Below, one piece after another: positions 1-64,000 of a stretch of DNA of 64,000 bases. Under the pieces are notes generated by a model, which made no database searches, was not told the origin of the DNA, and saw nothing but the letters and a program-made list of their open reading frames with translations. The stretch comes from Bryobacterales bacterium (GTDB lineage Bacteria > Acidobacteriota > Terriglobia > Bryobacterales > UBA6623), in assembly GCA_965238125.1 (NCBI GenBank), contig OZ250179.1, positions 2,918,723 to 2,982,722 on the forward strand. Reading direction: 5' to 3'. Within the stretch, counting starts at the first letter, position 1. Every line of letters begins with the position of its first letter. The position numbers and the translations under genes were made by a program.

Positions 1-224
1 GGGGTGCCTTGACCTTTTGTAACAAAAGTCCCGATACACCATGCGGTCATCAGCGCTCCCGCGAGGCCAACCACCATACCGACGGGTCGGAGCCAGGGCG
101 GGACAGCGAAGGCGAGTTCCGAGTCCAGCGGCTGTACGGAGACCGCGAGCCACGCCCAGAGGAATACAAAGCCGGAGGCATAGAGAACGGCTCGCAGGGC
201 AACGATGATTCGGTGCGCAGTCAC
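1..224 (-). CDS. Isoprenylcysteine carboxylmethyltransferase / PEMT-family membrane protein (runs off window edge)
   Basis: Not in ORF track. Manual minus-strand translation from GTG at 224: MTAHRIIVALRAVLYASGFVFLWAWLAVSV...GMVVGLAGALMTAWCIGTFVTKGQGTP. Two TM helices followed by the G-x-G-T-P motif typical of this family. Confidence 0.7.
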   Translation of the reverse strand, partial: MTAHRIIVALRAVLYASGFVFLWAWLAVSVQPLDSELAFAVPPWLRPVGMVVGLAGALMTAWCIGTFVTKGQGT

Positions 225-372
225 GAGGGGTCAGCGTTCCGACAGGCCCAACAGGGGTAACATAGCCGAGCGAGAACTGCCGCTGCATTGGTCCCGGTCT
301 CGAGGCAAATCGGGACACTGCAGCCCGCCGGCTCGGAGAGTTTGGGAGAGTTCGGGGGGAGAGTTCCGGGAA

Positions 373-1569
373 CTACCCCGCGGCCGCCTCCGCGGCCTGC
401 ATGGCACGCAAGGCATTGCGCCCCATCACCTTGTCGACGTCCTCGTCGGAGAAGCTGCGGTCTTTGAGGGCCTTGACCAGGTTCGGCGTCTTGGCAATGT
501 CTTCCAGCCCCGCGGGCAACTTGAGCCCCACGGCGTCGAAATCCGAGCCAAGCCCTACGTGGTCGATGCCGGCTACGGTCGCGGCGTGTTCGATATGGTC
601 CACCAATCGGCTCATCGGAATTTGTCCGATCGACTCGACGCCGGCTTTTTCGATCTTCCAGAGCTCTTCCGACAATTCTCTGCGGTCCGCGTCCTTGAGT
701 CGCTCGCGGGCGGCGGCCTTTTGCTCGTTGAACTCGGCCAATTGCCCCATCTTCGAGGCGAAGTCGTCGTCCAGCATTCCGGCGTAGTAGGCGACCCCGA
801 GAACCCCGCCGTTCTCGCCGAGCTTCTTCAGCATGTCGTCGGTCAGATTCCGCGGATGGTCCGCAACCGCTTGGCAGGCGCCGTGGGTGTCGAGAATCGG
901 TGCGGTGCTTGTGTCAATCACGTCGTAAAACGACTGCTTCGACGCGTGCGACATGTCGATCATCATCCCTAGCCGGTTCATCTCACGGACAATCTCCTTC
1001 CCGAAGTCCGTCAGGCCCTCGGGTCCGTCCTCGTATTCGGCGGCGCCGATCCAAGGCGTGTTGCCGCTATGCGTCAGCCCCAAGTAGCGCGCCCCGAGCC
1101 GATAGAACTGCCGCAGCACCTCGATGCTCGAGTCGATCATGTGACCGCCCTCGACTCCCAGCAAGATGGCGACCGTGCCTTCGCGCTGCGCCCGCAAGAC
1201 GTCGTCGGAAGTGGTCGCGATGAAAAGGTCGTCGGGATGGCGCTGAACTTCTTGGACGATCACATCCGTGATCTTCAAGGCCTCCTTGACGGACTCCAGC
1301 GGCGTCTTGTCGCGCGCCGAGGAGAAGACCGCGAAGAAGCCGGCGTTCAGCCCGCCTTGCTTCATCTTCGGGATGTCGACCGAAGTCCACCGATAGGTTT
1401 CGGCCAAGTCCAGCCCTTCCGATACCATACGCCCGGGCGTATCGATATGAAGGTCGAAATAGAGCGGACCGGCCGGAGCTTCCGGCTCTGGTTCGGGTTC
1501 AGGCGCGGCCGCGCAGGCGGCGGTCAGAGCGGCGGCGGTGGAGAGTCCCCATTCACGTCGAGTCAACAT
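373..1569 (-). CDS. Membrane dipeptidase (peptidase M19, renal dipeptidase family), probably an exported lipoprotein
   Basis: Motifs DLHIDT, GVEGGH, LTH, IDMSH, THG, IDHVGLGSDFD. Likely start MLTRREW (ATG at 1569) with twin-Arg and LTAAC lipobox-like signal. Confidence 0.9.
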   Translation of the reverse strand: MLTRREWGLSTAAALTAACAAAPEPEPEPEAPAGPLYFDLHIDTPGRMVSEGLDLAETYRWTSVDIPKMKQGGLNAGFFAVFSSARDKTPLESVKEALKITDVIVQEVQRHPDDLFIATTSDDVLRAQREGTVAILLGVEGGHMIDSSIEVLRQFYRLGARYLGLTHSGNTPWIGAAEYEDGPEGLTDFGKEIVREMNRLGMMIDMSHASKQSFYDVIDTSTAPILDTHGACQAVADHPRNLTDDMLKKLGENGGVLGVAYYAGMLDDDFASKMGQLAEFNEQKAAARERLKDADRRELSEELWKIEKAGVESIGQIPMSRLVDHIEHAATVAGIDHVGLGSDFDAVGLKLPAGLEDIAKTPNLVKALKDRSFSDEDVDKVMGRNALRAMQAAEAAAG

Positions 1570-1701
1570 AGCGGTCCAATTATACGCGTCTTGCCCCCGC
1601 CTTCGCATGTGCGGCTCTGACGCCGCGAACCCCAGTACAGAGCGGTGACCGGGAAGGGCTTACTTTTGCGCGTTCATGTCGCGCATCCGCCGAGCGGCGG
1701 C

Positions 1702-2843
1702 CTTGCGGCAGATCTGTTGCGGCAGTCGGTCTACAGCCGCTTGGCGGGCTACGAGGACCTCAACGACGCCGAGCGGGTTTCGATCGATCCGACGTTTCGG
1801 CTGATCGGTTCGCAGAAGATCTGGGATCGCGGTGCGGCCTTGACCTCGACGCTGCACGGCTTCGAGACGGAGATGCCGGCGAGCGAAGAGAACCTGCTGG
1901 GGCTGATGGCGCTGAACCGAGAGCTGGTCGGGCAAGCGGAGGCGTTCGACGACTCCGAGCGGGTCGTTCTGGACATGGACTCCACCGAGAGTCCGGTCCA
2001 TGGCCAACAGGAAGGCAGTGCCTACAACGGACACTTCGAGTCGGTCTGCTACCACCCGTTGCTTTTGTTCAACGGTCATGGTGATTGCCTCGCTGCCAAG
2101 CTGCGTCCCGGCAACGTGCATAGCGCCGAGGACTGGGATGAGCTATTGTTGCCGGAGATCGAGCGCCAACAGGCTGCGGGCAAGCAGGTCGCCTTCCGGG
2201 GCGATGCGGCCTTTGCCAAGCCGGGAGTTTATGAGGCTTCGGAGGAACGAGGAGTACAGTACGCCATCCGCATTCCGGCCAACAGGAGCTTGGAGTTGGA
2301 GATCGAAGACATCCTGTTTCGTCCGCCGGGGAGGCCCGGCCGCAAGCCGCTAGTGCGCTACAAGAGCTTTCGCTATCAGGCGGAGAGCTGGAAGAAGCCG
2401 AGACGAGTTGTCGCCAAGGTCGAGCACCACCAGGGCGAGCTGTTCGCGCGCGTCGGTTTTATCGTGACGAACATGAGCTTGCCAAGCCGGTCGGTGGTGC
2501 GTTTCTACAACAAGCGCGGCACGGCGGAGCAGTGGATCAAAGAAGGTAAGCAAGCGACGCACTGGACGCGGCTGTTGTGCCGGCGGTTCCGGGCGAACGA
2601 GGTACGGCTACAACTCAGCGTGTTGGCCTACAACCTGGGAACTTATGGCGGCGGCTCGGACTGCCGAACAGGATCAAGAGTTGGTCCCTGACGAGCTTGC
2701 AACACAGGTTGATGAAGACCGGCGGTCGGCTCGTCAAGCACGCGTGGTATTACTGGCTGCTGCCGGCCGAGGGACATCTGAACCGCAGGCTGTTCGGTGA
2801 TATGCTCGGGCGCATCTGGGCGCTGCCGTTGCCGAGTGGGTAG
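1702..2843 (+). pseudogene. IS1380-family transposase, 5'-truncated and frameshifted
   Basis: LADLLRQSVYSRLAGYEDLNDA...LDMDST...FYNKRGTAEQWIKEGK is closely similar to the intact copy at 30421-31752. It lacks the first ~60 aa and has a 1-bp deletion near 2640 (CTGGGA-ACTTATGG). Confidence 0.9.
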
Positions 2844-3003
2844 CAACCCGCTTGCGAGTGCAAAATCTGAGGGCTAAGGAAGCAAGGCCGCAAGGGGTGT
2901 GTGAAAAATTGCCTTCGCAGCGGCGCCGCCCGAGACACTCGCCATACGGTCGATTTTCAGCTGTCGATCGCATTATGCCGCGCCAGTGCCCGGCGCGCAA
3001 CGC

Positions 3004-4468
3004 CAGAATTGTCCAACACAAGATGAGCCTGAAGGGGGGGCGTGTTTCCAACACAAGATGAGCCTGAAAGCAACAACAGCGACCACGGCGGGACAGGGCA
3101 CACTGCGGGGGAATGCCGATTACCATGCAGCATGCCGAACATCTCACGCCGACCGAGATGCAACCGTTTCTCGACGCCGGCGCCACGCTCAGTTTCGCCG
3201 GGACCGGCCGCCAACCCGTCTACGCGCTGATCCAACGCACCCTGCGTGCTTGCCAATACCCTGCTCTGTCCAAGAAAGACAAAGGGATCGTGCGCCGCTA
3301 CCTGGCCAAGGTCAGCGGACTCAGCCGCTCGCAAATCACCCACTTGATCGCCCGTTGGTGCGAGCGCGGCGTCATCGCACCGCGCGCTTCCAGACGCCGC
3401 CGCTTCCCGCGCCGCTACACGCCCGACGACATCGCTCGGTTGGCCGCCGTCGATGCCGCGCACGAAGGCCTCTCCGGCCCCGCCATCCGTCGCATTCTCG
3501 AACGCGAGTGCACAGTCTACGGCAAGACCGAATACCAACGATTGGCCGCGATTTCGCCCTCCCACATCTACAACCTGCGACGTACCCGCGTCTATCGCGA
3601 ACACCACGTGCACCACACCAAAACGCGGGCCGCGGCGGTGAGCATCGGCGAGCGGCGCAAGCCCGATCCGCGCGGCCGACCCGGTTACCTGCGAGTCGAT
3701 ACGGTGCACCAGGGTGACACCGATTCGAGCAAGGGCTTGTATCACATCAACGCCGTCGACACGGTCACGCAATGGGAAGTGGTGGGCTGTTGCCAAACCA
3801 TCTCCGAGGCCCATTTGAAGCCGGTTTTAGAGGCCGTGCTGCATCAGTTTCCCTTTCGCGTCCGCGGCTTTCACTCCGACAACGGCTCGGAGTTTCTCAA
3901 CTATCGGGTGGCCAAGTTGTTAGAGAAGATGAGGGTCGAGGAGTTCACCAAATCGCGTGCTCATCGCACGACCGACAATGCGTTGGTGGAAGGCAAGAAC
4001 GGCGCGGTGGTGCGCAAGCACATCGGACACGAGCCCATCGCCGCCGAGCACGCCGAAAAGTTGCAACGCTTCTACGCGGCCGATTTCAATCCCTATTTGA
4101 ACTATCACCGCCCGTGTGGATTCGCGACCGTGGAGACGGCTTCCAACGGCAAGCGCCGCCGTCGTTACCGGCTCGCCGACTACCGCACGCCCTGCGAAAA
4201 GTTGCTGTCGCTCGACGCGCTGGAGAGCTGTTTGAAGCCCGGGATTACGGCGGCGTTTCTGGAGCGACAAGCGGGGCGGATGAGCGATACCGAGTGTGCT
4301 TTGCGGATGCAGCGCCGCAAGAGAGAACTGCTCGACGAGTGCCGCGCGCGACGTTCAGCGATGGTTGGAGTCGCGCGGTCGGAGCCGGACCGAACGGTCC
4401 GGGATTCGACAGGGAGGGAGGGGGAAGGGGAAGCTCATGTTGTTTGCGAGCACAGGCCAAGCGCGTGA
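3004..4468 (+). mobile_element. ISNCY-like insertion sequence with rve/DDE transposase (CDS 3113-4468)
   Basis: 451-aa ORF with LRVDTVHQGD, FHSDNGSEF and DNALVEGKNG (DDE core). Left end has 22-bp direct repeats TCCAACACAAGATGAGCCTGAA (3012-3033, 3047-3068). A partial inverted copy AAGCTCATGTTGT lies at 4431-4443. Confidence 0.8.
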
Positions 4469-4469
4469 C

Positions 4470-5234
4470 CTGCCCCCTGGGTATGGTCCAGTTGGAATGA
4501 GAGAGCGACTGCGGGCATTCTTCCGATTCGGTCATGAGGCCGGCTGGATCGGCGAAAACCCCGCGTTCCGGCACAAGAACCCGCAGGTTACCGCACCCCC
4601 GACGATGCCGTTCGAGCGCGAGGAGATGATCCAGATCCTACGCGCCTGCGATCAGTACACAGACAATTACGGTCGCACAGGACAGGCGAACGCCAGGCGG
4701 CTCCGGGCGTTGGTGCTGGTGCTCAGATACTCGGGGTTGCGGATTGGGGACGGAGTCACACCTCCCAAGGATCGCGTCCGCGACGGGAAAGTATTCTTGT
4801 ATACGCAGAAAACCCGCGTGCCGGTCTACCTTCCCCTGCCCGCTTTCGTCGTGGAAGCCCTAGACGCCTGCCCGAGCACTGGCGCCGATTATTTCTTTTG
4901 GACGGGCGAATCGAAGAAGAAGAGCGCCGTGGGGGATTGGCAGCGATCCCTCCGCAAGCTCTTCAAGCTGGCCGGCGTGAACAGGGGCCACCCCCATCGA
5001 TTTCGAGACACCTTCGCGATAGAGCTGCTCCTACAGGGTGTTCCAATCGAGCGAGTCGCAGTCCTGTTGGGGCACTCACGCGTGAGGGTAACCGAAAAGC
5101 ACGATTCGCCGTGGGTGCGTGCTCGCCAGGAGCAGCTAGAGGCGGACGTGAGGCGAACCTGGGGCGAAGACCCCGCTGGTGCTTTCCGAAACGAAGGGTA
5201 CACCAGACGTACACGAGAGGGTCGATGCTGTTAA
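4470..5234 (+). pseudogene. Tyrosine recombinase/integrase C-terminal remnant
   Basis: ERLRAFFRF..GWIGENPA, SGLRIGD, HRFRDTFA, LLGHS motifs are present. The catalytic Tyr position reads KH-D-SPW (GAT at 5103-5105). The N-terminus is lost at the adjacent IS. Confidence 0.85.
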
Positions 5235-5253
5235 CTAGATGAAAACAAATAGG

Positions 5254-6078
5254 TTAAATTGGTGGAGGCTCTCGCATCTTCATTCGATCGGCGGGAATGC
5301 GCCATTCGGCCTCGTCGAGGTCGATTTCTGGCCACCGCGCCCTGCGCAGCTCGCCAGGGCGGACGAACACAAGGGGGGCCAGCCGCAAGGCGCACTTCGT
5401 CACGAAAAACCCTTCGTACGTGTCGATCGCACGAAGCAGCTCACCAATGCGCTTCGGTTCGATGATGGAGGCGTGGTGCCGTTCCTTGGGCGGAGGCAGC
5501 GCACCCCGAATATCGCCGGTCGGATCACGCTCCGCTCGGCCTGTGGCGATGGCGTACCGGAAGACCTGCCCGCAGTTCTGCATGGCGCGGTGGGCAGTCT
5601 CCACGGCGCCGCGGCTCTCTATCCGGCGCAGCACCGGCAGCAGTTCCGGCGCCCTGATGCTGGCGACCGGGCGCTTGCCAAGCCAGGGAAACAGGTCGTT
5701 CTCGAATCGCCGCAAGATGCGATCGCCGTGGCTTGCGACCCACCCCGGTGAGAACTTCGCGTGCCACTCCCGAGCGATGGCCTCGAAGCTGTCTGCGCCC
5801 GCGAGCGCGAGCTTCTGCGCCTTGCGGGCCTGCCCAGGATCGATGTCGGCGGCAAGCTGCTGGCGGACGGCGTCGCGCCGCTCACGGGCCGATTTCAGGC
5901 TGACATCTGGGTAGACTCCGAGCGAGAGCCGCTTTTCCTTGCCGCCGAAACGGTACTTCCAGCGCCACCATTTTCCGCCAGCGGGGCTGACCTCCAAGTA
6001 GAGACCTCCGCCATCGAACAACTTGCGTGTCTTGGCCTGCGGCTTGGCAGCGCGGACTGCGGTGTCCGTCAGCGGCAT
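5254..6078 (-). pseudogene. P4-like (IntA/CP4-57 type) integrase, C-terminally truncated
   Basis: MPLTDTAVRAAKP..KLFDGGGLYLEV..GGKWWRWKYRFGGKEKRLSLGVYP arm-binding domain, then FVRPGELR. The ORF stops at 274 aa (RMKMREPPPI*), before the HxxR and Tyr motifs. It lies immediately downstream of tmRNA. Confidence 0.9.
5260..5269 (-). repeat. att-like copy of the tmRNA 3' end (TGGTGGAGGC)
   Basis: 10/10 identity to 6246-6255. Preceded by an AT-rich stretch and GTACAC-containing arm-like repeats (5197-5213). Confidence 0.65.
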
Positions 6079-6080
6079 GA

Positions 6081-6130
6081 GGGGGCAACTCCGGTTCGAC
6101 GTCTCCCTGTTGCCCCCAGAGTTGCCCCAC
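6081..6130. promoter_or_regulatory. Putative integrase arm-type sites (GTTGCCCCC x2, inverted GGGGGCAAC)
   Basis: Two direct copies and one inverted copy lie between the integrase start and the tmRNA 3' end, as expected for a P4-type att junction. Confidence 0.5.
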
Positions 6131-6245
6131 CTGTGGGGTCAGCTTCCCCTGGAAGAAACGGGACCATACCGGACAGTATAACAGGTGCAAGCCCTCTATT
6201 GACAGTGTCTTATCGGCTTTGCTGGGATCAGGTTGGACTTGTTGG

Positions 6246-6598
6246 TGGTGGAGGCGGCGGGAGTCGAACCCGCGTCCGGAAAAGTCTATCGCGAAGAGCC
6301 TACATACTTAGTCCGCTCGAAAGTCTCGGCCGGCTCCTTGGAACGGACAAGAAAGAACCAACCCAGCCCGATTAATTTCAGCTTACGGCTCCGGACAGAA
6401 GCCTGCGGCCAATCCCGCGAAATGACACCCTTCCCCGCCGTGCGGGCCCGACGGAGAGAGCGCGCCGACCTAATTAGGCGGCGTAGGCTAACTGCGTGTT
6501 GTTATTGGCAGTTGTTATGGTCCGATCGTTTAACGGGAGCTCGGAACCCGGTATGCCTCTTCACGACGGTGCAATCCCGTCGAATCCGTTACGCCCCC
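6246..6598 (-). ncRNA. ssrA: tmRNA
   Basis: 5' GGGGGCGTAACGGATTCGAC and 3' GGGTTCGACTCCCGCCGCCTCCACCA form an Ala-type acceptor stem with a G-U pair plus a T-arm. The internal tag ORF at 6474-6509 encodes ANNNTQLAYAA*. Confidence 0.98.
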
Positions 6599-6686
6599 CC
6601 TTTCCTACTTCTCTTATGATACCGCGCCGCGCAAATCCCGGCCGCGCCTGAAGGCCGATTCCCAAAGCAGCGGCTCTGGCGGTCGG

Positions 6687-6760
6687 CCCGCGTTTCTCAT
6701 CGCGTGACGAGGCAAAGTGCGGGAGAGGCCTGGCAGTACGAGGCGTGCGCCGCTTGACGC
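6687..6760 (+). repeat. Partial copy of the MITE at 25610-25799
   Basis: 63/74 ungapped identity to 25610-25683 by manual alignment. Confidence 0.75.
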
Positions 6761-6778
6761 TGCGCGGACTTCCCGCCG

Positions 6779-6803
6779 GTAGCGACCGGCACTCGTGCCG
6801 GTC
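6779..6803 (+). repeat. REP-like palindrome GTAG-C-GACCGGCAC-TC-GTGCCGGTC
   Basis: GTAG tetranucleotide followed by a perfect 9-bp stem. Confidence 0.65.
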
Positions 6804-6861
6804 CCAGCCCACACTTGACACAACCTTTCAGCTTGTCTCTCGATCTTCTACATTGGCTCCC

Positions 6862-6887
6862 AGTGGGGCAGGTCTCCAGGCCTGCCC
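6862..6887 (+). repeat. REP-like palindrome AGTGGGGCAGGTCTCCAGGCCTGCCC
   Basis: An identical 26-bp copy lies at 55355-55380. GTGG is followed by a GGGCAGG/CCTGCCC stem. Confidence 0.75.
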
Positions 6888-6918
6888 TTTCCTCACGCCG
6901 CCCAATTGAAGTTTCAGG

Positions 6919-7482
6919 CTATATTCCCTTCCAGCGCGCCGCTTCGGGATCGGGGAGTCCCAGTAGGTCCAGCATTCGATCGACAAAGGCTTTGATGATG
7001 TCGTCGACGGTCTTGGGGCGCTGATAAAACGCCGGCATCGGGGGGGCGATCACGGCGCCCATTTCGGCCAACGCGGCCATCGTTCGCAGGTGACCCAAAT
7101 GGAGGGGCGTCTCGCGCACAGCCAGAATCAGCCGGCGCTTCTCCTTCAGCGTGACGTCGGCGGCCCGGACCAGCAGGTTCGAGGTGATACCGCCGGCGAT
7201 CGCGGACATGGTGTGGATCGAGCAAGGGGCGATCACCATCCCGTCGGTTGGGAATGACCCGCTCGCGACTTGCGCGCCGATTTGCTCGTTCGAATACCAA
7301 GCATCGGCCAGCGGCTTGATCTCGGCCAGAGCGGCGCCGGTTTCCTGGTGCAGGGTCTTTTCGGCGGCTCGTGTAACAATGAGATGTGTTTCGACGCCTT
7401 CTCGATGACGCAACGATTCCAGTAGCCGGACACCATAGATCGAGCCGCTGGCGCCGCTGAGTCCGATCACGATTCGTTTCAA
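6919..7482 (-). CDS. ubiX: Flavin prenyltransferase UbiX
   Basis: MKRIVIGLSGASGSIYG, ASGS, MVIAPCS, RAADVTLKEKRRLILAVRETP, PPMPAFYQRP. Confidence 0.96.
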   Translation of the reverse strand: MKRIVIGLSGASGSIYGVRLLESLRHREGVETHLIVTRAAEKTLHQETGAALAEIKPLADAWYSNEQIGAQVASGSFPTDGMVIAPCSIHTMSAIAGGITSNLLVRAADVTLKEKRRLILAVRETPLHLGHLRTMAALAEMGAVIAPPMPAFYQRPKTVDDIIKAFVDRMLDLLGLPDPEAARWKGI

Positions 7483-7522
7483 GCTACCTCCGGTCCGCCC
7501 TGCGCGGAACAGCCCCGCTTGC

Positions 7523-7589
7523 TTTGTTCTGAAAACAGAACAAAACTGCTAAATGCTGTCTTTCCTGTTGTTCCGGAAACCTCTATAAT
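7523..7589 (+). promoter_or_regulatory. Perfect palindrome TTTGTTCTG-AAAA-CAGAACAAA (7523-7544) and TATAAT -10 box (7584-7589) upstream of the XRE regulator
   Basis: Read directly in the AT-rich divergent ubiX/HTH intergenic region. Confidence 0.5.
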
Positions 7590-7983
7590 CTCAGAGTACG
7601 TCATCGATGGACGTTCCGTGCGGTTTTCTGAGCTTGTTTTAACATGGATCCGGGCCTCAAACTCAAGAAAGTTCGCGAAAAGCTGGGGTTGCGATACCGT
7701 CAGGTCGAGCAGGCGAGCAACCTCATTGCACAGCGCCACCGCAACTCGGACTACGTGATCGGCCTGAGTCGGCTGGCCGACATCGAAAACAAGGGGGTGG
7801 TCCCCAGCCTCCATCGATTCTACAGCCTCTGCGCCATTTATCGGCTGGACCTGACCGAGGTGCTCGAGTGGTACGGGATCTCCATTTCCAACATCTGGAA
7901 GGATTCGCAGACTCTGGCGCCTCCCGCTACTCACTTGGTGCCGACTCACGATGGTGCTCGCAGCTCCGTTTCGATGCCGCTTA

Positions 7984-9076
7984 CTGAGTCTCGCATAATA
8001 TACTGTCAATCGAGACAAAGAGAAGACTGTTTCCAGAAAGCGGTAATCAAGCGCGGTTTGCGGCGCATTCGCCGCAGCGCTTTGCGGGCGCGCTCGTCGA
8101 GTTCCCAGTAGTCCTTCGGGCAGACGTTGGGCAACTCGTGCTGCTTCCAGTACGCCCAAATGTATTCCACCGGGTTCAACTCCGGCGCATAGGGCGGCAA
8201 GTACTCCGTTGCGATGTGATCCTCGGAGAGCTGGATGAACTCCCGCACCAGGCGGCTGCGGTGCGCCGGCAGCCGGTCCCAGACGATCAGCAGTGGGCCG
8301 TCGATGTGGCGCACCAAAGCCTTCAGGAAGTCGATGACCTCCAGCTCGCCGATCGCGCCGGGATAGAGCCGGAAGTAAAAGTTGCGCAACGTCAGCCCGG
8401 CCGACACCGACAGCTTGTCCCAGTTGAAGTTGAACTCCAACACCGGTGTCTCGCCGCGCGGCGCCCAGGTGCGGCAACGATGCGGCTTCTGACTCAATCC
8501 GCTTTCGTCGATGAAGACGATCGTACGTTCTTCTTTGCGGGCTTTTTTTTAATGGCCGGCCAAGTCTTGCGCTGCCAGCCGCGGATGGCCTCTTCGTTGC
8601 GCTCCCGCGCTTTGCCGACGGGCCGTTGCGGGCTCCAACCGAGCGCCCGCAGGATCTTCCAGACATGGCCCTCGTGATAGCGCACGCCGAACTCGTCTCC
8701 GATCAGACGAGCGACCCGCGGACAGCTCCACAGCGGCGTCGGGAAGCCGTGCGCCTCGGGGCCTTCCAGCAGCAACGCCTCGAGGCGTTCGAGCTGCGCG
8801 GCGTGCAACAGCGGCTTACGGCCGGCGCGGCCGGCCTGGCGCAACCCGGCTTCGCCGTCACGCCGGTATCGTCGCAGCCACTCGCTGACGCTTTGCCGCG
8901 CGACCTTCAATCGCCTCGCTGTCTCGGACTGACTACAGCCTTGCTCGACCAACCGGATCGCTTTGAAACGGCGCTTCTCCAGGGCCTCGAAATCCCGCCG
9001 TACGCCTTTTGTATTTCCCATACATACAAAGACGTACGTACCCCAAAAAGATGTCATTTTATTTTGCGAGACTCAA
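7984..9076 (-). mobile_element. IS630-family element, apparently intact (transposase 8006-9021 via -1 programmed frameshift)
   Basis: 1093 bp with TIR (C/T)TGAGTCTCGCA(T/A)AATA and TA duplication (7982-7983 / 9077-9078). The HTH orfA is followed by an A8 slippery site (8543-8550) and orfB with IDES / VWDR / ELNPVE DDE residues. Confidence 0.93.
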
Positions 9077-9487
9077 TAAGCTCGAGCCGGGCCTGGATTT
9101 TCGCGAGAGCACCTACCTGAGTCGCATGATTCAGCAGTGGGGCAAGGTTCCCTTAAGTCTGTTGGACACCCTGGATCTTGAAGATCACCGCTACGGTTTC
9201 ATTGGGACCGACGACTATATGATGTATACCCGTTGGTGCGGCCCGGGTCGTTGGTGCAAATCGATGATTCAAGGACCAAGATCCGCCAGACGGGTTGGAC
9301 CAACGAGTTCGAGCGTCCCATCTACTTCTTCGAACTGCGCGACGCCTACGTGTGCTCGTGGTGCAACGTGAGCGGGGAGCACCTCATTCTGCAACCCCAC
9401 CACGGGTCGCCGTGCGGGCCGATGGTCTTGCGGAACCCGAGCCAAGTCGACGTGATTGGACAGGTAATCGGCGTGGCGATGCATCTA

Positions 9488-10580
9488 TTGAGTCTCGCAA
9501 AATAAAGTGACACCTTTTGGTGTTGCCGTACGTATTCTTATGTATGGGAACACCGAAAGGAAAGCGCCGTGATTTCGAAGCATTGGAGAAACGCCGTTTC
9601 GAAGCGACGCGTTTGCTCGATGAAGGACTCAATCAGTCCGAAACCGCCAGGCGTCTGACAGTCGCCCGCCAAATCGTCAGTGAGTGGCGACGACAGTACC
9701 TGGCGCAAGGCGAGGCCGGGCTGCGCAAGGCCGGCCGCGCCGGCCGCAAGCCGCTATTAGACGCCACGCAGCTCGAACGCCTGGAGATCCTGCTGCTCGA
9801 AGGCCCCGAGGCGCACGGCTTCCCGACGCCGTTGTGGAGCTGTCCGCGGGTGGCTCGTCTGATCCGAGACGAGTTCGGCGTGCGCTATCACGAGGGCCAT
9901 GTCTGGAAGATCCTGCGGGCGCTCGGCTGGAGCCCGCAACGCCCGGTCGGCAAAGCCCGCGAGCGCAACGAAGAGGCCATCCGCGACTGGAAGTGCAAGA
10001 GGTGGCCGGCCATTAAAAAAAAGCCCGCAAACAAGACCGCACGATCGTCTTCATCGACGAAAGCGGATGGAGTCAGAAGCCGCATCGTTGCCGCACCTGG
10101 GCGCCGCGCGGCGAGACGCCGCTGCTGGAGTTCAACTTCAATTGGCAGAAGCTTTCGGTGTCGGCCGGGTTGACGTTGCGCAACTTTACTTTCGGCTCTA
10201 TCCCGGCGCGATTGGCGAGTTGGAGGTCATCGACTTTCTGAAGGCCTTGGTTCGCCACATGGACGGCCCGTTGATGATCGTCTGGGACCGCTTGCCGGCG
10301 CATCGCAGTCGGATGGTGCGAGAGTTCATTGAACTCTCGCAAGGCCATATCGTGACGGAGTATTTGCCGGCGTATGCGCCGGAGCTGAATCCGGTGGAAT
10401 ACATCTGGGCGTACTGGAAACAGCACGAGTTGCCGAACGTCTGTCCGAAGGACTACTGGGAACTCGACGAACGTGCCCGCAAAACGCTGCGGCGCATGCG
10501 CCGCAAACCGCGCTTGATTACTGCTTTCTGGAAACAGTCTTCTCTTTGTCTCGATTGACAGGATATTATGCGAGACTCAA
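9488..10580 (+). mobile_element. IS630-family element, second copy (transposase 9544-10558, extra frameshift)
   Basis: 1093 bp with the same TIRs and TA duplication (9486-9487 / 10581-10582). A8 slippery site at 10015-10022. One T is missing near 10185 (AACTTTACT vs AACTTTTACT in copy 1). Confidence 0.93.
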
Positions 10581-10607
10581 TAAGCTACCACCGCGAGGAA
10601 AACAGGT

Positions 10608-11072
10608 CTACGTCGAAAGTTCGTTCCGCAGTACGTCTAAGATGAGTTCCAAGTCGGAGATGTAGAGCAGGCGTTCGGCCTCGCGCGTCTTGATGGGGAT
10701 CAAATTGTTGTAGGGGGCGAGAGTGAACCAGGTTCGCAGAATCGTTTCCCGGTCGTCTTCCAACGATCGGACGTATTCCTCCAGGTCGTCGCGCTGTCGT
10801 TCCAGGGGGAAATTCAGCCATTCTCCGAAAACACGTTCGTGACTTTCGCGCAAAATACGATTCGCTTCCTCGGTGGAATAGCGTTGGGCCAGCCCATAGT
10901 GGACGTAACCGCCGGAGTTTTCGTCGCGTAATCCCGATAAGTAGACAATCTTCCCAAAGAGGGTCGGAATCTGTGCAAGCGTGCGCCTCCACAGATCGTC
11001 CATGGCGAGATTCCGATCAGAACCGTCCGGGCTGTTTGGCGGCTCGGCCGGGTTGTTGCCGGTTGGCTCCAC
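10608..11072 (-). CDS. Hypothetical protein (154 aa), convergent with the HTH gene and divergent from the peptide operon
   Basis: Protein-like composition (DDLWRRTLAQIPTLFGKIVYLSGLRD...ILRESHERVFGEWLN); no recognised domain. Confidence 0.75.
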   Translation of the reverse strand: MEPTGNNPAEPPNSPDGSDRNLAMDDLWRRTLAQIPTLFGKIVYLSGLRDENSGGYVHYGLAQRYSTEEANRILRESHERVFGEWLNFPLERQRDDLEEYVRSLEDDRETILRTWFTLAPYNNLIPIKTREAERLLYISDLELILDVLRNELST

Positions 11073-11492
11073 ATCTCAATTCTAACGCCCTGATCGGGCC
11101 GACACAATCCACCAGAGGCTCTTCGGCCGTCTCGGCATCGAGTCGAGAACCCTTGCGTCGGAATCGGCTTTCGCTTTGGCGCTCTAGGACGGGCGGGGCC
11201 GGTCGCTGGACGCAACCTTCTGAATCCTTTTCCGGGGAGGAGGCGGGGCGCGCCTTGATCGCTGCGGAATCGCTTTGGATACGCTTTCGGAAACGCCGGG
11301 GACAAGCGCGTCGGGGGTCGAATGGGCGTGTCGTGGGATCTTCCAAGGGCGCTCCGAAACGATGTGAAAGAGTTTTATGTGCCGGAGCGTTCCGCCTTTG
11401 AAAAAAACAAGCTTTTTCTCCAATCTTTTGGCGACGATCGATTACGATTTGTGGCGGATGAGCCATCTAGTTTCCACAAAAGGAGAAATGCA

Positions 11493-11636
11493 ATGTTGAA
11501 GAACCTGCTCGTGATTGGAGCCCTGTTAGGAAAGCTGGCGATCGTGGGTCTGGCCCCTCAGCCCTCGGTCGGGAACGAAGCGGATTGCCCCTATTGTCCG
11601 ACGCCGGAATGCTTTCCGGGCGACTGCGAATGCTGA
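11493..11636 (+). CDS. Small secreted Cys/Pro-rich peptide (47 aa)
   Basis: AGGAGA RBS at 11481-11486, 6 nt before the ATG. Sequence MLKNLLVIGALLGKLAIVGLAPQPSVGNEADCPYCPTPECFPGDCEC: a signal-peptide-like N-terminus and 5 Cys in the last 16 aa. Confidence 0.8.
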   Translation: MLKNLLVIGALLGKLAIVGLAPQPSVGNEADCPYCPTPECFPGDCEC

Positions 11637-11780
11637 AGGCGCGCACCGGGAGAAGTGTTTCGGTCGTGATGTAAGTGATTTTAACTACAATGGGGTGGAG
11701 TTCTATAAAATCTTTCTGCTCCATTGTGGTAATCTGGTGGCGTCTTTTGACAATGGGCGGTGCAGTTCCGGCCGGACCGG

Positions 11781-11808
11781 GACTTGACGCCCTCCTGACT
11801 TGACGCCC
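11781..11808 (+). promoter_or_regulatory. 12-bp direct repeat GACTTGACGCCC x2 immediately upstream of the 7-TM gene
   Basis: Exact copies at 11781-11792 and 11797-11808. Confidence 0.5.
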
Positions 11809-11810
11809 GA

Positions 11811-12587
11811 ATGACAGCCGCTCTCGGATATGGGTTATACCTTCTGCCCGGCGTGGCACAGCTGGCCTGGGCCGCGCGTCTACGGGGCTTGCGTCTGTTG
11901 TCCAGCTATCCCTCTCTCGCTCTCTATCTTCTGTTTTCCACTCTCAGTTCGTGGCTTGTGCTGACGGCGCACTACCTCTATCGCGGCAGTGAAGCGTACG
12001 GCTGGTTTTTCGTTGTGACTCAGCCGGTGGGCTGGACGCTGTTGTTATGCGTCGTGCTGGAGATCTACCAACGGATGATCCGGGGCTACGAAGGCTTGGG
12101 CCGGATGGGGCGGTTGGTGATGTACGGCGCGGTGGGCGCCTTGGCTGTCGTCTTGACGTTCCTATTGTTGCTGGATAAGCCCGACGGCGCCCTGGGACAG
12201 TGGCGGAACTTTTGGTTCCGCCAAGAGAGATCGGTGTATTTGGGCCTGTGTGGGTTGAGCGTAGTTCTGGCCGGATTCGGCGCCTATTTTCATCTGCGCG
12301 TGGGGAGAAACGTTGTTGTGGTGTTCAGTGCTTTCGGAGCGTTGTTTGTCGGACAGGCTCTTGTTTTGACGTTCGTGGAGCATTTTGAAGGAATGGTGGC
12401 CTGGAAGGATACAGCCCTGCCCCTTTGGCACGGAGCCTGTTTGCTGTGGGGAGCGGCGGCCTTTTCGCTACGCGGCGAAGACAGGCCGGTGAAGGAATCC
12501 GCGGCGTTGACGGCTGCGGCGGAACCTGTCTTGGTGCGGCAGCTGGAGGTTCTGAACCGGGTGCTGCTAAGGATGTTACGACCATGA
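11811..12587 (+). CDS. Hypothetical polytopic membrane protein (~7 TM, 258 aa)
   Basis: About seven hydrophobic segments, YPSLALYL after TM1, and an amphipathic C-terminal helix QLEVLNRVLLRMLR. No kinase or other cytoplasmic output domain. Confidence 0.85.
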   Translation: MTAALGYGLYLLPGVAQLAWAARLRGLRLLSSYPSLALYLLFSTLSSWLVLTAHYLYRGSEAYGWFFVVTQPVGWTLLLCVVLEIYQRMIRGYEGLGRMGRLVMYGAVGALAVVLTFLLLLDKPDGALGQWRNFWFRQERSVYLGLCGLSVVLAGFGAYFHLRVGRNVVVVFSAFGALFVGQALVLTFVEHFEGMVAWKDTALPLWHGACLLWGAAAFSLRGEDRPVKESAALTAAAEPVLVRQLEVLNRVLLRMLRP

Positions 12588-13162
12588 CGACCCTATTGCT
12601 GGTGTCCGTAATTCTCGTCGTTCTTCCCTTGCTTTTGGGAGGAATCGTGATGCGTCTCGGCCGCCGCGCCGAGAGCGTGGACGGCACGGCGGTGTCGTCG
12701 TTGATGGAGTCGATGAATCGCGAACTGAGCTATCTTCCGCTGCAGCGGTTGCTTTTAGGCGGGGACATCGAGTTTCTCCGTGATCAGCCGGGATTTCACG
12801 CTCGGCTGGAGCGTCGTTTTCTCCGGGAGCGGCGTACGGTGGTATTGACCTATCTTCGTCAGATGCACCGGGATTTTGATTTGTTCTCGGGATTCTGTCG
12901 TGACATAGTCGTGCGCAGTCCCAAACCCGGGCTCGCGGTGCTCATCGTCAAGAGGACGATTCTGTTTCACTTTGTTTACGCGGTTTTGATGATCAGCTGC
13001 CGTGTGGGTTCCCCGACTGCGGCCCGGACGTCGTTCGAGCGTCTTAGCGGCGCGATCGCGGATTTGCGACGCGAAGGTGCGCACAAGTGGGCCTTGACAG
13101 CGCGACCGTCGGAATCCTGGGCGTCTTCCACCACGGCGGCGGGGTCGGCGATGGGCGCGTAG
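12584..13162 (+). CDS. Hypothetical membrane-anchored protein (192 aa)
   Basis: ATGA overlap with the upstream stop. N-terminal TM MTTLLLVSVILVVLPLLLGGIVM, then YLPLQRLL..DIEFLRDQPGF..ERRTVVLTYLRQMHRDF. Confidence 0.8.
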   Translation: MTTLLLVSVILVVLPLLLGGIVMRLGRRAESVDGTAVSSLMESMNRELSYLPLQRLLLGGDIEFLRDQPGFHARLERRFLRERRTVVLTYLRQMHRDFDLFSGFCRDIVVRSPKPGLAVLIVKRTILFHFVYAVLMISCRVGSPTAARTSFERLSGAIADLRREGAHKWALTARPSESWASSTTAAGSAMGA

Positions 13163-13849
13163 GTCCGAGGGGGGCCGGAGATCCCCGGCACATTTGTTCC
13201 AACACTGCCGGCTCCAGGGCCGGCGTCTTGGCCTGCCAAGGCTGGGCACGTGCGCGGTGCGCACCCTGATAGCCTGCGGTGCAAATCCGACTAAGCGAAG
13301 CAGCGGGGACAGGGTCGTCTCCATGAATCCGCCGCATTCGTAACACCGCCATGAAAATGGGTGTCGACGGGCCGAAGGGTCGGGCGCGAGGTTCCTGCCG
13401 CCCTCTCAGGCTTGCCCGAGTTGGGATTCTACTCGCGGCTCCGCCTGCCGGCTCTGCCCCGGGCTGGATTGCCGCCACCGCTTTACGGCTGTGGCCGTTT
13501 GCGATTTCACGAGCGGTAGCGTGATCCCTGAAACGATCAAGGGCGATCTTCGAAGGCGTCCGCTTCGCGCCAAGAACACTGACTGATTGAGCGGAACTGA
13601 TTCAGTCGGCACTTGGGACAGCGCTCCCATTTTTTCACGGGCCCCGGGATCGGACCAGGTTCCACCGGTCGTCTTGACTTGGTTGCTCCGGGCGATCCGG
13701 AAGTAATTGCTAAGTTTCTGAGGCGTCTAACCTTATATACTAAAGCTGCAGTCTGTCGGATGGTGGGAAGCGGCTGGCTTCCGCCTTGATCCGATTCCCC
13801 TTGGGCTTGCCGTGGTTGGTGGAACCGCGCGAGCTGTCCGTTTAGCCGA

Positions 13850-15976
13850 ATGGGTGGAATGCGCAATCTCCCCGACGTCCCGACCCTGGATGTCTTTCTT
13901 GGGCTGGTTTCCGCCATTCTGCTATTGCTGGCTCTTGTGTATGTGGCCCGCGAGCGGCCTGAGACGTTCCGCGGTTTTCGGAGAAGGCCGCGGCGACGCG
14001 AGCACCACCCGGTCATCTTTCAAGATGTCTTCCTGCCGGATTCCAATCGAGGACTGAGTTTCATCGGCTCGCTGTTTTGCCACATGGTGGGCTTTTCGTT
14101 GGTCCCGTGGATGCAGTTTGTGGCGCCGCGGGTTACGATGCCCGACGCGCGGGCGCCCGAAATCGTGGAGTTGGACTACCGCATCCCGGACATTCCCGTG
14201 GTTGCGCCCGAAGACCTCTACGAAGAGAAGCAGGACGAGGACTCCTCCGAAGAACGCGACAACGGCGGGAGTGAGGAAGAAGGGGCGAGTTCCAAGCCCG
14301 CCGAAGCCGCCGCCGAGAAAACTCCGAAAAAGGGCGAGGAGGCTCGGGAAGCGCCTGCTCCACCGCCCGAGATCGCGACCGCGCCCGAGCCGCCGAAACC
14401 CGAGCCCCAGGTCTTCCAACAAGTTTTCAAGGTCATATTGCCCGAAATCGTCGGCAAGCACCGCTCACTCAAAGAGATCATTCTGCAAACGAACTCTCTT
14501 CTCGAATTGCCTCCCGAGTACGCGCCGCAATTGCCGCCGATATTGGCCTGGACCCCGAACCCTTTACCACTCGAAAGCGGCATGGTCATCGAACCCGGAC
14601 ACCAACAACCCGAGACCATCGAGCGCTGGGAACTGCCCGAGCAGGTCTCGCACCTCGCGGCCCCGAACCGGGAAATCGTCTTGGCGGATCTCAGCGTGAC
14701 GCCCGTGCCTGTGCTGGTCGAGGACCCGGCGCTGCCAGTCCCGGCGGCCAATGTCCTTCCGCTGGCGGGCTTGGAGATGCCCGAGCCGGTGCAGCCTGAA
14801 CTGCCTTCGCTGGCCGAAGGCGAATCGCGGACGACTCTGATCGCCCTCAGCCAAGAACCAAACCCGCTCACTCCCTCATTTCTGCTGGAAATGGGATTGC
14901 GCTTGGGATCGCTCGACAGCGCGATGGAAGAGGTCGAGGATCCCCCCGCTCAGAGCGAGGCGGACGAAGAAGAGCCGGAACAACCTCCCGAGCCCGAGCC
15001 ACCCCCGGAGCCTGAACAACGGCTCGACGAACAGCCGGTTGAAACGGCCTTGGATACCGCGGACGAGACCGCCGATCCCACGCCCGAGCCGACCGACGCC
15101 CCGCCGACGATCGTCGAGAGTGACGCCCCAATCACCTATGACGAGGTGGCGCCGTTCCCGGCGGAGTTCGACCTTTTCGCCGCGGAGGGTGTTTCCGATG
15201 TGGCCCCAATGATGGCGCAAGCGGTCGACTTCGAAGCTGAAGGCGAGGGACGGGGCGGAACCGCGACGGAGGGCGCCGGTATGGACGAAGAAGTCGCGCC
15301 GGTGGAAGTGGTCGACATTGCCTCGGTGCGGGTCGGAGGGTCGGGAGACCCGAGCCTCGGCGGGCCGGCCATCCTGGAACTGCCCGGCTCCGGAGGGCCC
15401 GGCACGGGGAATGAAGGCGAAGGAGAAGGCAAAGAGTCGCCTGAAGCAAACGAAGGCGACGGCAAGGGGACCCGAACGGGCAGCGGCACGCTGAAGCCTT
15501 TGTCGAGAAAGCAATACGGCATTATTTTGGTGTCGAACGTGCAAACGACTCTGACCAACACAGCCGGCATCCTCAAGGGCAACCCGATCTATATGATTCA
15601 CCTCGATGTCCCCGAAGCACTGCGGAAATGGACGTTGCAATTTTGTATTCCCGGTTCCGGCTCGCGAAAACTCGATACGTCGACAGGCATAATTCGGATA
15701 CTTCCCAAGAAGAAAGTCGCGCCGCCGTTTCCACTAGAGCAGAAGCCGCTGCGGCTCGAGGCGGCGCCGGCGACGCCGGAGCGGCCCTTGGAAGTGGTGA
15801 TTTACGCGATCGTCGACGAAGAAGGCGGATTGGGCAACCTGAGGGTAGTTCATGGCGCGGACCCGCAAACGGACAACACGATCCTGGCGCATCTGGAATC
15901 GTGGGATTTCTTGCCGGCCTTTCGCGGAGAAGAGCCGGTTCTCGTGGAGGCGCTGTTCGGCATTCCACTCCCGTAA
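13850..15976 (+). CDS. TonB-like protein: two N-terminal TM segments, long acidic Pro/Glu-rich linker, C-terminal TonB_C-like domain
   Basis: C-terminus VVIYAIVDEEGGLGNLRVV..DNTILAHLESWDFLPA..GEEPVLVE resembles TonB_C. EPEP/PEPE repeats. Confidence 0.65.
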   Translation: MGGMRNLPDVPTLDVFLGLVSAILLLLALVYVARERPETFRGFRRRPRRREHHPVIFQDVFLPDSNRGLSFIGSLFCHMVGFSLVPWMQFVAPRVTMPDARAPEIVELDYRIPDIPVVAPEDLYEEKQDEDSSEERDNGGSEEEGASSKPAEAAAEKTPKKGEEAREAPAPPPEIATAPEPPKPEPQVFQQVFKVILPEIVGKHRSLKEIILQTNSLLELPPEYAPQLPPILAWTPNPLPLESGMVIEPGHQQPETIERWELPEQVSHLAAPNREIVLADLSVTPVPVLVEDPALPVPAANVLPLAGLEMPEPVQPELPSLAEGESRTTLIALSQEPNPLTPSFLLEMGLRLGSLDSAMEEVEDPPAQSEADEEEPEQPPEPEPPPEPEQRLDEQPVETALDTADETADPTPEPTDAPPTIVESDAPITYDEVAPFPAEFDLFAAEGVSDVAPMMAQAVDFEAEGEGRGGTATEGAGMDEEVAPVEVVDIASVRVGGSGDPSLGGPAILELPGSGGPGTGNEGEGEGKESPEANEGDGKGTRTGSGTLKPLSRKQYGIILVSNVQTTLTNTAGILKGNPIYMIHLDVPEALRKWTLQFCIPGSGSRKLDTSTGIIRILPKKKVAPPFPLEQKPLRLEAAPATPERPLEVVIYAIVDEEGGLGNLRVVHGADPQTDNTILAHLESWDFLPAFRGEEPVLVEALFGIPLP

Positions 15977-16138
15977 AGAGAATCGGGCGCTTGTGATATC
16001 CTGCCGGCAGAGCGTTGTCAATCGTCGGATTCTCCGGCCGGCGCCCTCACTGAAGTACGAATTGTTGTCATGAAGTGTTGTTTCTCCGGTAGAGAAACCC
16101 CGGCTGAAAAGCTTTTCATTCTGTATTACCCTCCCGCG

Positions 16139-16810
16139 ATGGTGCATCAGAAGTGGGAGAAATCGGTGTACGCATGCGCGAGCGCGGGCGAAGCTTTGCG
16201 CGAAACGGCGGACCGATTACGCGGGTTCTTCCGCCGCTACGTGTTGGGGCGCAAACCGATCCTGGGCTTCGCGGTGGGCATCGCGGGCTTAGTCCTGTTC
16301 GGCTCGTGGCTGGATATGGCTGCTTCGGGTTGGGAGCAGGCGGGTTTTCTTCACCGTTGGGGACAACTTTTCGTCGCGCTGATCTTGGTGTCATACGGGT
16401 CTTTCCATGTCCGGCGGTTTTTGCGCCGCCTGCGGCGTTGGAAACAAGGAGGCCGTGAGACCGTGCGGGCGGAACTCGAAGAGATCGAAAAGCAGATTGC
16501 GCGCTTGCCCGACAACCCGACGGCCGAGGAGGCAGCGGATAGTATGCGGCGACGATGTCCCGAAGTGCTCTCTCTGCTGGCTTTTGACGGTACCTACTTC
16601 CACGCTTTCACCTACCTTGATTTCGTGATGTTCTCCGAGCTGAAGCACCCAGCCAACCAAGAAGAGTTGCCCGATAAGCACAGCTTGAACCGAGACGCCT
16701 ACTACGTGGGGGACGTGGTCTACGACAACTGGCGGATCTTCCACAAGGACGACCGCGAGGTCGAGGACCCCCGCTTTGTCGGCAGCGGCGGACGGCGGGG
16801 CGTCATCTAA
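16139..16810 (+). CDS. Hypothetical membrane protein (2 TM)
   Basis: Two hydrophobic helices followed by a soluble domain; start uncertain (ORF open from 16070). Confidence 0.55.
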   Translation: MVHQKWEKSVYACASAGEALRETADRLRGFFRRYVLGRKPILGFAVGIAGLVLFGSWLDMAASGWEQAGFLHRWGQLFVALILVSYGSFHVRRFLRRLRRWKQGGRETVRAELEEIEKQIARLPDNPTAEEAADSMRRRCPEVLSLLAFDGTYFHAFTYLDFVMFSELKHPANQEELPDKHSLNRDAYYVGDVVYDNWRIFHKDDREVEDPRFVGSGGRRGVI

Positions 16811-17019
16811 CGCCAAGCCTTTTTCGGGCGACCATCATTCCGCGGAAGAAAACAAAGAGCGGAACCGCCTCGCTGAAAAACCCCGACGCGACCGCCCCCT
16901 GGGCAAGCCCAAATGGTGACGCGCTTCCAACTTGGACCTTGCAACGTAGCCGGTTGAAATAAAGGGGTTTGGACCCCGGTGTGACGCGGCTTCAGAGCCC
17001 CGAATTCATCAAGAATACG

Positions 17020-17028
17020 TGCTATAAT
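17020..17028 (+). promoter_or_regulatory. Extended -10 promoter TGCTATAAT
   Basis: TGn-TATAAT lies ~35 nt upstream of the winged-helix gene start. Confidence 0.55.
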
Positions 17029-17062
17029 CCGTTAAGTTTGCCGAAAGGCTCATCCTTCCGAG

Positions 17063-19227
17063 GTGTCTGCGATGCAATCTGGACGAGCACCAGGCGGAGT
17101 GATCCGCTTCGGGGTCTTCGAGGTGAACCTCGCATCCGGTGAGCTGCGCAAGGGAGGCGTACGGATCAAGGTCCAGGACCTGCCGTTCCGCTTTCTGGCC
17201 GTGTTGCTCGAGCGGCCCGGCGAGGTGGTCACTCGAGAGCAACTGCGCGAGACGCTTTGGCCCGACGGGGTCTACGTCGATTTCGACCGCAGTCTGAACG
17301 CGGCAGTTAGCCGCATCCGGGATGCGCTGGGCGACTCGGCCGAGACCCCGAGATTCGTCGAGACCCTTCCGCGAAGGGGGTATCGATTCGTTGCCCCGGC
17401 GGAGGGATTCGCGGGAGAGCGGCAGGAAGCTCCGGCGCGAGCCCGGCGACGACGCTTGGCATGGGTCGCCGCGGCTGCGGCGGCCGTTCTGATGATCGCC
17501 GGGGCGGCCTTTTGGAACTTCATGCCGACCGCCCCTGAAGCCGCCCTGGAACCCATGCGGCCGGTTCCGCTCACCAGTTACCCGGGCCATGAGGGCGGCG
17601 GTTCCTTTTCCCCCGACGGCAATCAAATGGCCTTCCCGTGGAACGGGGAGGAGCAGGAGAATTACGACATTTACGTCAAGGTTGTCGGGCCCGGGCCCCC
17701 TCTGCGACTGACCACCCATCCCGACTGGGATGGCACCCCCGCCTGGTCGCCGGACGGCCGCTGGATCGCCTTTCTGCGCGGAATTCCCGAAGCCAGAGAG
17801 AAAATGGGCCTCTACCTGATTCCTCCTCTTGGCGGGACGGAGCGCAAACTGGCGGGGACGCGGGTTCCTTCGACTTATCTTCTGGGGACCTGTCTGGCCT
17901 GGTCTCCGGACAGCACTTGGCTGGCCGTGTGCGATTGGGCGGAGGATTCGCCCGGGCGGTTGAGCGTATTCTTGCTCTCGGTGGATTCCGGCGAAAGGCG
18001 AAGGCTGACCCGGCCGCCGGAAGACTCGGGCTAGGCGACGTCATGCCCGCCTTTTCTCCCGACGGCCACACGCTCGCCTTTTCCCGCTACGGCTCCGGGG
18101 TGAGAAGCGATCTCTATCTGCTGGATCTCGACGAAGATTTGAACCCGCAAGGCGAACCTCGACGCCGAACCTTTGTGGAGCAGATGACAATGGCCACGCC
18201 ACAAAGTTTCACTTCCGACGGCCGCGACATTGTTTTCTCGGCGGGGCCTGTGACCAATCAAAGTCTTTGGAGAGTGCCGGTATCGGGGACCGCCTCGCCC
18301 GAGCGGCTGCCGTTTGGGGAGAGCGGATTTTGGCCGCAACTCTCCCGTCAGGGGAATCGGCTCGCGTATACAGTGACGAGCTGGAACCTGAACATCTACC
18401 GCCTCAACCTGCCCGTCGCGGACGGCCCGACCGGCACGGCGGTCAAGTTCATTTCTTCTTCCCGCTTGGACCTACAGCCGCGATATTCTCCCGACGGCAA
18501 CCGCATCGCGTTCGTTTCGGATCGCTCCGGCGGCTCCGAAATCTGGAAGTGTGACAGCGATGGTTCGAACCCTGTACAGTTGACTTCGCTTGGCGCGCCG
18601 ATGACCGCCTACCCCCGCTGGGCTCCCGATGGGAAGAGTATCGGATTCAACTCCGATGCCGAAGGGCATTCCGATGTCTACGTCGTGGACGCCGAGGGCG
18701 GCGCGCCTCGCCGTTTGACGAGCGATCCGTCGTTCGAGGAGGCACCGTCTTGGTCGAAAAACGGCGAGTGGATCTACTTCGTTTCAAGCCGGCGCGGGCA
18801 TCCTCAGCATTTCAAGATGCCAGCGGGAGGAGGTCCCGCCCAGGTCGTTACAGCCGGGCGGCCGCCAAGGATGGAGTCACCCGACGGCAAGTGGTTTTAC
18901 TTTACGCGCGGCCCCAACCACTCTGTGTGGAGAATGCCGGTCGAGCGAGGCGGTGAAGAGACTGAAGAGGATGCCGAGCAGGTCCTCGAATCTTTGCACG
19001 ACCATTTCTATGAGGTCGTCGAGGACGGGGTCTATTTCGTCCCTCCATCGGAGGAGGACGACTATTCGCTTCAATTCCTTCGCTTTGCCACGGGCGCCGT
19101 CGAGCCGATCCATGATTTCGAGAGACTGCCTGGCCACTTTAGCGTCGCCCCCGACCGCCGATCGATTCTCTTCGGCCAATTGGAGCCACTGGAGGCCGAC
19201 CTCATGCTGGTCGAGAATTTCCGCTGA
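17063..19227 (+). pseudogene. Winged-helix (CadC/OmpR-type) DNA-binding domain + TM + TolB/PD40 beta-propeller protein, frameshifted near 18030
   Basis: IRFGVFEVNLASGELRKGG..IETLPRRGYRF, a TM helix, and repeated FSPDG/WSPDG motifs. A frame change at GACTCGGG-CTAGGC restores EDSGLGDVMPAFSPDG. Confidence 0.85.
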
Positions 19228-19287
19228 GGGTGGGGCGGCGTTTCGATGGGTAACGGAGGGTCCGTGAGAAATACCCGAGGGCGCGGG

Positions 19288-19345
19288 AGCCGCGAAGCGG
19301 CGGCAGGATCATAGCCTAGGGTGGAGCCGAAGGCGGAACCCTAGG
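19288..19345 (+). repeat. Long REP-like element (AGCCGCGAAGCGGCGGCAGG..TAGCCTAGGGTGGAGCCGAAGGCGGAACCCTAGG)
   Basis: Related copies at 20446-20492 (+), 43080-43137 (-) and a partial copy at 42780-42806 (-). Confidence 0.75.
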
Positions 19346-19389
19346 TAAGCCCGAAACAGAGTTGAGCCCTGAAAGGGCGGCAGGAAATC

Positions 19390-19530
19390 ATGGCGCAAAC
19401 GTACACCGAATCTTGGTCCACGTCGTGTTCTCGACGAAGGACCGGGCTCCCTTGCTCAAGGAGCCGGTTCGTCCCCGGTTGTTCGCGTACCTCGGCGGGG
19501 TTGTGCGAAGCCTCGGCGGGAAGCCAGTGG
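19390..19530 (+). pseudogene. IS200/IS605-type (Y1, RAYT-like) transposase N-terminal fragment
   Basis: MAQTYT / (R)ILVHVVFSTKDRAPLLKEPVRPRLFAYLGGVVRSLGGKP, with a frameshift after codon 6. HxVFSTK is diagnostic. Confidence 0.8.
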
Positions 19531-20082
19531 GGGGAGATCGGGGACAGCTCCCGAACTGAGGCCGAGCCGGTTTGACAAGCCCGGTATCCTGAGCATGGCA
19601 GCTGCGAACTCTAGACCGGCAGCGGCGGGCCAAGAACAAGAAAAAGAACCGACGAGCGGCCCGACAAGTTCTACGAAACGAAGCCAATTCTCGAAGACAG
19701 TCCTGCTACCATGTCACACTATATCAACACTTTAGGAGACGCCCGACAAACCGTGCAGCCGGGCTCACAGAGGGATCTTCGCCAAACCGGCACCCCGAGC
19801 CCGCCGGTCGCAATCCGGCGGCCATGCTCCCGCCGCCGCACCAAGAACTCCCGGCTTCCGCCCGGCCCCGCCCCTCGATCGAAGCTGTCGAAACCGAAGA
19901 GCTCCCGACCCAACAAATTCAACCAAACAAACCGAATTTCCAGCGAAGCAGGAAAGGCCTCACACGCCATATCAACAACTTAGCCCCAAAACATCCCGGC
20001 TCCGAGCAGGCCGGCTCCGAGCAACCTGGGGCCGCCAGACCTCGGCCCACTCCCCACTCCCCGCTCCGAGCTCCAGCCGGAG
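19529..20082 (+). repeat. ~550-bp dispersed repeat, copy A
   Basis: Near-identical inverted copy at 42217-42765. Confidence 0.85.
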
Positions 20083-20504
20083 ATTCGGATCAAGGTCCCG
20101 GACCTCCCGTTCCGGTTTTTGACTGTCTTGCTCGAGCGGCCCGGTGAAGTGGTCCGACCAAAGCGCTTTTCGGCCGGCGAGCCGGCCGACGGTTGAGTAT
20201 TTCGACGCCTCCTTGGCCTATCCTCCGGCCTGGACCGCCACACCGCAAAACCGGGCGTTTTGCCATATGGCAAGAAGGTAAGGCTGAAGAACGAAGCCTG
20301 TCATCCGCCTTGCCTCGTCACCGACACCCATTTTCATGGCGGTATTAGGAACGCCAACGTTCAGAGAGACGGACTCTTCCGAAAATCCCCTTTTTCGAAT
20401 GTACTGTATATTCCGTTTGCGCTCGGCGCCATCGCGAACGACTACAGCCGCGAAGCGGCGGCGGGAATATAGCCTAGGGTGGAGCCGAAGGCGCGCGTAA
20501 CGCG

Positions 20505-22064
20505 CTACAGCACAGGGCCTTGTCGCCAGGTAATGAATTCGCGGTGCCCCATCGCTTCGCTGAAGGTCTTGCGTCCCGAGGCAACTTCCAACGCAAAACG
20601 GTACATGGCCGTTCCGACGCCCTCCACCGTGTCGTCGCCGTCGGCGATGACTCCGGCATTGACGTCCATGTCTTCTTCCATGTAATTGCCCATCTTCGAA
20701 TTCGAAGCGACCTTGATTACCGGGATTGTCGGGAACCCGAAGCAACTGCCCCGGCCGGTCGTAAAGAAGCAAACATTGCAACCGCCGGCCGCCATGCCGG
20801 TCACCGAAGGCGGATCGTATCCGGGCGTGTTCATGAAAACGAAGCCGGTTTTGTCGATACGCTCGGCATAGTCGTAAACAGCAGTCAGGTTCGAAGTTCC
20901 GCCCTTGGCGATGGCCCCGAGCGATTTTTCAACGATATTGGTGAGCCCGCCCGCGCGGTTACCGGGCGAGGGGTTGCTGTCGAAGGTGGGAGCGTTCGGG
21001 AACCCGGCAACGTAGTTCTGATACCACTCAACCATGCGAAGCAAGTCTTCGCCGACGCCCTTGTCGGCGGCACGGCGGGTCAATAGGTGCTCGGCGCCGC
21101 AGATCTCGGTGGTCTCGGCCAAGCAAACCGTCCCGCCTTGCTTCACCAGCAGATCGGAAAAATAGCCCACGGCCGGGTTGGCGGTGACGCCGGAAAAGGC
21201 GTCTGAACCGCCGCATTCGAGCGCGGCGACCAGCTTCGACGAGGGGCACTCCACCCGCTCCAGACGACCGACTTGTTCGATGAGTTCCCAGACAGCCTTG
21301 ACGCTGTCTTGGACGGCCTGGCGAGTCCCGCCGCTCTCCTGCAAAGTGAATCCTCGGCGCGGGGCTCGCCCGTTGGCGTCTTCCGGACGGGTGAAGTAGC
21401 TGATCTGATTCACTTCACAACCGAGGCCGATGACGACCGCGGCGGCGACGTTGGGGTGATCGGCGACGCCGTCGAGTGTCCGACGAAGGACCTGCATGTC
21501 GGGGCCTTCGGCCTGCCCGCATCCGTCGGCGTGAGCGAAACACACGACGCCGTCGATGCCGATGTCGTCGAACGACTCGTCCCGAAAAGCGGCTTCGACT
21601 TTCTGGACCGCATGGGCCGAGCAGTTGCTCGCGCCCACGATCGCGATGTAATTGCGAGTGCCGACCCGCCCGTCGGCGCGGGGATAACCCAGGAAGGTTT
21701 GCTCGGCCAACAGCGGTACGTCGGAAAGATCGTTCAATGTCGTGGCGAACTCAAATTGCTGATCGGCGGGATCAAAATCCAAATTGTGGACGTGGACCAA
21801 ATCGCCGACGTGAATATCGCCCGACGCCGTGCCGATGTTTTCGCCGTACTTGACCACGATCGACCCCTGTGTAATTTCCGCGACGGCTACTTTGTGCCCG
21901 GCGGCGACCGCCCGTGAAATCGTCATTTCACGATCTTCAAACGTAACCACCGATCCCGCTGAGAGCGACACACGGGCGACGACGACGTTGTCGTTGCGAT
22001 GAAGGCGGATAAGCGGGTTATCGGTATTGATGATGCTGTCTACCGTGACAAGGGGCATAAGCAT
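20505..22064 (-). CDS. UxaA/GarD-family sugar-acid dehydratase (altronate/galactarate) with N-terminal SAF domain
   Basis: LIRLHRNDNVVVA, GHKVA, VKYGENIG, VHVHN, GRVGTRNYIA, HADGCG, LECGGSDAFSGVTANPAVG, FTTGRG. Start refined to Met35/37 of the ORF-track ORF. Confidence 0.92.
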   Translation of the reverse strand: MLMPLVTVDSIINTDNPLIRLHRNDNVVVARVSLSAGSVVTFEDREMTISRAVAAGHKVAVAEITQGSIVVKYGENIGTASGDIHVGDLVHVHNLDFDPADQQFEFATTLNDLSDVPLLAEQTFLGYPRADGRVGTRNYIAIVGASNCSAHAVQKVEAAFRDESFDDIGIDGVVCFAHADGCGQAEGPDMQVLRRTLDGVADHPNVAAAVVIGLGCEVNQISYFTRPEDANGRAPRRGFTLQESGGTRQAVQDSVKAVWELIEQVGRLERVECPSSKLVAALECGGSDAFSGVTANPAVGYFSDLLVKQGGTVCLAETTEICGAEHLLTRRAADKGVGEDLLRMVEWYQNYVAGFPNAPTFDSNPSPGNRAGGLTNIVEKSLGAIAKGGTSNLTAVYDYAERIDKTGFVFMNTPGYDPPSVTGMAAGGCNVCFFTTGRGSCFGFPTIPVIKVASNSKMGNYMEEDMDVNAGVIADGDDTVEGVGTAMYRFALEVASGRKTFSEAMGHREFITWRQGPVL

Positions 22065-22101
22065 TCCTATATCGTCGGGGGACGAGTCGACAAGAGCGCG
22101 A

Positions 22102-22584
22102 TTAGTGTTCCTCGGCCGAGGCCTTGACGCCGCCCACGACGCGGCCCACTTCCATAAGAAGCGCAATCTCTTGTTCGGAAAAGGCGCGTTCGGCTTCGGT
22201 GGCGATTCCCAGAGCGCCCACCGCCTTGCCTTGGGCCGTTACCGGGACGCAAATCGACCCCCGCACGCCGGTCTGTTTGGCGCCCGGCCGCGCCGTGCCG
22301 CTTTGATTGGTCTGCAAGTTGCAAAGGTCAACCGGTTCATTCCGCTCAACAGCCAAACCCGCGATTCCCTTTCCGACCGGAATCATGCGAATAACCGGCA
22401 ACAGCTCGTCGGGAATACTTCCGGCCCACGCTTTCAGGTGGAGCAGGCCGTCCGGGCCGAGACTGTGAAGTGTTCCCGTATCGGCCTCGAAGTGGTCCAG
22501 CGTTAAGCGCAGGAGAACATCGGGCTCGCCCGCGGCATCACGCACCTGAGCAAGGAAAGCTTCCCCGGCTGTCACAGGTCGCAC
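22102..22584 (-). CDS. GAF domain-containing protein
   Basis: IPVGKGIAGLAVERNEPVDLCNL, GSICVPV, VGALGIA. Confidence 0.85.
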   Translation of the reverse strand: MRPVTAGEAFLAQVRDAAGEPDVLLRLTLDHFEADTGTLHSLGPDGLLHLKAWAGSIPDELLPVIRMIPVGKGIAGLAVERNEPVDLCNLQTNQSGTARPGAKQTGVRGSICVPVTAQGKAVGALGIATEAERAFSEQEIALLMEVGRVVGGVKASAEEH

Positions 22585-22656
22585 TTCATTCTCCCAAACT
22601 GCCCGTTGCGTGACAAGAAGAGGGAGGAGACATCGGAAGGGCCTTTCCGCGCAACG

Positions 22657-23802
22657 CTATGCCGGCAGCTCCACGACCTTGCCGGTTGCCGCCGAGCGGT
22701 AGGCGGCCAGCATCACCTCACTCGCGTGGGCGGCGGCGGCGGCGGCTACGGCGGCGTCTTTTTCTTGTTCCAAGCAATCGAGAAAGAGGCTCTGGTCCGA
22801 CTGGGCGGGGATGTTTTGCGGCGTATGCCAGTCGGTTCTCGATCCGGCTTGGGCACGCTCCATGGTGCTGCTCCAAAAGCCCATCGGATCGAGCGGGTCG
22901 CGTGGCGGCGGCTCCCAGTCGGGGCGGTCGGAAGCAATATCCCAGTGGGGGGCGTGCCCGTCGATCAAGACGCTGCCTTCGCTGCCGTAGAGCCTGGTCA
23001 GGTTCGGGCCGGACGACCGGTACGAACGCCAGCCGATGCGGCTCGCAATCAGGGTTGCCGTGATGCCGCCTTCGAGCGTGAGCGCCAGGGCGCCGAAGTC
23101 CTCGATGTCGCGTCCCTGGTGTTCTTCAAAGAAGTAGTTTGCCGTCGTGGCGTAGACGGAGTGAAACTTGCGTCCCGTCAAATAGCGCATCAACGTGAGC
23201 GAATAGACGGCTGTGGTCCAAATTTCGCGCTTGGCGTCGGGGAAGGTGAACCCGCGCGGAGGGTAGTGCTCGCGGCGGGGTTTGCCCAACGCGACCCCCC
23301 TCGCATAGCCCTTGGCGAAGAGCAGGTCGCAGTGGATGGCCCGCAAATCCCCCAACCGGCCCGAGTCGACGATTCGCTTGGCGCGTTGGGCGTAGGGCTG
23401 TCCGACTTGGGTAAACATCTGGCTACGAACGCCGGCCTTCTCGATGGCATCAACCAGCCGGCGGGCGTCGTCGACCGTGGTAGCCATGGGTTTGTCCACG
23501 TAAAGGTGCTTGCCGGCCCGGACGCATTTTTCCGAAACCCTCGCGCGGCGTTCGAATTCCGAGCAGACCGAAACAGCGTGGACGTCTTTGCGTTCGAGGG
23601 CGGCGTCGAGATCGGGCAGCAGCGGGACGCCGAGCGCTTCGGCGAGCTCGCGGTTGAGGCGGGCGCGGCGTTCGTCGACGTCGGCCTCGTCGGCCAGCCC
23701 GACGACGCGGCAGCGCGGGTCGGCCTGAAAACCTTTCGAGTAGCCCTCTTGGTGGGTCATGCCGCCGGTGACGAGCAGGACGCCGAAGGGAGGTTTAGCC
23801 AT
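22657..23802 (-). CDS. Gfo/Idh/MocA-family oxidoreductase
   Basis: DVHAVSVCS, AGKHLYVDKPMATT, IEDFGALAL. Confidence 0.88.
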   Translation of the reverse strand: MAKPPFGVLLVTGGMTHQEGYSKGFQADPRCRVVGLADEADVDERRARLNRELAEALGVPLLPDLDAALERKDVHAVSVCSEFERRARVSEKCVRAGKHLYVDKPMATTVDDARRLVDAIEKAGVRSQMFTQVGQPYAQRAKRIVDSGRLGDLRAIHCDLLFAKGYARGVALGKPRREHYPPRGFTFPDAKREIWTTAVYSLTLMRYLTGRKFHSVYATTANYFFEEHQGRDIEDFGALALTLEGGITATLIASRIGWRSYRSSGPNLTRLYGSEGSVLIDGHAPHWDIASDRPDWEPPPRDPLDPMGFWSSTMERAQAGSRTDWHTPQNIPAQSDQSLFLDCLEQEKDAAVAAAAAAHASEVMLAAYRSAATGKVVELPA

Positions 23803-23844
23803 GGCGGCCTCCGAGCGCGGGGCGGCGAGAACCTTCCAAGCCCC

Positions 23845-24312
23845 TCACGATGCCGGCGCTCCTTTGCGTAACGAGTCTTCGATGAAGGCGGCCATGCGTT
23901 GTTGGTCCGCGTTGTTCGAAACGCCTAGGTCGACGGCAAGCCCGTCGCTTCCCGGGCGGTCGCTGAACTGCATCGTGCCGTGATTTCCTATGAGCAGCAG
24001 GGTGACCGAAGGCCCCTCGGCGCCGCCGCGCGCGAGGTCGGAACTCAGAACCGCTGTCCCGCCGTTGGGGAAGGTCGCCAGCACACTCACCGATCCCTGC
24101 TCGACGCCGCCTTGGGCGTAGACGGTCGGCCCCCGGCTGCCGAACCACGTTTCGGCCATCGCCACCGCCGCCGCCAGGGTGGGAATCAGCAGACCGTGAT
24201 CGTCGGCGATTTGAAAGTAGCCACGCAGGGCGACGGGTTCTCCGACCGCTTGCTCGGCGAGTTTCGCGCCTAGTGAGTCGGTCAGCCAGTCGATGTACGC
24301 CACGCGGACCAC
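23845..24312 (-). CDS. Hypothetical protein resembling a stand-alone Gfo/Idh/MocA C-terminal domain
   Basis: VGEPVALR...SVSVLATFPNGGTAVLSS...SVTLLLIGNHGTMQF; start uncertain (GTG at 24312 chosen). Confidence 0.5.
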   Translation of the reverse strand: MVRVAYIDWLTDSLGAKLAEQAVGEPVALRGYFQIADDHGLLIPTLAAAVAMAETWFGSRGPTVYAQGGVEQGSVSVLATFPNGGTAVLSSDLARGGAEGPSVTLLLIGNHGTMQFSDRPGSDGLAVDLGVSNNADQQRMAAFIEDSLRKGAPAS

Positions 24313-24469
24313 CTTATCAAGACGGCGGCGGAAGAACAAGGAGTGGCTGCCGGCGAATGCGGTTGGCCGCGGGCATGGGGCGTGGAACATCTCGGCGGGA
24401 ATGCAGAACCGAGCGCCGGAGGCGGCCACCGCGTCTTTGTCAAGCCGGGCATTGATACGATGGGCGGAC

Positions 24470-25573
24470 ATGCTGAAGTATCGTATCGCGGTGCTGTCGG
24501 GTGACGGCATCGGGCCTGAAGTGATTGGGGAGTCTTTGCGGGTGCTGGATGCGGTGGGCTCGCGGCTTGACGACGTTTCGTTCGAGATTCAGGAATTTTC
24601 CGCCGGAGCCGCCGAATTCCTTCGCTCGGGGGACCCCTTCCCCGAAGAGACGTTCGAAGAAGTCAAGGCCCGCGACGCGGTGCTTTTGGGGGCGATGGGA
24701 CTGCCGAGCGTGCGCGGGCCGGGCGGGATCGAGATCGCGCCGCAGCTCGACTTGCGCGAACGGCTTGACCTCTATTGCGGACTGCGGCCCGTCAAGCTCT
24801 ACCACGAGAGTCTGACGCCGCTTCGGGGTTACAAGCCGGGCGGGCTGGACCTGTTGATGGTTCGCGAGAATACCGAAGGGCTGTTTTGGAGCCGCAAGCA
24901 AAGCTTTTCTCTCGATGACGATGAAGTACTCGATGAAATGCGCATTTCGCGAGTGGGATCGGAGCGACTGTTTCGAGCCGCTTTTCGCGAGGCTCGGCGG
25001 CGCGCCGAGGCGCGAGCGGGGCAGCGACCCGCGAAGCTCACGCTGATTGACAAGTCAAACGTTTTACCGTCGATGGCCTACTTCAGGCAAATCTTCGATG
25101 AGGTCGCCGGGGAGTTTGGCGATGTGGAGACCGAGCGCGTCTATGTGGACGCGGCGGCGCTGTTCTTGGTGCGGCGTCCGAAGGATTTCGACGTTCTGGT
25201 GACGGAAAATCTCTTCGGGGACATTCTGTCGGACCTGACGGCGGGGTTGGTCGGCGGGATGGGGCTGGCGCCATCGGCCGACTTGGGAGACAAGCACGGG
25301 ATGTTTCAACCGGCCCACGGATCGGCTCCCGACATCGCGGGGCGGGGCATCGCTAACCCGGTGGCGGCGATTTTGTCGGTTGCGATGATGCTCGATTGGT
25401 TCGATCATCCCGAGACGCGGCGGGCGGCCGCGGCGATCGAAGAGGCCGTGGCGAAAACGTTGGCCGACCCCGAGGCGCGGACACCCGACCTCGGCGGGCC
25501 ACTAAAGACCGCCGAGATGACCGACCGGGTCATCGCCGAGTTGGGCGAGGCGGAATCTCACGCCGGCTTCTGA
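24470..25573 (+). CDS. Isocitrate/isopropylmalate/tartrate dehydrogenase family protein
   Basis: IAVLSGDGIGPEV, VRENTEG, IDKSNV, TENLFGDILSD, HGSAPDIAGRGIANP. Confidence 0.92.
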   Translation: MLKYRIAVLSGDGIGPEVIGESLRVLDAVGSRLDDVSFEIQEFSAGAAEFLRSGDPFPEETFEEVKARDAVLLGAMGLPSVRGPGGIEIAPQLDLRERLDLYCGLRPVKLYHESLTPLRGYKPGGLDLLMVRENTEGLFWSRKQSFSLDDDEVLDEMRISRVGSERLFRAAFREARRRAEARAGQRPAKLTLIDKSNVLPSMAYFRQIFDEVAGEFGDVETERVYVDAAALFLVRRPKDFDVLVTENLFGDILSDLTAGLVGGMGLAPSADLGDKHGMFQPAHGSAPDIAGRGIANPVAAILSVAMMLDWFDHPETRRAAAAIEEAVAKTLADPEARTPDLGGPLKTAEMTDRVIAELGEAESHAGF

Positions 25574-25609
25574 CTTTTGTCGTGCGAGCCGCCCGGCGGA
25601 AGGTTCCAG

Positions 25610-25799
25610 CCCGCTTTTCTCACCGCGTGGCGAGGCAAAGTGCATGAAAGGTCCGTCAGTACGAGGCGCGCGCCGCTTGGCGCCAATTTCTTAAGCAGAG
25701 GGGCGTACTTGAACAGTACGGTGAGCACGGCGAGCAAGCGCAACGAAGTAATGGCGGGCCTATCGTGTGCTTTGCTCGTCAGGCGGTGAGAAATGCGGG
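25610..25799. mobile_element. 190-bp MITE with ~37-46-bp imperfect terminal inverted repeats
   Basis: CCCGCTTTTCTCACCGCGTGGCGAGGCAAAGTGCATGA pairs with the right end (TCGTGTGCTTTGCTCGTCAGGCGGTGAGAAATGCGGG). The right end is 37/37 identical (reverse complement) to 63963-63999. Confidence 0.8.
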
Positions 25800-25901
25800 C
25801 TGGAACCTGCCGTGACGGTTTGGTGAGGGAAGTCTTTGTTTCCCGCCGGCCGATTTTCGGTATAGAATTGGACAGGCCGTTGGGTCCTGCCGAGGCGCTG
25901 C

Positions 25902-27821
25902 GTGGTTTGTTCTACCCTCTCACACGACAGGATCACCGAAAGACTCGGTGAAAGCGGGATGGGTGCCTATTGCAACGCTGAGGATGAACGGCTCATCTCC
26001 AAACCGCAGCGGCGATTCGGCCGGACAGCCCTCGTTGTCTGCGTCGCTTTGATTCCGTCCATGCAGACAGTTGGCGCGGCGGACGGTGCGCCATCGATCG
26101 AGTGGGTCGACGATCTCAGCGCGATCGGCGCGGCCGATTGGAACTACGAACGAGCGGCCCACCTTATCGAACGCTCCGGCTTCGGGGCCACACCCGACGA
26201 GATTCGGCGACTCGCCGCGATGTCTCCAAGCCAGGCCGTGAAGCGGATCGTCGACTACGAATCGATCGATGCCTCCGCCCTCGCCGACTTTGACGAATCG
26301 GGCATGTGGGACCCGGGCATGGATCCGTTTCCCCCGAGCCGCGCCGAGGCGGTCCGCATCGCGCGCGAAAAAGGCTCGGCGATGGGCGCCGACGTACTGC
26401 CGGAAGGCTCTTCGCGTCGGATTCAGCCGGTCGTGGACAAGTTCTTCTACGGGCTGCGGGCCGATGTTCTCGAGACTCGACGGTTGGCGTTGTGGTGGGC
26501 CGAACGAATGATGAAGACGCCGCGGCCGCTCGAAGAGAAGATGACCTTCTTCTGGCACGGCCACTTCGCGACCTCCGAGGTGAAAGTGCGGGACTATCGC
26601 ATGCTGCTTGCGCAGAACCGCATGCTGCGCTCGCGAGCAACCGGCAACTTCCGTGATCTCCTGCTCGGAATCATGCGCGACCCGGCGATGCTCGTCTATC
26701 TCGATAACGGGAAAAACGTGAAAGAACACCCCAACGAAAACTTCGGGCGCGAGCTTCTCGAACTTTTCACCATGGGCGTCGGCAACTACACCGAGAAGGA
26801 CATCCGCGAGGCGTCGCGCGCTTTCACCGGGTGGACCAACGACGTTCTCGATTTCCGCTTCGACTCCGATCAGCACGACGCCGGCCCGAAGAAATTTCTC
26901 GGCCGCGAGGGGAATTTCGACGGCGAGGAGATCGTCGACATCATCCTGGCTCAGCCCGGAACGGCGGAGTTCATGGCGGCCAAGCTCTACCGTTTTTTCG
27001 TGCGGGAGCGGATTTCCGATTCGTCGCGCGCGGCGCTGGGCAAAGTGCTTCGCGACACGAACTACGAGCTGAAGCCGCTGCTGAAGGTCATCTTCCTCTC
27101 TCGAGATTTCTACAGCCCGCCGTCGGTCGCGACGCAGATCAAGAGCCCGGTGCAACTGTTTGTCTCCACCTACAGAAAGCTGGGCCTCGCGAAGACACCG
27201 ACAGCACCGGACTTCAATGATCTAACGGGTCGGTTGGGACAGTTGTTGTTCTACCCGCCGAACGTCGCCGGATGGTCAGGCGGCCGAACCTGGATCACGC
27301 CGGCGACATTGCTCGAGCGCGGCAACGCCATGCGCGGCGTTCTGTTCCCGCCGGCTTTGACCGACTATGGGCATCCGGATCGTCGAATGCCGGGGATTTA
27401 TCAAAGGGTGGCCGAGCGCCTCGCGCAGGGCATGAACATCACCAACGCCACTCGCGCGGGAGACTCCGCAGTCAGCATGATGGCGGATGCCGACGAAGAC
27501 TACAACACGCGCTATGGCGGCTACCGCGGCTACGTGCTGGCCTTCAAGCGGATCAAGCTCGTACCTCGTCATTCCGCCGACTTCGATCTTTCGTCCATGA
27601 TCCTCTCGACCGGGGCGAGGACGGCGGCCGCGGCGGTCGATAACCTGCTGTTGCGATTCTTGCGGGCGCCGCTCGACGTCGAGGATCGGCAAGCACTCAT
27701 CACGTTTCTCGAGGACCGGCTTGAATCATCGATGATTAAAAACGATTCCGAGGACTTGGAGGATGCTTTGCGGAGCGTTCTCTACCTCGTCCTGAGCTCT
27801 CCCGAATATCAACTGGGGTGA
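25902..27821 (+). CDS. DUF1800 domain-containing protein
   Basis: AAHLIERSGFG, PLEEKMTFFWHGHFATS, DPAMLVYLDN, NENFGRELLELFTMG, SPEYQL. The true start is probably downstream of 25902. Confidence 0.92.
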   Translation: MVCSTLSHDRITERLGESGMGAYCNAEDERLISKPQRRFGRTALVVCVALIPSMQTVGAADGAPSIEWVDDLSAIGAADWNYERAAHLIERSGFGATPDEIRRLAAMSPSQAVKRIVDYESIDASALADFDESGMWDPGMDPFPPSRAEAVRIAREKGSAMGADVLPEGSSRRIQPVVDKFFYGLRADVLETRRLALWWAERMMKTPRPLEEKMTFFWHGHFATSEVKVRDYRMLLAQNRMLRSRATGNFRDLLLGIMRDPAMLVYLDNGKNVKEHPNENFGRELLELFTMGVGNYTEKDIREASRAFTGWTNDVLDFRFDSDQHDAGPKKFLGREGNFDGEEIVDIILAQPGTAEFMAAKLYRFFVRERISDSSRAALGKVLRDTNYELKPLLKVIFLSRDFYSPPSVATQIKSPVQLFVSTYRKLGLAKTPTAPDFNDLTGRLGQLLFYPPNVAGWSGGRTWITPATLLERGNAMRGVLFPPALTDYGHPDRRMPGIYQRVAERLAQGMNITNATRAGDSAVSMMADADEDYNTRYGGYRGYVLAFKRIKLVPRHSADFDLSSMILSTGARTAAAAVDNLLLRFLRAPLDVEDRQALITFLEDRLESSMIKNDSEDLEDALRSVLYLVLSSPEYQLG

Positions 27822-27825
27822 CGAC

Positions 27826-29070
27826 ATGAAGCACGATCAACTCGTCCGCGGCCGCTCACGCCGCGAATTCCTACGCGAGAGCCTTTACGGAATCGGCGTT
27901 ACCGCCGGTTTGCCGCTGGTGCTCGCCCGTACGTCGCGAGCGCTCGCGGCCGGGGACCGGGAGAAGCACGCCGAGCGCATTCTCGTCGTAGTGGAGTTGT
28001 CCGGAGGTAACGACGGGCTGAATACGGTTGTGCCGTATCGCGACGACGAGTATTACCGAGTTCGTCCGGTTCTAGCAATCCCAAAAAACAAGGCGATCAA
28101 AATCACCGACGAGGCGGGCTTCCATCCCTCTCTGGTGGGATTCGAGCGGCTCTACAAAGACGGCCACATGGCGGTGGTCGAGGGTTGCGGTTACCCCAAC
28201 CCCAGCCTCTCGCACTTTTCCTCAATGGGCTTTTGGCACACCGGCGTGCCGAACGGCGGAGAGACGCTCGGCTGGGTCGGTCGCCTCGCCGACAGCCATA
28301 CTCCGAAGGAAACGGCCAACGCGATCATCAACATCGGCAGCTCGCAATCACTCGCGGTGCGGAGCGAGGTGCATTCACCGCTTGTCTTCGACAATCCATC
28401 GCAGCTTCGCCGTGAGGGAACTGAAGCCGAAAGAGCCGCGTTGCGGGGTTTCAGCCGCGAGCGCGAGACGGCGAACCCCGCGCTCGATTTCCTCCGCTCG
28501 ACCGCCGGCAACGCCGCCCAAAGCGGCGCCCTGGTGCGCGACGCGTGGGCCTCCTACAACACGCCGGTCGACTACGGTATCGGCGGCGGACTCGCGGCCG
28601 ACCTGCGCAAGGTGGCGGCGTTGATGGCCGCGGACCTGCCGACTCGGATCTACTACGTCGGCTACCGCGGCAACGCCTTCGACACCCACGTGCATCAAGC
28701 CGACCTCCACAGCCGCCTGCTAATGTACACCGCCGACGCCGTCAACGGTTTCATGCAGGACCTCGAACGCATCGGTCGCGGCAACGACGTGGCGGTGATG
28801 ATGTTCACCGAGTTCGGCCGCCGCGTCGAAGAGAACGCCGGCCGCGGGACGGACCACGGCACGGCGGGCCCGATGTTCGTCGTCGGCAAGGGCGTTCAAG
28901 GCGGCTTCTACGGCACGCCCCCAAGCCTGACGGGCCTCGACGACGGCAACCTCAAGATGACCACCGACTTCCGCCGCGTCTACGCAACGCTGATCGCCGA
29001 GTGGATGGGCTACCCGGACACGGCGGTAATCCTGAAGGGCGATTTCGCCCCGCTTGGGATCTTCTCGTAG
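27826..29070 (+). CDS. DUF1501 domain-containing protein (Tat signal)
   Basis: SRREFL, LVVVELSGGNDGLNTV, FDTH, TEFGRR, GTDHG, DFRRVYAT. Confidence 0.92.
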   Translation: MKHDQLVRGRSRREFLRESLYGIGVTAGLPLVLARTSRALAAGDREKHAERILVVVELSGGNDGLNTVVPYRDDEYYRVRPVLAIPKNKAIKITDEAGFHPSLVGFERLYKDGHMAVVEGCGYPNPSLSHFSSMGFWHTGVPNGGETLGWVGRLADSHTPKETANAIINIGSSQSLAVRSEVHSPLVFDNPSQLRREGTEAERAALRGFSRERETANPALDFLRSTAGNAAQSGALVRDAWASYNTPVDYGIGGGLAADLRKVAALMAADLPTRIYYVGYRGNAFDTHVHQADLHSRLLMYTADAVNGFMQDLERIGRGNDVAVMMFTEFGRRVEENAGRGTDHGTAGPMFVVGKGVQGGFYGTPPSLTGLDDGNLKMTTDFRRVYATLIAEWMGYPDTAVILKGDFAPLGIFS

Positions 29071-29223
29071 AAGAGTCGTTCGTCGTCAACGGGCCCACAT
29101 AATCAGCTCCGCCGCGGGCCGAGACAAACCGCCTCCCCACCACCGAAAATCTCTTGCGCCGGAGCCGGCCCACGCTCTACACTGGTCGTGGCGGCGCGGC
29201 AAACCGCCAACAAGGAAACAACC

Positions 29224-30192
29224 ATGAAAAACTCGATATCGAGACGCACTTTTCTGGGCGGAGCGGTTGCGGCCGCTTCTCTTTCAGCCAACGGCAAGCT
29301 GCCCTCGCGGACGCTGGGGCGGACCGGCGAACAACCTTCGATCTTGGGTTTCGGCTGCGGCAGCCGCCTCGGCATGTACAAGACCCAGGACCGCGCTGTC
29401 GAAGTTCTCAACATGGCTCTCGATGCCGGGATCAGCTACCTTGACACCGCTCAGGTCTACGGCCGGGGCAACAGCGAAATCTGGGTCGGCGAAGTGATGA
29501 AAACCCGCCGCAAGGGCGTATTTCTGGCGACGAAGACGGTGGCCCGAACCGCCGACGACGTGCTGCGACGGATGGACACAAGCCTCGCGAAACTCAACAC
29601 TAATCAAGTCGACCTGCTTCATCTCCACAGCTTGGGAGGCCCCGAAGACCTCGAAAAGGTCGAGAAGAACAAGGTCATGGAGGCCCTCTACAAGGTTCGC
29701 GAGCAGAAGATGGCGAAGTACATCGGCATCACCTCGCATACGGATCCGGAAGTGCTGGCAGCGGCACTCGAACGCTACGACGTCGACTGCACGCAAATGG
29801 CGCTCAACGCGGCTCTCCAGGGGATGCAAAGCGGCCAAGGGGGTATGGCCCTGAATCCCGCGATCACAACCAGCTTCGAGAAGATCGCCCTGCCGGTCGC
29901 GAAGCGGAAAGACATCGGCGTGATTGCGATGAAGGTCTTCGGTCAGGCGCGGATCATGCCGATGGAAGATGATTTCGAGGCGGCCGCCCGCCTGTTGCGG
30001 TACTCGCTGTCGCTTCCGGTGGCGGTCGCCGTCATCGGTTGTCCGAAGCATGAGCATCTGACGAAGAACATCGAGACCGCCCGCTCGTTTGAACCCATGG
30101 AACCGAGCGAAATGCAGCGTTACTCCGACGCGCTTTCGGAACGCTACAAACAGGCGCTGGACCGCGAGTTTGAAGACCACGTCGACGTCTAA
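29224..30192 (+). CDS. Aldo/keto reductase (Tat signal)
   Basis: SRRTFLGG signal, LGRTG, GISYLDTAQVYG, FLATK, VDLLHLH, IGITSH, GVIAMK. Confidence 0.92.
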   Translation: MKNSISRRTFLGGAVAAASLSANGKLPSRTLGRTGEQPSILGFGCGSRLGMYKTQDRAVEVLNMALDAGISYLDTAQVYGRGNSEIWVGEVMKTRRKGVFLATKTVARTADDVLRRMDTSLAKLNTNQVDLLHLHSLGGPEDLEKVEKNKVMEALYKVREQKMAKYIGITSHTDPEVLAAALERYDVDCTQMALNAALQGMQSGQGGMALNPAITTSFEKIALPVAKRKDIGVIAMKVFGQARIMPMEDDFEAAARLLRYSLSLPVAVAVIGCPKHEHLTKNIETARSFEPMEPSEMQRYSDALSERYKQALDREFEDHVDV

Positions 30193-30193
30193 G

Positions 30194-31859
30194 CCAGGAT
30201 TTCCATTTTGGCCCTGGCACGGTCACAGGATACACCCCCGCTGCGCCGAATACCACGTCTTTTCGCGCTGAACCCTGCACATCACCTCCGCCGGTAGGCG
30301 CCAGGGCTCGTCCGTCCGCTCACAGACGTTGATTGAGCGGACTGAACGGCGCTCCGGCCGACACTGCTCCCTGCGAAACCTTTTTGGAGCCAAAAACTGT
30401 TGATCCTCGCCCGGGCAACGCTACCCACCCGGCACAGGCAGCGCCCAGATCCTATGCAGCATGTCACCGAACAGCCGCCGGTTCAGATGCCCCTCCGCCA
30501 GCAGCAACCAGTAGTAGCGAGCATGCTTGACCAGCCGACCGCCGGTCTTCATCAACCTGTGTTGCAAACTCGTTAGCGACCAGCTTTTGATTCGCTGCGG
30601 CAGCCCTAGCCGCCGCCACAGGTTGCCCAGGTTGTAGGCCAGCACGCTGAGTTGCAGCCGTACCTCGTTGGCTCGGAAGCGGTGACACGACAAGCGGGTC
30701 CAGTGCGTGGCCTGTTTGCCTTCTTTGATCCACTGCTCCGCCGTGCCGCGCTTGTTGTAGAACCGCACGACCGAGCGGCTCGGCAAGCTCATGCTCGTCA
30801 CGACAAATCCGACGCGCGGGAATAGTTCGCCCTGGTGATGCTCGACCTTGGCGACAACTCGCCTTGCCTTCGACCAGCTCTCGGCCTGATAGCGAAAACT
30901 CTTGTAGCGCACTAGGGGCTTGGCGTTCGGCCTGCCCGGTGGCCGAAACAGGATGTCCTCGATCTCCAGCTCCAGGCTCTTGTTCGCCGGGATGCGAATC
31001 ACGTAGTCCACGCCGCGCTCCTCCATCGCCTCGTAGATCTCGGGCTTGGCGAAGGCGGCGTCGGCGCGGAACGTCACCTGTTTGCCCTCCGCCTGTTGTC
31101 GTTCGATCTCCGGCAGTAGCAGCTCGTCCCAGTCCTCGGCGCTGTGCACGTTGCCGGGACGCAGCTTCGCGCCTAGGCAGTCGCCGTGCTGGTTGAACAG
31201 CAACAGCGGGTGATAGCAGAGGGACTCAAAATGGCCGTTGTAGGCACTGCCTTCCTGTTGGCCGTGGACGGGGCTCTCCGTGGAGTCCATGTCGAGCACC
31301 ACGCGGTCTGAACCGTCGGGAGCTTCGGCTTGCGCGACCAGCTCCCGGTTCACTGCCATCAGCCCCAGCAAGTTCTCTTCGCTCGCCAGCATCTCCGTCT
31401 CGAAGCCATGCAGCGTCGAGGTCAAGGCTGCTCCGCGATCCCAGTTCCTCTTCGAGCCGATCAAGCGAAAGGTCGGATCGGCGGATACTCGAACGGCGTC
31501 ATTGAGGTCCTCGTAGCCAGCGAGTCGGCTGTAGACCGACTGCCGCAGCAGATCGGCCAGCGCGAACTTCTTGTTCAAGCCTTGTCGCGAGTCGCTGAGA
31601 TGCTCGTCGATCAGCTTCCCGAGTCCGAGTCGTTCATCCAGTTCGCGAACGAGAATCAGACCGCCATCCGAGGTGACTCGCGATCCTTGGAAATCGACTT
31701 TGAGAAATCCATTGAACGTGAGCTGAAACGGCTTGTTTTCTTTTTCACCCATCGGGTGTTGACCTCCATGGCGTCCTTATCGGGCTCTAGCCCCTATCAA
31801 TAAAGACGCTGAAGGTCGCTGGATGGTCTGAAGCTCATACATCAAATTGAAAATGCGGG
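30194..31859 (-). mobile_element. IS1380-family element, intact (transposase 30421-31752)
   Basis: Imperfect TIRs CCAGGATTTCCATTTTG / CCCGCATTTTCAATTTG; 5-bp TSD CTAAG (30189-30193, 31860-31864); 443-aa ORF with TSDGG, LDMDST, RADAAF and RGTAEQWIKEGK. Confidence 0.95.
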
Positions 31860-32093
31860 CTAAGGGCGTTGGGGGGCGAGGGTCGCGAAGCCGCCGCCTC
31901 GGATAAAGTGGAAATCATGAGCCTTGCTCCCCGCCGCGACTGCGATTGGCAAACGCGAGTACGAGCGACTGCCGCGGTTCAAGAAACGCCACGATGCGTC
32001 GGCCGGCGAGGTCACCGACTGGGAACGACGCTATTATTCCGAACTTATCCGAACTCTTGCGCAAGGCCGAATACGCCTTCGACCTTCGGGGTG

Positions 32094-34172
32094 TCAATAC
32101 GAGTCGACACCTACTCGACTCAACAGAAAGGCTTGCTCCGTCGCGCTGTCGTTCACCACAACCGAGAAGGGACGCCCGCCGGCATGGCCGCCCTTGGCAT
32201 CAAAACGCAGCAGGATCGGCTGATCTGATCGCGTTGCCCAGCGAAGCTTTGCCGTCATCTTCAGAGCCTGCTGTGGTGGAACCCGTGTGTCGCCTTCCCC
32301 GGTGGTCAGCAGCACGGCCGGGTACTCCACGCCCTCCTCGACCCGTTCGTACGGAGAGTAAGCGCGCAGAAACTCGAAGTGCTCCGGGTTGGACCCATCG
32401 CCGTACTCGAGAAGCGCGGGGGGATTGTTGTTCTCCTTATACCGCCAATAACGAACCATGTCGAGGTCGGGATAGGCACACACTACAGCCCTGAACAGAT
32501 CCGGACGCTGCGTCAAGGCCGCGCCCACCAGCAGGCCCCCGTTGCTCACGCCCCGGATAGCTAATCGTTGGGGATTTGTGTAGTTGTTATCGATTAACCA
32601 CTCCGCGGCGGCGATGAAGTCGTCAAACACATTCTGTTTGGCGGCAAGCATTCCGGCACGGTGCCACTCGTCTCCAAATTCGCCGCCCCCTCGAAGGTTC
32701 GGCAAAGCGAAGACGCCGCCGATCTCGGCCCAAAGCACCGCGATCGGCCGGAACGCCGGCGCCATGGGGGCGTTGAATCCGCCGTAGCCGGTCAACAGGA
32801 CCGGGCGGTCGCCGTCCGGCTCCAGACCTTTCTTGTGCACCAGGAACATCGGTACTCGGGTACCGTCCTTCGATTCGTACCACACCTGTTTCGTCTCGAA
32901 GTCGGCTTCGTCGACGGGCGCCCGCAGCGCAAACCACTCTTGTCGTTTCCGCGTCGTCGCGTCGTAGCGATAAATCTTGCCCGGGTTGCTAAACGACGAA
33001 TAACCCATAAATGCTTCGTCGCTATTCCAGCGTCCCGCAATCCATCCCGAGGAATTCTCGGGGAGTTTCACTTCGTCAACAGGCTTTCCTCCGAGCGTGA
33101 ATACGCGGATTTTTGTTGCGACGTTGTGCAGATAGTTGACGAATAACTTGCTGGCGATCACAGAGAACCACTGGATCGCGTCCTCACCCTCGGGAATGAC
33201 TTCTCGCCAGTTATCCCGCGCCGGCTTCTCCACATCGATCATCAAAATGCGCCGATTGGGTGCTTTCCAGCCGGTCTGCACGGCGAGTAGGCGCGGACCG
33301 GCCCACACGGGTCGAAACAATGCCTCAACATCTCGTACAATTGCCCGCGGCGGTTGGTTACCCGGCAGTTCTTTTACCCAGATCTCGTTGCGCGCCCAAC
33401 CATGCTGAGCCGTAATCAGCAGGTAGCCTCCCTGGTCCGCAACCGAAGCGGACAGGAAGACATCCGGGCCGTACCCTTCTCCGAACACCACGCGATCCTT
33501 GGACGAATCGGTCCCGATTTCGTGTCTGTAGATTCGTGCCCCGGCCTCTCGGTCGCGCAGGGAGTAGAAAAACGCCCTCTTGTCCTTGGTGAACGACACG
33601 CCCGCGTAGAGCCCTTTGGGCAAACTGTCGGAGATATCTTGCCCGCTATCGACATCCAAAATTCGAATCCGAACCTCGTCCTGTCCGGAGCCGCGGACGC
33701 CGTAAGCCGCAAGTTTGCCGTCATGAGAAACGCCGAAAAGGTTTACCGAAACCGTCTTATCGTCGCTGAGGGTGGAGGGGTCGATGAGAAGTTTGTCCTC
33801 GGAATCGATTCCGTCGCGGTAGTAAACCGACCAGAGATCCTCTTCCGCCCGCCGCTTGGAGAAAAAGTACCGCCCGCCCCTTTCATAGGGCGCGTTCGTC
33901 CGATCAATCCGCATCAGTTCGCTTAAGCGTTGCCGCACGGGTTCGCGCCCCCGCAGCTGCTCAAAGTGACCGGCGCTGTAGGCATTTTCCGCTGCAAGCC
34001 AGCTCCTCGTTTCCCGGCTTTCCAAGTCCTCCAACCAGTGGTAAGGATCCGACATTGGGAACCCGTGCATCACCTCTTCGTGCTGAACGCGCGGCGTTTC
34101 CGGGGGACTCAAGTTTGCGTCGACGCCACATCCCGAAAGCAGAATGCATAGCAGCACCTTTCCCTTCGGCAT
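32094..34172 (-). CDS. Prolyl oligopeptidase (S9A), probable lipoprotein
   Basis: SDPYHWLED, GYGGF, RGGGEFG, GVSNGGLL (nucleophile), DTRV, GGH. Start MPKGKVLLCILLSGC (lipobox). Confidence 0.93.
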   Translation of the reverse strand: MPKGKVLLCILLSGCGVDANLSPPETPRVQHEEVMHGFPMSDPYHWLEDLESRETRSWLAAENAYSAGHFEQLRGREPVRQRLSELMRIDRTNAPYERGGRYFFSKRRAEEDLWSVYYRDGIDSEDKLLIDPSTLSDDKTVSVNLFGVSHDGKLAAYGVRGSGQDEVRIRILDVDSGQDISDSLPKGLYAGVSFTKDKRAFFYSLRDREAGARIYRHEIGTDSSKDRVVFGEGYGPDVFLSASVADQGGYLLITAQHGWARNEIWVKELPGNQPPRAIVRDVEALFRPVWAGPRLLAVQTGWKAPNRRILMIDVEKPARDNWREVIPEGEDAIQWFSVIASKLFVNYLHNVATKIRVFTLGGKPVDEVKLPENSSGWIAGRWNSDEAFMGYSSFSNPGKIYRYDATTRKRQEWFALRAPVDEADFETKQVWYESKDGTRVPMFLVHKKGLEPDGDRPVLLTGYGGFNAPMAPAFRPIAVLWAEIGGVFALPNLRGGGEFGDEWHRAGMLAAKQNVFDDFIAAAEWLIDNNYTNPQRLAIRGVSNGGLLVGAALTQRPDLFRAVVCAYPDLDMVRYWRYKENNNPPALLEYGDGSNPEHFEFLRAYSPYERVEEGVEYPAVLLTTGEGDTRVPPQQALKMTAKLRWATRSDQPILLRFDAKGGHAGGRPFSVVVNDSATEQAFLLSRVGVDSY

Positions 34173-34767
34173 GGGAGAGCTCGCGAGTTGGCTTAATGGA
34201 GGCGATGGCATGGGTAACGAGTTGCTGTGTTCCGGGAATGCTGATTCGTTTGCAAGGCGACTCGGAACCGGTCGCGCTTCTGGTTCACCCGCGGCTGCCC
34301 CGGTTCGATCGCGGCATCCAGTATAGGTGGTCAACGTGAGAAGCGTCTGGATCGACGCTCTTCATAGCCGCCGTCACCGACGACGACGGCGACAGCTCAA
34401 CCGACACCGTCCGAATTCAAGTCGATCCGGATGACATACGATTCCGAGTACTGACGCCACAATGCGGCCTCTGATTCCTGTCTTCTGCTGTGCCGACAGC
34501 GCGGGCGGCAAGGCCTGTGAGAAAACCCTTTTCTCGCCGGCTAACCATCTGCGTGTGTTCTGCTCGGCAGCTCGTCGGAGCGGCGGAAGCCGGGCCGACT
34601 CAGCACGTTGGCGAGGCCGAAAAAGCGTAGTTCGTGAATACGCTGGTTCTCGCTGCCTATTGAGGAGCGGCTCGCACAAATGATCCGGCGATTGCCGGGA
34701 CCGCGAGCCCCGCGGAGGACGCCTGCCCGCGGCCCGGAACTGCAACTCAAGATGTCCGCGATGCCGC

Positions 34768-34960
34768 TACGGCGCCGAGTAGACGTCGTAGGAGACGCGA
34801 TTTGCCTCCAAGTCGCACTCGCCGACGCCGAAACATTGGAGTCGGTTGAGCCACAGGTAGTCGGGGTGGGCGGTCTGAAAGCGGGGCGCGTTGCGAACCG
34901 GCATCTTGGTCGGCAGATCATTGGCCAGGAACCGCTCGTAGCCGTCGGGACCAGCGTCGA
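34768..34960 (-). pseudogene. DUF3237-family C-terminal remnant
   Basis: Manual translation DGYERFLANDLP..PRFQTAHPDYLWLNRLQCFGVG..VSYDVYSAP*; no recognisable 5' part. Confidence 0.6.
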
Positions 34961-35070
34961 CGCAACGGGTTCGGCCGCTCCTATGCCGTCCGAAACGAAC
35001 GAAATAGTATCTTCCGCGGATTGCTATCGAGAATTCCGCATCCCATGAGCAATTCCACCGTTTATTCCTT

Positions 35071-36637
35071 CTAGGAGTCTGTCCGAGTATTCATTATCTT
35101 CTTGGAGAAAAAACAAAAGTGGGGGATAATGGTTTATGGGCAAAACCTACCGGGCCTACCTTCCCGAGCAGAAACTGCTGCTGCCTCCCAGTTTGCAGGA
35201 TTGGCTGCCCGAAAACCACCTCGTCTATTTCGTCAACGACCTCGTTGATCAACTGGATTTGTCGGCCATCGAGAAGGTCTATGAAAGGGAGCAGCGCGGG
35301 CAGCCGCCTTATCATCCGCGGCTGATGGTCAAACTGCTGCTCTACGGCTATTGCCTGGGCGTGCGCTCCTCGCGCCGGATCGCCCGGCGGCTGGTCGAGG
35401 ACGTAGCCTTTCGCGTGTTGGCGGCCGGCAACCAGCCCGACTTCCGCACGATCTCGGATTTTCGCAAGATCCACCTGGAAGCCCTCGAGGGGCTGTTCCA
35501 ACAAGTGTTGCGGGTGGCGCTCGAGAGCGGGGCGATGAAGCTGGGTCGGGTGGCGCTCGACGGCACGAAGATGAAGGCCAACGCCTCCAAGCACAAGGCC
35601 ATGAGTTACGGGCGGATCCAGCACAGCGAGCCACAGTTGGCGGCCGAGGTGAAGCAAATGTTGGCCGAAGCCGAAGCAGTCGACGCGGCGGAGGACGCGC
35701 GCTACGGGGCCGAGAAGCCGGGCGACGAATTGCCCGAGGAGTTGCAACGCCGGCAGACGCGGCTGGAGAAGATTCGCCAAGCCAAGCAGGCGCTGGAGCA
35801 ACGAGCGAAGCAACGGGCGCAACAGCAAGCCGCCGCCGCGGCAAGCCGAACCGCGCGACAAAGATCAATACAATTTCACCGATCCGGAGTCGCGCATTAT
35901 GAAAAGCGGCGACGGGTTCGTGCAGGGCTACAACGCACAGGCGGCGGTCGAGAGCGTGGCGCAATTGATTGTCGGGCAGACGCTGACCGAGGCGGCGAAC
36001 GACAAAGAGCAACTGGCGCCGTTGGTGGAAGCGGTCGAGCGGCAGTCGGGGCAACGGCCCGACGAAGTGTTGGCCGACAGCGGCTATTGTTCGGAGAAGA
36101 ACTTGGAATCGTTGGAAGCGCCCGAGAAGCCTGAGCAAAAGATCGAAGCGTATATTGCCGCCCAGAGACACCGGCGCGGACAACGGGCGTCGCCGCCGCG
36201 GGGGCGGATCCCGAGCCACCTCACGCGAGTCGAGCGGATGGAGCGCAAGTTACGGACGAAAGCGGGAGCGAAGATGTACGCGCAACGCAAAGGGATCGTG
36301 GAGCCGATATTCGGACAGATTAAACAAGCCCGCGGGATTCGTCAATTTTTGTTGCGGGGGTTGAAGAAAGTGCGGGGCGAGTGGGCCTTGGTGTGCTTGA
36401 CGCACAATATTTTGAAGATGCACGGGCTGTGTGGCGGAGCGTGATGGAGAAAAACCGGGAAGGGGGCGCCGGCGAGGCGCATGGAGGGCTCTGGAAGCCG
36501 TTTTGGGCGGCCCGCGCGGTTTGTTTGTGGCGCCCGGCGGTCGACGAGCCTTCCGCGCCCGTGCGTCGCTGACCTCGGCGCCCGAATCTCCCGCCCTGCC
36601 GGAACTGTGCCAAGTTGTTACTCGGACAGACTCCTAG
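35071..36637 (+). mobile_element. IS1182-family element, transposase 35136-36444 frameshifted near 35845
   Basis: Perfect 19-bp inverted ends CTAGGAGTCTGTCCGAGTA (the CTAG may be the TSD). Motifs LLPPSLQDWLPENH, PPYHP, SSRRI, PDFRTISDFR, DGTK, NFTDPESRIMK, ADSGY, RKGIVEPIFG. Confidence 0.93.
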
Positions 36638-36738
36638 GCTTCCAGTCGGTTCCGACGGCCGCTTCGGCCTTGGTTTATCCGGTTTGTCCATCTGGTGTAA
36701 ACTTACGGATGACATCGTAGTAATGTCGAAAGCCCGGG

Positions 36739-37011
36739 ATGACCGTCCAACTTGATTTTTCCGCGAAGGAGCAGGCTGCGCTTGAAGCCGAGGCGAAGGC
36801 CGAGGGTCTGAGCGTTGAAAGTTGGCTCAAGAAACTCGCTCGCGAACGTGCTTCGCTTCCCCAAGAACCAATCTCACAAGATGACCGGCCGATCTGGGAA
36901 CTCATTCTCGAAAATACGAAGAACGTACCACGAGAAGCGTTCGACAGGCTTCCCACCGATGGAGCGAGCCAAGTCGACCATTATCTCTACGGTCACCCGA
37001 AACGCGACTGA
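36739..37011 (+). CDS. Putative antitoxin
   Basis: 90 aa ending DGASQVDHYLYG; TGATG overlap with the PIN toxin. Confidence 0.7.
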   Translation: MTVQLDFSAKEQAALEAEAKAEGLSVESWLKKLARERASLPQEPISQDDRPIWELILENTKNVPREAFDRLPTDGASQVDHYLYGHPKRD

Positions 37012-37424
37012 TGGGGCCGGTTTTCGCCGACACATTTTATTGGATTGCACTCACCAATGTGAAGGATGCGGCCCACGAGCAAGCCAAGGCATTCAGCCGT
37101 TCAAGCTCTCTCAGCTCGATCGTCACAACTGAGTTAGTGCTGGTCGAGTATCTGAATTACTTCGCGGCGTGGGGTTCGGAGTTTCGGCTCATGGCGTTGA
37201 CGAATACGCGCGGCTTGCGCGCAAGTGCGACAGCGCGCGTTGTGCCCTACACGGCCGAAGCCATTCAGGACGGCCTTGCGCTCTATGCGGAACGCCCCGA
37301 CAAGGGCTACAGTCTGACCGATTGTATCTCCATGCAGCCGATGCGCCGGGAAGGGCTCACCGAGGTCCTGACCAATGACCGGCACTTCGAACAGGAAGGC
37401 TTCCGCCCCCTTTTTGGTGACTAA
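37011..37424 (+). CDS. PIN-domain (VapC-like) toxin
   Basis: VFADT, TTELVLVE, YSLTDCIS, LTNDRHF acidic PIN residues. Confidence 0.88.
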   Translation: MGPVFADTFYWIALTNVKDAAHEQAKAFSRSSSLSSIVTTELVLVEYLNYFAAWGSEFRLMALTNTRGLRASATARVVPYTAEAIQDGLALYAERPDKGYSLTDCISMQPMRREGLTEVLTNDRHFEQEGFRPLFGD

Positions 37425-37665
37425 ACATCACAATTCTTGATCTCCAAAGCCGGGACCTCTTGCTGGACCGCAAAGAATAATACCGTCTGGTAAGTGAGAC
37501 GTTGATCGGTCACGGCACTCCTCTCCTACTCCATCTGGAAAGATCCGTCGGCTCGCGGGCGAGTAACGGACCCGTATAGGACGCTTGGTCAAGTTGCTCG
37601 CTCCGCGAACGATACGGGCGCCGGGGCGAATCGGCGTCGGTCAAGTTAAGCAGCCGCCGCCGTTC

Positions 37666-38712
37666 TCACGGTACGTCGAGCGGTAGTGCGACCGGCCTGT
37701 TGTCCGCGGCTGAGCGGTAGCAGGCTTCCACGGCGGCGAAGGTGTTTTGCACGTAGTCGCCGGCTTCGGTCTCGAATTCGGCGCCGGTTCTTAGGCAGTC
37801 GACGAAATGCTGCTGCGCGGCTCGGCAACTGTCGCCCTTGTAGCCTCCCAGGCCCTCGCCCCAAAAAACCTGCTCGGAATCGCGAAAGACGTCGCCGTTC
37901 CCCTTGAGCGTGAGCACGGCCTCGGAGCCTTCGATGCGTGAGCCGCCCATGACCTCGCCGGGTTCCCGCGGTTCGGCGGCCCGGCTGCCGTCGATGACGC
38001 CCGCAGCGCCGCCGCAGTGCCGCACCGTGATAAAAGCCGCGTCCTCGCCGGCAATGCGCGGGTTGAGCTTCGCGGTGCGGCAGTAGAGATCCTCGATGTC
38101 GCCGAACAGAAAACGTGCCGTGTCGAGGTGGTGAACGAGCGTCTCGAAGACGAGCAATCGAGGCATCTCGGCAAAGTAGGGCTGGTTCGGATAGGGATTC
38201 TCGCCGAGGCCGTCGCGTTGGCGCAGGTCCATGCGGTAGCGGAAGGGGCTGCCGATGTCGCCGGCCGAGATGAGCTCGGCTATCTTGCGGTACCAAGCCT
38301 GCCAACGCCAATTTTCATTGATCATCAAACGGATGGCCCCCGCTCGCGCGGTTTCGACAATGCGAACGCTTTCTTCCCAGGTTTCGGCGACCGGTTTTTG
38401 GAGTAGGGTGTTGAGACCCCGAGCTGCCGTTTGCTCAACAAGAGCGCCATGCGAGGCGGGCCGGGTGACGATGTCGACAAAGTCGGGCTTCTCGGTATCG
38501 AGCATCTCGTCGAGGTCGCCATAGGGCCGAAGATCGAAGTCGGCGGAGAATCTTTCAGCCGTCGGCCGGTCGAGGTCGCAAGCGGCCACGATGCGGGCAC
38601 CGCTAACGCGCGGCCAGGCTTCCATTTGAATGCGGCTGAAAAAGCCGCATCCGACGGTGACGCCGGTGAGGGGGTCTTGGCGGTCCCGGCTTGACTTTCT
38701 TGGGATCATCAC
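37666..38712 (-). CDS. Gfo/Idh/MocA-family oxidoreductase
   Basis: VGCGFFS, DFVDIVTRP, LLQKP, NENWRW, LVHHLDTARF. Confidence 0.9.
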   Translation of the reverse strand: MMIPRKSSRDRQDPLTGVTVGCGFFSRIQMEAWPRVSGARIVAACDLDRPTAERFSADFDLRPYGDLDEMLDTEKPDFVDIVTRPASHGALVEQTAARGLNTLLQKPVAETWEESVRIVETARAGAIRLMINENWRWQAWYRKIAELISAGDIGSPFRYRMDLRQRDGLGENPYPNQPYFAEMPRLLVFETLVHHLDTARFLFGDIEDLYCRTAKLNPRIAGEDAAFITVRHCGGAAGVIDGSRAAEPREPGEVMGGSRIEGSEAVLTLKGNGDVFRDSEQVFWGEGLGGYKGDSCRAAQQHFVDCLRTGAEFETEAGDYVQNTFAAVEACYRSAADNRPVALPLDVP

Positions 38713-38740
38713 CTTCTGTGATTCCGGGGTAGGTTCATCT

Positions 38741-39057
38741 GATACCGCTTACTCACGTGCGCGGCTCGGTTTGGGAATCGCATACCGCTTGATGACTCTC
38801 GCATCGGTTTCGGCACGGCAAACTGAGCCGCGCACGTGAGTAAGCGGTATGAGATGAGGCCAGTCGGCGCGAAGGACGGTGGCGTGAGCGTGGCGCCGGC
38901 AACGTGGAAATCTCTTTGCCGAATCGGCAAGGGGCCGGCCTCGATGATTTGGCGGCCGGGACCGAGGTCCCGGGGCGACTCTCTTGGAATCATCACCTTC
39001 CGTGGTTCCAGGATCGGTTCATCGGATACCGCTTACTGACGTGCGCGGCTCGGTTTG
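38741..39057. repeat. REP-like family (AAACCGAGCCGCGCACGTNAGTAAGCGGTAT): copies at 38741-38772 (-), 38820-38850 (+), 39025-39057 (-); another at 59194-59230 (+)
   Basis: Direct sequence comparison of the four copies. Confidence 0.75.
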
Positions 39058-39064
39058 GCGCGAC

Positions 39065-40906
39065 TCAGTTCCTTTTCACCAGCACAACCCAATCTTTTCG
39101 AGGGTCGGCGGGAGCCCGGCCGAGCGACCGCTCTCCCGGCCCCTTGATCGATTTCACGCGGCCCTGTTGCAGCTCGCCGCCCGCTCGGGGGTTGTACCAC
39201 TGGACGGAATACTCGCCTTCGGGCACTTCCAAGCGCGCCGTGCCGCCGGCGGGCAACTGCACCGCATAGACTTCGCCGGCCTTGGCCAAAACCCGCGCGC
39301 CCTTGGACCGAGAGGCCAAATCATTATCCGGCGCCATCTCCCAAAACGGGAGGTTATCGTGGAAGAACTCGAGGGCATGACGCGTCTGGTCCCACATGAT
39401 GTCGCGGGAACGCCAGTCTTCGCAATTGACGTCCATATGAGGATGCTGGTAGCCGAAGTACCACTCGACGCCCGAGCCGCCGCCGATTAAGTTCCCCCAC
39501 AACGCTTCGATGCGCGGGATGTCGTGAGTAGGGTCTTCCTCATCGGTTACGACACCGTCGGACGCTTTAGGTTGTTCGTCGCCGAAGATCGCCCATTTGC
39601 GCCCCGCGTCGGTGGTCCGTTGTCGCAAGACCACTGCGTCGTTGTTGTAGTTTTCCATCTTGCCTTGAATCGAAGAGACTTCGAAGTTCGCGTCGCCGAG
39701 CAGGCCGTCGTAATAGTCCGGAGCCTTGTTGTTATGCGTATGCACGGTGATCGGGTGATCGTAGGGGTCTACGGCGCGGATGTAGTCGGCAATCGCCTTG
39801 CGATCGGCGTCGTCGACATTGTTTTCCTCGCCCTGATTCCAGACGACCGCCAAGTGATGGCCGAAGCGCGCGACGAGCTCACGATAGTAGAGCCGGCGCT
39901 CGGGGTTGAGGCCGGGACTGCCGCCGAGCTTCCCGTCGTTCTCGGTTTCCTGCGTGATGACGTGGAGCTGAATGCCGAGGCGGTCCATGTGCGTAAAAAC
40001 GATGTCCCATTGGTCGACCTTGCTCGCGTCAAAACGGTCGCGGACCTCGTGTGACGTCCACATCCACGTGTCCATGCCGTCGCCGCCGTCAAGGTTGTAG
40101 GTGAGGAAGTAGACGCTGTTCATGCCCTTGCCCGCAAGGTAATTCAAAGCTCCAATGATGCCCTTGCCTTTTCCGCCTTGCCAAGTGGGATCACCGGTCT
40201 TCCAATCATCGAGGTGGGGTTCGTATTGATGGACAAAGTCCACGCCCTCTTGCACGCCCGAGAGCACGCCGGTGTCGAACGTGTCGTCAAAGTCGGCGTA
40301 GGCCAGGAAGTTTTCGGGGCTGTCGGCCCCGCCCTTGAGGAAGTATTCCTTGTTGCCGGCGAATTGCAAATGATGTTCGCCGATGTAGCGGAGCGTGCCC
40401 TTGGCGCGGAAGTCGCTTCCCGATTTGTCGGAAGGACCGACCTCGATGGTGCCGGTTTGCCCGTCGAAATCCGTCGGAGCCCCCGCGTCGGCGTCGAGGC
40501 TCATGGCGACATCGTCGCCGGTCCGGAACGAGGCTGTGTAGGTCCACTTACCGGCCTGGTCGGGAGCGAAGCGCACGCGCCACGTGCCGCCTTCTTTGGC
40601 CGACGTCTCGGCGGCGTTGCCATCCGCGGCGTAATAGCCGGGGACGGTGTAGGAGGTGCCGCTTTCATGCGCGAAGGTGACGTTCAAACGATAATTGCGA
40701 AACGGGTTGGGTTCGGCGTCTTCCGAAGTCGCCGGGCCCGTGAAAGTGATCGTCACCCCGTGCCACTGCTTAAGTTCACCGCTGACCGTCGGCGGCGGCG
40801 AGCTACAGCCGGCGGAAATGACGAGGGCCGCGATGACGGCGCTCAACAAGGAAACTCGATGAGATTGAGGAATCCGGGGGATTCCCCGGAGAATGTGATT
40901 TTTCAT
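39065..40906 (-). CDS. DUF5060/DUF4038-type putative glycoside hydrolase lipoprotein with C-terminal collagen-binding-like domain
   Basis: ISAGC lipobox, VPGYYAADG, WRVRFAP, LVARFGH, WNQGEE, HPITVH, VQWYNPRAG. Start refined to ATG at 40906. Confidence 0.75.
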   Translation of the reverse strand: MKNHILRGIPRIPQSHRVSLLSAVIAALVISAGCSSPPPTVSGELKQWHGVTITFTGPATSEDAEPNPFRNYRLNVTFAHESGTSYTVPGYYAADGNAAETSAKEGGTWRVRFAPDQAGKWTYTASFRTGDDVAMSLDADAGAPTDFDGQTGTIEVGPSDKSGSDFRAKGTLRYIGEHHLQFAGNKEYFLKGGADSPENFLAYADFDDTFDTGVLSGVQEGVDFVHQYEPHLDDWKTGDPTWQGGKGKGIIGALNYLAGKGMNSVYFLTYNLDGGDGMDTWMWTSHEVRDRFDASKVDQWDIVFTHMDRLGIQLHVITQETENDGKLGGSPGLNPERRLYYRELVARFGHHLAVVWNQGEENNVDDADRKAIADYIRAVDPYDHPITVHTHNNKAPDYYDGLLGDANFEVSSIQGKMENYNNDAVVLRQRTTDAGRKWAIFGDEQPKASDGVVTDEEDPTHDIPRIEALWGNLIGGGSGVEWYFGYQHPHMDVNCEDWRSRDIMWDQTRHALEFFHDNLPFWEMAPDNDLASRSKGARVLAKAGEVYAVQLPAGGTARLEVPEGEYSVQWYNPRAGGELQQGRVKSIKGPGERSLGRAPADPRKDWVVLVKRN

Positions 40907-41106
40907 GACGACAAGCTCAGGCCGTTCGTGAACGACGGCGGTTCTCGGGTCGGGAAAAGACTCGATATTGAAAAAGAACAGCGCATTCCGGTCTTCCAAA
41001 AAAAGAGCCCGGCGGGACGGTGCGACCGCGGGCACAGAGAAAGCATACACAAAAAAAGGAGAGCGTTAGTAGCAACGAGCGGTAGGCGAGCCCTCGTGTT
41101 TCGAGC

Positions 41107-41730
41107 CTACTCGAGGAACCGGTCTCGAATGTCCGGCGTCGGCACGAAACAGGATTCGGATCGGCCGAACCAGCGGTATCGACGCCTGGCGAAGGCGTCG
41201 TAGCAATGATCCCGGAACGCTTTCGGCACGGCAAGAAAAACGGAGAGCAGCGGCCAGAGCCCGGAAAGGTCGCGGGCGATTCGCAAAGCGGCGGAACTCT
41301 TGGTGTGGCAGCGACCACCCTCGATCAGGACCATCGTGTCGAGACGGTCGGCCGGCAGACCGAGTCGTTGGCGCAGATCGTCTCCTATCGCGGACTGCAG
41401 CGGAGCGAAACGGAGTCGCTTTTTCTTGTCCCGGGTCAAAAGGAACCGGACAGCGCCGCCGCAAAAATTGCAGACTCCGTCGAAGAGAATAATCGGCCCA
41501 TCGGGGGTCGCGGTCCGGGGGAGATCAATCTGTGTTCGGACACCCAAGATCCTGTCCCCGCTGACCCGTTCCGCCGTAAGGAAACGGGGATCTGCGCCAA
41601 CCGTTTCGTAAGCAATCGCGGTCACTCTTGAGCCGAGCAGTCGCCTCGTCAACTCGGCCGGCCGCACGACTCTTCTTATCCCGAGCATAACTGGTTCCCG
41701 GCATTCAAATTGCTGAAGAGTGCGCGACAT
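41107..41730 (-). CDS. DCC-family thiol-disulfide oxidoreductase (DUF393)
   Basis: ILFDGVCNFC (DxxCxxC), LRFAPLQS, RDHCYDAFARRRYRWFG. The real start is probably well downstream, since the ORF-track start lies in a MITE end. Confidence 0.85.
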   Translation of the reverse strand: MSRTLQQFECREPVMLGIRRVVRPAELTRRLLGSRVTAIAYETVGADPRFLTAERVSGDRILGVRTQIDLPRTATPDGPIILFDGVCNFCGGAVRFLLTRDKKKRLRFAPLQSAIGDDLRQRLGLPADRLDTMVLIEGGRCHTKSSAALRIARDLSGLWPLLSVFLAVPKAFRDHCYDAFARRRYRWFGRSESCFVPTPDIRDRFLE

Positions 41731-41993
41731 AAATATGGGAGAATTGGTGGCCAGGGCCCGAGCCCTTTCCTGCCTGCAATTTTCTCTTGGCTCGGCCAGG
41801 GCTAAAGCCTTCCAGGAAAAGGCCGTTGAAACGGCCTCCTAGCGGACGACCAGCCCTCTAAACCGGCCCTCGAAGGGCCGGCCTATTTGCAATCCAAGCC
41901 CGGTGAACCGGGCTAAGCGTTGACTTGCGACTACACCTCTGTTTCGATCGGTCGCGTTGTGAAAGGGACGTCCCATATTTATGTCGCACACCC
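41718..41993. mobile_element. 276-bp MITE with IS256-like ends
   Basis: TIR G(A/G)GTG(C/T)GCGACATAAATATGGGA; flanks ATTGCTGAA / AATGCCGAA (7/9 match, eroded TSD). Confidence 0.75.
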
Positions 41994-42216
41994 AATGCCG
42001 AAGTAACGAGGGAGCGGGGTGACTGCGTCCACCCTTCCGCCCCTTATCCACCCCTTGCCAGATACCTAATCATGGATGTCCCCGCCTCCCCGACTTTCCT
42101 CGCGGCACATGATGCAGCGCATTGATTCCAATAGCTTTAGGTTGCCCTTGGGTTCGTTTCGTCATTTTCCCCTTGGGTGTTGAACGGCCCCGACCGGGTG
42201 TGTTGGTTGGGTGGCG

Positions 42217-42765
42217 TCTCCGGCCGGAGCTCGGAGCGGGAATAGGCCGAGGTGTGGCGGGCCCAGGTTGCTCGGAGCCGGCCTGCTCGGAGCCGGGATG
42301 TTTTGGGGCTAAGTTGTTGATATGGCTTGTGAGGCCTTTCTTGGTTCGCTGGAAATTGGGTTTGTTTGGTCAAATTTGTTGGGTCGGGGAGCTCTTCGGT
42401 TTCGACAGCTTCGATCGAGGCTCGGGACCGGGGCGGAAGCCGGGAGTTCTTGGTGCGGCGGCGGGAGCATGGCGGCCGGATTGCGACCGGCGGGCTCGGG
42501 TGCCGGTTTGGCGAAGATCCCTTCCGTGAGCCCGGCTGCACGGTTTGTCGGGCGTCTCCTAAAGTGTTGATATTGGGTGACATGGCAGTCGGATTGTCTT
42601 CGAGAATTGGCTTCGTTTCGTAGACTTGTCGGGTCGCTCGTTGGTTCTTTTTCTTGTTCTTGGCTCGCCGCTGCCGGGCTAGAGTTCGCGGCTGCCATGC
42701 TCAGGATAACGGGCTTGTCAAACCGGCTTGGCCTCAGTTCGGGAGCTGACCCCGATCTCCCCCCC
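42217..42765 (-). repeat. ~550-bp dispersed repeat, copy B
   Basis: Reverse complement aligns throughout with 19529-20082. Confidence 0.85.
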
Positions 42766-42891
42766 GTCCCCGATCTCCCCCACCCTAGGCTATATTCCTG
42801 CCGCCCTTACCTTCTTGCCATATGGCACACCGCCGGTTTTGGAATGTGGCGTTCGACGCAGGAGGTAAGCCAAGGAGCGTCGAAGCGCGGA

Positions 42892-42915
42892 CCCCGGGCT
42901 GAAGCCCGGGGCTAC
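42892..42915 (-). repeat. REP-like palindrome GTAG-CCCCGGG-CTTCAG-CCCGGGG
   Basis: GTAG followed by a perfect 7-bp stem. Confidence 0.6.
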
Positions 42916-43290
42916 TATCCGCGCCCCCTGCCGGGGGCGGGGACCGAGGCGATGAGACATCCCGGCCGGAAAGCGATAAACCTCGGGGTCTGGAGCCCCA
43001 GGGCTTCCCGATGCCCTGAATATCCGACCGGTGTGCCATATGGCAACATTTTCAGGGCTCGATTTCGTTTGATTCCGTACCTGGGGTTCCGCCTTCGGCT
43101 CCACCCCAGGCTATATTCCTGCCGCCGCTTCGCGGCTGTGGAGATTTGCGGTTTCACCGCTTGCAAACTAATACTTCATACGCTTGAAAGAGGATTTTCG
43201 GAGGAGTTCACTTCGAGCCCGGAACGGTTGCTGACGCGGTGGAACTTGTTCAGCCTGCGCTTGGGATAGTCCCCATTTTTTCACAGCCCC

Positions 43291-44592
43291 TCACGCAGCA
43301 GTGACTTGCTCGATCAACTCGAAAAACTCCGGGAACGAGACCGAAGCGGCTTCGGCGTTGGTCATGGTGGAAGGGCCGTCGGCGCGCAGAGCGGCGATGG
43401 TGAAGGCCATGGCGATGCGGTGATCGCCGAAGGAATCGAGTTCGGCGGCGCGAAAGCGGTTCCGGCCCGGGATCTTCATGCCGTCATCGAAGACTTCGGG
43501 CGTCACCCCCATTCGCGTGAGATTTTCGGCAACCGTCGCAATGCGGTCGGTTTCCTTGACGCGTAACTCCGCCGCGTCGCGAATGACGAGGCCCTCGTCG
43601 CTCGCCGCGCCCAAGACGGCCAAGATCGGAACCTCATCAATGACGGCGGCCGTCATCGCCCCTTCGATCACTCCGCCGCGCAGCGCCCCCGTGTTCCCAT
43701 CCCCGGGACCGCGTACTTCGATGTCTCCGACGGCTTCGCCGGCCTGCGACCGGCCAGCTCGCACTGCGATATCCGCTCCCATTTCTCTCAGAACATCGAG
43801 CAGCGCCGCCCGCGTGGGGTTGAGTCCGACGTTTTCAAGAATCAAACGGGAGCCGGGAAGCAACAGAGCAGCCGCGATGAAGAACGCGGCCGAGGATAGG
43901 TCGGCGGGCACGCGCAACGTACGGCCTACGAGCCTGGGGCGTCCCGCGACGGTGATCGTTCCCGAATCGGCCCTGACTTCGGCGCCAAATTCACGAAGGG
44001 CGATCTCGGAGTGGTCGCGGGTCGGCAGCGGTTCCCGCACCGTGGTTGTTCCGTCGGCGTAAAGCCCGGCGAAGAGCACCGCCGTCTTGACCTGAGCACT
44101 GGCGACGGGCAGTTCGTAGTCGATTGGTTTTAGCGCGCCGCCGCGAATTCGTAAAGGCGGGAAGCCGTCGCCGCGGGCTTCGATTTGCGCGCCCATCCGC
44201 TCGAGCGGAGTGATGATCCGGCGCATCGGACGCCTTGCCAGCGATTCATCTCCGGCGATGATGGTTTCGAATGGTTGCCCTGAAAGCAGTCCCGAGAGCA
44301 TGCGGATCGTCGACCCGGAATTCCCCGCGTCGAGCGGTCGCCCGGGCGCGTGCAAGCCGTCGAGCCCGACGCCCGCGATCGTGACGGTTGCGTCGCGATG
44401 CTCGATCGAAACGCCCATGGCGCGCAGGCAGGCCGGCGTGGAGGCGCAGTCGGCCCCGGTCGAGTAATTGTCGAGGCGGGTCGACCCTTCCGCGATCGCT
44501 CCCAGCATCGCGTAGCGGTGCGAAATTGACTTGTCGCCGGGTAAGCGAAGCGAGCCTGATAGCGAGCGAATGGGTGAAATCATACGACCCAT
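43291..44592 (-). CDS. aroA: 3-phosphoshikimate 1-carboxyvinyltransferase (EPSP synthase)
   Basis: PGDKSISHR, DAGNSGST, LARRPM, ASAQVK, RDHSE, LRVKETDRI, DHRIAM. Confidence 0.97.
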   Translation of the reverse strand: MGRMISPIRSLSGSLRLPGDKSISHRYAMLGAIAEGSTRLDNYSTGADCASTPACLRAMGVSIEHRDATVTIAGVGLDGLHAPGRPLDAGNSGSTIRMLSGLLSGQPFETIIAGDESLARRPMRRIITPLERMGAQIEARGDGFPPLRIRGGALKPIDYELPVASAQVKTAVLFAGLYADGTTTVREPLPTRDHSEIALREFGAEVRADSGTITVAGRPRLVGRTLRVPADLSSAAFFIAAALLLPGSRLILENVGLNPTRAALLDVLREMGADIAVRAGRSQAGEAVGDIEVRGPGDGNTGALRGGVIEGAMTAAVIDEVPILAVLGAASDEGLVIRDAAELRVKETDRIATVAENLTRMGVTPEVFDDGMKIPGRNRFRAAELDSFGDHRIAMAFTIAALRADGPSTMTNAEAASVSFPEFFELIEQVTAA

Positions 44593-44796
44593 AGCGTTTC
44601 ATTATGGCAGTGGAAAGGCGTGTTCCCGGTCACAGGTCGCGGTGCGGCGGTGGTGACAAGGACGCCACGACACGGCTACCGGGTGGGCGAGTGGTAAGAG
44701 CGGCATGAGGCATCCGCCGAGGTTGTGCCGACAGCGCCAGAGACATCAGCGACGTGAAGGCGATCGGACGAATGTAGGAGGTGGAGCCGAGGGGGC

Positions 44797-45066
44797 TCAC
44801 GTCTTGAGGGTGAACTCTTCGTAGAGTTCCGGACGAAGATTAGCGACCGCGACCTTGACCTCGGAGACCTCGGTTCGTAGTTCGCGGACTTCGTTGCGCA
44901 GTCCCTGGATTTCGCCGCCGAGGTCACTCCGCAGTCCTTGGATTTCGCCGCGCAACTCTTTCGCCAGGCTGTTGAAGTCATTTCGAAGCCCATGGATGGC
45001 GATCAGGTTCCAAAGAATCGCGAATGTCGGCACCGCGATTGCTATGAATAGTTGGCTGTTGGTCAC
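44797..45066 (-). CDS. Small membrane-anchored coiled-coil protein (DUF1640/CCDC90-like)
   Basis: MTNSQLFIAIAVPTFAILWNLIAI TM segment followed by heptads with GEIQGLR x2. Confidence 0.7.
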   Translation of the reverse strand: MTNSQLFIAIAVPTFAILWNLIAIHGLRNDFNSLAKELRGEIQGLRSDLGGEIQGLRNEVRELRTEVSEVKVAVANLRPELYEEFTLKT

Positions 45067-45184
45067 CTGATTTCTCGCACCGCGCCCAGCGGCTGTCACG
45101 AATACATCTACAACATGATGTCGTCGACACCCGCGGTAACTTAGGCAACTGACTACACTGGGACCCCGCTCCTCCCGTCATGCC

Positions 45185-45580
45185 TCACAACTCGAGATCG
45201 CGACGAGCCAGCGCCTTCACAAAATCAACATCGCCGGCAAGAAAGTCGAACCAAGGAAGGCGCTCCACCGGCTCCCAGCGGATTTCCGCGAATTGCCCGG
45301 CGTCGATGTCCGCCTCCACACCCTCGACGCGGAAAAACAGCAATTCGATCTCTTTACGGCCGGGATACTGATAGCGATACCGCGTGATTTCGCGGCCGGG
45401 CTCGACCTGGATGCCGAGTTCCTCGTGCAACTCGCGGGAGAGCGCCCGCCGGGGTGTTTCGCCGTCTTCGACCTTGCCTCCGGGGAACTCCCATTTTCCC
45501 GGGTGATCCTGATCATCACGCCGGCGGCAAATCAAAATGCGTCCGCGGCGTTCGATCAAAGCGGCTACAACTCTCGTCAC
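45185..45580 (-). CDS. NUDIX hydrolase (MutT-like)
   Basis: WEFPGGKVEDGETPRRALSRELHEELG Nudix box. Confidence 0.92.
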   Translation of the reverse strand: MTRVVAALIERRGRILICRRRDDQDHPGKWEFPGGKVEDGETPRRALSRELHEELGIQVEPGREITRYRYQYPGRKEIELLFFRVEGVEADIDAGQFAEIRWEPVERLPWFDFLAGDVDFVKALARRDLEL

Positions 45581-46002
45581 GTTTCACAGTGATCGGCGCG
45601 CCGCCGCATCCGCCGCCTTTCGATGCGCGCGCCCTTCCAGGTAACAACAGGCTCCCGCGAGAGCCGCGGGTGAAGGCCATCGAACGCCCGCTTCACCCGA
45701 AGGTCAAACAGCCGCCGTATTCCTCCGGACGAGAGTATCGTTGGCCGCGAAGAGCGCCTCGGCCGCGGCTCCTCACCGGGCGTCAACGGCTGTATCTCCG
45801 GGCTACGAAAGGAAAAGTAGAGTTCCCCCGACATTGTCTGGGCAAAGCACCAGTCCCTCGCCGGTTACCCACGGCCCTCGCCGGAGCCTGTTTCCGTGAA
45901 AAATTGGGGGACTGTACCGAGCGCCGACCGAACAAATCCCGCGCGGTAGATCGTCCGGCCCGGCGCGAAGAGGACTGTCCCCAACTTTCCTTCCTCGAAT
46001 CC

Positions 46003-48027
46003 TCACATCACCTCGGGAGCCGGAATTCCCATTGTAGCCAACACCTGTACCAGCTGATCGAGGAAAAACTGCGTCATCCAGAGCAAGAAGACCTTCCTTT
46101 CGCGGTCGGTCTCGTTGAGGATGTGGTGGCGGTGATAGAAATTATTGAACGTCTGCGCCAGTTGGAAACCGTACCGCGCCAATTGCGCCGGCTCGCCCGC
46201 GGCGATCGCCTTTTCGATGCCCCACTTGCGCTGCGAAGCGCCCAGCAACAACTGCCAGAAGTTCTCGACCTCGAGCTGGCGGGCGAAGGCCTCGCCGTCG
46301 AGTTCCTTCTCGAAATCGGGCAGCGCCTCGCCGCGCGCCTCGAGTTTACGCAGAATATTCCTTGCCCTGACCGCGGCGTACTGAATGTAGGGACCGGTTT
46401 CGCCCTCAAAACTGAGCGCTTCTTGAAAGTCGAAGGCGATGAGCGATGTTCGCGTGAACTTCAACATGAAGTAGCGTAGCGCCCCGACGGCAATCTGGGT
46501 CGCGATTTCGCGCTGCGTCTTCTCGTCGGATTGCTCATGGCGGTCGCGAACCTCCCCGAGCGCGTTTTCGATCAGCAGATCGATCAAATCATCCGCCTTG
46601 ACGCCCAGCCCTTTGCGGCCCGACACCTCAACGTGCGGTCGCCGTCGATCTTCTTCGGAAAGCTCGATGCCCAACTCGGCGCAGCAGCGCGGTGAAAGCG
46701 CGACCATTTCGTAGGAGAAATGGATGGAATTCTCCGCTTCTCGCTCGAAGCCGAGCGCTCGCAGCCCCGCCCGTACGACGTCCTGCAAATAAGACTGCCG
46801 CACGTCGATGACGTTGTAGACTTTTTCCCCCGCTCCGAATTTCGGCGCCGCTTCTCCGCTCGCCTCGGTGCTCGAAGCCCACAGAGTTTGGCCCTGGGAG
46901 TTGGCGGAGAAGGGTTGGTAGTGGAAATCCTTGCCGAGCAGCCCGAACTTCCAGAGTTGATACGCGATGTCTTTGCCGACGTAGGTTACCGTGCCGTCGG
47001 AGCGGACGATGACTTTCGAATCTTCCCGCGCATCCTCTCCGTCTTCTGACGCCTTTCCGCCTTCTTGTTTTCCTTTCGCGCTCTGTAATTCGGCCGGCGC
47101 GCGGAACAGTTCGCCGGGCATCACCCAGCAGCCGTTGTTCTTGCCTTGGGTCTCGAAGTAGATGGCTTCCTTTTCCTTAAGCAGCTCGAAAGCCGAGGCC
47201 CAAAACTTCAAATGCAGGATTTCGCTTTCGCGGGGCAATACGTCATAGTCCACGCCGATACGCCCCATCGTGGCCAGGTGAGTGTTGACGATCGCATCGG
47301 CGACGATGCGGCCGATCTCGGCTTGCACTCCTTCGCCCGCCTCAATCGCGTGCAGTGTTTCGGCGCGCCACGGTTGCATCGATTCGTCCTGCTCGTAGAG
47401 CTGCGAAATCCGCGCGTAGAGGTCCCAGCAGTAGTAATCAAACCGCACGTCAGGATCATCAATCAGCGCCTGAACATCGGCCGGTGTCTTTTTCTCCAGG
47501 TAGTGGAAGGCCGCGACGACATCGGCCACTTGGACGCCCGTGTTGTCGATGTAGTTCTGGACTTCGACCTCGCGGCCCACCGCGCGTAACATGCGCACCA
47601 ACGTATCGCCCAAGATGGCGTTGCGCAGATGCCCGATGTGCGCGGCCTTGTTGGGGTTGATGTTCGTGTGTTCGACGATGATCTTGCCCCCGGGGGCCGC
47701 CGCGGCCTGCTCCGGCGGGCTGTTGACGGCCGCGGCGTAGGCAGCGCGGTCGAAACGCACATTCACGTAACCCGCCCCGGCCGCTTCGACGGACTCAACC
47801 CCGGGGATCGGATCGATCGACGACGAGATCTCCTCGATGATCCCGCGCGGCGGCCTCTTCAACAGCTTCGCCAGCGCAAAACCGACCGGAATCGCCAACT
47901 CCCCGAACTCCGGCTTCGGCGGCTGCTCGACGACAACGTCGATGTTGACGCCGTAGTGGTTGGCGATATGGGACGCGACCGCGTCGCGAACACGCTCTTC
48001 CAATAGCAAAAACAAGAGGAACCTCAA
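46003..48027 (-). CDS. argS: Arginine--tRNA ligase
   Basis: PNKAAHIGHLRN (HIGH), NYIDNTG, RSDGTVTY, SGRKG, FEGETGPYIQYA. Start may be ~48006. Confidence 0.96.
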   Translation of the reverse strand: MRFLLFLLLEERVRDAVASHIANHYGVNIDVVVEQPPKPEFGELAIPVGFALAKLLKRPPRGIIEEISSSIDPIPGVESVEAAGAGYVNVRFDRAAYAAAVNSPPEQAAAAPGGKIIVEHTNINPNKAAHIGHLRNAILGDTLVRMLRAVGREVEVQNYIDNTGVQVADVVAAFHYLEKKTPADVQALIDDPDVRFDYYCWDLYARISQLYEQDESMQPWRAETLHAIEAGEGVQAEIGRIVADAIVNTHLATMGRIGVDYDVLPRESEILHLKFWASAFELLKEKEAIYFETQGKNNGCWVMPGELFRAPAELQSAKGKQEGGKASEDGEDAREDSKVIVRSDGTVTYVGKDIAYQLWKFGLLGKDFHYQPFSANSQGQTLWASSTEASGEAAPKFGAGEKVYNVIDVRQSYLQDVVRAGLRALGFEREAENSIHFSYEMVALSPRCCAELGIELSEEDRRRPHVEVSGRKGLGVKADDLIDLLIENALGEVRDRHEQSDEKTQREIATQIAVGALRYFMLKFTRTSLIAFDFQEALSFEGETGPYIQYAAVRARNILRKLEARGEALPDFEKELDGEAFARQLEVENFWQLLLGASQRKWGIEKAIAAGEPAQLARYGFQLAQTFNNFYHRHHILNETDRERKVFLLWMTQFFLDQLVQVLATMGIPAPEVM

Positions 48028-48201
48028 AAAGCGGCGAGGCGGGAATCAGGCGCCGGAAAGGACCGGATCGTAGCCCTACTTGGGGAGTGTATCATAGCGT
48101 TTCAAACGCAGTGTCCGGCGGGCGGTCGCGTCATAAGATCCGGGTAGACTCATAGACTCAGATGAAACCTCCGGGGCTTCCCGAGAGAGTCGGACGTATC
48201 G

Positions 48202-50109
48202 ATGGTTATGCCGCACGAAGCCGAATACGGATTCTGGAAATCGCCGATCACCTCCGACCTGGTGGCGGGGGAATCCCTGCGTTTGGGCCAGGTCGCGCTC
48301 GCGAGTGAAGACGTCTACTGGAGCGAGGGGCGGCCGGCGGAAGACGGCCGAAGCGTCATCGTACGATTGCGCCCAGGCGGTGTCCCCGAAGACGTTCAAC
48401 CCGCTCCATTCAATGCCAGGACACGCGTTCATGAATACGGCGGCGGCGCCTTCGTCGTCGACGGTGAAACCGTCTATTTTTCGAACGACCGCGACCAGCG
48501 AATCTATCGTGTGAGTCCCACGGCCGAGCCGCAAGCCGTCACCCCGGAGGGCCCTTGGCGCTACGCCGACGCCGCTGTCGACCGAGTACGTCAGCGGCTG
48601 ATTTGCGTTCGCGAAGATCATTCCAACCCGGCCGCCGAATGCGTGAACACCCTTGTGGCGATCGACCTCGAGAAGGAGGGCGAGACGCGGGTTCTCGTCG
48701 TGGGGAATGATTTCTACTCGAACCCCGTGCTCAACCCGGCGGGGACTCAACTGGCCTGGCTCACCTGGGACCACCCCAATATGCCCTGGGACGGCACCGA
48801 GTTGTGGCTGGCGGACCTCAATGCGGACGGGCTTCCGCTCGGTCCCCGCCGCATCGCCGGCGGCCCCGAAGAATCGGTCTTTCAGCCGCAATGGTCTCCC
48901 GACGGCGATCTCTACTATGTTTCGGACCCAACAGGTTGGTGGAATCTTTATCGCCACGATCCCGCCGGCGCGCTGCCCTTGGCGTCGATGGATGCCGAGT
49001 TCGGGTCGCCGCAATGGGTGTTCGGGCAATCCATCTATGCTTTGTCCGCCACCCACGGCGTCATCTTTGCCTGCGCGCAAGCCGGAGTTTGGCGCCTCGG
49101 TCGAATGGATCTTGGGGGCGGTGCGATCGACTGGATCGAAACCCCCTACACGGAGATTTCGCAGCTCCGGGCCTGTGGCTCCACTGTCGTATTCCGGGGC
49201 GCTTCTCCTATCGAGCCGCCCTCGATTGTCGCGATTGATCTCGACACGGGGGGCAGCCGAGTTCTGAGGCGGGCTTTCGAAGTCGAGCCCGAAGCGGAAA
49301 AGCACTTCTCACCGGCACGGCCGATTGAGTTTCCCACCGCCGGCGGGCTCACAGCCCATGCGTTCTACTACGCACCTCGAAACGTCGACTACGAAGCGCC
49401 CGAGGACGAGCTGCCCCCGCTGATTGTGAAAACGCATGGCGGTCCGACCGGTGCGACGTCGAGCGAATTGTCTCTCGAATCCCAGTATTGGACCAGCCGC
49501 GGTTTCGCCGTGTTGGACGTCAACTACGGGGGCAGCACCGGTTACGGGCGGGCCTATCGCGAGAGACTCGCCGGCCGATGGGGTGTGGTCGACGTCGAGG
49601 ATTGCGTCCACGCCGCCGAGTATTGCGTCGAGCAGGGATGGTGCGACGCCGGCCGTCTGATCATCAAAGGCGGCAGCGCCGGCGGATACACGACCTTGGC
49701 CGCCCTGGCGTTTTGCGACGTGTTTCAAGCCGGAGCGAGCTATTACGGAGTGGGCGATCTCGAAGCCCTGGCTCGCGACACCCACAAATTCGAGTCACGC
49801 TACCTGGACAAGTTGATCGGACCCTATCCGGAGAGCCGTGCTCTTTACGAGGAGCGTTCGCCGATCCACGCCATCGAGAATCTGTCGGCTCCGGTCATAT
49901 TTTTCCAGGGGAGTGAAGACAAGGTCGTGCCGCTTGAACAAGCCGAGGCGATGGTTGGGGCGTTACGAGCAAAAGGTGTTCCGGCCGCTTACTTGCTTTT
50001 CGACGGCGAGCAGCATGGATTTCGCCGCGCCGAGACGGTTCGGCGCTGCCTCGACGCCGAACTGTATTTCTACGGCGTCATGCTGTTAAAAAAGGGCCTG
50101 CGGTTCTAA
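48202..50109 (+). CDS. S9-family peptidase (acylaminoacyl/dipeptidyl peptidase)
   Basis: YGFWKSPIT, HGGPT, GGSTGYGR, GGSAGG nucleophile, EDKVVP, EQHGFR. Confidence 0.93.
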   Translation: MVMPHEAEYGFWKSPITSDLVAGESLRLGQVALASEDVYWSEGRPAEDGRSVIVRLRPGGVPEDVQPAPFNARTRVHEYGGGAFVVDGETVYFSNDRDQRIYRVSPTAEPQAVTPEGPWRYADAAVDRVRQRLICVREDHSNPAAECVNTLVAIDLEKEGETRVLVVGNDFYSNPVLNPAGTQLAWLTWDHPNMPWDGTELWLADLNADGLPLGPRRIAGGPEESVFQPQWSPDGDLYYVSDPTGWWNLYRHDPAGALPLASMDAEFGSPQWVFGQSIYALSATHGVIFACAQAGVWRLGRMDLGGGAIDWIETPYTEISQLRACGSTVVFRGASPIEPPSIVAIDLDTGGSRVLRRAFEVEPEAEKHFSPARPIEFPTAGGLTAHAFYYAPRNVDYEAPEDELPPLIVKTHGGPTGATSSELSLESQYWTSRGFAVLDVNYGGSTGYGRAYRERLAGRWGVVDVEDCVHAAEYCVEQGWCDAGRLIIKGGSAGGYTTLAALAFCDVFQAGASYYGVGDLEALARDTHKFESRYLDKLIGPYPESRALYEERSPIHAIENLSAPVIFFQGSEDKVVPLEQAEAMVGALRAKGVPAAYLLFDGEQHGFRRAETVRRCLDAELYFYGVMLLKKGLRF

Positions 50110-50150
50110 GTCGTGCCGCCACGCTGAGGAAATTCCCATCGCCATTCCCC

Positions 50151-52706
50151 ATGAATGACACGGAACTCATCTCGGTTGTGATCCCTTGCTACACCAGGGG
50201 GCTTTTTGTCCACGAGACCATCGAGAGCATCCAACGTCAGACCCACCCTCACTGGGAAATCATTCTGGTCGACGACGGCGCCGAGGAGCCCGAGACCGTG
50301 GCCGCGATCGAAACTCTCGAGCGCCAAACACCACCCGGCGTGCGCATTGTCCGCGAGCCTCACCGCGGCCTTCCCCATGCCCGCAACCGAGGTTTTCACC
50401 TCGCCCGGGGACGCTACGTGATTCCTCTCGACTCCGACGATTTTCTGGAACCCGAAATGATGGAAGCGTGCCTGCGGGCCATGCGCTCCCATCCCAAGGC
50501 CGGCTTTGCGTACTTTGACTACCGCGTCTTCGGCGACAAGAATTTCATCCACCACGCCGGCGATTACAACCTCTATCGCCTGATGCACGAGAATTTTTTC
50601 TCGCATTGCTTGTTCTTGCGCCGGGAAGCCTGGCAAGACGTCGGCGGCTATGACGAGTGGCACCGTTTCTCCTACGAAGACTGGCAATTTGCTCTCCAGC
50701 TCGGCGCGCACGGGTGGTACGGGCACTACATTCCTCAGGTCCTTTTCAACTACCGCACCCACGGCCGCGGGCACCACTACATCGGGATCGAGAATCACGA
50801 CAAGAACTGGGCGCACATGACGGCCGGCCATCCGTCCCTGTTCTCTCCCCGAGGCCGCTTGAACGTGAAAAGGCGATGGGCCCCTTCGATCTGTTTTGTC
50901 GTCCGCAGCGGCGAGCCCGACTTTGAGAACCAAACCGTTCAGGACCACCAAGTCCTTGTCGGCGTCGACGAGGCGACGGCTCTGGAACAGTCGAACGCGC
51001 CCTGCTTTCTGTGGATGAGCGACGCGCGCACGCTGCAACCCTACGCCGCCGAACAGTGCATCTGGGGTCTGCGTTCCGCTTCCTGGGTCACATGGAGCGA
51101 TACCGGCGAAGCTCCTCGTCCGTCGTTGCGGAACGCCGCGGGCCCGCTCGGTCTCAGCCGCGAAGTGCTCGAACAACCTGAAGACCGGCGCTCGGGAAAG
51201 GTCTGCCGGTTGCCATGGCGGTGCCGCCGGCCGGCGGCACCGCCCGACACGCGCAGTTCGCAATCACCCCGCCGGCCGAGTCCGTCGCCCTCGAACCAAA
51301 GCACCCCGGTACCGATGCCGACCGCTTCTAACCGCCGCACCGAGCCTTCGACGCATTGGGTCGCCACGATTCGCCGGCACCTGGAAAACGCCGAGCTTCT
51401 TTCCGCCGATACCTGGCGAAACGAGCCCTTGGCGGCGGCTGGCAGACTGGTTCCCTTGCGCCTGAAAGAGAAGGTCAATGCGGTGGCGGGCCGCCCGATT
51501 TTTGACCTGAGCTTCTACTTGAGATTTCAGCCGCGCTCGGTGCTGATCGAAGGGGGCCTCGTCGAAAGAATCGACTACATCCCACCCCGGAAACCCGAGG
51601 GGAAACGCCGTCTTGCCCTCTGCACGCCCAGTCTGGGAGCGGGCGGCGCCGAGAGTGTCTTGTTGGAGTTGGCCGGCCGAATCGATCGCTCTCGTTTCGA
51701 AGTCTTCCTGCTCGCCACCGACCGGCAAGACTCCCGCCTTAGATCACGATGGGAAGACCTGGTCGACCATGTCTATGACCTGGCCCCGATGGTCGATGTT
51801 TCCTGGGTGCCCCATTTCGTCTACAGCGCCGCGCTCAATTGGGAATTCGATGTCCTCGTCGTCCAGAACTCGCTGAGCGTCTACACCGCTCTGCCTGCCA
51901 TCAAGGAAAAGCGACCCGAAATCAAAACGGTTGATATTCTTCACGCCGTGGATGACGACTGGGACCTATTCTCCGCGACTCTTGATGTAGCGGACAACCT
52001 CGACCGTCGCCTTGTAATCTCCGAGGCGGGTCGCACCCGCCTTTTCGAGATGGATACGCCGGAGGAAAAGATCCGCCTCATTCGCAACGGCATCGACGTG
52101 GCGCGGTTCAATGCTTCCCGCTATCCCGGCGATGGGCTTCATCGCGAGCTCGGTCTGCCGCCGGGCACGCGGATTCTGCTGTATGCCGGCGCGCTCTATG
52201 AAAGCAAGCGGCCTCTGTTGCTGCCTGACATTGCGAGGGAGCTTCTCCGCCTGCGCCCGGGTGCTGATTTTCACTTCGTCGTCGCCGGCGCCGGTCCGGA
52301 GGAACCGCGCCTGCGAGCGAAACTTGAACGCATGGGGCTGAGCCGCCGCTTTTCTCTGATCGGTCGACGCGACCGCGTGCCGGAACTGCTGACTTCGGCA
52401 GCGCTCACTTTGGCGCCTTCCCAGACCGAGGGCGTTCCCCTGATCGTGCTCGAATCGCTCGCCATGGAAACGCCCGTCGTCGCCTCCCACGTCGGTGCGA
52501 TCGAAGAGGCTCTGCCGCCCGAGTGTGGAATCCTCGTCGAGCTTGGCAGCGAGGAAGAAGTCCGCTTCGCCCGCGCCATCGACGAATTGCTCGCTGACGA
52601 ACAACGCCGTCGCGACTTAGGTCGAGCCGGCCGGAAACTAGTCACCCGCGACTACACCCTCGACCGCGCCCGCCGCCAATACACCGAACTGCTGAACGAA
52701 CTGTAA
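50151..52706 (+). CDS. Glycosyltransferase, GT2 + GT4 (GT-A/GT-B) fusion
   Basis: N-terminal ISVVIPCY..VDDG..PLDSDD; C-terminal GGAE, IRNGID, PSQTEGVPLIVLESLAME. Confidence 0.9.
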   Translation: MNDTELISVVIPCYTRGLFVHETIESIQRQTHPHWEIILVDDGAEEPETVAAIETLERQTPPGVRIVREPHRGLPHARNRGFHLARGRYVIPLDSDDFLEPEMMEACLRAMRSHPKAGFAYFDYRVFGDKNFIHHAGDYNLYRLMHENFFSHCLFLRREAWQDVGGYDEWHRFSYEDWQFALQLGAHGWYGHYIPQVLFNYRTHGRGHHYIGIENHDKNWAHMTAGHPSLFSPRGRLNVKRRWAPSICFVVRSGEPDFENQTVQDHQVLVGVDEATALEQSNAPCFLWMSDARTLQPYAAEQCIWGLRSASWVTWSDTGEAPRPSLRNAAGPLGLSREVLEQPEDRRSGKVCRLPWRCRRPAAPPDTRSSQSPRRPSPSPSNQSTPVPMPTASNRRTEPSTHWVATIRRHLENAELLSADTWRNEPLAAAGRLVPLRLKEKVNAVAGRPIFDLSFYLRFQPRSVLIEGGLVERIDYIPPRKPEGKRRLALCTPSLGAGGAESVLLELAGRIDRSRFEVFLLATDRQDSRLRSRWEDLVDHVYDLAPMVDVSWVPHFVYSAALNWEFDVLVVQNSLSVYTALPAIKEKRPEIKTVDILHAVDDDWDLFSATLDVADNLDRRLVISEAGRTRLFEMDTPEEKIRLIRNGIDVARFNASRYPGDGLHRELGLPPGTRILLYAGALYESKRPLLLPDIARELLRLRPGADFHFVVAGAGPEEPRLRAKLERMGLSRRFSLIGRRDRVPELLTSAALTLAPSQTEGVPLIVLESLAMETPVVASHVGAIEEALPPECGILVELGSEEEVRFARAIDELLADEQRRRDLGRAGRKLVTRDYTLDRARRQYTELLNEL

Positions 52707-52753
52707 ACAGACGCGGTCGGCCGGCGGCGGCCGGCGCGTGGGCATGCCGGCAA

Positions 52754-55324
52754 ATGCGGACTAAAATAGAGTCAATGTCGATCCTTGTTCTTCTCGCTGT
52801 CGCCGCCTTCCATCTCGTCGCGCGACCCGCTCCCGCCGTCGACTTTCGCCGCGACATCGAGCCGATTTTCCACCAGCGTTGCTACGCTTGCCACGGCTCC
52901 GCGCAGCAGATGAGCGGTTTGCGCCTCGACCGCGAAGACGCCGCCATGAAGGGCCGCTACTCCGAGGCCGCGATCCTCCCCGGCAACAGCGGCGAGAGCC
53001 AATTGATCGCCCGCCTCACGAGCGACAAAGAGGGTTTCCGGATGCCCCCGGCCGGCGCTCCACTGACGCCCGCCGAGATCGGCCTTTTGCGGGCATGGAT
53101 CGACGCCGGGGCCGAATGGCCCGAGGCGCAAGCTCCCGCCGCGGTTTCCTCCGACGAGGGAGCGGGGCACTGGTCGTTTCAGCCGATTGCGAGATCGCCC
53201 TTGCCCCGGGTTTCCAACCCCGCTTGGTCTCGAAATCCCATCGATCGCTTTACGCTCGCCCGCCTCGACCGGGAAAACATCGAACCTTCGCCCCAACCCG
53301 AAAAGATCACGCTTCTTCGCCGCGTCTATTTCGACCTGATCGGCTTGCCGCCCACGCCCGCTCAAGTGGCGGCGTTCGTGAACGACGTCGATCCTCGGGC
53401 CTTTGAAAAAGTTGTCGATGAACTTCTTCGCTCGCCGCATTACGGCGAAAAATGGGCAATGCATTGGCTCGACGCCGCCCGCTATGCCGACAGCGACGGC
53501 TATGAGCGCGACCCGCCGCGGCCGTATGCGTGGCGCTGGCGGCAATGGGTCATTGAAGCCATCAACCGCGACATGCCCTTTGATCAGTTCACCATTGAGC
53601 AGATCGCCGGCGACTTGCTCCCGCGCGCCTCGAGGTCCCAGCGCGTCGCAACCGGCTTTTTGCGCAACGGCACGAAGAACCGCGAAGCGGGCGTCCAGAG
53701 CGCCGAAAAGCGGTTCGAGGAAACGATTGACCGCATCAGTACGATCGGAACCGTATGGCTGGGGTTGACGGTCGGTTGCGCGCAGTGCCACGACCACAAA
53801 TACGACGCGTTGTCGCAGCGCGAGTTCTACCAACTCTTCGCTTTCTTCAACAACACCGTCGAACGCGACATCGAAGCTCCGCTGCCCGGCGAGTCAGGTC
53901 CGCTGCTGCGCGAGCTGCCGGCTTACTATGCCGAGCGCCGCAAGATTCTCGATGACAATTCCGTTCCCCAACTACAGGCCGCCTGGCGCGAGCGCATGAT
54001 CGAGGCGATGGAAAACCCCGGCGTTAACACCGACTGGGACTTCTATCTCACCGAATGGCGTGCCGCCAATGACCGTGCTGACTGGCTGATGCGGACCGAC
54101 GCCGATGAGCTGACTCAACTCGAGCGCGACAAGGTCACCGACTGGTTTCTTAGATTAAAGGGCCCGGCAATTCTCAAGGACGAGGAACTCAAGCAGCGCC
54201 TCGACGAAGTTCGCGAGCAACTAACCCAACTGGCCGCCGAACTGCCGACCCGCACGCGCGCCTATACGATGATCGAGCGTTCCGAACCCGTCGCCGCCCA
54301 CATCGCTCTGCGCGGCGACTATCGCGCCCCGGGCGTCGCCGTGGACCCAGGCACGCCGGCCGTATTGCCGCCAGTTAAAGACGCATCCGAGCATCCCCGT
54401 CTTCAATTGGCCCGGTGGCTCGTCTCGAGGGAAAATCCGCTCACCGCCCGCGTGAACGTCAATCGCATGTGGCAAGAGTTCTTCGGACGCGGCCTGGTGC
54501 GCACGGTCGGCGATTTTGGCACGCAAGGGGAGGCCCCGTCGCATCCGCGACTGCTCGATTGGCTGGCCGACGAGTTCCAATCCGCGGGTTGGAGCCGCAA
54601 GCGACTCCATCGTCTGATTGTGACTTCGGCGACCTACCGGCAGTCCTCGCACGCCCGGCCCGACTTATCCGAACGTGATCCCGAGAACAAACTGCTCGCC
54701 CGCCAAAACCGCCTTCGTCTGCCCGCCGAGTTGCTGCGCGACAACGCCCTCGCCGTCAGCGGCCTGCTCTATCCCAAAATCGGGGGGCCGAGCGTCTTTC
54801 CGCCGCAGCCGCCCGGCGTCGCCGAAATCGGTTATGCAAAGAAGGAGTGGAAGACCGACCTGGGGCCGGAACGCTACCGCCGAGGGCTCTATATTCATTT
54901 CCAACGCACCGCGCCCTATCCGATGCTGGTGAATTTTGACGCGCCCGATACGCTGACCACCGCGCCGCGCCGCGAACGCTCGAACACGGCCTTGCAGGCG
55001 CTCAATCAGCTCAATGACGCCGTACTGCTCGAAGCCGCGCAGGCCCTGGCGGTCCGCGTGCTGACCGAGGCGCCGAGCGACGGCTTCGCCGGCCGGCTCG
55101 ATTACGCCTATCGACTCTGCCTGAGCCGATCGCCCGAGCCGCGCGAAAAGGATCGCCTGACGACGTTTTGGAAAAGCCGCGAACGGGCCTTCGCCGAGAA
55201 TCCCGAAAGCGCGCGGCAACTGGTCTCATTCGTTCCGCCCGACGCCGCGCCTGAAGAAACCGCCGCTTGGGTCAGCCTGGCGCGAGCTTTGCTGAATCTC
55301 GATGAATTCATCACTCGTGAATGA
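52754..55324 (+). CDS. PSD1 and planctomycete cytochrome c domain protein (PSCyt1, DUF1549, DUF1553)
   Basis: CYACH and CAQCHDHK heme motifs, [39 protein letters not shown]. Confidence 0.93.
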
Positions 55325-55408
55325 AGCAGGAGGAAGAATTCGCGCCGGCCGCGAAGTGGGGCAGGTCTCCAGGCCTGCCCATCCACGCGCACTGAGAGAG
55401 CACCCATT

Positions 55409-56860
55409 ATGACCCGCCTCCAATTCAACCAAATCCAGTCCCGGCGTGATTTTCTCCGAAACAGCGCCAACGGCATTGGTACCCTGGCTCTCGCCGACCT
55501 GCTGGCCTCGGAAGGCCTCACCGCGGCCGCCGGCGACTCCCCCGCCGCCGGCCCGCTCGCCCCGCGCCAACCGCACTTCCCCGCCAAGGCCAAGAGCGTC
55601 ATCTACATGTTCATGGAAGGCGGTCCCAGCCAATATGAGCTGTTCGACCCCAAGCCCGGCCTCGAGGAATACGACGGCCAATCGCTCCCTGAGTCGCTCA
55701 CCAAAGATCTCAAGCTGGCCTTCATCAAACCGACCGCCAAAGTCATGGCGAGCCCCTTCGGCTTTCAGCGCCACGGCGAATCGGGAATGGAACTTTCCGA
55801 GCTGCTGCCCCATCTCGGTTCGGTCGCCGACGACATCACGCTCGTCCGCTCCATGCACACCGATGCCTTCAACCACCACCCCGGCCAATTGCTGCTGTTC
55901 ACCGGCAGCATCCAATTCGGACGCCCGACCATGGGGGCGTGGACGATCTACGGGCTGGGCAGCGAGTCCCGCAACCTGCCGGGCTTCGTCGTGCTTTCAT
56001 CGGGGAAGGGAACCAGCGGCGGGACCACGAACTTTTCGAGCGGTTTTCTGCCCTCCCACTATCAGGGCACCGTTTTTCGCAACCAGGGCGACCCGATTCT
56101 CTACCTCTCGAATCCGCCCGGCGTTACGCGCAACGATCAACGCGAAACCCTCGACTTGATCCGCGACCTCAACACCGAGCGCTACGAGAAAACGGGAGAC
56201 CGTGAAATCGCCTCCCGCATCGCCTCCTACGAGCTGGCCTTTCGGATGCAAACCGAAGGCCCCGATCTGATGGATTTCTCCGACGAGTCCGAAGACACGC
56301 TGGCGATGTACGGCATCCACTCCGGCAATGAACACCGCCGCCAATACGCAACGAACTGCCTTCTCGCCCGCCGCATGGTCGAGCGCGGCGTCCGCTTCGT
56401 TCTCATGATGGACGCCAGTTGGGACGACCACACCTACCTGAAGCGCAATCTTCCCAAACGCGTCGAGGAAATCGACCAACCCACGGCGGCGCTGATCAAG
56501 GACCTCAAACAACGTGGCCTGCTCGACGAAACGCTCGTCGTGTGGGGCGGGGAATTCGGGCGCACTCCGATGGTCGAAATCCGTAAGCCCGAGGAAGCCG
56601 CCAATGCCGGCCGCGATCACCACCCGCACGCCTTCAGCATGTGGATGGCGGGGGGAGGTATCAAGGGCGGCCACGTCCACGGGAAAACCGACGACCTGTG
56701 CCTGCACGTGACCGAAGACCCCGTTCACGTCCACGACCTACAAGCGACGATGTTGCACTGCCTCGGCTTCGACCACGAAAAACTGACCTATCGCTACCTC
56801 GGCCGTGACTTCCGTCTCACCGACGTTGCCGGCAAAGTCGTCGAACCAATCCTGGCGTAA
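55409..56860 (+). CDS. DUF1501 domain-containing protein (Tat signal)
   Basis: SRRDFL, PHFPAKAKSVIYMFMEGGPSQ, ARRMVERGVRFV, WDDH, GEFGRTP, GRDHHP. Confidence 0.93.
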   Translation: MTRLQFNQIQSRRDFLRNSANGIGTLALADLLASEGLTAAAGDSPAAGPLAPRQPHFPAKAKSVIYMFMEGGPSQYELFDPKPGLEEYDGQSLPESLTKDLKLAFIKPTAKVMASPFGFQRHGESGMELSELLPHLGSVADDITLVRSMHTDAFNHHPGQLLLFTGSIQFGRPTMGAWTIYGLGSESRNLPGFVVLSSGKGTSGGTTNFSSGFLPSHYQGTVFRNQGDPILYLSNPPGVTRNDQRETLDLIRDLNTERYEKTGDREIASRIASYELAFRMQTEGPDLMDFSDESEDTLAMYGIHSGNEHRRQYATNCLLARRMVERGVRFVLMMDASWDDHTYLKRNLPKRVEEIDQPTAALIKDLKQRGLLDETLVVWGGEFGRTPMVEIRKPEEAANAGRDHHPHAFSMWMAGGGIKGGHVHGKTDDLCLHVTEDPVHVHDLQATMLHCLGFDHEKLTYRYLGRDFRLTDVAGKVVEPILA

Positions 56861-57087
56861 GCTCAGCCCGAACGAATCGAGTTGTACGGCAAGCGACGTG
56901 GCGCACGTCACCAGTGTCGGCATTCGTGCCGACATGTCTTCCTCATCCACCCGGCTCGCCAATTTGACCCCCGTTCAGCCATCCGATATTCTCAAAGATG
57001 CTCTCGGGGCCGGTCTTGCCGGGGTCGACGAGCCACACCACCCCGAGGCCGCCACGACATTCTGAAGCCCGGCCTGCGACGCGCTCC

Positions 57088-58095
57088 ATGCATGTGTTCG
57101 AACTCACGCGGGCGCTGATCGATATCGATTCGGTCACGCCCAACGAAGGCCCGATAGGCGACTTTCTCTACGAATACGTGCGCCCGCTCGCCGAAAAATA
57201 CGACGGCCAAATCGAAAGAATGCCCGTCGCCGAAGGCCGCAACAACGTCTACGCGAGGTGGGGCAAGCCCGAAATCGTCTTCTCGACGCACATGGATACG
57301 GTGCCGCCGTTCATCCCGTCGAGTGAAGACGCCGAAGACATTTGGGGCCGCGGGGCTTCCGACACACATGGCATCGCCGCTTCGATGCTCAAGGCCGTCG
57401 AAGCCTTGCTGGCCGCGGGCGAACGCGACCTCGCCGTGCTCTTTGTCGTCGGCGAGGAAGTCGACGGCATCGGCGCGGAGACGGCCAATGAGAATCCGCC
57501 CGACGTTCGTTATCTCATCAACGGCGAACCGACTGAAAATCGGCTCGGGCTCGGAACCAAGGGCGCGCTGCGCATCGAGCTCGAAGCCGAAGGCAAGGCG
57601 GCGCACTCGGCCTACGTCGAGCTGGGCGAATCGGCGATCGAGAAGCTGCTCGACAATCTCGAATCGCTCCGAAAAATCGAGTGGCCCGTCGATGAAATCC
57701 TGGGGTCGAGCACGCTCAATATCGGGACGATCTCAGGCGGCGAGGCGGCCAACGTGATCCCGGATCGCGCCGCGGCGTCGATCGTCATTCGCGTCGTCTC
57801 CGACCTTGAAGAGCTGAAGAAGCTCGCTCTTTCGGCTTTCGACGGCCGCGTTCGAGCCGTCATCGGTTCCGAATGCCCGGCGGTCCATTTGAAATCCCTG
57901 CCGGGTTTCGAAACCTCGATCGTCAAATACGCGACCGACATTCCGAAGCTGAGCAACTGGGGCCGGCCCCTGTTGATCGGCCCGGGAACGATCCACGTCG
58001 CCCATACGCTGGAAGAGCGCGTCCCCAAGAAACAACTGCTCGAAGCGGTTGACCTCTACCGCAAGCTGTTCAAACAGCTGCGAACGACGACGTAG
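57088..58095 (+). CDS. M20-family peptidase (ArgE/DapE-like)
   Basis: STHMDTVP, GRGASD, GEE, NGEP, GKAAHS, NVIP, GPG..AH. Confidence 0.9.
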   Translation: MHVFELTRALIDIDSVTPNEGPIGDFLYEYVRPLAEKYDGQIERMPVAEGRNNVYARWGKPEIVFSTHMDTVPPFIPSSEDAEDIWGRGASDTHGIAASMLKAVEALLAAGERDLAVLFVVGEEVDGIGAETANENPPDVRYLINGEPTENRLGLGTKGALRIELEAEGKAAHSAYVELGESAIEKLLDNLESLRKIEWPVDEILGSSTLNIGTISGGEAANVIPDRAAASIVIRVVSDLEELKKLALSAFDGRVRAVIGSECPAVHLKSLPGFETSIVKYATDIPKLSNWGRPLLIGPGTIHVAHTLEERVPKKQLLEAVDLYRKLFKQLRTTT

Positions 58096-58143
58096 GGACG
58101 ACCCCGTCCCCTGTCTCCCCGAATCGAAGGAAGGTTTTGTGCC

Positions 58144-59193
58144 ATGGAAAACAAGATTGAAGTCGGCGTACTCGGCGCGACCGGAATGGTCGGCCAACAG
58201 TTCATCAATCAATTGCAGGGCCACCCGTGGTTCGAGCTGACGTGGCTCGGCGCGAGCGAACGTAGCGCGGGCAAACTCTATCGCGAAGCCGCAAACTGGA
58301 CGCTCGACGGCGATATCCCCGCCTCGGTCGCGGACCAAATTGTGCAGGCATCCACGCCCGGCGACTCCCCTAAGTTGATGTTCTCAGCCATGGATGCCGG
58401 CGTCGCCGGTCCCATCGAGCAGGCTTTCGCCGGTGCCGGCTGCCTGATTGTCTCGAACTCGCGCAATCACCGCATGGACGCCGACGTGCCACTGCTGATC
58501 CCTGAAATCAACGCCGATCATCTCGGTCTGATTCCGATCCAGCGCAAGAATCGCGGCTGGTCGGGCGCGATCGTGACCAATCCCAACTGCTCGACCATCG
58601 CGATGACGATGGGCCTGGCGCCGCTGAAGCCCTTCGGGATCACGAAGATTCTTGCCGCCACGATGCAGGCGATTTCCGGGGCCGGCTACCCCGGCATGCC
58701 CTCGATGGACATCGTCGGCAACGTCGTCCCCTACGTCGGCGGCGAGGAGCCCAAGATGGAAAGCGAGACGAAGAAGATCCTGGGCAATTTCAGCGGCGAG
58801 GGCGTCGCCAACCTCGCGGCCGCCGTCAGCGCCCATTGTAATCGCGTCGGCGTCGTCTACGGCCATACCGTGGCGGTGTCGGTTTCGCTCGATCAGAGCC
58901 CGTCGATCGAGGAGTTAAAGGAAGCCTTCGCGTCGTTTCGCGGCGTGCCGCAGCAGAAGGACTTGCCGAGTGCGCCCAAGCAGCCCGTGCATGTGATGGC
59001 CGCCGACAACCGGCCGCAACCGAGGAAAGACGCGTTGATCGAGGGCGGCATGGCCGTCTGCGTCGGCCGCGTCCGCGAGTGCCCGGTGCTGGACTACAAG
59101 TTTGTCGTCCTCGCCCACAACACCATCCGAGGGGCCGCCGGAGGCGCCGTCCTCAACGCCGAGCTGCTAAAGAGCGAAGGCTTGCTTGACTGA
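58144..59193 (+). CDS. asd: Aspartate-semialdehyde dehydrogenase
   Basis: GVLGATGMVGQ, PLLIPEIN, NPNCST, QAISGAG, CNRV, HNTIRGAAG. Confidence 0.96.
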   Translation: MENKIEVGVLGATGMVGQQFINQLQGHPWFELTWLGASERSAGKLYREAANWTLDGDIPASVADQIVQASTPGDSPKLMFSAMDAGVAGPIEQAFAGAGCLIVSNSRNHRMDADVPLLIPEINADHLGLIPIQRKNRGWSGAIVTNPNCSTIAMTMGLAPLKPFGITKILAATMQAISGAGYPGMPSMDIVGNVVPYVGGEEPKMESETKKILGNFSGEGVANLAAAVSAHCNRVGVVYGHTVAVSVSLDQSPSIEELKEAFASFRGVPQQKDLPSAPKQPVHVMAADNRPQPRKDALIEGGMAVCVGRVRECPVLDYKFVVLAHNTIRGAAGGAVLNAELLKSEGLLD

Positions 59194-59286
59194 CCAAACC
59201 GAGCCGCGCGCGTTAGCAAGCGGTATGCGACAAAGCCACTCAACCCGAAAGAGAGCGGCGAAACCGCGCTGCCCGGGAGAGAGAGC

Positions 59287-59310
59287 GTAGCGCAAGCCTC
59301 TCGCTTGCGC
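59287..59310 (+). repeat. REP-like palindrome GTAGCGCAAGC-CTCTC-GCTTGCGC
   Basis: GTAG with an 8-bp perfect stem. Confidence 0.6.
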
Positions 59311-59483
59311 CCTTTCTCGCAACCGGCTCGACTTGAACATTGGCCCAGGGTGGAGCAAAGCGACACCCAGAGTACATACCGGCACCTTGGACACCACAAG
59401 CAAGATGGGAGCCCGTTTCACCGGGCTCCCTCAAGACAGGCCGGCATCGTGCGCTTTGCCGGTCAGGCGATGAGAAATGCGGT

Positions 59484-60686
59484 CTACCCCGCCTCCGTAT
59501 CCTCGTGCGCCCGAGCCTCCCCGCTGCGCACAATCGCAAACTTCGTACTAATCGGCCCGAACATCTCATAGACCACAACCGACGCCAAAATCACCGTCGT
59601 AACGACCTCGGCATAGAGCGGGAAACGGCGGTCGACTGCCAACGCGATGCCCACCGCCAGCCCGGCTTGCGCCATCAAACCGAACCCCAAATACCGCTGA
59701 ACCAGGGGATCGAGATTTAACCGCCGCGCCCCCCACATCGCCCCAAAGAACTTCCCTCCCGCCCGCGCGATCAAGTACAGGAAACCCAACACGCCGATCG
59801 AGCCGATCAGTTGAACGTCGAGATCCGCCCCGGCGATGACGAAGAAGATGGCGTAAAAGGGCGGATCGGTGCGGGTCAACGTCGCAAACAGGCGATGGCT
59901 GCTCGCCGAGAGATTCACCATCGTCGCGCCGACCGCGAGGCTGGCGATCAGAGTCGACAAATCCAGCAACAACGCCGAACCCACGCACAGCAACACGCAG
60001 CCGGCCAGCAGGATCTGTACTTCCCCGTGCGCGGTCACCTGTTTGGCCCAACCCGCCAACAGCAGGCCTACCAGATAACCCAGCGCGACCGAGCCGACCA
60101 ATTGCCAAACCAGCGGGAACAGAGACCGGTACAGGGTATCCCAGAACGGCTCGCCGATCGCCAAACTGGCCGAGAAATCAATCACCGACGCAACCAGAAT
60201 GAAAATGGCCAAACAGAGAATGTTGTTCACGGCGATGATGCCCAGCAACGTGTTGCTCAGCGGCCCGTCGCTGTTGCACTCGCGGATCACCATCAGCGTC
60301 GAGGCCGGCGCGGTCGCCATCGCCACCGTGCCCAGTAAACATGCGACCTGCCAGGGTTGGCCCGCCGCGAACATGCAAGCAGTGACCAACAACGCGGCCA
60401 AGACGGATTCCGCCAAAGTGACCAGAACGATCTGCCTTCCCACCGTCGCGAACCGTTCGAACTCAAACACCGACCCTATCGAAAACAGGATCAACCCCAA
60501 GGCCACTTCGCTGAGAACCCCGAGTGCCGCCAGGTTTTCCGAGCTGACCCACCCCAGTACCGACGGTCCCAGCGCCACGCCGGCCAGGATGTAGCCGGTG
60601 ACCTCGGGTACCCGAACAAACTTCACCAAGTGCCCGGCCAGCAACGCCAGGAGCAAGATAACGCCGAGGGACGTAAGTTCATTCAT
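59484..60686 (-). CDS. Cation:proton antiporter (CPA2/Kef-like)
   Basis: VPEVTGYILAGVALGP, ATAPAST, AIFFVIAGA, RAGGK, QAGLA; ~12 TM. Confidence 0.88.
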   Translation of the reverse strand: MNELTSLGVILLLALLAGHLVKFVRVPEVTGYILAGVALGPSVLGWVSSENLAALGVLSEVALGLILFSIGSVFEFERFATVGRQIVLVTLAESVLAALLVTACMFAAGQPWQVACLLGTVAMATAPASTLMVIRECNSDGPLSNTLLGIIAVNNILCLAIFILVASVIDFSASLAIGEPFWDTLYRSLFPLVWQLVGSVALGYLVGLLLAGWAKQVTAHGEVQILLAGCVLLCVGSALLLDLSTLIASLAVGATMVNLSASSHRLFATLTRTDPPFYAIFFVIAGADLDVQLIGSIGVLGFLYLIARAGGKFFGAMWGARRLNLDPLVQRYLGFGLMAQAGLAVGIALAVDRRFPLYAEVVTTVILASVVVYEMFGPISTKFAIVRSGEARAHEDTEAG

Positions 60687-60854
60687 GGTGAATCAGAGGC
60701 AGCAAACTGCCTCGCAGAGATCGCGGCCCACGACCGGCGACAACCCAAGCGACGACCAATTTCTCAATCCTAGCGGCAGCCCCAAGCCCGTAGCGCAACT
60801 CCCCTTGAGACCCACGGCTCTATCTCCTCATGCAGGCCTACGCCCCGGCGAACA

Positions 60855-62060
60855 TCACCCCGCCGCCGGCCGGGCCTCCACGAACCGCGTTTCGACCAAC
60901 AAAACCACCAAGGCCGCCGCACCCAGCACCACCGACGCCCCCGCCGTCCACACCACCGCTTCGATGCTGATCACCGCCGTCAGCCTTGACGCCGCCCAGC
61001 ACGCCACACTGCCTCCCACGACAAAGAACGCGAGCAGAAAGGTCAACGCCGAACTCTGCCGCGGGCCTAGTTGTCGGCCGATCCAACGCAACAGCAGCGA
61101 AAGCAGCACGCCCGTGCCGGCGCCGAAGACGACCGTTCCCGCGACGATCCCCGACGGCTCCGTCGCTCGCAGCAAGAAGGCGCAGCCGATACCGCAGCCG
61201 ACAACCGCCCCAAGCATCCGGCTCGAGCGTTCTTCGAGCCCGGCAAACCGCCGACCCGCCAATAAGGCCGTGATGATCGCCAGCCAATAGACGATCCCTA
61301 CCGCGATGCCCAGGTGCAGTCCCGAACCCAGCTTGCCGCCTACGTAGATCGGCAGAAGGCCGGCCATCGTTCCGTGCGCTCCGCCGAAAAGCCCGACCAC
61401 CAGCGTCAACAGCAACCCGCTCGGGGTCATGAGGATTTTCCACCCGCTCGCCACAACGTCAGGCGCAACCCGGCGCGGCGCGTGCATCAGCCACGATAGC
61501 AACGCCGCCGATGCAAGCAAAGCGGCCAACCAGAGCATCATCGACGAAAGCGTGAGGACTCTGAAGAAGATCCACACGAAGAGACTGATCGTCAGGGCGC
61601 CCCAAGCCCATGCAAACCCCAACAGTCCCGCGGCTGTTTCCGTTCGCGCGATGACGCTCAGGAGCAAAGGCGGCTGTGTGCCCACCAGTAAGCCGACGGC
61701 GATCCCCATTCCCACAGCCGGCGGCAATACGCCCGCGGGAGAATAGGTGGTCGACAAAGCGGCCAAGCTCAGCGAAGAGCATAGTCCCGACATGACTACC
61801 GCGAAGCCGCCCAGATCCCCTTTCCGCAACACCCGAGCCGAGCCGACGGAAGCGGCAACGACTCCCGCGCCGAAGGCCGGCATGCCTTGACCCGCCAACC
61901 CGACATCCATGTTCGATTGCGCCGACCACAACGTGAAAACAATCCCCGGCAGCGTCAGTTCCGCGCCCAACAGCAAAGCCGCGAACGCCGCGGCTCGAAC
62001 CGCCGCGGGCTCCGGTGTGCCCGTCGAGGCGACGGCGGGTTCTTGCGGGCTTTGAATCAC
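60855..62060 (-). CDS. MFS-like transporter
   Basis: ~12 hydrophobic segments in two halves. An extended -10 (TGCTAGAAT) just upstream suggests a leaderless GTG start. Confidence 0.7.
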   Translation of the reverse strand: MIQSPQEPAVASTGTPEPAAVRAAAFAALLLGAELTLPGIVFTLWSAQSNMDVGLAGQGMPAFGAGVVAASVGSARVLRKGDLGGFAVVMSGLCSSLSLAALSTTYSPAGVLPPAVGMGIAVGLLVGTQPPLLLSVIARTETAAGLLGFAWAWGALTISLFVWIFFRVLTLSSMMLWLAALLASAALLSWLMHAPRRVAPDVVASGWKILMTPSGLLLTLVVGLFGGAHGTMAGLLPIYVGGKLGSGLHLGIAVGIVYWLAIITALLAGRRFAGLEERSSRMLGAVVGCGIGCAFLLRATEPSGIVAGTVVFGAGTGVLLSLLLRWIGRQLGPRQSSALTFLLAFFVVGGSVACWAASRLTAVISIEAVVWTAGASVVLGAAALVVLLVETRFVEARPAAG

Positions 62061-62142
62061 CCGTGCATTCTAGCAAGCGCCGTCGGTGCAACTGAAATAC
62101 GGTTTGTTGGACTCAACCAGGGCTGGATCTGTGAGATCTCAT

Positions 62143-62302
62143 AAACAGGCTCAAGTGGCGGCCGCGTTCCGCCGAGGCTACCACCTGCGGTTTCAAGCAT
62201 TTGCGCCGCATCGGCGTCATCAGCCGAAGCCGGCACGCCGCTTGCAGGGAATCGACCTAGGGAAGCCCGGAGGTTCGGATTTCTGAGGGTCTGAGCCGCT
62301 TT
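62143..62302 (-). ncRNA. ssrS: Probable 6S RNA
   Basis: Manual folding gives a rod with GGCTCA/TGAGCC, CCGGGCT/AGCCTCGG, CCTGC/GCAGG, AAGC/GCTT, CGGCGT/ACGCCG and an apical cUUCGg loop. Segments CGGGCTTCCCTAGGTCGATT and CTTGAA..AGCCTCGGCGG recall conserved 6S motifs. Ends approximate. Confidence 0.55.
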
Positions 62303-62333
62303 GGAGGGTTACCTCAACCCCGCATGGGGTTTC

Positions 62334-62371
62334 AAAGTCCCGGTCTATGGGGTGGACCGGGACTTTTTTTT
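62334..62371. terminator. Rho-independent terminator, possibly bidirectional
   Basis: AAAGTCCCGGTC / GACCGGGACTTT stem followed by T8. Confidence 0.75.
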
Positions 62372-62448
62372 CGAGTGACGTGATACGCCTCCAGGAGTCT
62401 TGCCGCCATTCCCGGCAACATGTCCCGTCGAGACTCCCCGCGACGGCC

Positions 62449-62941
62449 TCAGCTCTTGCGCGCCGCCCACCCGCCCACCAACGGCAGGTGGAACTTCTTC
62501 CCCTGGAAAGCCTTAATGGCCCCGAGAACCGCCAACACGAAGAACCCCAGCACGATCAGGCTTTGAAGAGGCGGGAAGAAAAACCCCACGCCGATCATGC
62601 TGAAAATCCCGCCCAGAATCGCAAGCCCAATGTAGCCCACCATCAAACCCCCGAATAGCAGCAGCGACTGCATGCAGTGGAAGCGCACCAGCCGATCTTT
62701 ATTGAACGGCTCGATCATCAGAAAAAGCACCGCCAAGGGAGTGACGTAGGCCAGAGCCGCCGCGATATCTTGCGAGCCCGCGACGGATGCGCCACCGGGA
62801 GCGCTCTCGGGAGCACTATGGGCTTCGGGTCCCGCCGGGTTGCGCGGCCTGAGACGCACCAGGTTCGGCGGTGGCAGTTCCGCACTGGGCGCAAAACCTC
62901 ACTCCACTGACATCGGCGCCGCATTGCGTGCAAAAAGGCAT
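62449..62941 (-). pseudogene. Zinc-ribbon + DUF4870-like membrane protein, split by a frameshift in the linker
   Basis: 62816-62941 encodes MPFCTQCGADVSGVRFCAQCGT (CxxC..CxxC). 62449-62859 encodes AAALAYV..KDRLVRFHCMQS..KAFQGKKFHLPLVG. Confidence 0.7.
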
Positions 62942-63036
62942 CAGATTTCACTCCCGCTCAACAAAGGAAAGGCCGCGATCGGCGATCCGCGACCGTTGCG
63001 GCCAGTATACCGTGAGAGGCCGAACCAACGTGCGAT

Positions 63037-63390
63037 GGGTGTGCGACATAAATGTGGGAGAATTGGCAGGTCGCGGGCACCGGAAAAGGCTCTTGCAATC
63101 GAAACCGTCTCGTACCGAGGGGCGGCAGACGCTCGAGCGGCCCCGGCAGGGGCCCCGGAATTTAGTGGGACCGAAGGCATTAAACGAAATAGCCCTGGAG
63201 GGGCGCGGGAAATCTTGTTCCGGCGCCCCGCTGGGGCTTCCCGTCCGGTGTCCCTTTTTCCCACCGCTGAAGCCGTGGGAAAAATTCCAGGGCTCCCGCC
63301 GGAGCCTGTGGGCGTGGATTTCCGAGTACAACTCTACTTTCGATCGCTCGCGTCGCGAGAAAGGATGTCCCACATTTAGGTCGCGCACCC
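63037..63390. mobile_element. 354-bp MITE with IS256-like ends
   Basis: TIRs GGGTGTGCGACATAAATGTGGGA / TCCCACATTTAGGTCGCGCACCC; perfect 9-bp TSD ACGTGCGAT (63028-63036, 63391-63399). Confidence 0.88.
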
Positions 63391-63439
63391 ACGTGCGATT
63401 CGCGCTCCTCCGCTCCTTCGAGGCCGCGTCCGCGAATCT

Positions 63440-63913
63440 CTACCGCCGCCTCGCCTCGAAAAACTTCCTCAGCCGCCGCAGGCATTCCTCGGCCAATACG
63501 CCCTCGACGACTTCGACCCTGTGGTTCAACAACTCCGAGTCCGCCACGCGAAACTTGCTGCGCACCGCCCCGAAGCGCAGGTCGCGCGTCCCGAAGACCA
63601 ACCGCTTGACCCGCGCGTTCACCAACGCCCCGGCGCACATCGCACACGGCTCCATTGTTACGTAAAGCGTAGCCGCGGTCAGTCGGTAGGTGTCGAGCCG
63701 GCGGGAAGCCTCACGGAGCGCGATCATCTCGGCGTGCGCCGTCGGGTCGCGCGAAGCAATCGGAGAATTGGCGCCGGCGCCGACGATCTTGCCGCCCGCC
63801 ACGACCACCGCGCCCACCGGCACCTCGCCCCGCGCTTCGGCTTCGTCCGCCCGCGCCAGCGCTTCGCGCATGAATCGTTCGTCGTTGGCTTGGATTTCCG
63901 CGCCCATTTCCAC
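63440..63913 (-). CDS. tadA: tRNA adenosine(34) deaminase
   Basis: GEVPVGAV, DPTAHAE, LYVTMEPCAMC. Confidence 0.95.
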   Translation of the reverse strand: MEMGAEIQANDERFMREALARADEAEARGEVPVGAVVVAGGKIVGAGANSPIASRDPTAHAEMIALREASRRLDTYRLTAATLYVTMEPCAMCAGALVNARVKRLVFGTRDLRFGAVRSKFRVADSELLNHRVEVVEGVLAEECLRRLRKFFEARRR

Positions 63914-63962
63914 CGAGTCTAACGGAGCCTGGCAGCCCGCCGGCGGAAGCTCATCGAACTAG

Positions 63963-64000
63963 CCCGCATTTCTCACCGCCTGACGAGCAAAGCACACGAA
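63963..64000 (+). mobile_element. Start of another copy of the 190-bp MITE family (or a parent element), cut by the window edge
   Basis: 37/37 identity to the reverse complement of 25763-25799; preceded by CTAG. Confidence 0.8.

Follow-up and report, generated by a model that had tools for sequence, protein, structure and literature searches.

The window, a stretch of 64,000 nucleotides from a Bryobacterales genome, was analyzed around a regulator gene (REG) and a group of orphan genes adjoining ubiX. The following features were located, REG being present only as fragments:

6919-7482, minus strand: ubiX (flavin prenyltransferase), divergent from REG
7524-7543, no strand: O1, operator-like palindrome TTGTTCTGAAAACAGAACAA (TGTTC-N8-GAACA) between ubiX and REG
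7644-7983, plus strand: REG pseudogene fragment 1, codons 1-113, XRE-type HTH (weak matches to HTH_31, HTH_19 and HTH_3)
7984-9076, minus strand: IS630-family copy A (orfA 8494-9057, orfB 8006-8497), TA duplicated at 7982-7983 and 9077-9078
9079-9487, plus strand: REG pseudogene fragment 2, codons ~114-249, S24-like region
9488-10580, plus strand: IS630-family copy B, TA duplicated at 9486-9487 and 10581-10582
10583-10645, plus strand: REG pseudogene fragment 3, last 20 codons and TGA stop, overlapping the X131 3' end
10608-11003, minus strand: X131, orphan all-alpha cytoplasmic protein, 131 aa from the ATG at 11003
11386-11405, no strand: degenerate O2-like site GCGTTCCGCCTTTGAAAAAA, 87 nt upstream of the peptide ATG
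11493-11636, plus strand: precursor of a small exported Cys/Pro peptide, 47 aa, MLKNLLVIGALLGKLAIVGLAPQPSVGNEADCPYCPTPECFPGDCEC
11811-12587, plus strand: TM7, 7-helix membrane protein with a C-terminal cytoplasmic helix, 258 aa
12584-13162, plus strand: PART, N-terminally anchored single-pass protein, 192 aa

The ubiX product was recognized by NCBIfam NF004685 (256.5 bits, cutoff 188) and Pfam Flavoprotein (2e-47). In intact relatives the ancestral block reads ubiX (-), REG (+), X131 (-), exported peptide (+), TM7 (+) and PART (+), and both order and orientation are kept in about 35 loci of the soil order Bryobacterales, sampled from metagenomes and 33 GTDB genomes, with differing flanks and with TM7 down to about 30% identity. 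The titles of the 33 GTDB records named, in all but two cases, Bryobacterales, Bryobacteraceae, Solibacteraceae or Acidobacteriota. Identities across loci, taken from tblastn local alignments as the best of two queries, were 57-74% for REG, 31-46% for TM7 and 33-49% for PART. Outside the six genes the neighbourhood varies from locus to locus, and a gene order that recurs about 35 times independently amid changing flanks is more than chance; since every locus comes from one bacterial order, the synteny partly reflects shared descent. The preliminary description had suggested that similar gene sets recur in Acidobacteriota, which proved true for Bryobacterales, and had treated ubiX as a flank. 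In every complete locus of the synteny table ubiX adjoins REG, a linkage as tight as that of any cassette gene. Peptide and PART were found together beside TM7 wherever the flanks allowed, and five TM7-only paralogues lacked both. The block is chromosomal, vertically conserved beside ubiX and not on a mobile island.

Intact REG is a protein of about 265 aa in relatives, with an XRE HTH followed by a divergent S24-like domain, and its homologues (3456 clusters at 90% identity, E<=1e-3) are annotated as HTH regulators only. In the window, REG is a pseudogene, split into three dead fragments by two IS630 copies and a 2-nt TA insertion. The open reading frame 7644-8111, previously taken for the HTH regulator gene, contains REG in codons 1-113 only (96% amino acid identity to residues 1-113 of REG from locus L005) and continues as read-through into the IS630-family element. 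The 2.6 kb separating this frame from the 154-aa gene had been passed over; they hold the middle of REG (9079-9487) and the two IS630 copies, which measure 1093 bp each, are inverted relative to each other and are 87.6% identical. Copy A has terminal inverted repeats, matched DDE_3, HTH_33, HTH_32 and the IS630 transposase model NF033545, and is 99.5% identical to an IS interrupting REG in another locus (L006). Fragment 2 lies in two frames (tblastn pieces 9078-9227 and 9218-9487), and DNA alignment with L005, L007 and L001 returned a single 2-nt gap corresponding to an extra TA at 9225-9228, the REG frameshift. Removing both IS copies in silico restored a gene that aligns end to end, apart from this frameshift, with the intact 269-aa orthologues (92% nucleotide identity).

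The ancestral 3' ends of REG and X131 overlap by 38 nt (10608-10645), and such an overlap occurs in most loci; the described convergence of the regulator on the 154-aa gene holds for the ancestral state only, REG now being broken. The S24-like part of its earlier assignment is only weakly supported: five of 22 members matched Pfam PF00717, all below threshold (best E 0.059), the residue in place of the catalytic Ser varies (S/M/F/T/L), and by eye no Lys stood out as conserved where one would be expected.

The remaining four open reading frames are as first described, so that the observation of five neighbouring genes is partly confirmed, with the regulator frame not intact. X131 diverges from the peptide gene, also when read as 154 aa (10608-11072, minus strand) from an alternative GTG start at 11072; close relatives were called from the ATG. 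Its homologues form 84 clusters, all at least 50% identical and annotated at most as hypothetical, its AF2 model (pLDDT 91.4) had no structural neighbours in PDB or BFVD, and the gene is missing from six loci of one subclade. The peptide frame is preceded by a strong Shine-Dalgarno sequence (AAGGAG) and carries a Sec-type signal. In nearly all loci having PART, TM7 is preceded by an orthologous small frame, and the expected Cys/Pro peptide beside 7-TM homologues thus holds for those with the partner gene. The family motif is P-x-P-x-C-x-P-C, found in 26 of 26 general-clade peptides, and the previously proposed P-x-P-x-C-x-P-x-x-C is the variant of this clade. Most family members contain just two Cys; the peptide of the window is an expanded, clade-specific 5-Cys form (...ADCPYCPTPECFPGDCEC) with an added CPYC pair and further Cys residues. 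Three loci carry the gene in tandem (two, three and four copies), and in one locus (L013) the frame lacks Cys.

TM7 was modelled by AF2 as a confident 7TM bundle (pLDDT 90.7, pTM 0.87, seven TM helices), is N-out/C-in by the positive-inside rule, and has homologues in 1280 clusters at 50% identity (E<=1e-3). E84 and N167 are invariant. Conserved residues are concentrated on the cytoplasmic face and the C-terminal helix, mean conservation being 0.54 in the inner half versus 0.37 in the outer half (Mann-Whitney p = 1.4e-10); the periplasmic loops are very short and a few outer-side residues are conserved (Y63, P72, W75, R140, F179 and E193). PART consists of a single N-terminal TM helix and, behind it, a conserved domain of about 150 aa, probably cytoplasmic, with Y50, P52, D61, L65, Q68 and G70 invariant (YRPMERL..ED..FL..QPG motif), and returned no family or PDB match. 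Its ATG at 12584 overlaps the TM7 TGA (ccATGAcg), in agreement with the translational coupling already noted, which is limited to this clade. Searches of Pfam, NCBIfam, PADLOC and PDB gave no match for X131, TM7, PART or the peptide, and the 708-aa gene described as TonB-like had no match in Pfam or NCBIfam.

A palindrome, TGTTCYGAAWWCRGAACA, is common to both promoter regions of the block. Nearly every locus containing the ubiX-REG intergenic region has one GTTCY-N6-RGAAC match there (O1; 21 sites listed, PWM scores 21.5-36.6), followed in relatives by -35 TTGCC and -10 TATAAT hexamers facing REG. Of the 22 loci tabulated, 18 have its near-copy O2 with a PWM score of at least 10, always 82-103 nt upstream of the peptide ATG; random 250-nt windows score as high in about 3% of cases. 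The O2-like site of the window scored only 0.8 at the usual distance of well-scoring O2 sites in other clades, and the same weak variant occurs in L001, L002, L004, L005 and L007; the sole peptide-TM7-PART trio without REG (L026) had no O2. Finding the palindrome in front of both units favours co-regulation, with REG as the simplest candidate. Both sites lie upstream of the -35 hexamers of rightward promoters, a position compatible with repression or activation. Metagenomes contain the exact 18-mer outside the cassette too, in many other contexts, for example before a gene for a small AT-hook-like protein in 15 loci; the candidate operator could therefore belong to another, broader regulator.

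These data are best explained by a local, damaged version of a Bryobacterales-specific cassette with two divergent transcription units and a common operator-like site. The block looks like an undescribed peptide-linked envelope circuit, and we assign a probability of about 0.4 to a REG-controlled circuit in which TM7-PART reads the exported peptide and alters REG without a kinase. REG, presumably an XRE-type dimer whose S24-like domain is non-catalytic, would bind O1 and O2 and control its own side (ubiX/REG) as well as X131/peptide-TM7-PART. In the periplasm the CxPC peptide would be oxidized to a small disulfide loop, and its presence, or its redox or metal state, would be read on that side by a TM7-PART complex, which would change REG activity through conserved cytoplasmic surfaces, with X131 as a possible accessory. 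Sensing of the exported peptide is plausible as a prediction. These bacteria, as Acidobacteriota, are assumed to have two membranes; a Sec-exported peptide of about 13-20 aa should then end up in the periplasm, making classical quorum sensing a weaker reading.

In composition and proposed logic the cassette resembles SdpC-SdpI-SdpR of Bacillus subtilis, in which an autorepressor is sequestered by a membrane protein: an exported peptide acts without a kinase through a polytopic membrane protein on an adjacent autoregulated DNA-binding protein, SdpI binding its ligand by the outer face and the regulator by the inner face (PMC2910880). In TM7 it is the inner surface that is conserved. There is no homology, however: REG is XRE-type and not ArsR-type, TM7 belongs to a 7TM orphan family and not to the 6-TM SdpI family, PART and X131 are two extra proteins, and the 13-20-aa peptide derives from a plain signal-peptide precursor without SdpAB in a presumably two-membraned host. 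With agr and Com systems the cassette shares a small Cys-containing exported peptide encoded beside a multi-pass membrane protein, but the peptide has a Sec signal instead of a dedicated leader and the conserved block contains no AgrB- or ComQ-type processing enzyme and no histidine-kinase domain, either on the membrane protein or beside it. Histidine kinase, response regulator, ABC exporter and RiPP enzyme are likewise absent from the block, as the preliminary description had stated for all but the last. RRNPP systems (Rgg, PlcR, PrgX, AimR) also place an XRE-type HTH regulator beside a small exported peptide gene, whereas REG lacks a peptide-binding TPR domain and is weakly S24-like in its C-terminal half. 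In the cassette a membrane pair stands between peptide and regulator, and nothing implies Opp-type import.

REG resembles HTH-S24 repressors of the LexA/CI/HdiR type in its N-terminal DNA-binding domain followed by a C-terminal signature region (G-x-(E/D)-D-x-S-M-x-P...PG-x-L-V-x-(I/V)-D and ...VIGQVxGV), and the putative palindromic target with TGTTC/GAACA half-sites is similar to LexA boxes of some phyla in its half-sites. It differs in the sub-threshold PF00717 match, the non-conserved nucleophile Ser and the absence of a conserved Lys by eye; hhalign with E. coli LexA gave a probability of 1%, and no SOS genes adjoin the sites. The seven helices, N-out/C-in topology (positive-inside rule) and cytoplasmic C-terminal helix of TM7 recall eukaryotic GPCR 7TM domains and 7TMR-DISM proteins. 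GPCR TM domains were its best structural matches (Foldseek E at least 0.009, TM 0.4-0.56, rmsd 7-12 A), as weak as expected for any up-down 7-helix bundle, and TM7 has no sequence-family match, attached output domain or G-protein analogue.

With its invariant C-x-P-C spacing the peptide follows the CxxC pattern seen in the active sites of thiol-disulfide oxidoreductases, such as CGPC in thioredoxin and CxPC in ResA/TlpA-type proteins, and the cassette could be a non-signalling module for redox or metal handling in the periplasm. The peptide would then buffer or carry a thiol-reactive species or soft metal (Cu, Zn, Hg), TM7-PART would handle that species (e.g., by reduction, loading or transfer) and REG would set expression only. 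The clade's extra CPYC pair and further Cys (the 5-Cys form being metallothionein-like), tandem copies fitting a dosage need, the expected retention in the periplasm of a two-membrane bacterium and the invariant polar residues E84, R140 and N167 inside the TM7 membrane region agree with such a role. Copper-binding Sec-exported Cys peptides do exist, namely the bufferins, a group of RiPP metallophores (PMC11626156), which share the small precursor, Sec signal peptide, conserved Cys and periplasmic end point, although their defining MNIO (DUF692) and DUF2063 genes are absent here and the cassette peptide has no Pfam match. We nevertheless consider this module unlikely: most peptides have just two Cys, the conserved TM7 positions (alignment A3) lack a typical Cys/His pattern, only C210 recurring and in the closest homologues, the conserved surface is cytoplasmic and not periplasmic, and no metal-responsive regulator, P-type ATPase, Dsb or CcdA-type gene occurs in the block. 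A small disulfide bacteriocin, with TM7-PART protecting the producer and REG regulating as in SdpRI, would account for a composition resembling SdpC/SdpI/SdpR (PMC2910880) and for the tandem genes, and TM7-only paralogues could be orphan immunity genes. It is improbable, as the core is invariant over an order-level range where bacteriocins usually diversify, a 13-20-aa Sec product should remain in the producer's periplasm, the conserved block has no dedicated exporter or outer-membrane route, neither PADLOC nor the SdpI family gave a match, and the block is vertically inherited on the chromosome beside ubiX instead of on a mobile island.

The strict ubiX linkage with a shared operator, the short precursor with an invariant core in several copies, and E84 and N167 in TM7 could alternatively suggest RiPP-like maturation, with TM7 as the peptide-modifying enzyme in the membrane and perhaps a connection to UbiX chemistry. 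This seems very improbable, since ubiX encodes a standard UbiX flavin prenyltransferase and not a LanD/HFCD peptide decarboxylase, the block lacks radical-SAM, MNIO/DUF692, YcaO, lanthionine synthetase and RiPP-recognition-element proteins, the TM7 fold search gave generic 7TM receptor bundles only, with no enzyme, and with a Sec signal the peptide would be exported first, ahead of any modification at the membrane. The genes might also be neighbours by descent without shared function, bearing palindromes of an unrelated global regulator, as the confinement of all loci to Bryobacterales, the many other contexts of the 18-mer and the dispensability of X131 would allow. Such an explanation has a similarly small chance of being correct, given that everything outside the six genes differs between loci, peptide and PART strictly co-occur, the spacing between O2 and the peptide ATG is fixed, the REG-less trio has no O2, and REG and X131 overlap at their 3' ends in most loci.

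The interpretation first given is partly supported: the genes form a conserved unit, and the shared palindrome links its regulator side with its peptide side, the passage of a signal from the peptide through the 7-TM protein to an XRE regulator being a prediction. In this genome REG is inactivated by the two IS630 copies and the 2-nt insertion and O2 is degenerate; with REG a pseudogene, the proposed route cannot operate here as written. The peptide, TM7 and PART genes are intact, and the module is therefore probably expressed without REG control.

The peptide, TM7 (seven-helix membrane protein), PART (single-pass membrane partner) and divergent X131 (orphan cytoplasmic protein) genes of the preliminary description were all recovered by ORF listing and direct reading, which also bore out the ATGA overlap between TM7 and PART. 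The 154-aa length proposed for the divergent gene holds when translation starts at the GTG at 11072, while the ATG at 11003 gives a 131-aa protein. A repeat search revealed two inverted 1.1-kb repeats between the regulator ORF and X131, identified as insertion sequences of the IS630 family and overlooked in the earlier map. The features of the region were as follows.

5254-6078, minus strand: truncated P4-type integrase ORF, 274 aa, covering positions 7-277 of a 413-position model
6246-6598, minus strand: tmRNA gene, left of ubiX
6919-7482, minus strand: ubiX, UbiX flavin prenyltransferase (NF004685, 256.5 bits, cutoff 188)
7984-9076: IS630 copy A, transposase on the minus strand, TA duplicated on both flanks
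9488-10580, plus strand: IS630 copy B, TA duplicated on both flanks
10608-11003, minus strand: X131, 131 aa (154 aa from the alternative GTG)
11493-11636, plus strand: peptide gene, 47 aa, with an AAGGAG ribosome-binding site
11811-12587, plus strand: TM7, 258 aa
12584-13162, plus strand: PART, 192 aa, its ATG overlapping the TM7 stop codon
13850-15976: 708-aa gene, downstream of the cassette
16070-16810: gene for a 246-aa membrane protein, downstream of the cassette

The tmRNA gene, sole match of an Rfam scan of 5000-17000, and the integrase ORF resemble an island remnant at ssrA, lying across ubiX from the cassette. The 708-aa protein, earlier called TonB-like, was without any family match; its middle is acidic, Pro-rich and of low complexity, and a C-terminal part of about 90 aa is conserved. 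A promoter and terminator scan of 10900-13500 returned nothing exceeding shuffled expectation.

TM7 and X131 homologues were then examined in their contigs for gene neighbourhood, and a TM7 subclade profile was run over one genome per GTDB species, returning 33 loci. All but two were labelled Bryobacterales, Bryobacteraceae, Solibacteraceae or Acidobacteriota, the exceptions carrying the labels Rhodospirillales and Candidatus Acidiferrales. Co-occurrence of the genes in other genomes, on which the preliminary description had staked its proposal, was indeed observed: the order ubiX(-), REG(+), X131(-), TM7(+), PART(+), where REG is the XRE-type regulator, was kept in about 35 of the 48 loci of the tblastn table, with identities falling to 57-74% for REG, 31-46% for TM7 and 33-49% for PART. 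The genes flanking the block vary from locus to locus (NB-ARC/TPR, aldo-keto reductase, pheA, SprT-like, RND efflux, Fic). The 708-aa and 246-aa genes are limited to the close clade of the window, with L012 retaining just a weak match to the larger of the two, the 708-aa gene, and are not members of the unit. X131 is missing in one subclade (L031, L032, L037, L038, L041, L044), the peptide-TM7-PART trio occurs without REG or ubiX in L026, and TM7 stands alone, lacking peptide and PART, in five loci (L025, L034, L036, L040, L045). The cassette is widespread in Bryobacterales; the REG family comprises thousands of sequence clusters (3456 at 90% identity, E≤1e-3), annotated only as HTH regulators, and an exhaustive TM7 profile search gave 1280 clusters at 50% identity (E≤1e-3), 694 of them at E≤1e-10. 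Among the matches listed, the TM7 clusters are about 255-270 aa long and the named taxon, where given, is Bryobacteraceae.

Small ORFs with a hydrophobic N-terminus and a Cys were sought upstream of every TM7 gene. Practically all PART-bearing loci yielded a candidate peptide, each with a strong Shine-Dalgarno sequence ahead of it, in agreement with the pairing expected from the preliminary description. By inspection of the sequences, the precursors resemble Sec signal peptides, with a K/R n-region, a hydrophobic core of 12-16 residues and often an A-x-A site, followed by short tails such as ...DWHDPIPHCFPCPYSK, ...GPIPGCDPCPWVR and ...ELPWPGCFPCRVTVAGR. The motif originally read in the window describes its own peptide, and the motif of the family is P-x-P-x-C-x-P-C, common to 26/26 general-clade peptides. 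The clade of the window (the window locus, L001, L005, L007, L012, L015) has an expanded form, D-C-x-x-C-P-x-P-x-C-[FW]-P-G-x-(x)-C, in which the second loop is wider and a further CxxC pair stands on the N-terminal side. The likeliest cleavage site of the window peptide is followed by a Pro (GLA|P), leaving the exact mature end uncertain. Identical or near-identical peptide genes are found in tandem in L018 (two), L014 (three) and L019 (four), and an ORF of L013 (reverse strand, ~7650-7800) retains the signal peptide and NPIPH with no Cys afterwards, through either decay of the copy or an error in long-read assembly.

X131, TM7, PART and the peptide gave no matches in Pfam, NCBIfam or PADLOC, and the profiles of the first three gave none against the PDB, so that the description of these proteins as lacking a characterised family stands. 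The AlphaFold2 model of TM7 was confident (pLDDT 90.7, pTM 0.87) and showed seven transmembrane helices (3-26, 34-57, 61-89, 94-121, 127-159, 166-191, 196-217) and a C-terminal helix (237-255). Since Arg and Lys of the window sequence are concentrated in the tail and in three loops (22-34, 87-101, 159-167), the positive-inside rule predicts a periplasmic N-terminus and a cytoplasmic C-terminus, and TM7 would thus present the seven helices and N-out/C-in topology of the 7TM receptor fold. A Foldseek search of the PDB returned only GPCR transmembrane domains (best the GABA-B domain, E 8.8e-3, TM 0.48; TM range 0.4-0.56, none at E≤1e-3), and TM7 had no Pfam match at E≤1 and none to the 7TMR-DISM family. 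We read the likeness of the model to GPCRs as that of a generic 7TM bundle, not as homology. Mean conservation was 0.54 in the cytoplasmic half vs 0.37 in the outer half (p = 1.4e-10). On the inner side the conserved positions comprise Y33, E84, G95, N167, G222-E223 and, in the C-terminal helix, L245/N249/L252; the smaller outer set consists of Y63, P72, W75, R140, F179 and E193.

PART has one N-terminal transmembrane helix followed by a conserved, presumably helical domain with a YRPMERL..ED..FL..QPG motif, and positive charges right after the helix suggest that this domain is cytoplasmic. The X131 model is confident and all-alpha (pLDDT 91.4) and had no fold neighbour in the PDB or BFVD.

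Comparison of the ubiX-REG intergenic regions revealed a perfect palindrome, TTGTTCYGAAWWCRGAACAA, at 7524-7543 in the window. This site, O1, is 20-45 nt away from the start of ubiX, and a promoter facing REG, TTGCC(-35)/TATAAT(-10), follows some 20 nt downstream of it. A relaxed pattern matched once at the O1 position in nearly every locus that includes the intergenic region, with about eight other occurrences in ~0.59 Mb. A position matrix derived from the O1 sites was applied to the X131-peptide intergenic regions and detected a second site, O2, typically TGTTCYGAAWWCRGAAAA, which is a full palindrome in L029, L030 and L039. Of the 22 tabulated loci, 18 had an O2 score of 10 or more, always 82-103 nt upstream of the peptide ATG, a score reached by ~3% of random 250-nt windows, true-site-overlapping windows included. 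The REG-less trio of L026 showed no O2 upstream of the peptide, and in the clade of the window the site at the same distance (11386-11405) is degenerate, with one half-site kept, a spacing off by one and a matrix score of ~0. Because the same site occurs at O1 and O2, the two divergent promoter regions are very probably under the control of a single dimeric factor. REG, an HTH protein of the type that binds palindromes and always encoded beside the best site, is its obvious candidate. The data describe a conserved unit in which ubiX accompanies the peptide, the 7TM protein, its partner and the regulator, and in which one operator-like site recurs in the two promoter regions.

The HTH of REG is of XRE type, the HTH_31, HTH_19 and HTH_3 matches being weak yet consistent. 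Peptidase_S24 (PF00717) matched 5 of 22 members below threshold, where such a domain would be expected, always on residues ~147-186 or reaching 244, with a best E of 0.059 and 13.5 bits against a cutoff of 23.3. The residue at the would-be Ser of D-W-S-M-Y-P is S, M, F, T or L (M in the clade of the window) and no conserved Lys was seen by eye in the aligned region, so that a Ser-Lys catalytic dyad is not apparent. Alignment with E. coli LexA by hhalign returned 1% probability, and the REG profile gave nothing significant against the PDB. To call the C-terminal half S24-like and non-catalytic is reasonable from these alignments but unproven.

In the window REG is a pseudogene with three lesions, two IS630 insertions and a TA frameshift. 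Both copies carry DDE_3 and HTH_33 domains, match the NCBIfam IS630 transposase model, and show the terminal inverted repeats and TA target duplication of the family; they are only 87.6% identical, although both lie inside one gene. In silico excision joined 7644-7983, 9079-9487 and 10583-10645 into one gene that is collinear, at 92% nucleotide identity, with the 269-aa regulator found intact in related genomes. The third lesion is an extra TA at 9225-9228 (TATA in the window, TA in intact orthologues), which could be the excision footprint of a Tc1/IS630-type element, though the site is not YTAAG. The ORF 7644-8111, taken in the preliminary description for the HTH regulator, consists of the first 113 codons of REG with read-through into copy A. 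In the ancestral layout the REG stop (10643-10645) gives a 38-nt overlap with the 3' end of X131; such convergent overlaps of ~20-45 nt, present in most loci, would permit antisense or transcriptional-interference coupling.

Damage to REG is not confined to the window. The regulator of L006 is interrupted at a third position by the same element (5310-6402 of L006), 99.5% identical to copy A, yet in L004 and L005, whose TM7 protein is identical to that of L006, REG is intact. L007 carries an inversion (5147-11622) with breakpoints inside REG and inside the 700-aa gene, which reverses X131-peptide-TM7-PART relative to ubiX. All three insertions fell at YTAAG, whose density is 7.4 sites/kb in REG against 0.63/kb in the window (~12-fold). 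This target hotspot suffices to account for the recurrent insertions, and selection for REG loss is superfluous as an explanation. The loss of REG is tolerated. Since REG is dead and O2 degenerate in the window, expression of the peptide-TM7-PART genes there is probably independent of REG.

By homology the cassette belongs to no known system, and a search of family libraries and the literature for it or an equivalent found no description. In contrast to agr, neither the Pfam nor the NCBIfam search of the cassette and conserved block detected an AgrB-type peptidase, and TM7 and PART lack the HATPase_c kinase and response regulator, genes for which occur only in the variable flanks of some loci; the kinase-less character noted at the outset is thus retained. 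RRNPP regulators fuse the HTH to a TPR-type peptide-binding domain, whereas REG combines its HTH with a sub-threshold Peptidase_S24 match and had no TPR match. By its logic the cassette would resemble kinase-independent membrane-sequestration circuits, the nearest known being SdpC-SdpI-SdpR (PMC2910880). This differs in its SdpI-family membrane protein, TM7 having no such Pfam or PDB profile match, and in its ArsR-type autorepressor, REG being of XRE type. The cassette is new as a gene system, and its function rests on inference.

In the mechanism we favour, to which we assign a probability of about 0.4, REG would bind O1 and O2, and the exported CxPC peptide would form a disulfide loop in the periplasm. 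TM7-PART would detect the peptide, or its redox or metal state, and would modulate REG through the conserved cytoplasmic surfaces, with X131 as an accessory and no kinase. Because we take the host to be two-membraned, we consider the peptide likelier to serve as a periplasmic or autocrine ligand than to diffuse as a quorum signal.

Four other explanations were weighed. The peptide might instead belong to a periplasmic redox or metal peptide system with no signalling role, a rather unlikely reading; bufferins are defined by MNIO (DUF692) and DUF2063 genes (PMC11626156), neither of which occurs in the window cassette or in any conserved block. A toxin with its immunity protein, which would also pair a small exported peptide with membrane proteins, appears improbable; the separate idea of a defence system was dismissed, PADLOC having returned no matches. 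Still less credible is a RiPP-like maturation of the peptide: the ubiX product was considered as a LanD/HFCD-type decarboxylase of the C-terminal peptide Cys and rejected, since it exceeds the UbiX cutoff and scores merely 38.8 bits with a CoaBC-type flavoprotein model. Mere synteny is held to be equally far-fetched; it would be compatible with the loci that lack X131, and it faces a gene order kept amid variable flanks and an operator-like site shared by both promoter regions.

Bryobacterales count among the commonest bacteria of soil yet are difficult to culture, and to our knowledge almost nothing is known of how they sense their surroundings or each other. It is conceivable, if doubtful, that the cassette represents the first described peptide-responsive pathway of Acidobacteria, in which a Sec-exported CxPC peptide, a GPCR-like 7TM protein with its partner and an XRE-type regulator with an S24-like domain would control a small regulon including ubiX, with neither kinase nor proteolysis. 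Should the favoured signalling mechanism be true, a kinase-independent 7TM-based receptor type would be added to bacterial signal transduction; should the redox or metal reading be true, a new periplasmic thiol peptide system would result. Four of the cassette proteins fall outside any described family. With an operator common to both promoter regions, an invariant core in the peptide and naturally occurring variants that have lost the regulator, the cluster lends itself to specific experiments.

Finally, the exact 18-mer of the operator was scanned for in metagenomes and found in at least 120 loci, some matches being expected by chance, by our own estimate, in a collection that large. Among the matches listed, 33 had cassette genes, and in 15 loci the 18-mer stood ~15-50 nt upstream of a gene for a small AT-hook-like protein, which may also belong to this regulon; several loci had two sites separated by 83-87 nt, and the remaining contexts were heterogeneous. 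The AT-hook-like proteins are 80-112 aa long with ILEELKQERAQIEEAILSLERLA and RRGRPP motifs, in loci including L049, L101, L103, L126, L139 and L147. As the 18-mer occurs outside the cassette, the regulon may exceed it, or a factor of wider range may use the site. A LexA/SOS box was rejected, no lexA or recA homologue being found beside ~170 sites examined and the flanking genes being heterogeneous; a literature search for this reading found no report for Acidobacteria. Pairs of sites 82-87 nt apart were also present away from the cassette in L026, L070, L095, L102, L143 and L148, that of L026 (12210-12307) being flanked, as judged by eye, by a response-regulator-like gene on one side and a secreted metallophosphatase-like ORF on the other. 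Within the cassette, a second conserved element, AGTACTC...GTATAGTACTC, was observed between O2 and the peptide start in L023, L029, L030, L031, L039 and L047; a likely TATAGT -10 hexamer falls within it, and it may act as a second site of binding.

Follow-up and report, generated by a model that had tools for sequence, protein, structure and literature searches.

A Bryobacterales gene cassette with small, predicted-exported cysteine-pair peptides that looks like a peptide signalling system

Introduction

In the RRNPP systems of Firmicutes (PlcR/PapR, NprR/NprX, Rap/Phr and Rgg/SHP), an XRE-type HTH regulator is encoded beside a Sec-dependent pro-peptide of ∼40 residues, of which the C-terminal part is active. 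In Agr systems (AgrD/AgrB/AgrC), a short ribosomal peptide with an essential cysteine and an amphipathic leader is encoded beside polytopic membrane proteins, and the pair diverges fast. Bufferins, which are exported to the periplasm of diderms, share their loci with a membrane protein and with regulation of their own (10.1101/2024.03.18.585515); they are defined by an adjacent MNIO (DUF692) and a DUF2063 partner, and their cores, of 60-100 residues, have a protein-like fold. The filamentous cyanobacteria, also diderms, make PatX/PatS, small precursors with Sec signals that yield a short diffusible regulatory peptide (PMC12756182). The PatX/PatS motif is RGSGR. In eukaryotic peptide-GPCR pairs such as yeast alpha-factor/Ste2, the 7TM receptor is N-out/C-in, has an amphipathic helix after TM7, and is variable outside and conserved inside. 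Multi-copy pro-hormones carry tandem cores with spacers that end in a basic residue.

The Bryobacterales Acidobacteria are among the most abundant soil bacteria, and their communication and sensing are little known. Here we analyze a 64,000-nucleotide stretch of a Bryobacterales genome (the window), for which a preliminary description had proposed a small secreted cysteine-rich peptide.

Results

The peptide gene of the window runs from an ATG at 11493-11495 to a stop codon at 11634-11636 and encodes 47 residues (MLKNLLVIGALLGKLAIVGLAPQPSVGNEADCPYCPTPECFPGDCEC), exactly the reading frame that had been proposed. The strong ribosome-binding site claimed for it is present as an AGGAG (Table 1), and the last 17 residues (DCPYCPTPECFPGDCEC) do form the acidic core that had been described, with five Cys, four Pro, four acidic and no basic residues. 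Homologs of the 47-aa ORF, 81-83% identical, were recovered from the protein database, and a peptide ORF lies directly 5′ of every close homolog of the downstream 7TM gene. In comparisons of relatives, pS spans 0.22-0.82 and pN 0.05-0.21, for a dN/dS of 0.09-0.39. These observations, which far exceed chance, confirm that the 47-codon gene is real and under purifying selection.

A mechanical list of open reading frames starts the ORF at 11322 (104 aa), as had been remarked. Because an in-frame TAG closes this extension in relatives, 11493 is the conserved start. The expectation that annotation pipelines would miss or mis-start the gene holds in part: annotation leaves it out in L007-L009, L025 and L106 and makes it 72 aa long in P0003, but several assemblies carry it correctly as 47 aa.

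Table 1. Features of the cassette in the window
Feature	Positions	Strand	Remarks
XRE regulator pseudogene, fragment 1	7644..7982	+	codons 1-113, HTH domain; tblastn of the intact L011 protein
IS630-family insertion 1	7979..9078	-	DDE_3; interrupts the regulator gene
XRE regulator pseudogene, fragment 2	9078..9487	+	codons 114-249; frameshift near 9220
IS630-family insertion 2	9486..10585	+	inverted relative to insertion 1, 87.6% identical; disrupts the regulator gene in its 3′ part
XRE regulator pseudogene, fragment 3	10580..10642	+	codons 249-269; runs into the 3′ end of the convergent 154-aa gene
Conserved cytoplasmic protein, ∼150 aa	10608..11072	-	divergent from the peptide gene; 131-156 aa in relatives
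Window copy of the palindrome, GTTCCGCCTTTGAAAAAA	11389..11406	.	104 nt 5′ of the ATG
TACGAT, candidate -10 hexamer of the peptide promoter	11443..11448	+	columns invariant in the clade alignment
Shine-Dalgarno AGGAG	11481..11485	+	7 nt 5′ of the ATG; GGAG common to all homologous loci
Peptide gene, 47 aa	11493..11636	+	hydrophobic export segment (residues 1-30) and 17-aa acidic core; kept in all relatives
17-bp stem-loop	11684..11730	+	clade-specific; just 3′ of the peptide gene; region z = -3.1
TGGTAATCT, extended -10-like element	11727..11735	+	5′ of the 7TM gene
7TM membrane protein, 258 aa	11811..12587	+	seven helices and a C-terminal amphipathic helix; no Pfam/NCBIfam family
Single-pass protein, 192 aa	12584..13162	+	a single TM helix at the N terminus, then a cytoplasmic helical domain; ATG shares bases with the 7TM stop (ATGA)

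The gene is part of a cassette that comprises an XRE-type regulator, a cytoplasmic protein of ∼150 aa, one or more peptide genes, a 7TM protein and a single-pass protein of ∼180 aa. Related loci were collected with the conserved regulator as the anchor; divergent 7TM proteins align without a conserved stretch. The order regulator, ∼150-aa gene (minus strand), peptide(s), 7TM and ∼180-aa gene is constant in Bryobacterales genomes and metagenomes, and the chromosomal position is conserved across the order, between pheA/ubiX and sprT/fabH. A Solibacter MAG (L106) is among the carriers. Small peptide genes stand at the same place in 71 of 75 related Bryobacterales loci, so the prediction that similar peptides recur beside homologous 7TM genes is upheld, even where the 7TM proteins are 25-30% identical. 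The ∼150-aa protein was found in 99 loci and the ∼180-aa protein, downstream of the 7TM position, in 58. One sub-clade (L045, L058, L059, L063, L074 and L104) keeps the peptide and the ∼180-aa protein with no detectable 7TM protein, and some regulator/∼150-aa pairs have no peptide at all (L026). Evolution is fast in the peptide, the 7TM protein and the ∼180-aa protein, and slow in the regulator and the ∼150-aa protein.

Judged from sequence, the 47-aa peptide is a member of a large, unannotated family of small exported peptides with a proline-flanked cysteine pair, each with a predicted Sec-type signal peptide. It matched nothing in Pfam or NCBIfam, and literature searches found no description of the family or the cassette. 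Each peptide-bearing locus carries one to nine tandem small genes, or a single gene with five or six repeated cores. Identical tandem amplification ranges from two to nine copies, with the maximum in L024. The precursor of L052 holds six copies of TDDPLPCPGCDWR and that of L038 five copies of TDDLFPCPDGDCK, in both cases with R-ending spacers between the cores. The family core can be written as [D/E]xPxPxCxPC, often with R/K as the last residue (41 of 73 single-core peptides). The cysteines are usually arranged as CxPC, two residues separating them in 61 of the 73 unique peptides; exactly two cysteines are present in 62 of the 73, and His, Asp or Glu often flank the pair. Predicted mature peptides are ∼12-20 residues long, proline-rich and mostly acidic or neutral. 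The preliminary description had placed weight on the odd cysteine count of the window peptide, as allowing a thiolactone or an interchain bond. The family does not bear this out, as its invariant feature is one Cys pair and the fifth, C-terminal Cys is restricted to the window's clade.

A small-x-small site lies 3-12 residues ahead of the first Cys in 64 of 69 unique peptides. For the window peptide, cleavage had been placed after ..GNEA. The resulting boundary, between A and DC, fits the clade alignment (L029, L031 and the window type), but the residues at -3 (N, E or D) depart from the canonical signal-peptidase site and are unfavorable for signal peptidase I. The window-type N-terminal segment is also long, with a conserved Lys in its middle (..GALLGKLAIVGLA..). 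Both features would suit a mini-protein that, in this clade at least, stays uncleaved, with the N-terminal segment acting as a signal anchor and the Cys-rich tail kept on the periplasmic side as a subunit of the 7TM complex. We consider this improbable, since most other clades (64 of 69 unique peptides) have a textbook AxA followed by D/E at the predicted cleavage site, the multi-core precursors imply peptide release, and the A/DC boundary is itself conserved within the clade. The broader proposal of an N-terminal export signal and a Cys/Pro core on a genuine small gene is supported.

Of 59 unique upstream regions, 47 contain a palindrome, TGTTCYGAAWTCRGAAAA, placed 91-192 nt (mostly 100-122 nt) 5′ of the first peptide ATG. 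We infer that it serves as an operator, with TGTTCTGAATTCAGAAAA as the candidate stretch targeted by the regulator. In the window, the candidate -10 hexamer lies 36 nt 3′ of the palindrome, a spacing identical to that of TAACCT in L024. An extended -10-like element, TGnTAnAnT, is present in 38 of the 48 unique spacers between peptide and 7TM genes, where shuffled sequences lead one to expect 2.4. This suggests that a dedicated extended -10 promoter drives the 7TM gene, separate from peptide control. It is conservation across loci that defines the proposed promoter elements; a generic sigma-70 scan of 11050-13300 called no promoter, TACGAT included. The 17-bp stem-loop that follows the peptide gene is preserved by paired changes in L003 and L011. 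It has no T-run, the intergenic regions have no Rfam match, and the structure may be a partial terminator, an mRNA-stabilizing hairpin or a second operator.

A separate, plausibly constitutive promoter for the membrane protein would also suit a Sec-dependent bacteriocin or toxin peptide with the fast-evolving 7TM protein and/or the ∼180-aa protein as the immunity factor, and so would the confinement of fast evolution to the peptide and its adjacent membrane proteins and the multiple tandem copies. We give this only a slim chance. The short, proline-rich, acidic or neutral peptides are not cationic and amphipathic; the single conserved chromosomal position suggests vertical inheritance and not a mobile competition island; and no secretion or lysis gene for outer-membrane passage and no PADLOC or toxin family matches were found. 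Class II Sec-dependent bacteriocins are cationic and amphipathic, ∼30-60 aa long and accompanied by an immunity gene, while the predicted mature window peptide has 17 aa and a net charge of about -4. A role in anti-phage defense was likewise rejected for lack of PADLOC matches.

Intact regulator homologs match HTH_31/HTH_3. Their C-terminal domain is unclassified and contains a near-invariant C205-x-W-C208 ... P219-H220 motif; no TPR match was obtained at E <= 1, and there were no sequence relatives in the PDB. An S24/LexA-like C-terminal domain, as in LexA/CI-type repressors with their Ser/Lys dyad, was rejected (hhalign probability of 0.4% against E. coli LexA, with no Pfam S24 and no PDB match). 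The regulator gene of the window survives only as a pseudogene, disrupted by a pair of IS630 copies and a frameshift, and the gene is broken in six genomes of this clade. The regulator of L012 is likewise IS-disrupted. The overlap of the regulator gene with the 3′ end of the convergent ∼150-aa gene is also found in intact loci. Since the regulator gene is destroyed, a signaling loop would be open in the window genome, and the peptide, without a functional regulator, would be either constitutive or silent. The ∼150-aa gene of the window probably starts at the ATG at 11003. Its product has no signal peptide and no Pfam or PDB relatives, and its near-invariant residues are Y56, H58, H78, W85, W115 and D140. 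A single-sequence structure model was poor (pLDDT 58).

The regulator motif and the invariant His of the ∼150-aa protein raise a second reading, namely that the peptide is a periplasmic thiol or metal buffer, a redox-active or metal-chelating CxPC peptide made in bulk like bufferins or metallothionein. The regulator would sense thiol or metal stress and induce the peptide, and the membrane proteins would handle or sense it. The sole invariant chemistry of the peptides is the Cys pair, with thioredoxin-like spacing and its frequent His/Asp/Glu neighbors; the window type adds five Cys and four acidic residues, and the identical tandem amplification recalls the known dosage amplification of metallothionein genes. 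A precedent exists in the bufferins, Sec-exported small Cys peptides that buffer copper (10.1101/2024.03.18.585515). We nevertheless regard a buffer role, in both its bulk-peptide and its stress-induction parts, as quite unlikely. Neither MNIO and DUF2063 nor DoxX and thiol-reductase genes are conserved in the cassette, the 7TM protein has no invariant Cys, and a bare CxxC in the oxidizing periplasm should form a disulfide, ending metal binding. The conserved PxPx scaffold, the R/K at the C terminus and the cleavage spacers of multi-core precursors point to protein recognition over simple chelation.

The 7TM protein comprises 1269 clusters at 50% identity (E <= 1e-3), and no consistent known family emerged among 130 members. 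Its AlphaFold model has a pLDDT of 91, and the positive-inside rule predicts an N-out/C-in topology. The periplasmic half is variable and the cytoplasmic face conserved: within the helices, conservation rises from 1.45 bits in the periplasmic third to 2.14 bits in the cytoplasmic third (p = 1.5e-7), and in the loops from 1.22 bits on the outer side to 1.89 bits on the inner side. Conserved residues include Glu84, Asn167 and Glu223. The nearest folds in Foldseek were GPCR/rhodopsin bundles, a match that is not significant (best E 0.035, TM 0.35-0.50). The ∼180-aa protein has no Pfam or PDB relatives. No transmitter domain (kinase, cyclase or GGDEF) was recognizable in any cassette protein, and the cassette encodes no export gene for a route across the outer membrane.

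The three conserved 7TM residues, and the invariant His/His/Asp set of the ∼150-aa protein that could bind metal, might instead belong to enzymes acting on a RiPP precursor, although the tailoring enzyme could also be encoded elsewhere; RiPP loci typically contain precursor genes in tandem and precursors with several cores. This reading has little probability in our judgment. The conserved 7TM residues face the cytoplasm, yet the core is exported; the ∼150-aa protein, lacking a signal peptide, could act only before export and is divergently transcribed. The cassette proteins match no known RiPP enzyme family, and conserved tailoring enzymes, whether AgrB-like, MNIO, radical-SAM or other, are lacking from the cassette. 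SCIFF-type membership was rejected because the defining enzymes and domains are absent. A LanD/EpiD cysteine decarboxylase partner was considered in view of the C-terminal Cys of the peptide and an HFCD flavoprotein gene 4 kb upstream; that gene (6919-7482) is UbiX (256 bits on the UbiX subfamily model, which has a cut-off of 188), and a UbiX-type flavoprotein gene is absent from the cassette in L025.

Peptide and 7TM protein co-diverge beyond phylogeny (partial Mantel, partial r = 0.50, p = 5e-4). A signal-peptide control was equally strong (r = 0.60), and co-evolution of the two was therefore rejected as specific evidence.

Discussion

The layout of the cassette looks most like that of a peptide signaling system, a function predicted from sequence. 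By the family comparisons made here, its peptides belong to no known family, bufferins, RRNPP and Agr having been tested. They share with bufferins a Cys precursor with a predicted Sec signal, in the form of a hydrophobic N-terminal segment and a Cys core, and a diderm locus with a membrane protein and a regulator of its own. Neither MNIO (DUF692) nor DUF2063 was detected by a Pfam scan of the window neighbors or in the Pfam lists of ∼12 independent loci, the mature peptides are far shorter than bufferin cores, and the bufferin precursor families DUF2282, BUF_6/12Cys and EGKCG gave no sequence match to the window peptide, whose core has 17 aa.

As in RRNPP systems, an XRE-type regulator adjoins a predicted Sec-exported pro-peptide, here in ∼100 loci, and the putative active part is C-terminal. 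The cassette regulator lacks the TPR peptide-binding domain, so RRNPP membership was rejected. The cassette further differs in its 7TM and two additional proteins, its diderm acidobacterial host, a regulator far better conserved than the peptide, and the lack of an encoded Opp import system. The resemblance to Agr lies in a short Cys peptide beside fast-diverging polytopic membrane proteins. Pfam and NCBIfam revealed no AgrB-family protease and no AgrC histidine-kinase receptor among the 7TM and ∼180-aa proteins; the cassette peptide has a Sec signal in place of an amphipathic leader, and its invariant Cys pair suggests a disulfide and not a thiolactone. PatX/PatS offer a diderm parallel in precursor type; their motif differs, and they are not known to have a Cys pair, a 7TM partner or genes in common with the cassette. 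Eukaryotic peptide-GPCR pairs share the 7TM topology, the C-terminal amphipathic helix and the distribution of variability, pro-hormones the arrangement of cores and basic spacers, and oxytocin-like peptides the putative disulfide loop, all as an analogy only. The structural match is not significant, the cassette has no G proteins, and there is no evidence of homology.

We tentatively propose, as a possibility somewhat short of an even chance, that the peptide is an exported, disulfide-looped, extracytoplasmic signal of a self-contained five-gene cassette and is sensed by the 7TM protein. The precursor would be exported by Sec and cut by signal peptidase (in the window type after ..NEA), and multi-core precursors would additionally be cut after R/K. 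Oxidation of the Cys pair in the periplasm would close it into a small disulfide-bonded loop; the window type could form two loops, with one Cys to spare. The peptide would then bind the variable outer face of the 7TM protein, whose conserved inner face and C-terminal helix, with the coupled single-pass protein, may relay the signal onward to the regulator, the ∼150-aa protein or both. These would act at the palindrome and so control peptide output.

We count in favor of the signaling proposal the reality of the gene and its recurrence in 71 of 75 loci with constant synteny and predicted export signals, the multi-core precursors and R/K ends suited to short-peptide release, the receptor-like 7TM protein, the two separate control elements, and the contrast between fast peptide, 7TM and ∼180-aa evolution and slow regulator and ∼150-aa evolution. 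Against it we count the lack of a transmitter domain, the sub-clade without a 7TM protein, the regulator/∼150-aa pairs without a peptide, the outer membrane with no encoded export route, the regulator broken in six clade genomes and the non-canonical window-type cleavage site; the nine identical tandem copies of L024 would better suit a bulk product.

A bolder version, which we hold to be somewhat unlikely, is that the Bryobacterales, and perhaps other Acidobacteriota, possess an unrecognized peptide-hormone-like system of disulfide-looped, Sec-exported oligopeptides, produced from tandem genes or multi-core pro-peptides, and a 7TM receptor of GPCR topology. A single-pass partner and a cytoplasmic protein, both novel, would link such a receptor to an XRE-type regulator.

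Apart from the HTH of the regulator, no part of the cassette falls into an annotated family; the 7TM protein by itself spans more than 1200 sequence clusters, and the central small genes are often uncalled by annotation pipelines. The hypotheses are easily testable: the mature peptides are short enough to synthesize, a candidate promoter and operator have been located, and natural regulator knock-outs such as the window genome exist. Should the peptides prove to buffer thiols or metals, they would be bufferin counterparts that need no enzyme. If they are signals, the cassette would be a rare case of ribosomal peptide signaling in a diderm, with a receptor of GPCR-like topology. The hormone-like system, if true, would mean peptide quorum or autocrine signaling in a diderm phylum, with no part homologous to known signaling families.

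Evidence for a translated peptide gene

The preliminary description had proposed a 47-aa secreted peptide, and the ribosome-binding site, Cys, Pro and acidic tail claimed for it are all present, with 5 Cys, 4 Pro and 4 acidic residues in the C-terminal 17 residues. A mechanical ORF list opened this frame at 11322, giving a 104-aa ORF; in aligned relatives the extension contains an in-frame TAG, and the ATG and a GGAG are kept. Among 5.8 billion proteins searched, three relatives of the peptide were found (81-83% identity), two annotated at 47 aa and one at 72 aa from an upstream start. The expectation that annotation would mis-start the gene is thus borne out by the 104-aa and 72-aa calls but not by the two relatives called at 47 aa. 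Among relatives, pS is 0.22-0.82 against a pN of 0.05-0.21, and dN/dS is 0.09-0.39 in leader and core alike, marking the ORF as a translated gene under purifying selection.

Features of the window and of peptide genes at related loci (L numbers; a slash marks the boundary)
Feature	Source	Coordinates	Strand	Details
IS1380-family transposase	Window	1645-2691		upstream
IS481-like transposase	Window	3113-4468		upstream
Tyrosine recombinase	Window	4296-5234		upstream
Regulator codons 1-113	Window	7644-7982
IS630-family copy 1	Window	7979-9078		DDE_3
Regulator codons 114-249	Window	9078-9487		frameshift near 9220
IS630-family copy 2	Window	9486-10585		DDE_3; inverted, 87.6% identical to copy 1
Regulator codons 249-269	Window	10580-10642
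154-aa ORF	Window	10608-11072	-	upstream of peptide gene, divergent
Palindrome	Window	11389-11406
AGGAG	Window	11481-11485	+	7 nt before peptide-gene ATG
Peptide gene	Window	11493-11636	+	ATG...TGA; product MLKNLLVIGALLGKLAIVGLAPQPSVGNEADCPYCPTPECFPGDCEC
17-bp hairpin	Window	11684-11730		directly 3' of peptide gene, in the window's clade
TGnTAnAnT	Window	11727-11735
7TM protein	Window	11811-12587		258 aa, polytopic membrane; downstream of peptide gene
192-aa protein	Window	12584-13162		ATG overlaps 7TM stop codon
708-aa ORF	Window	13850-15976		long low-complexity middle rich in Pro/Glu/Ala
Small gene	L013-16, L020			..ATA/ELPWPGCFPCRVTVAGR
Small gene	L021			..VS/HHSVRDIPQPPCWPCCPPATPPNCGGGSLR
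Small gene	L022			..SYDPIPGCFPCPESR
Small genes	L023			two copies; ..ATA/DWHDPIPHCFPCPYSK
Small genes	L024	3655-4855		nine tandem copies; ..AAG/DRSDPIPHCWPCPYSN
Small gene	L025			uncalled by annotation; ..VSA/DIPFPPCSPNCVVSTGSSR
Tandem array	L060	5382-6039		five copies
Tandem array	L033	5411-6150		five copies
Multi-core precursor	L052	2042-2575		one signal peptide, six TDDPLPCPGCDWR, spacer GEVETTQKVSD(L/M)R
Multi-core precursor	L038	~5365-5750		one signal peptide, five TDDLFPCPDGDCK, spacer TAVNR

Peptides beside homologous 7TM genes

A 47-aa gene lies immediately 5' of all close 7TM homologues (68-89% identity), annotated or not, and a small gene occupies the equivalent position beside distant homologues (25-30% identity). 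The metagenome scan was anchored on the far better conserved regulator, the 7TM protein being too divergent, and took 80 further loci from at least 539 relatives; profile searches and a small-ORF scan were run across all 106 sources. The 150-aa gene with a 7TM or 180-aa gene downstream was found at 75 loci. Similar peptides next to homologous 7TM genes had been fixed beforehand as the test of the proposal, and they were found: 71 of the 75 loci have one or more signal-peptide ORFs that include a Cys pair. L040 has a Cys-less variant instead, and three loci, all without a 7TM gene, gave no recognisable peptide in the small-ORF scan.

The L040 variant, MIQKLFVVLLLASGIAAAASQHLQQFPGPSPNPHLQ, sits at the peptide position (2423-2533) and retains the signal peptide and proline pattern in the absence of the Cys pair. 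L106, a Ca. Solibacter usitatus MAG (GCA_016191645.1), has an uncalled peptide gene, MLKRAALLLALAVSLTTATVSAIELPLPMCYPCEYPPLPECPPGG, at ~3763-3900, together with the palindrome TGTTCTGAATTCCGAAAA and a TGCTAAACT element, so the cassette reaches a genus with a cultured representative. The 7TM gene was undetectable in a sub-clade of nine loci (L045, L058, L059, L063, L074, L104, L041, L042 and L044) that keeps the regulator, 150-aa and 180-aa genes; six retain a peptide, such as HDPIPECWPCPFVK, and three have the palindrome without a recognisable peptide. At L026 (2344-3580) and L027, the regulator/150-aa pair has an MFS transporter after it, and the peptide, 7TM and 180-aa genes are all missing. 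The peptide/7TM module may thus have been added to an ancestral core formed by this slow-evolving pair.

Architecture of the peptide family

Across 73 unique peptides (34-75 aa), Pro stands at -4 from the first Cys in 58 and at -2 in 61. Exactly two residues separate the Cys in 61, chiefly as CxPC (CWPC 17, CFPC 12, CLPC 7, CNPC 5), and Pro follows the second Cys in 43. Most peptides have only two Cys (62/73), and 41 have R or K as the last residue. In 64 of 69, a small-x-small site, usually AxA then D or E, lies 3-12 residues N-terminal of the first Cys. The window's clade, with L029, L031 and L039, is atypical in its 4-5 Cys and in a longer N-terminal segment with a Lys at its centre; the core of this clade, PTPECFPGDC, matches PxPxCxP..C once two inserted residues are allowed for. 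The cleavage after ..GNEA suggested earlier falls at an A/DC boundary conserved within this clade; residue -3 is N, E or D, so processing there is plausible, not assured.

Sixty-five loci have a single peptide gene and the others 2, 3, 4, 5 or 9. In the arrays of near-identical 37-38-codon genes (L024, L060, L033), GGAG precedes every copy and gaps are ~22-40 nt. The repeated cores of the multi-core precursors would imply release of ~12-17-residue peptides with a basic C-terminal residue, and their Arg-ended spacers a putative protease cutting after basic residues.

Regulatory elements

Of 59 unique upstream regions, 47 have a palindrome with the consensus TGTTCYGAAWTCRGAAAA, 91-192 nt (mostly 100-122) 5' of the first peptide ATG; it is perfect in L078 (TGTTCT-N6-AGAACA), and looser variants occur in most of the remaining regions. 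Some 36 nt further downstream lies a conserved hexamer, TAnnnT, which reads TACGAT in the window; the palindrome would then fall around -60 relative to the inferred promoter. Since tandem peptide copies can be merely ~22 nt apart, one regulated promoter would serve all. An extended -10 element, TGnTAnAnT, occurs in the spacer that separates the last peptide gene from the 7TM gene; 38 of 48 unique spacers have it, where 2.4 would be expected. The peptide gene(s) therefore appear to be transcribed as a unit apart from the 7TM/180-aa genes. The hairpin stem is preserved with paired changes in L003 and L011, and the hairpin has neither a T-run nor an Rfam match.

The 7TM protein and its partners

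The 258-aa, 192-aa and 154-aa window proteins had no Pfam or NCBIfam match. An exhaustive profile search with the 7TM protein gave, at 50% identity, 1269 clusters with E<=1e-3 and 691 with E<=1e-10, all of ~255-265 aa, and a Pfam scan of 130 members gave no consistent family. An AlphaFold2 model built from this alignment (pLDDT 91.2, pTM 0.86) has seven helices and a C-terminal helix (residues 237-256). Foldseek against the PDB gave no significant match; the closest folds, GPCRs and microbial rhodopsins (best E 0.035, TM 0.35-0.50), are alike only in topology. The positive-inside rule predicts an N-out/C-in orientation. Helix conservation rises from 1.45 bits in the periplasmic third to 2.14 bits in the cytoplasmic third (p = 1.5e-7), and loops score 1.22 bits outside versus 1.89 inside; the C-terminal helix scores 2.18. 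The residues with the strongest conservation (Y33, E84, G95, N167, G222, E223 and N249) sit at the inner face.

The 180-aa protein has a single N-terminal TM helix, hardly any periplasmic part and a helical cytoplasmic domain. The 150-aa protein is cytoplasmic, 43-54% identical across clades, with Y56, H58, H78, W85, W115 and D140 invariant; its gene is convergent with that of the regulator, the 3' ends overlapping. In the regulator, an XRE-type HTH is joined to an unclassified C-terminal domain of ~170 aa. Two near-invariant stretches of that domain, C205-x-W207-C208 and P219-H220 (L003 numbering, 92 sequences), could form a metal site or redox switch. This CxWC...PH motif echoes the CxPC of the peptides. 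Sequence searches with the regulator, 150-aa and 180-aa proteins gave no relative of known structure, and the regulator showed no detectable relationship to LexA/S24. In mean normalised divergence, the mature peptide (0.76), signal peptide (0.78) and 7TM protein (0.75) exceed the regulator (0.33) and 150-aa protein (0.44).

Recurrent disruption of the regulator gene

The window regulator gene (7644-10642) is a pseudogene, split into three pieces by the two IS630 copies and also carrying a frameshift. In other genomes of the same clade, IS630 insertions break it in L001 and L012, the latter with an element 99.5% identical to the first window copy, and rearrangement (an inversion in L006), frameshift (L019) or truncation (L017) breaks it elsewhere. 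It is intact in L003/4, L007-9 and L010/11; since the 7TM proteins of L012 and L011 are identical, both states of the regulator gene occur within one population. Independent disruption in five related genomes reflects either selection that repeatedly favoured loss or a hot spot for IS630.

The closest genome records place the organism in the Bryobacterales (Acidobacteriota). The region around 1645-5234 is IS-rich. An upstream flavoprotein considered as a LanD-type Cys decarboxylase proved to be UbiX. The 708-aa ORF, without Pfam, NCBIfam or PADLOC matches, follows the cassette in the window's clade only (697-706 aa in L007 and L011).

A possible signalling system

The best-fitting reading, held tentatively, is a secreted-peptide signalling system. 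A regulated precursor, amplifiable or multi-core, would yield a short peptide that is exported and holds a disulfide loop; the 7TM protein, transcribed on its own and with a variable outer and a conserved inner side, would be coupled to the single-pass protein, and the conserved regulator would act with the conserved putative operator. The counter-evidence is serious: a known transmitter domain and a route across the outer membrane are absent, a sub-clade lacks the 7TM gene, the L026 regulator/150-aa pair lacks a peptide, one locus has nine identical peptide copies, and the peptide-7TM co-divergence test did not survive its control.

The main rival, drawn by analogy with bufferins, MNIO-modified periplasmic copper-binding RiPPs (10.1101/2024.03.18.585515), would have the peptide act in bulk as a periplasmic buffer of thiol or metal. 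The thioredoxin-like CxPC with His/Asp/Glu flanks, the gene amplification and the regulator's Cys/His motif speak for it, whereas MNIO and a reductase are absent and the peptide has recognition-type features; such a buffer appears unlikely. A bacteriocin with immunity, a RiPP precursor and a tethered mini-subunit are each quite improbable.

Each of the bufferin, RRNPP, Agr, LexA/CI-type and class II bacteriocin families has defining features that were looked for here and are absent, and a literature search returned no description of the peptide family or cassette. A ribosomal exported peptide with cognate membrane and regulator genes is a known kind of arrangement, and there is a substantial chance that the cassette is a categorically new signalling system.
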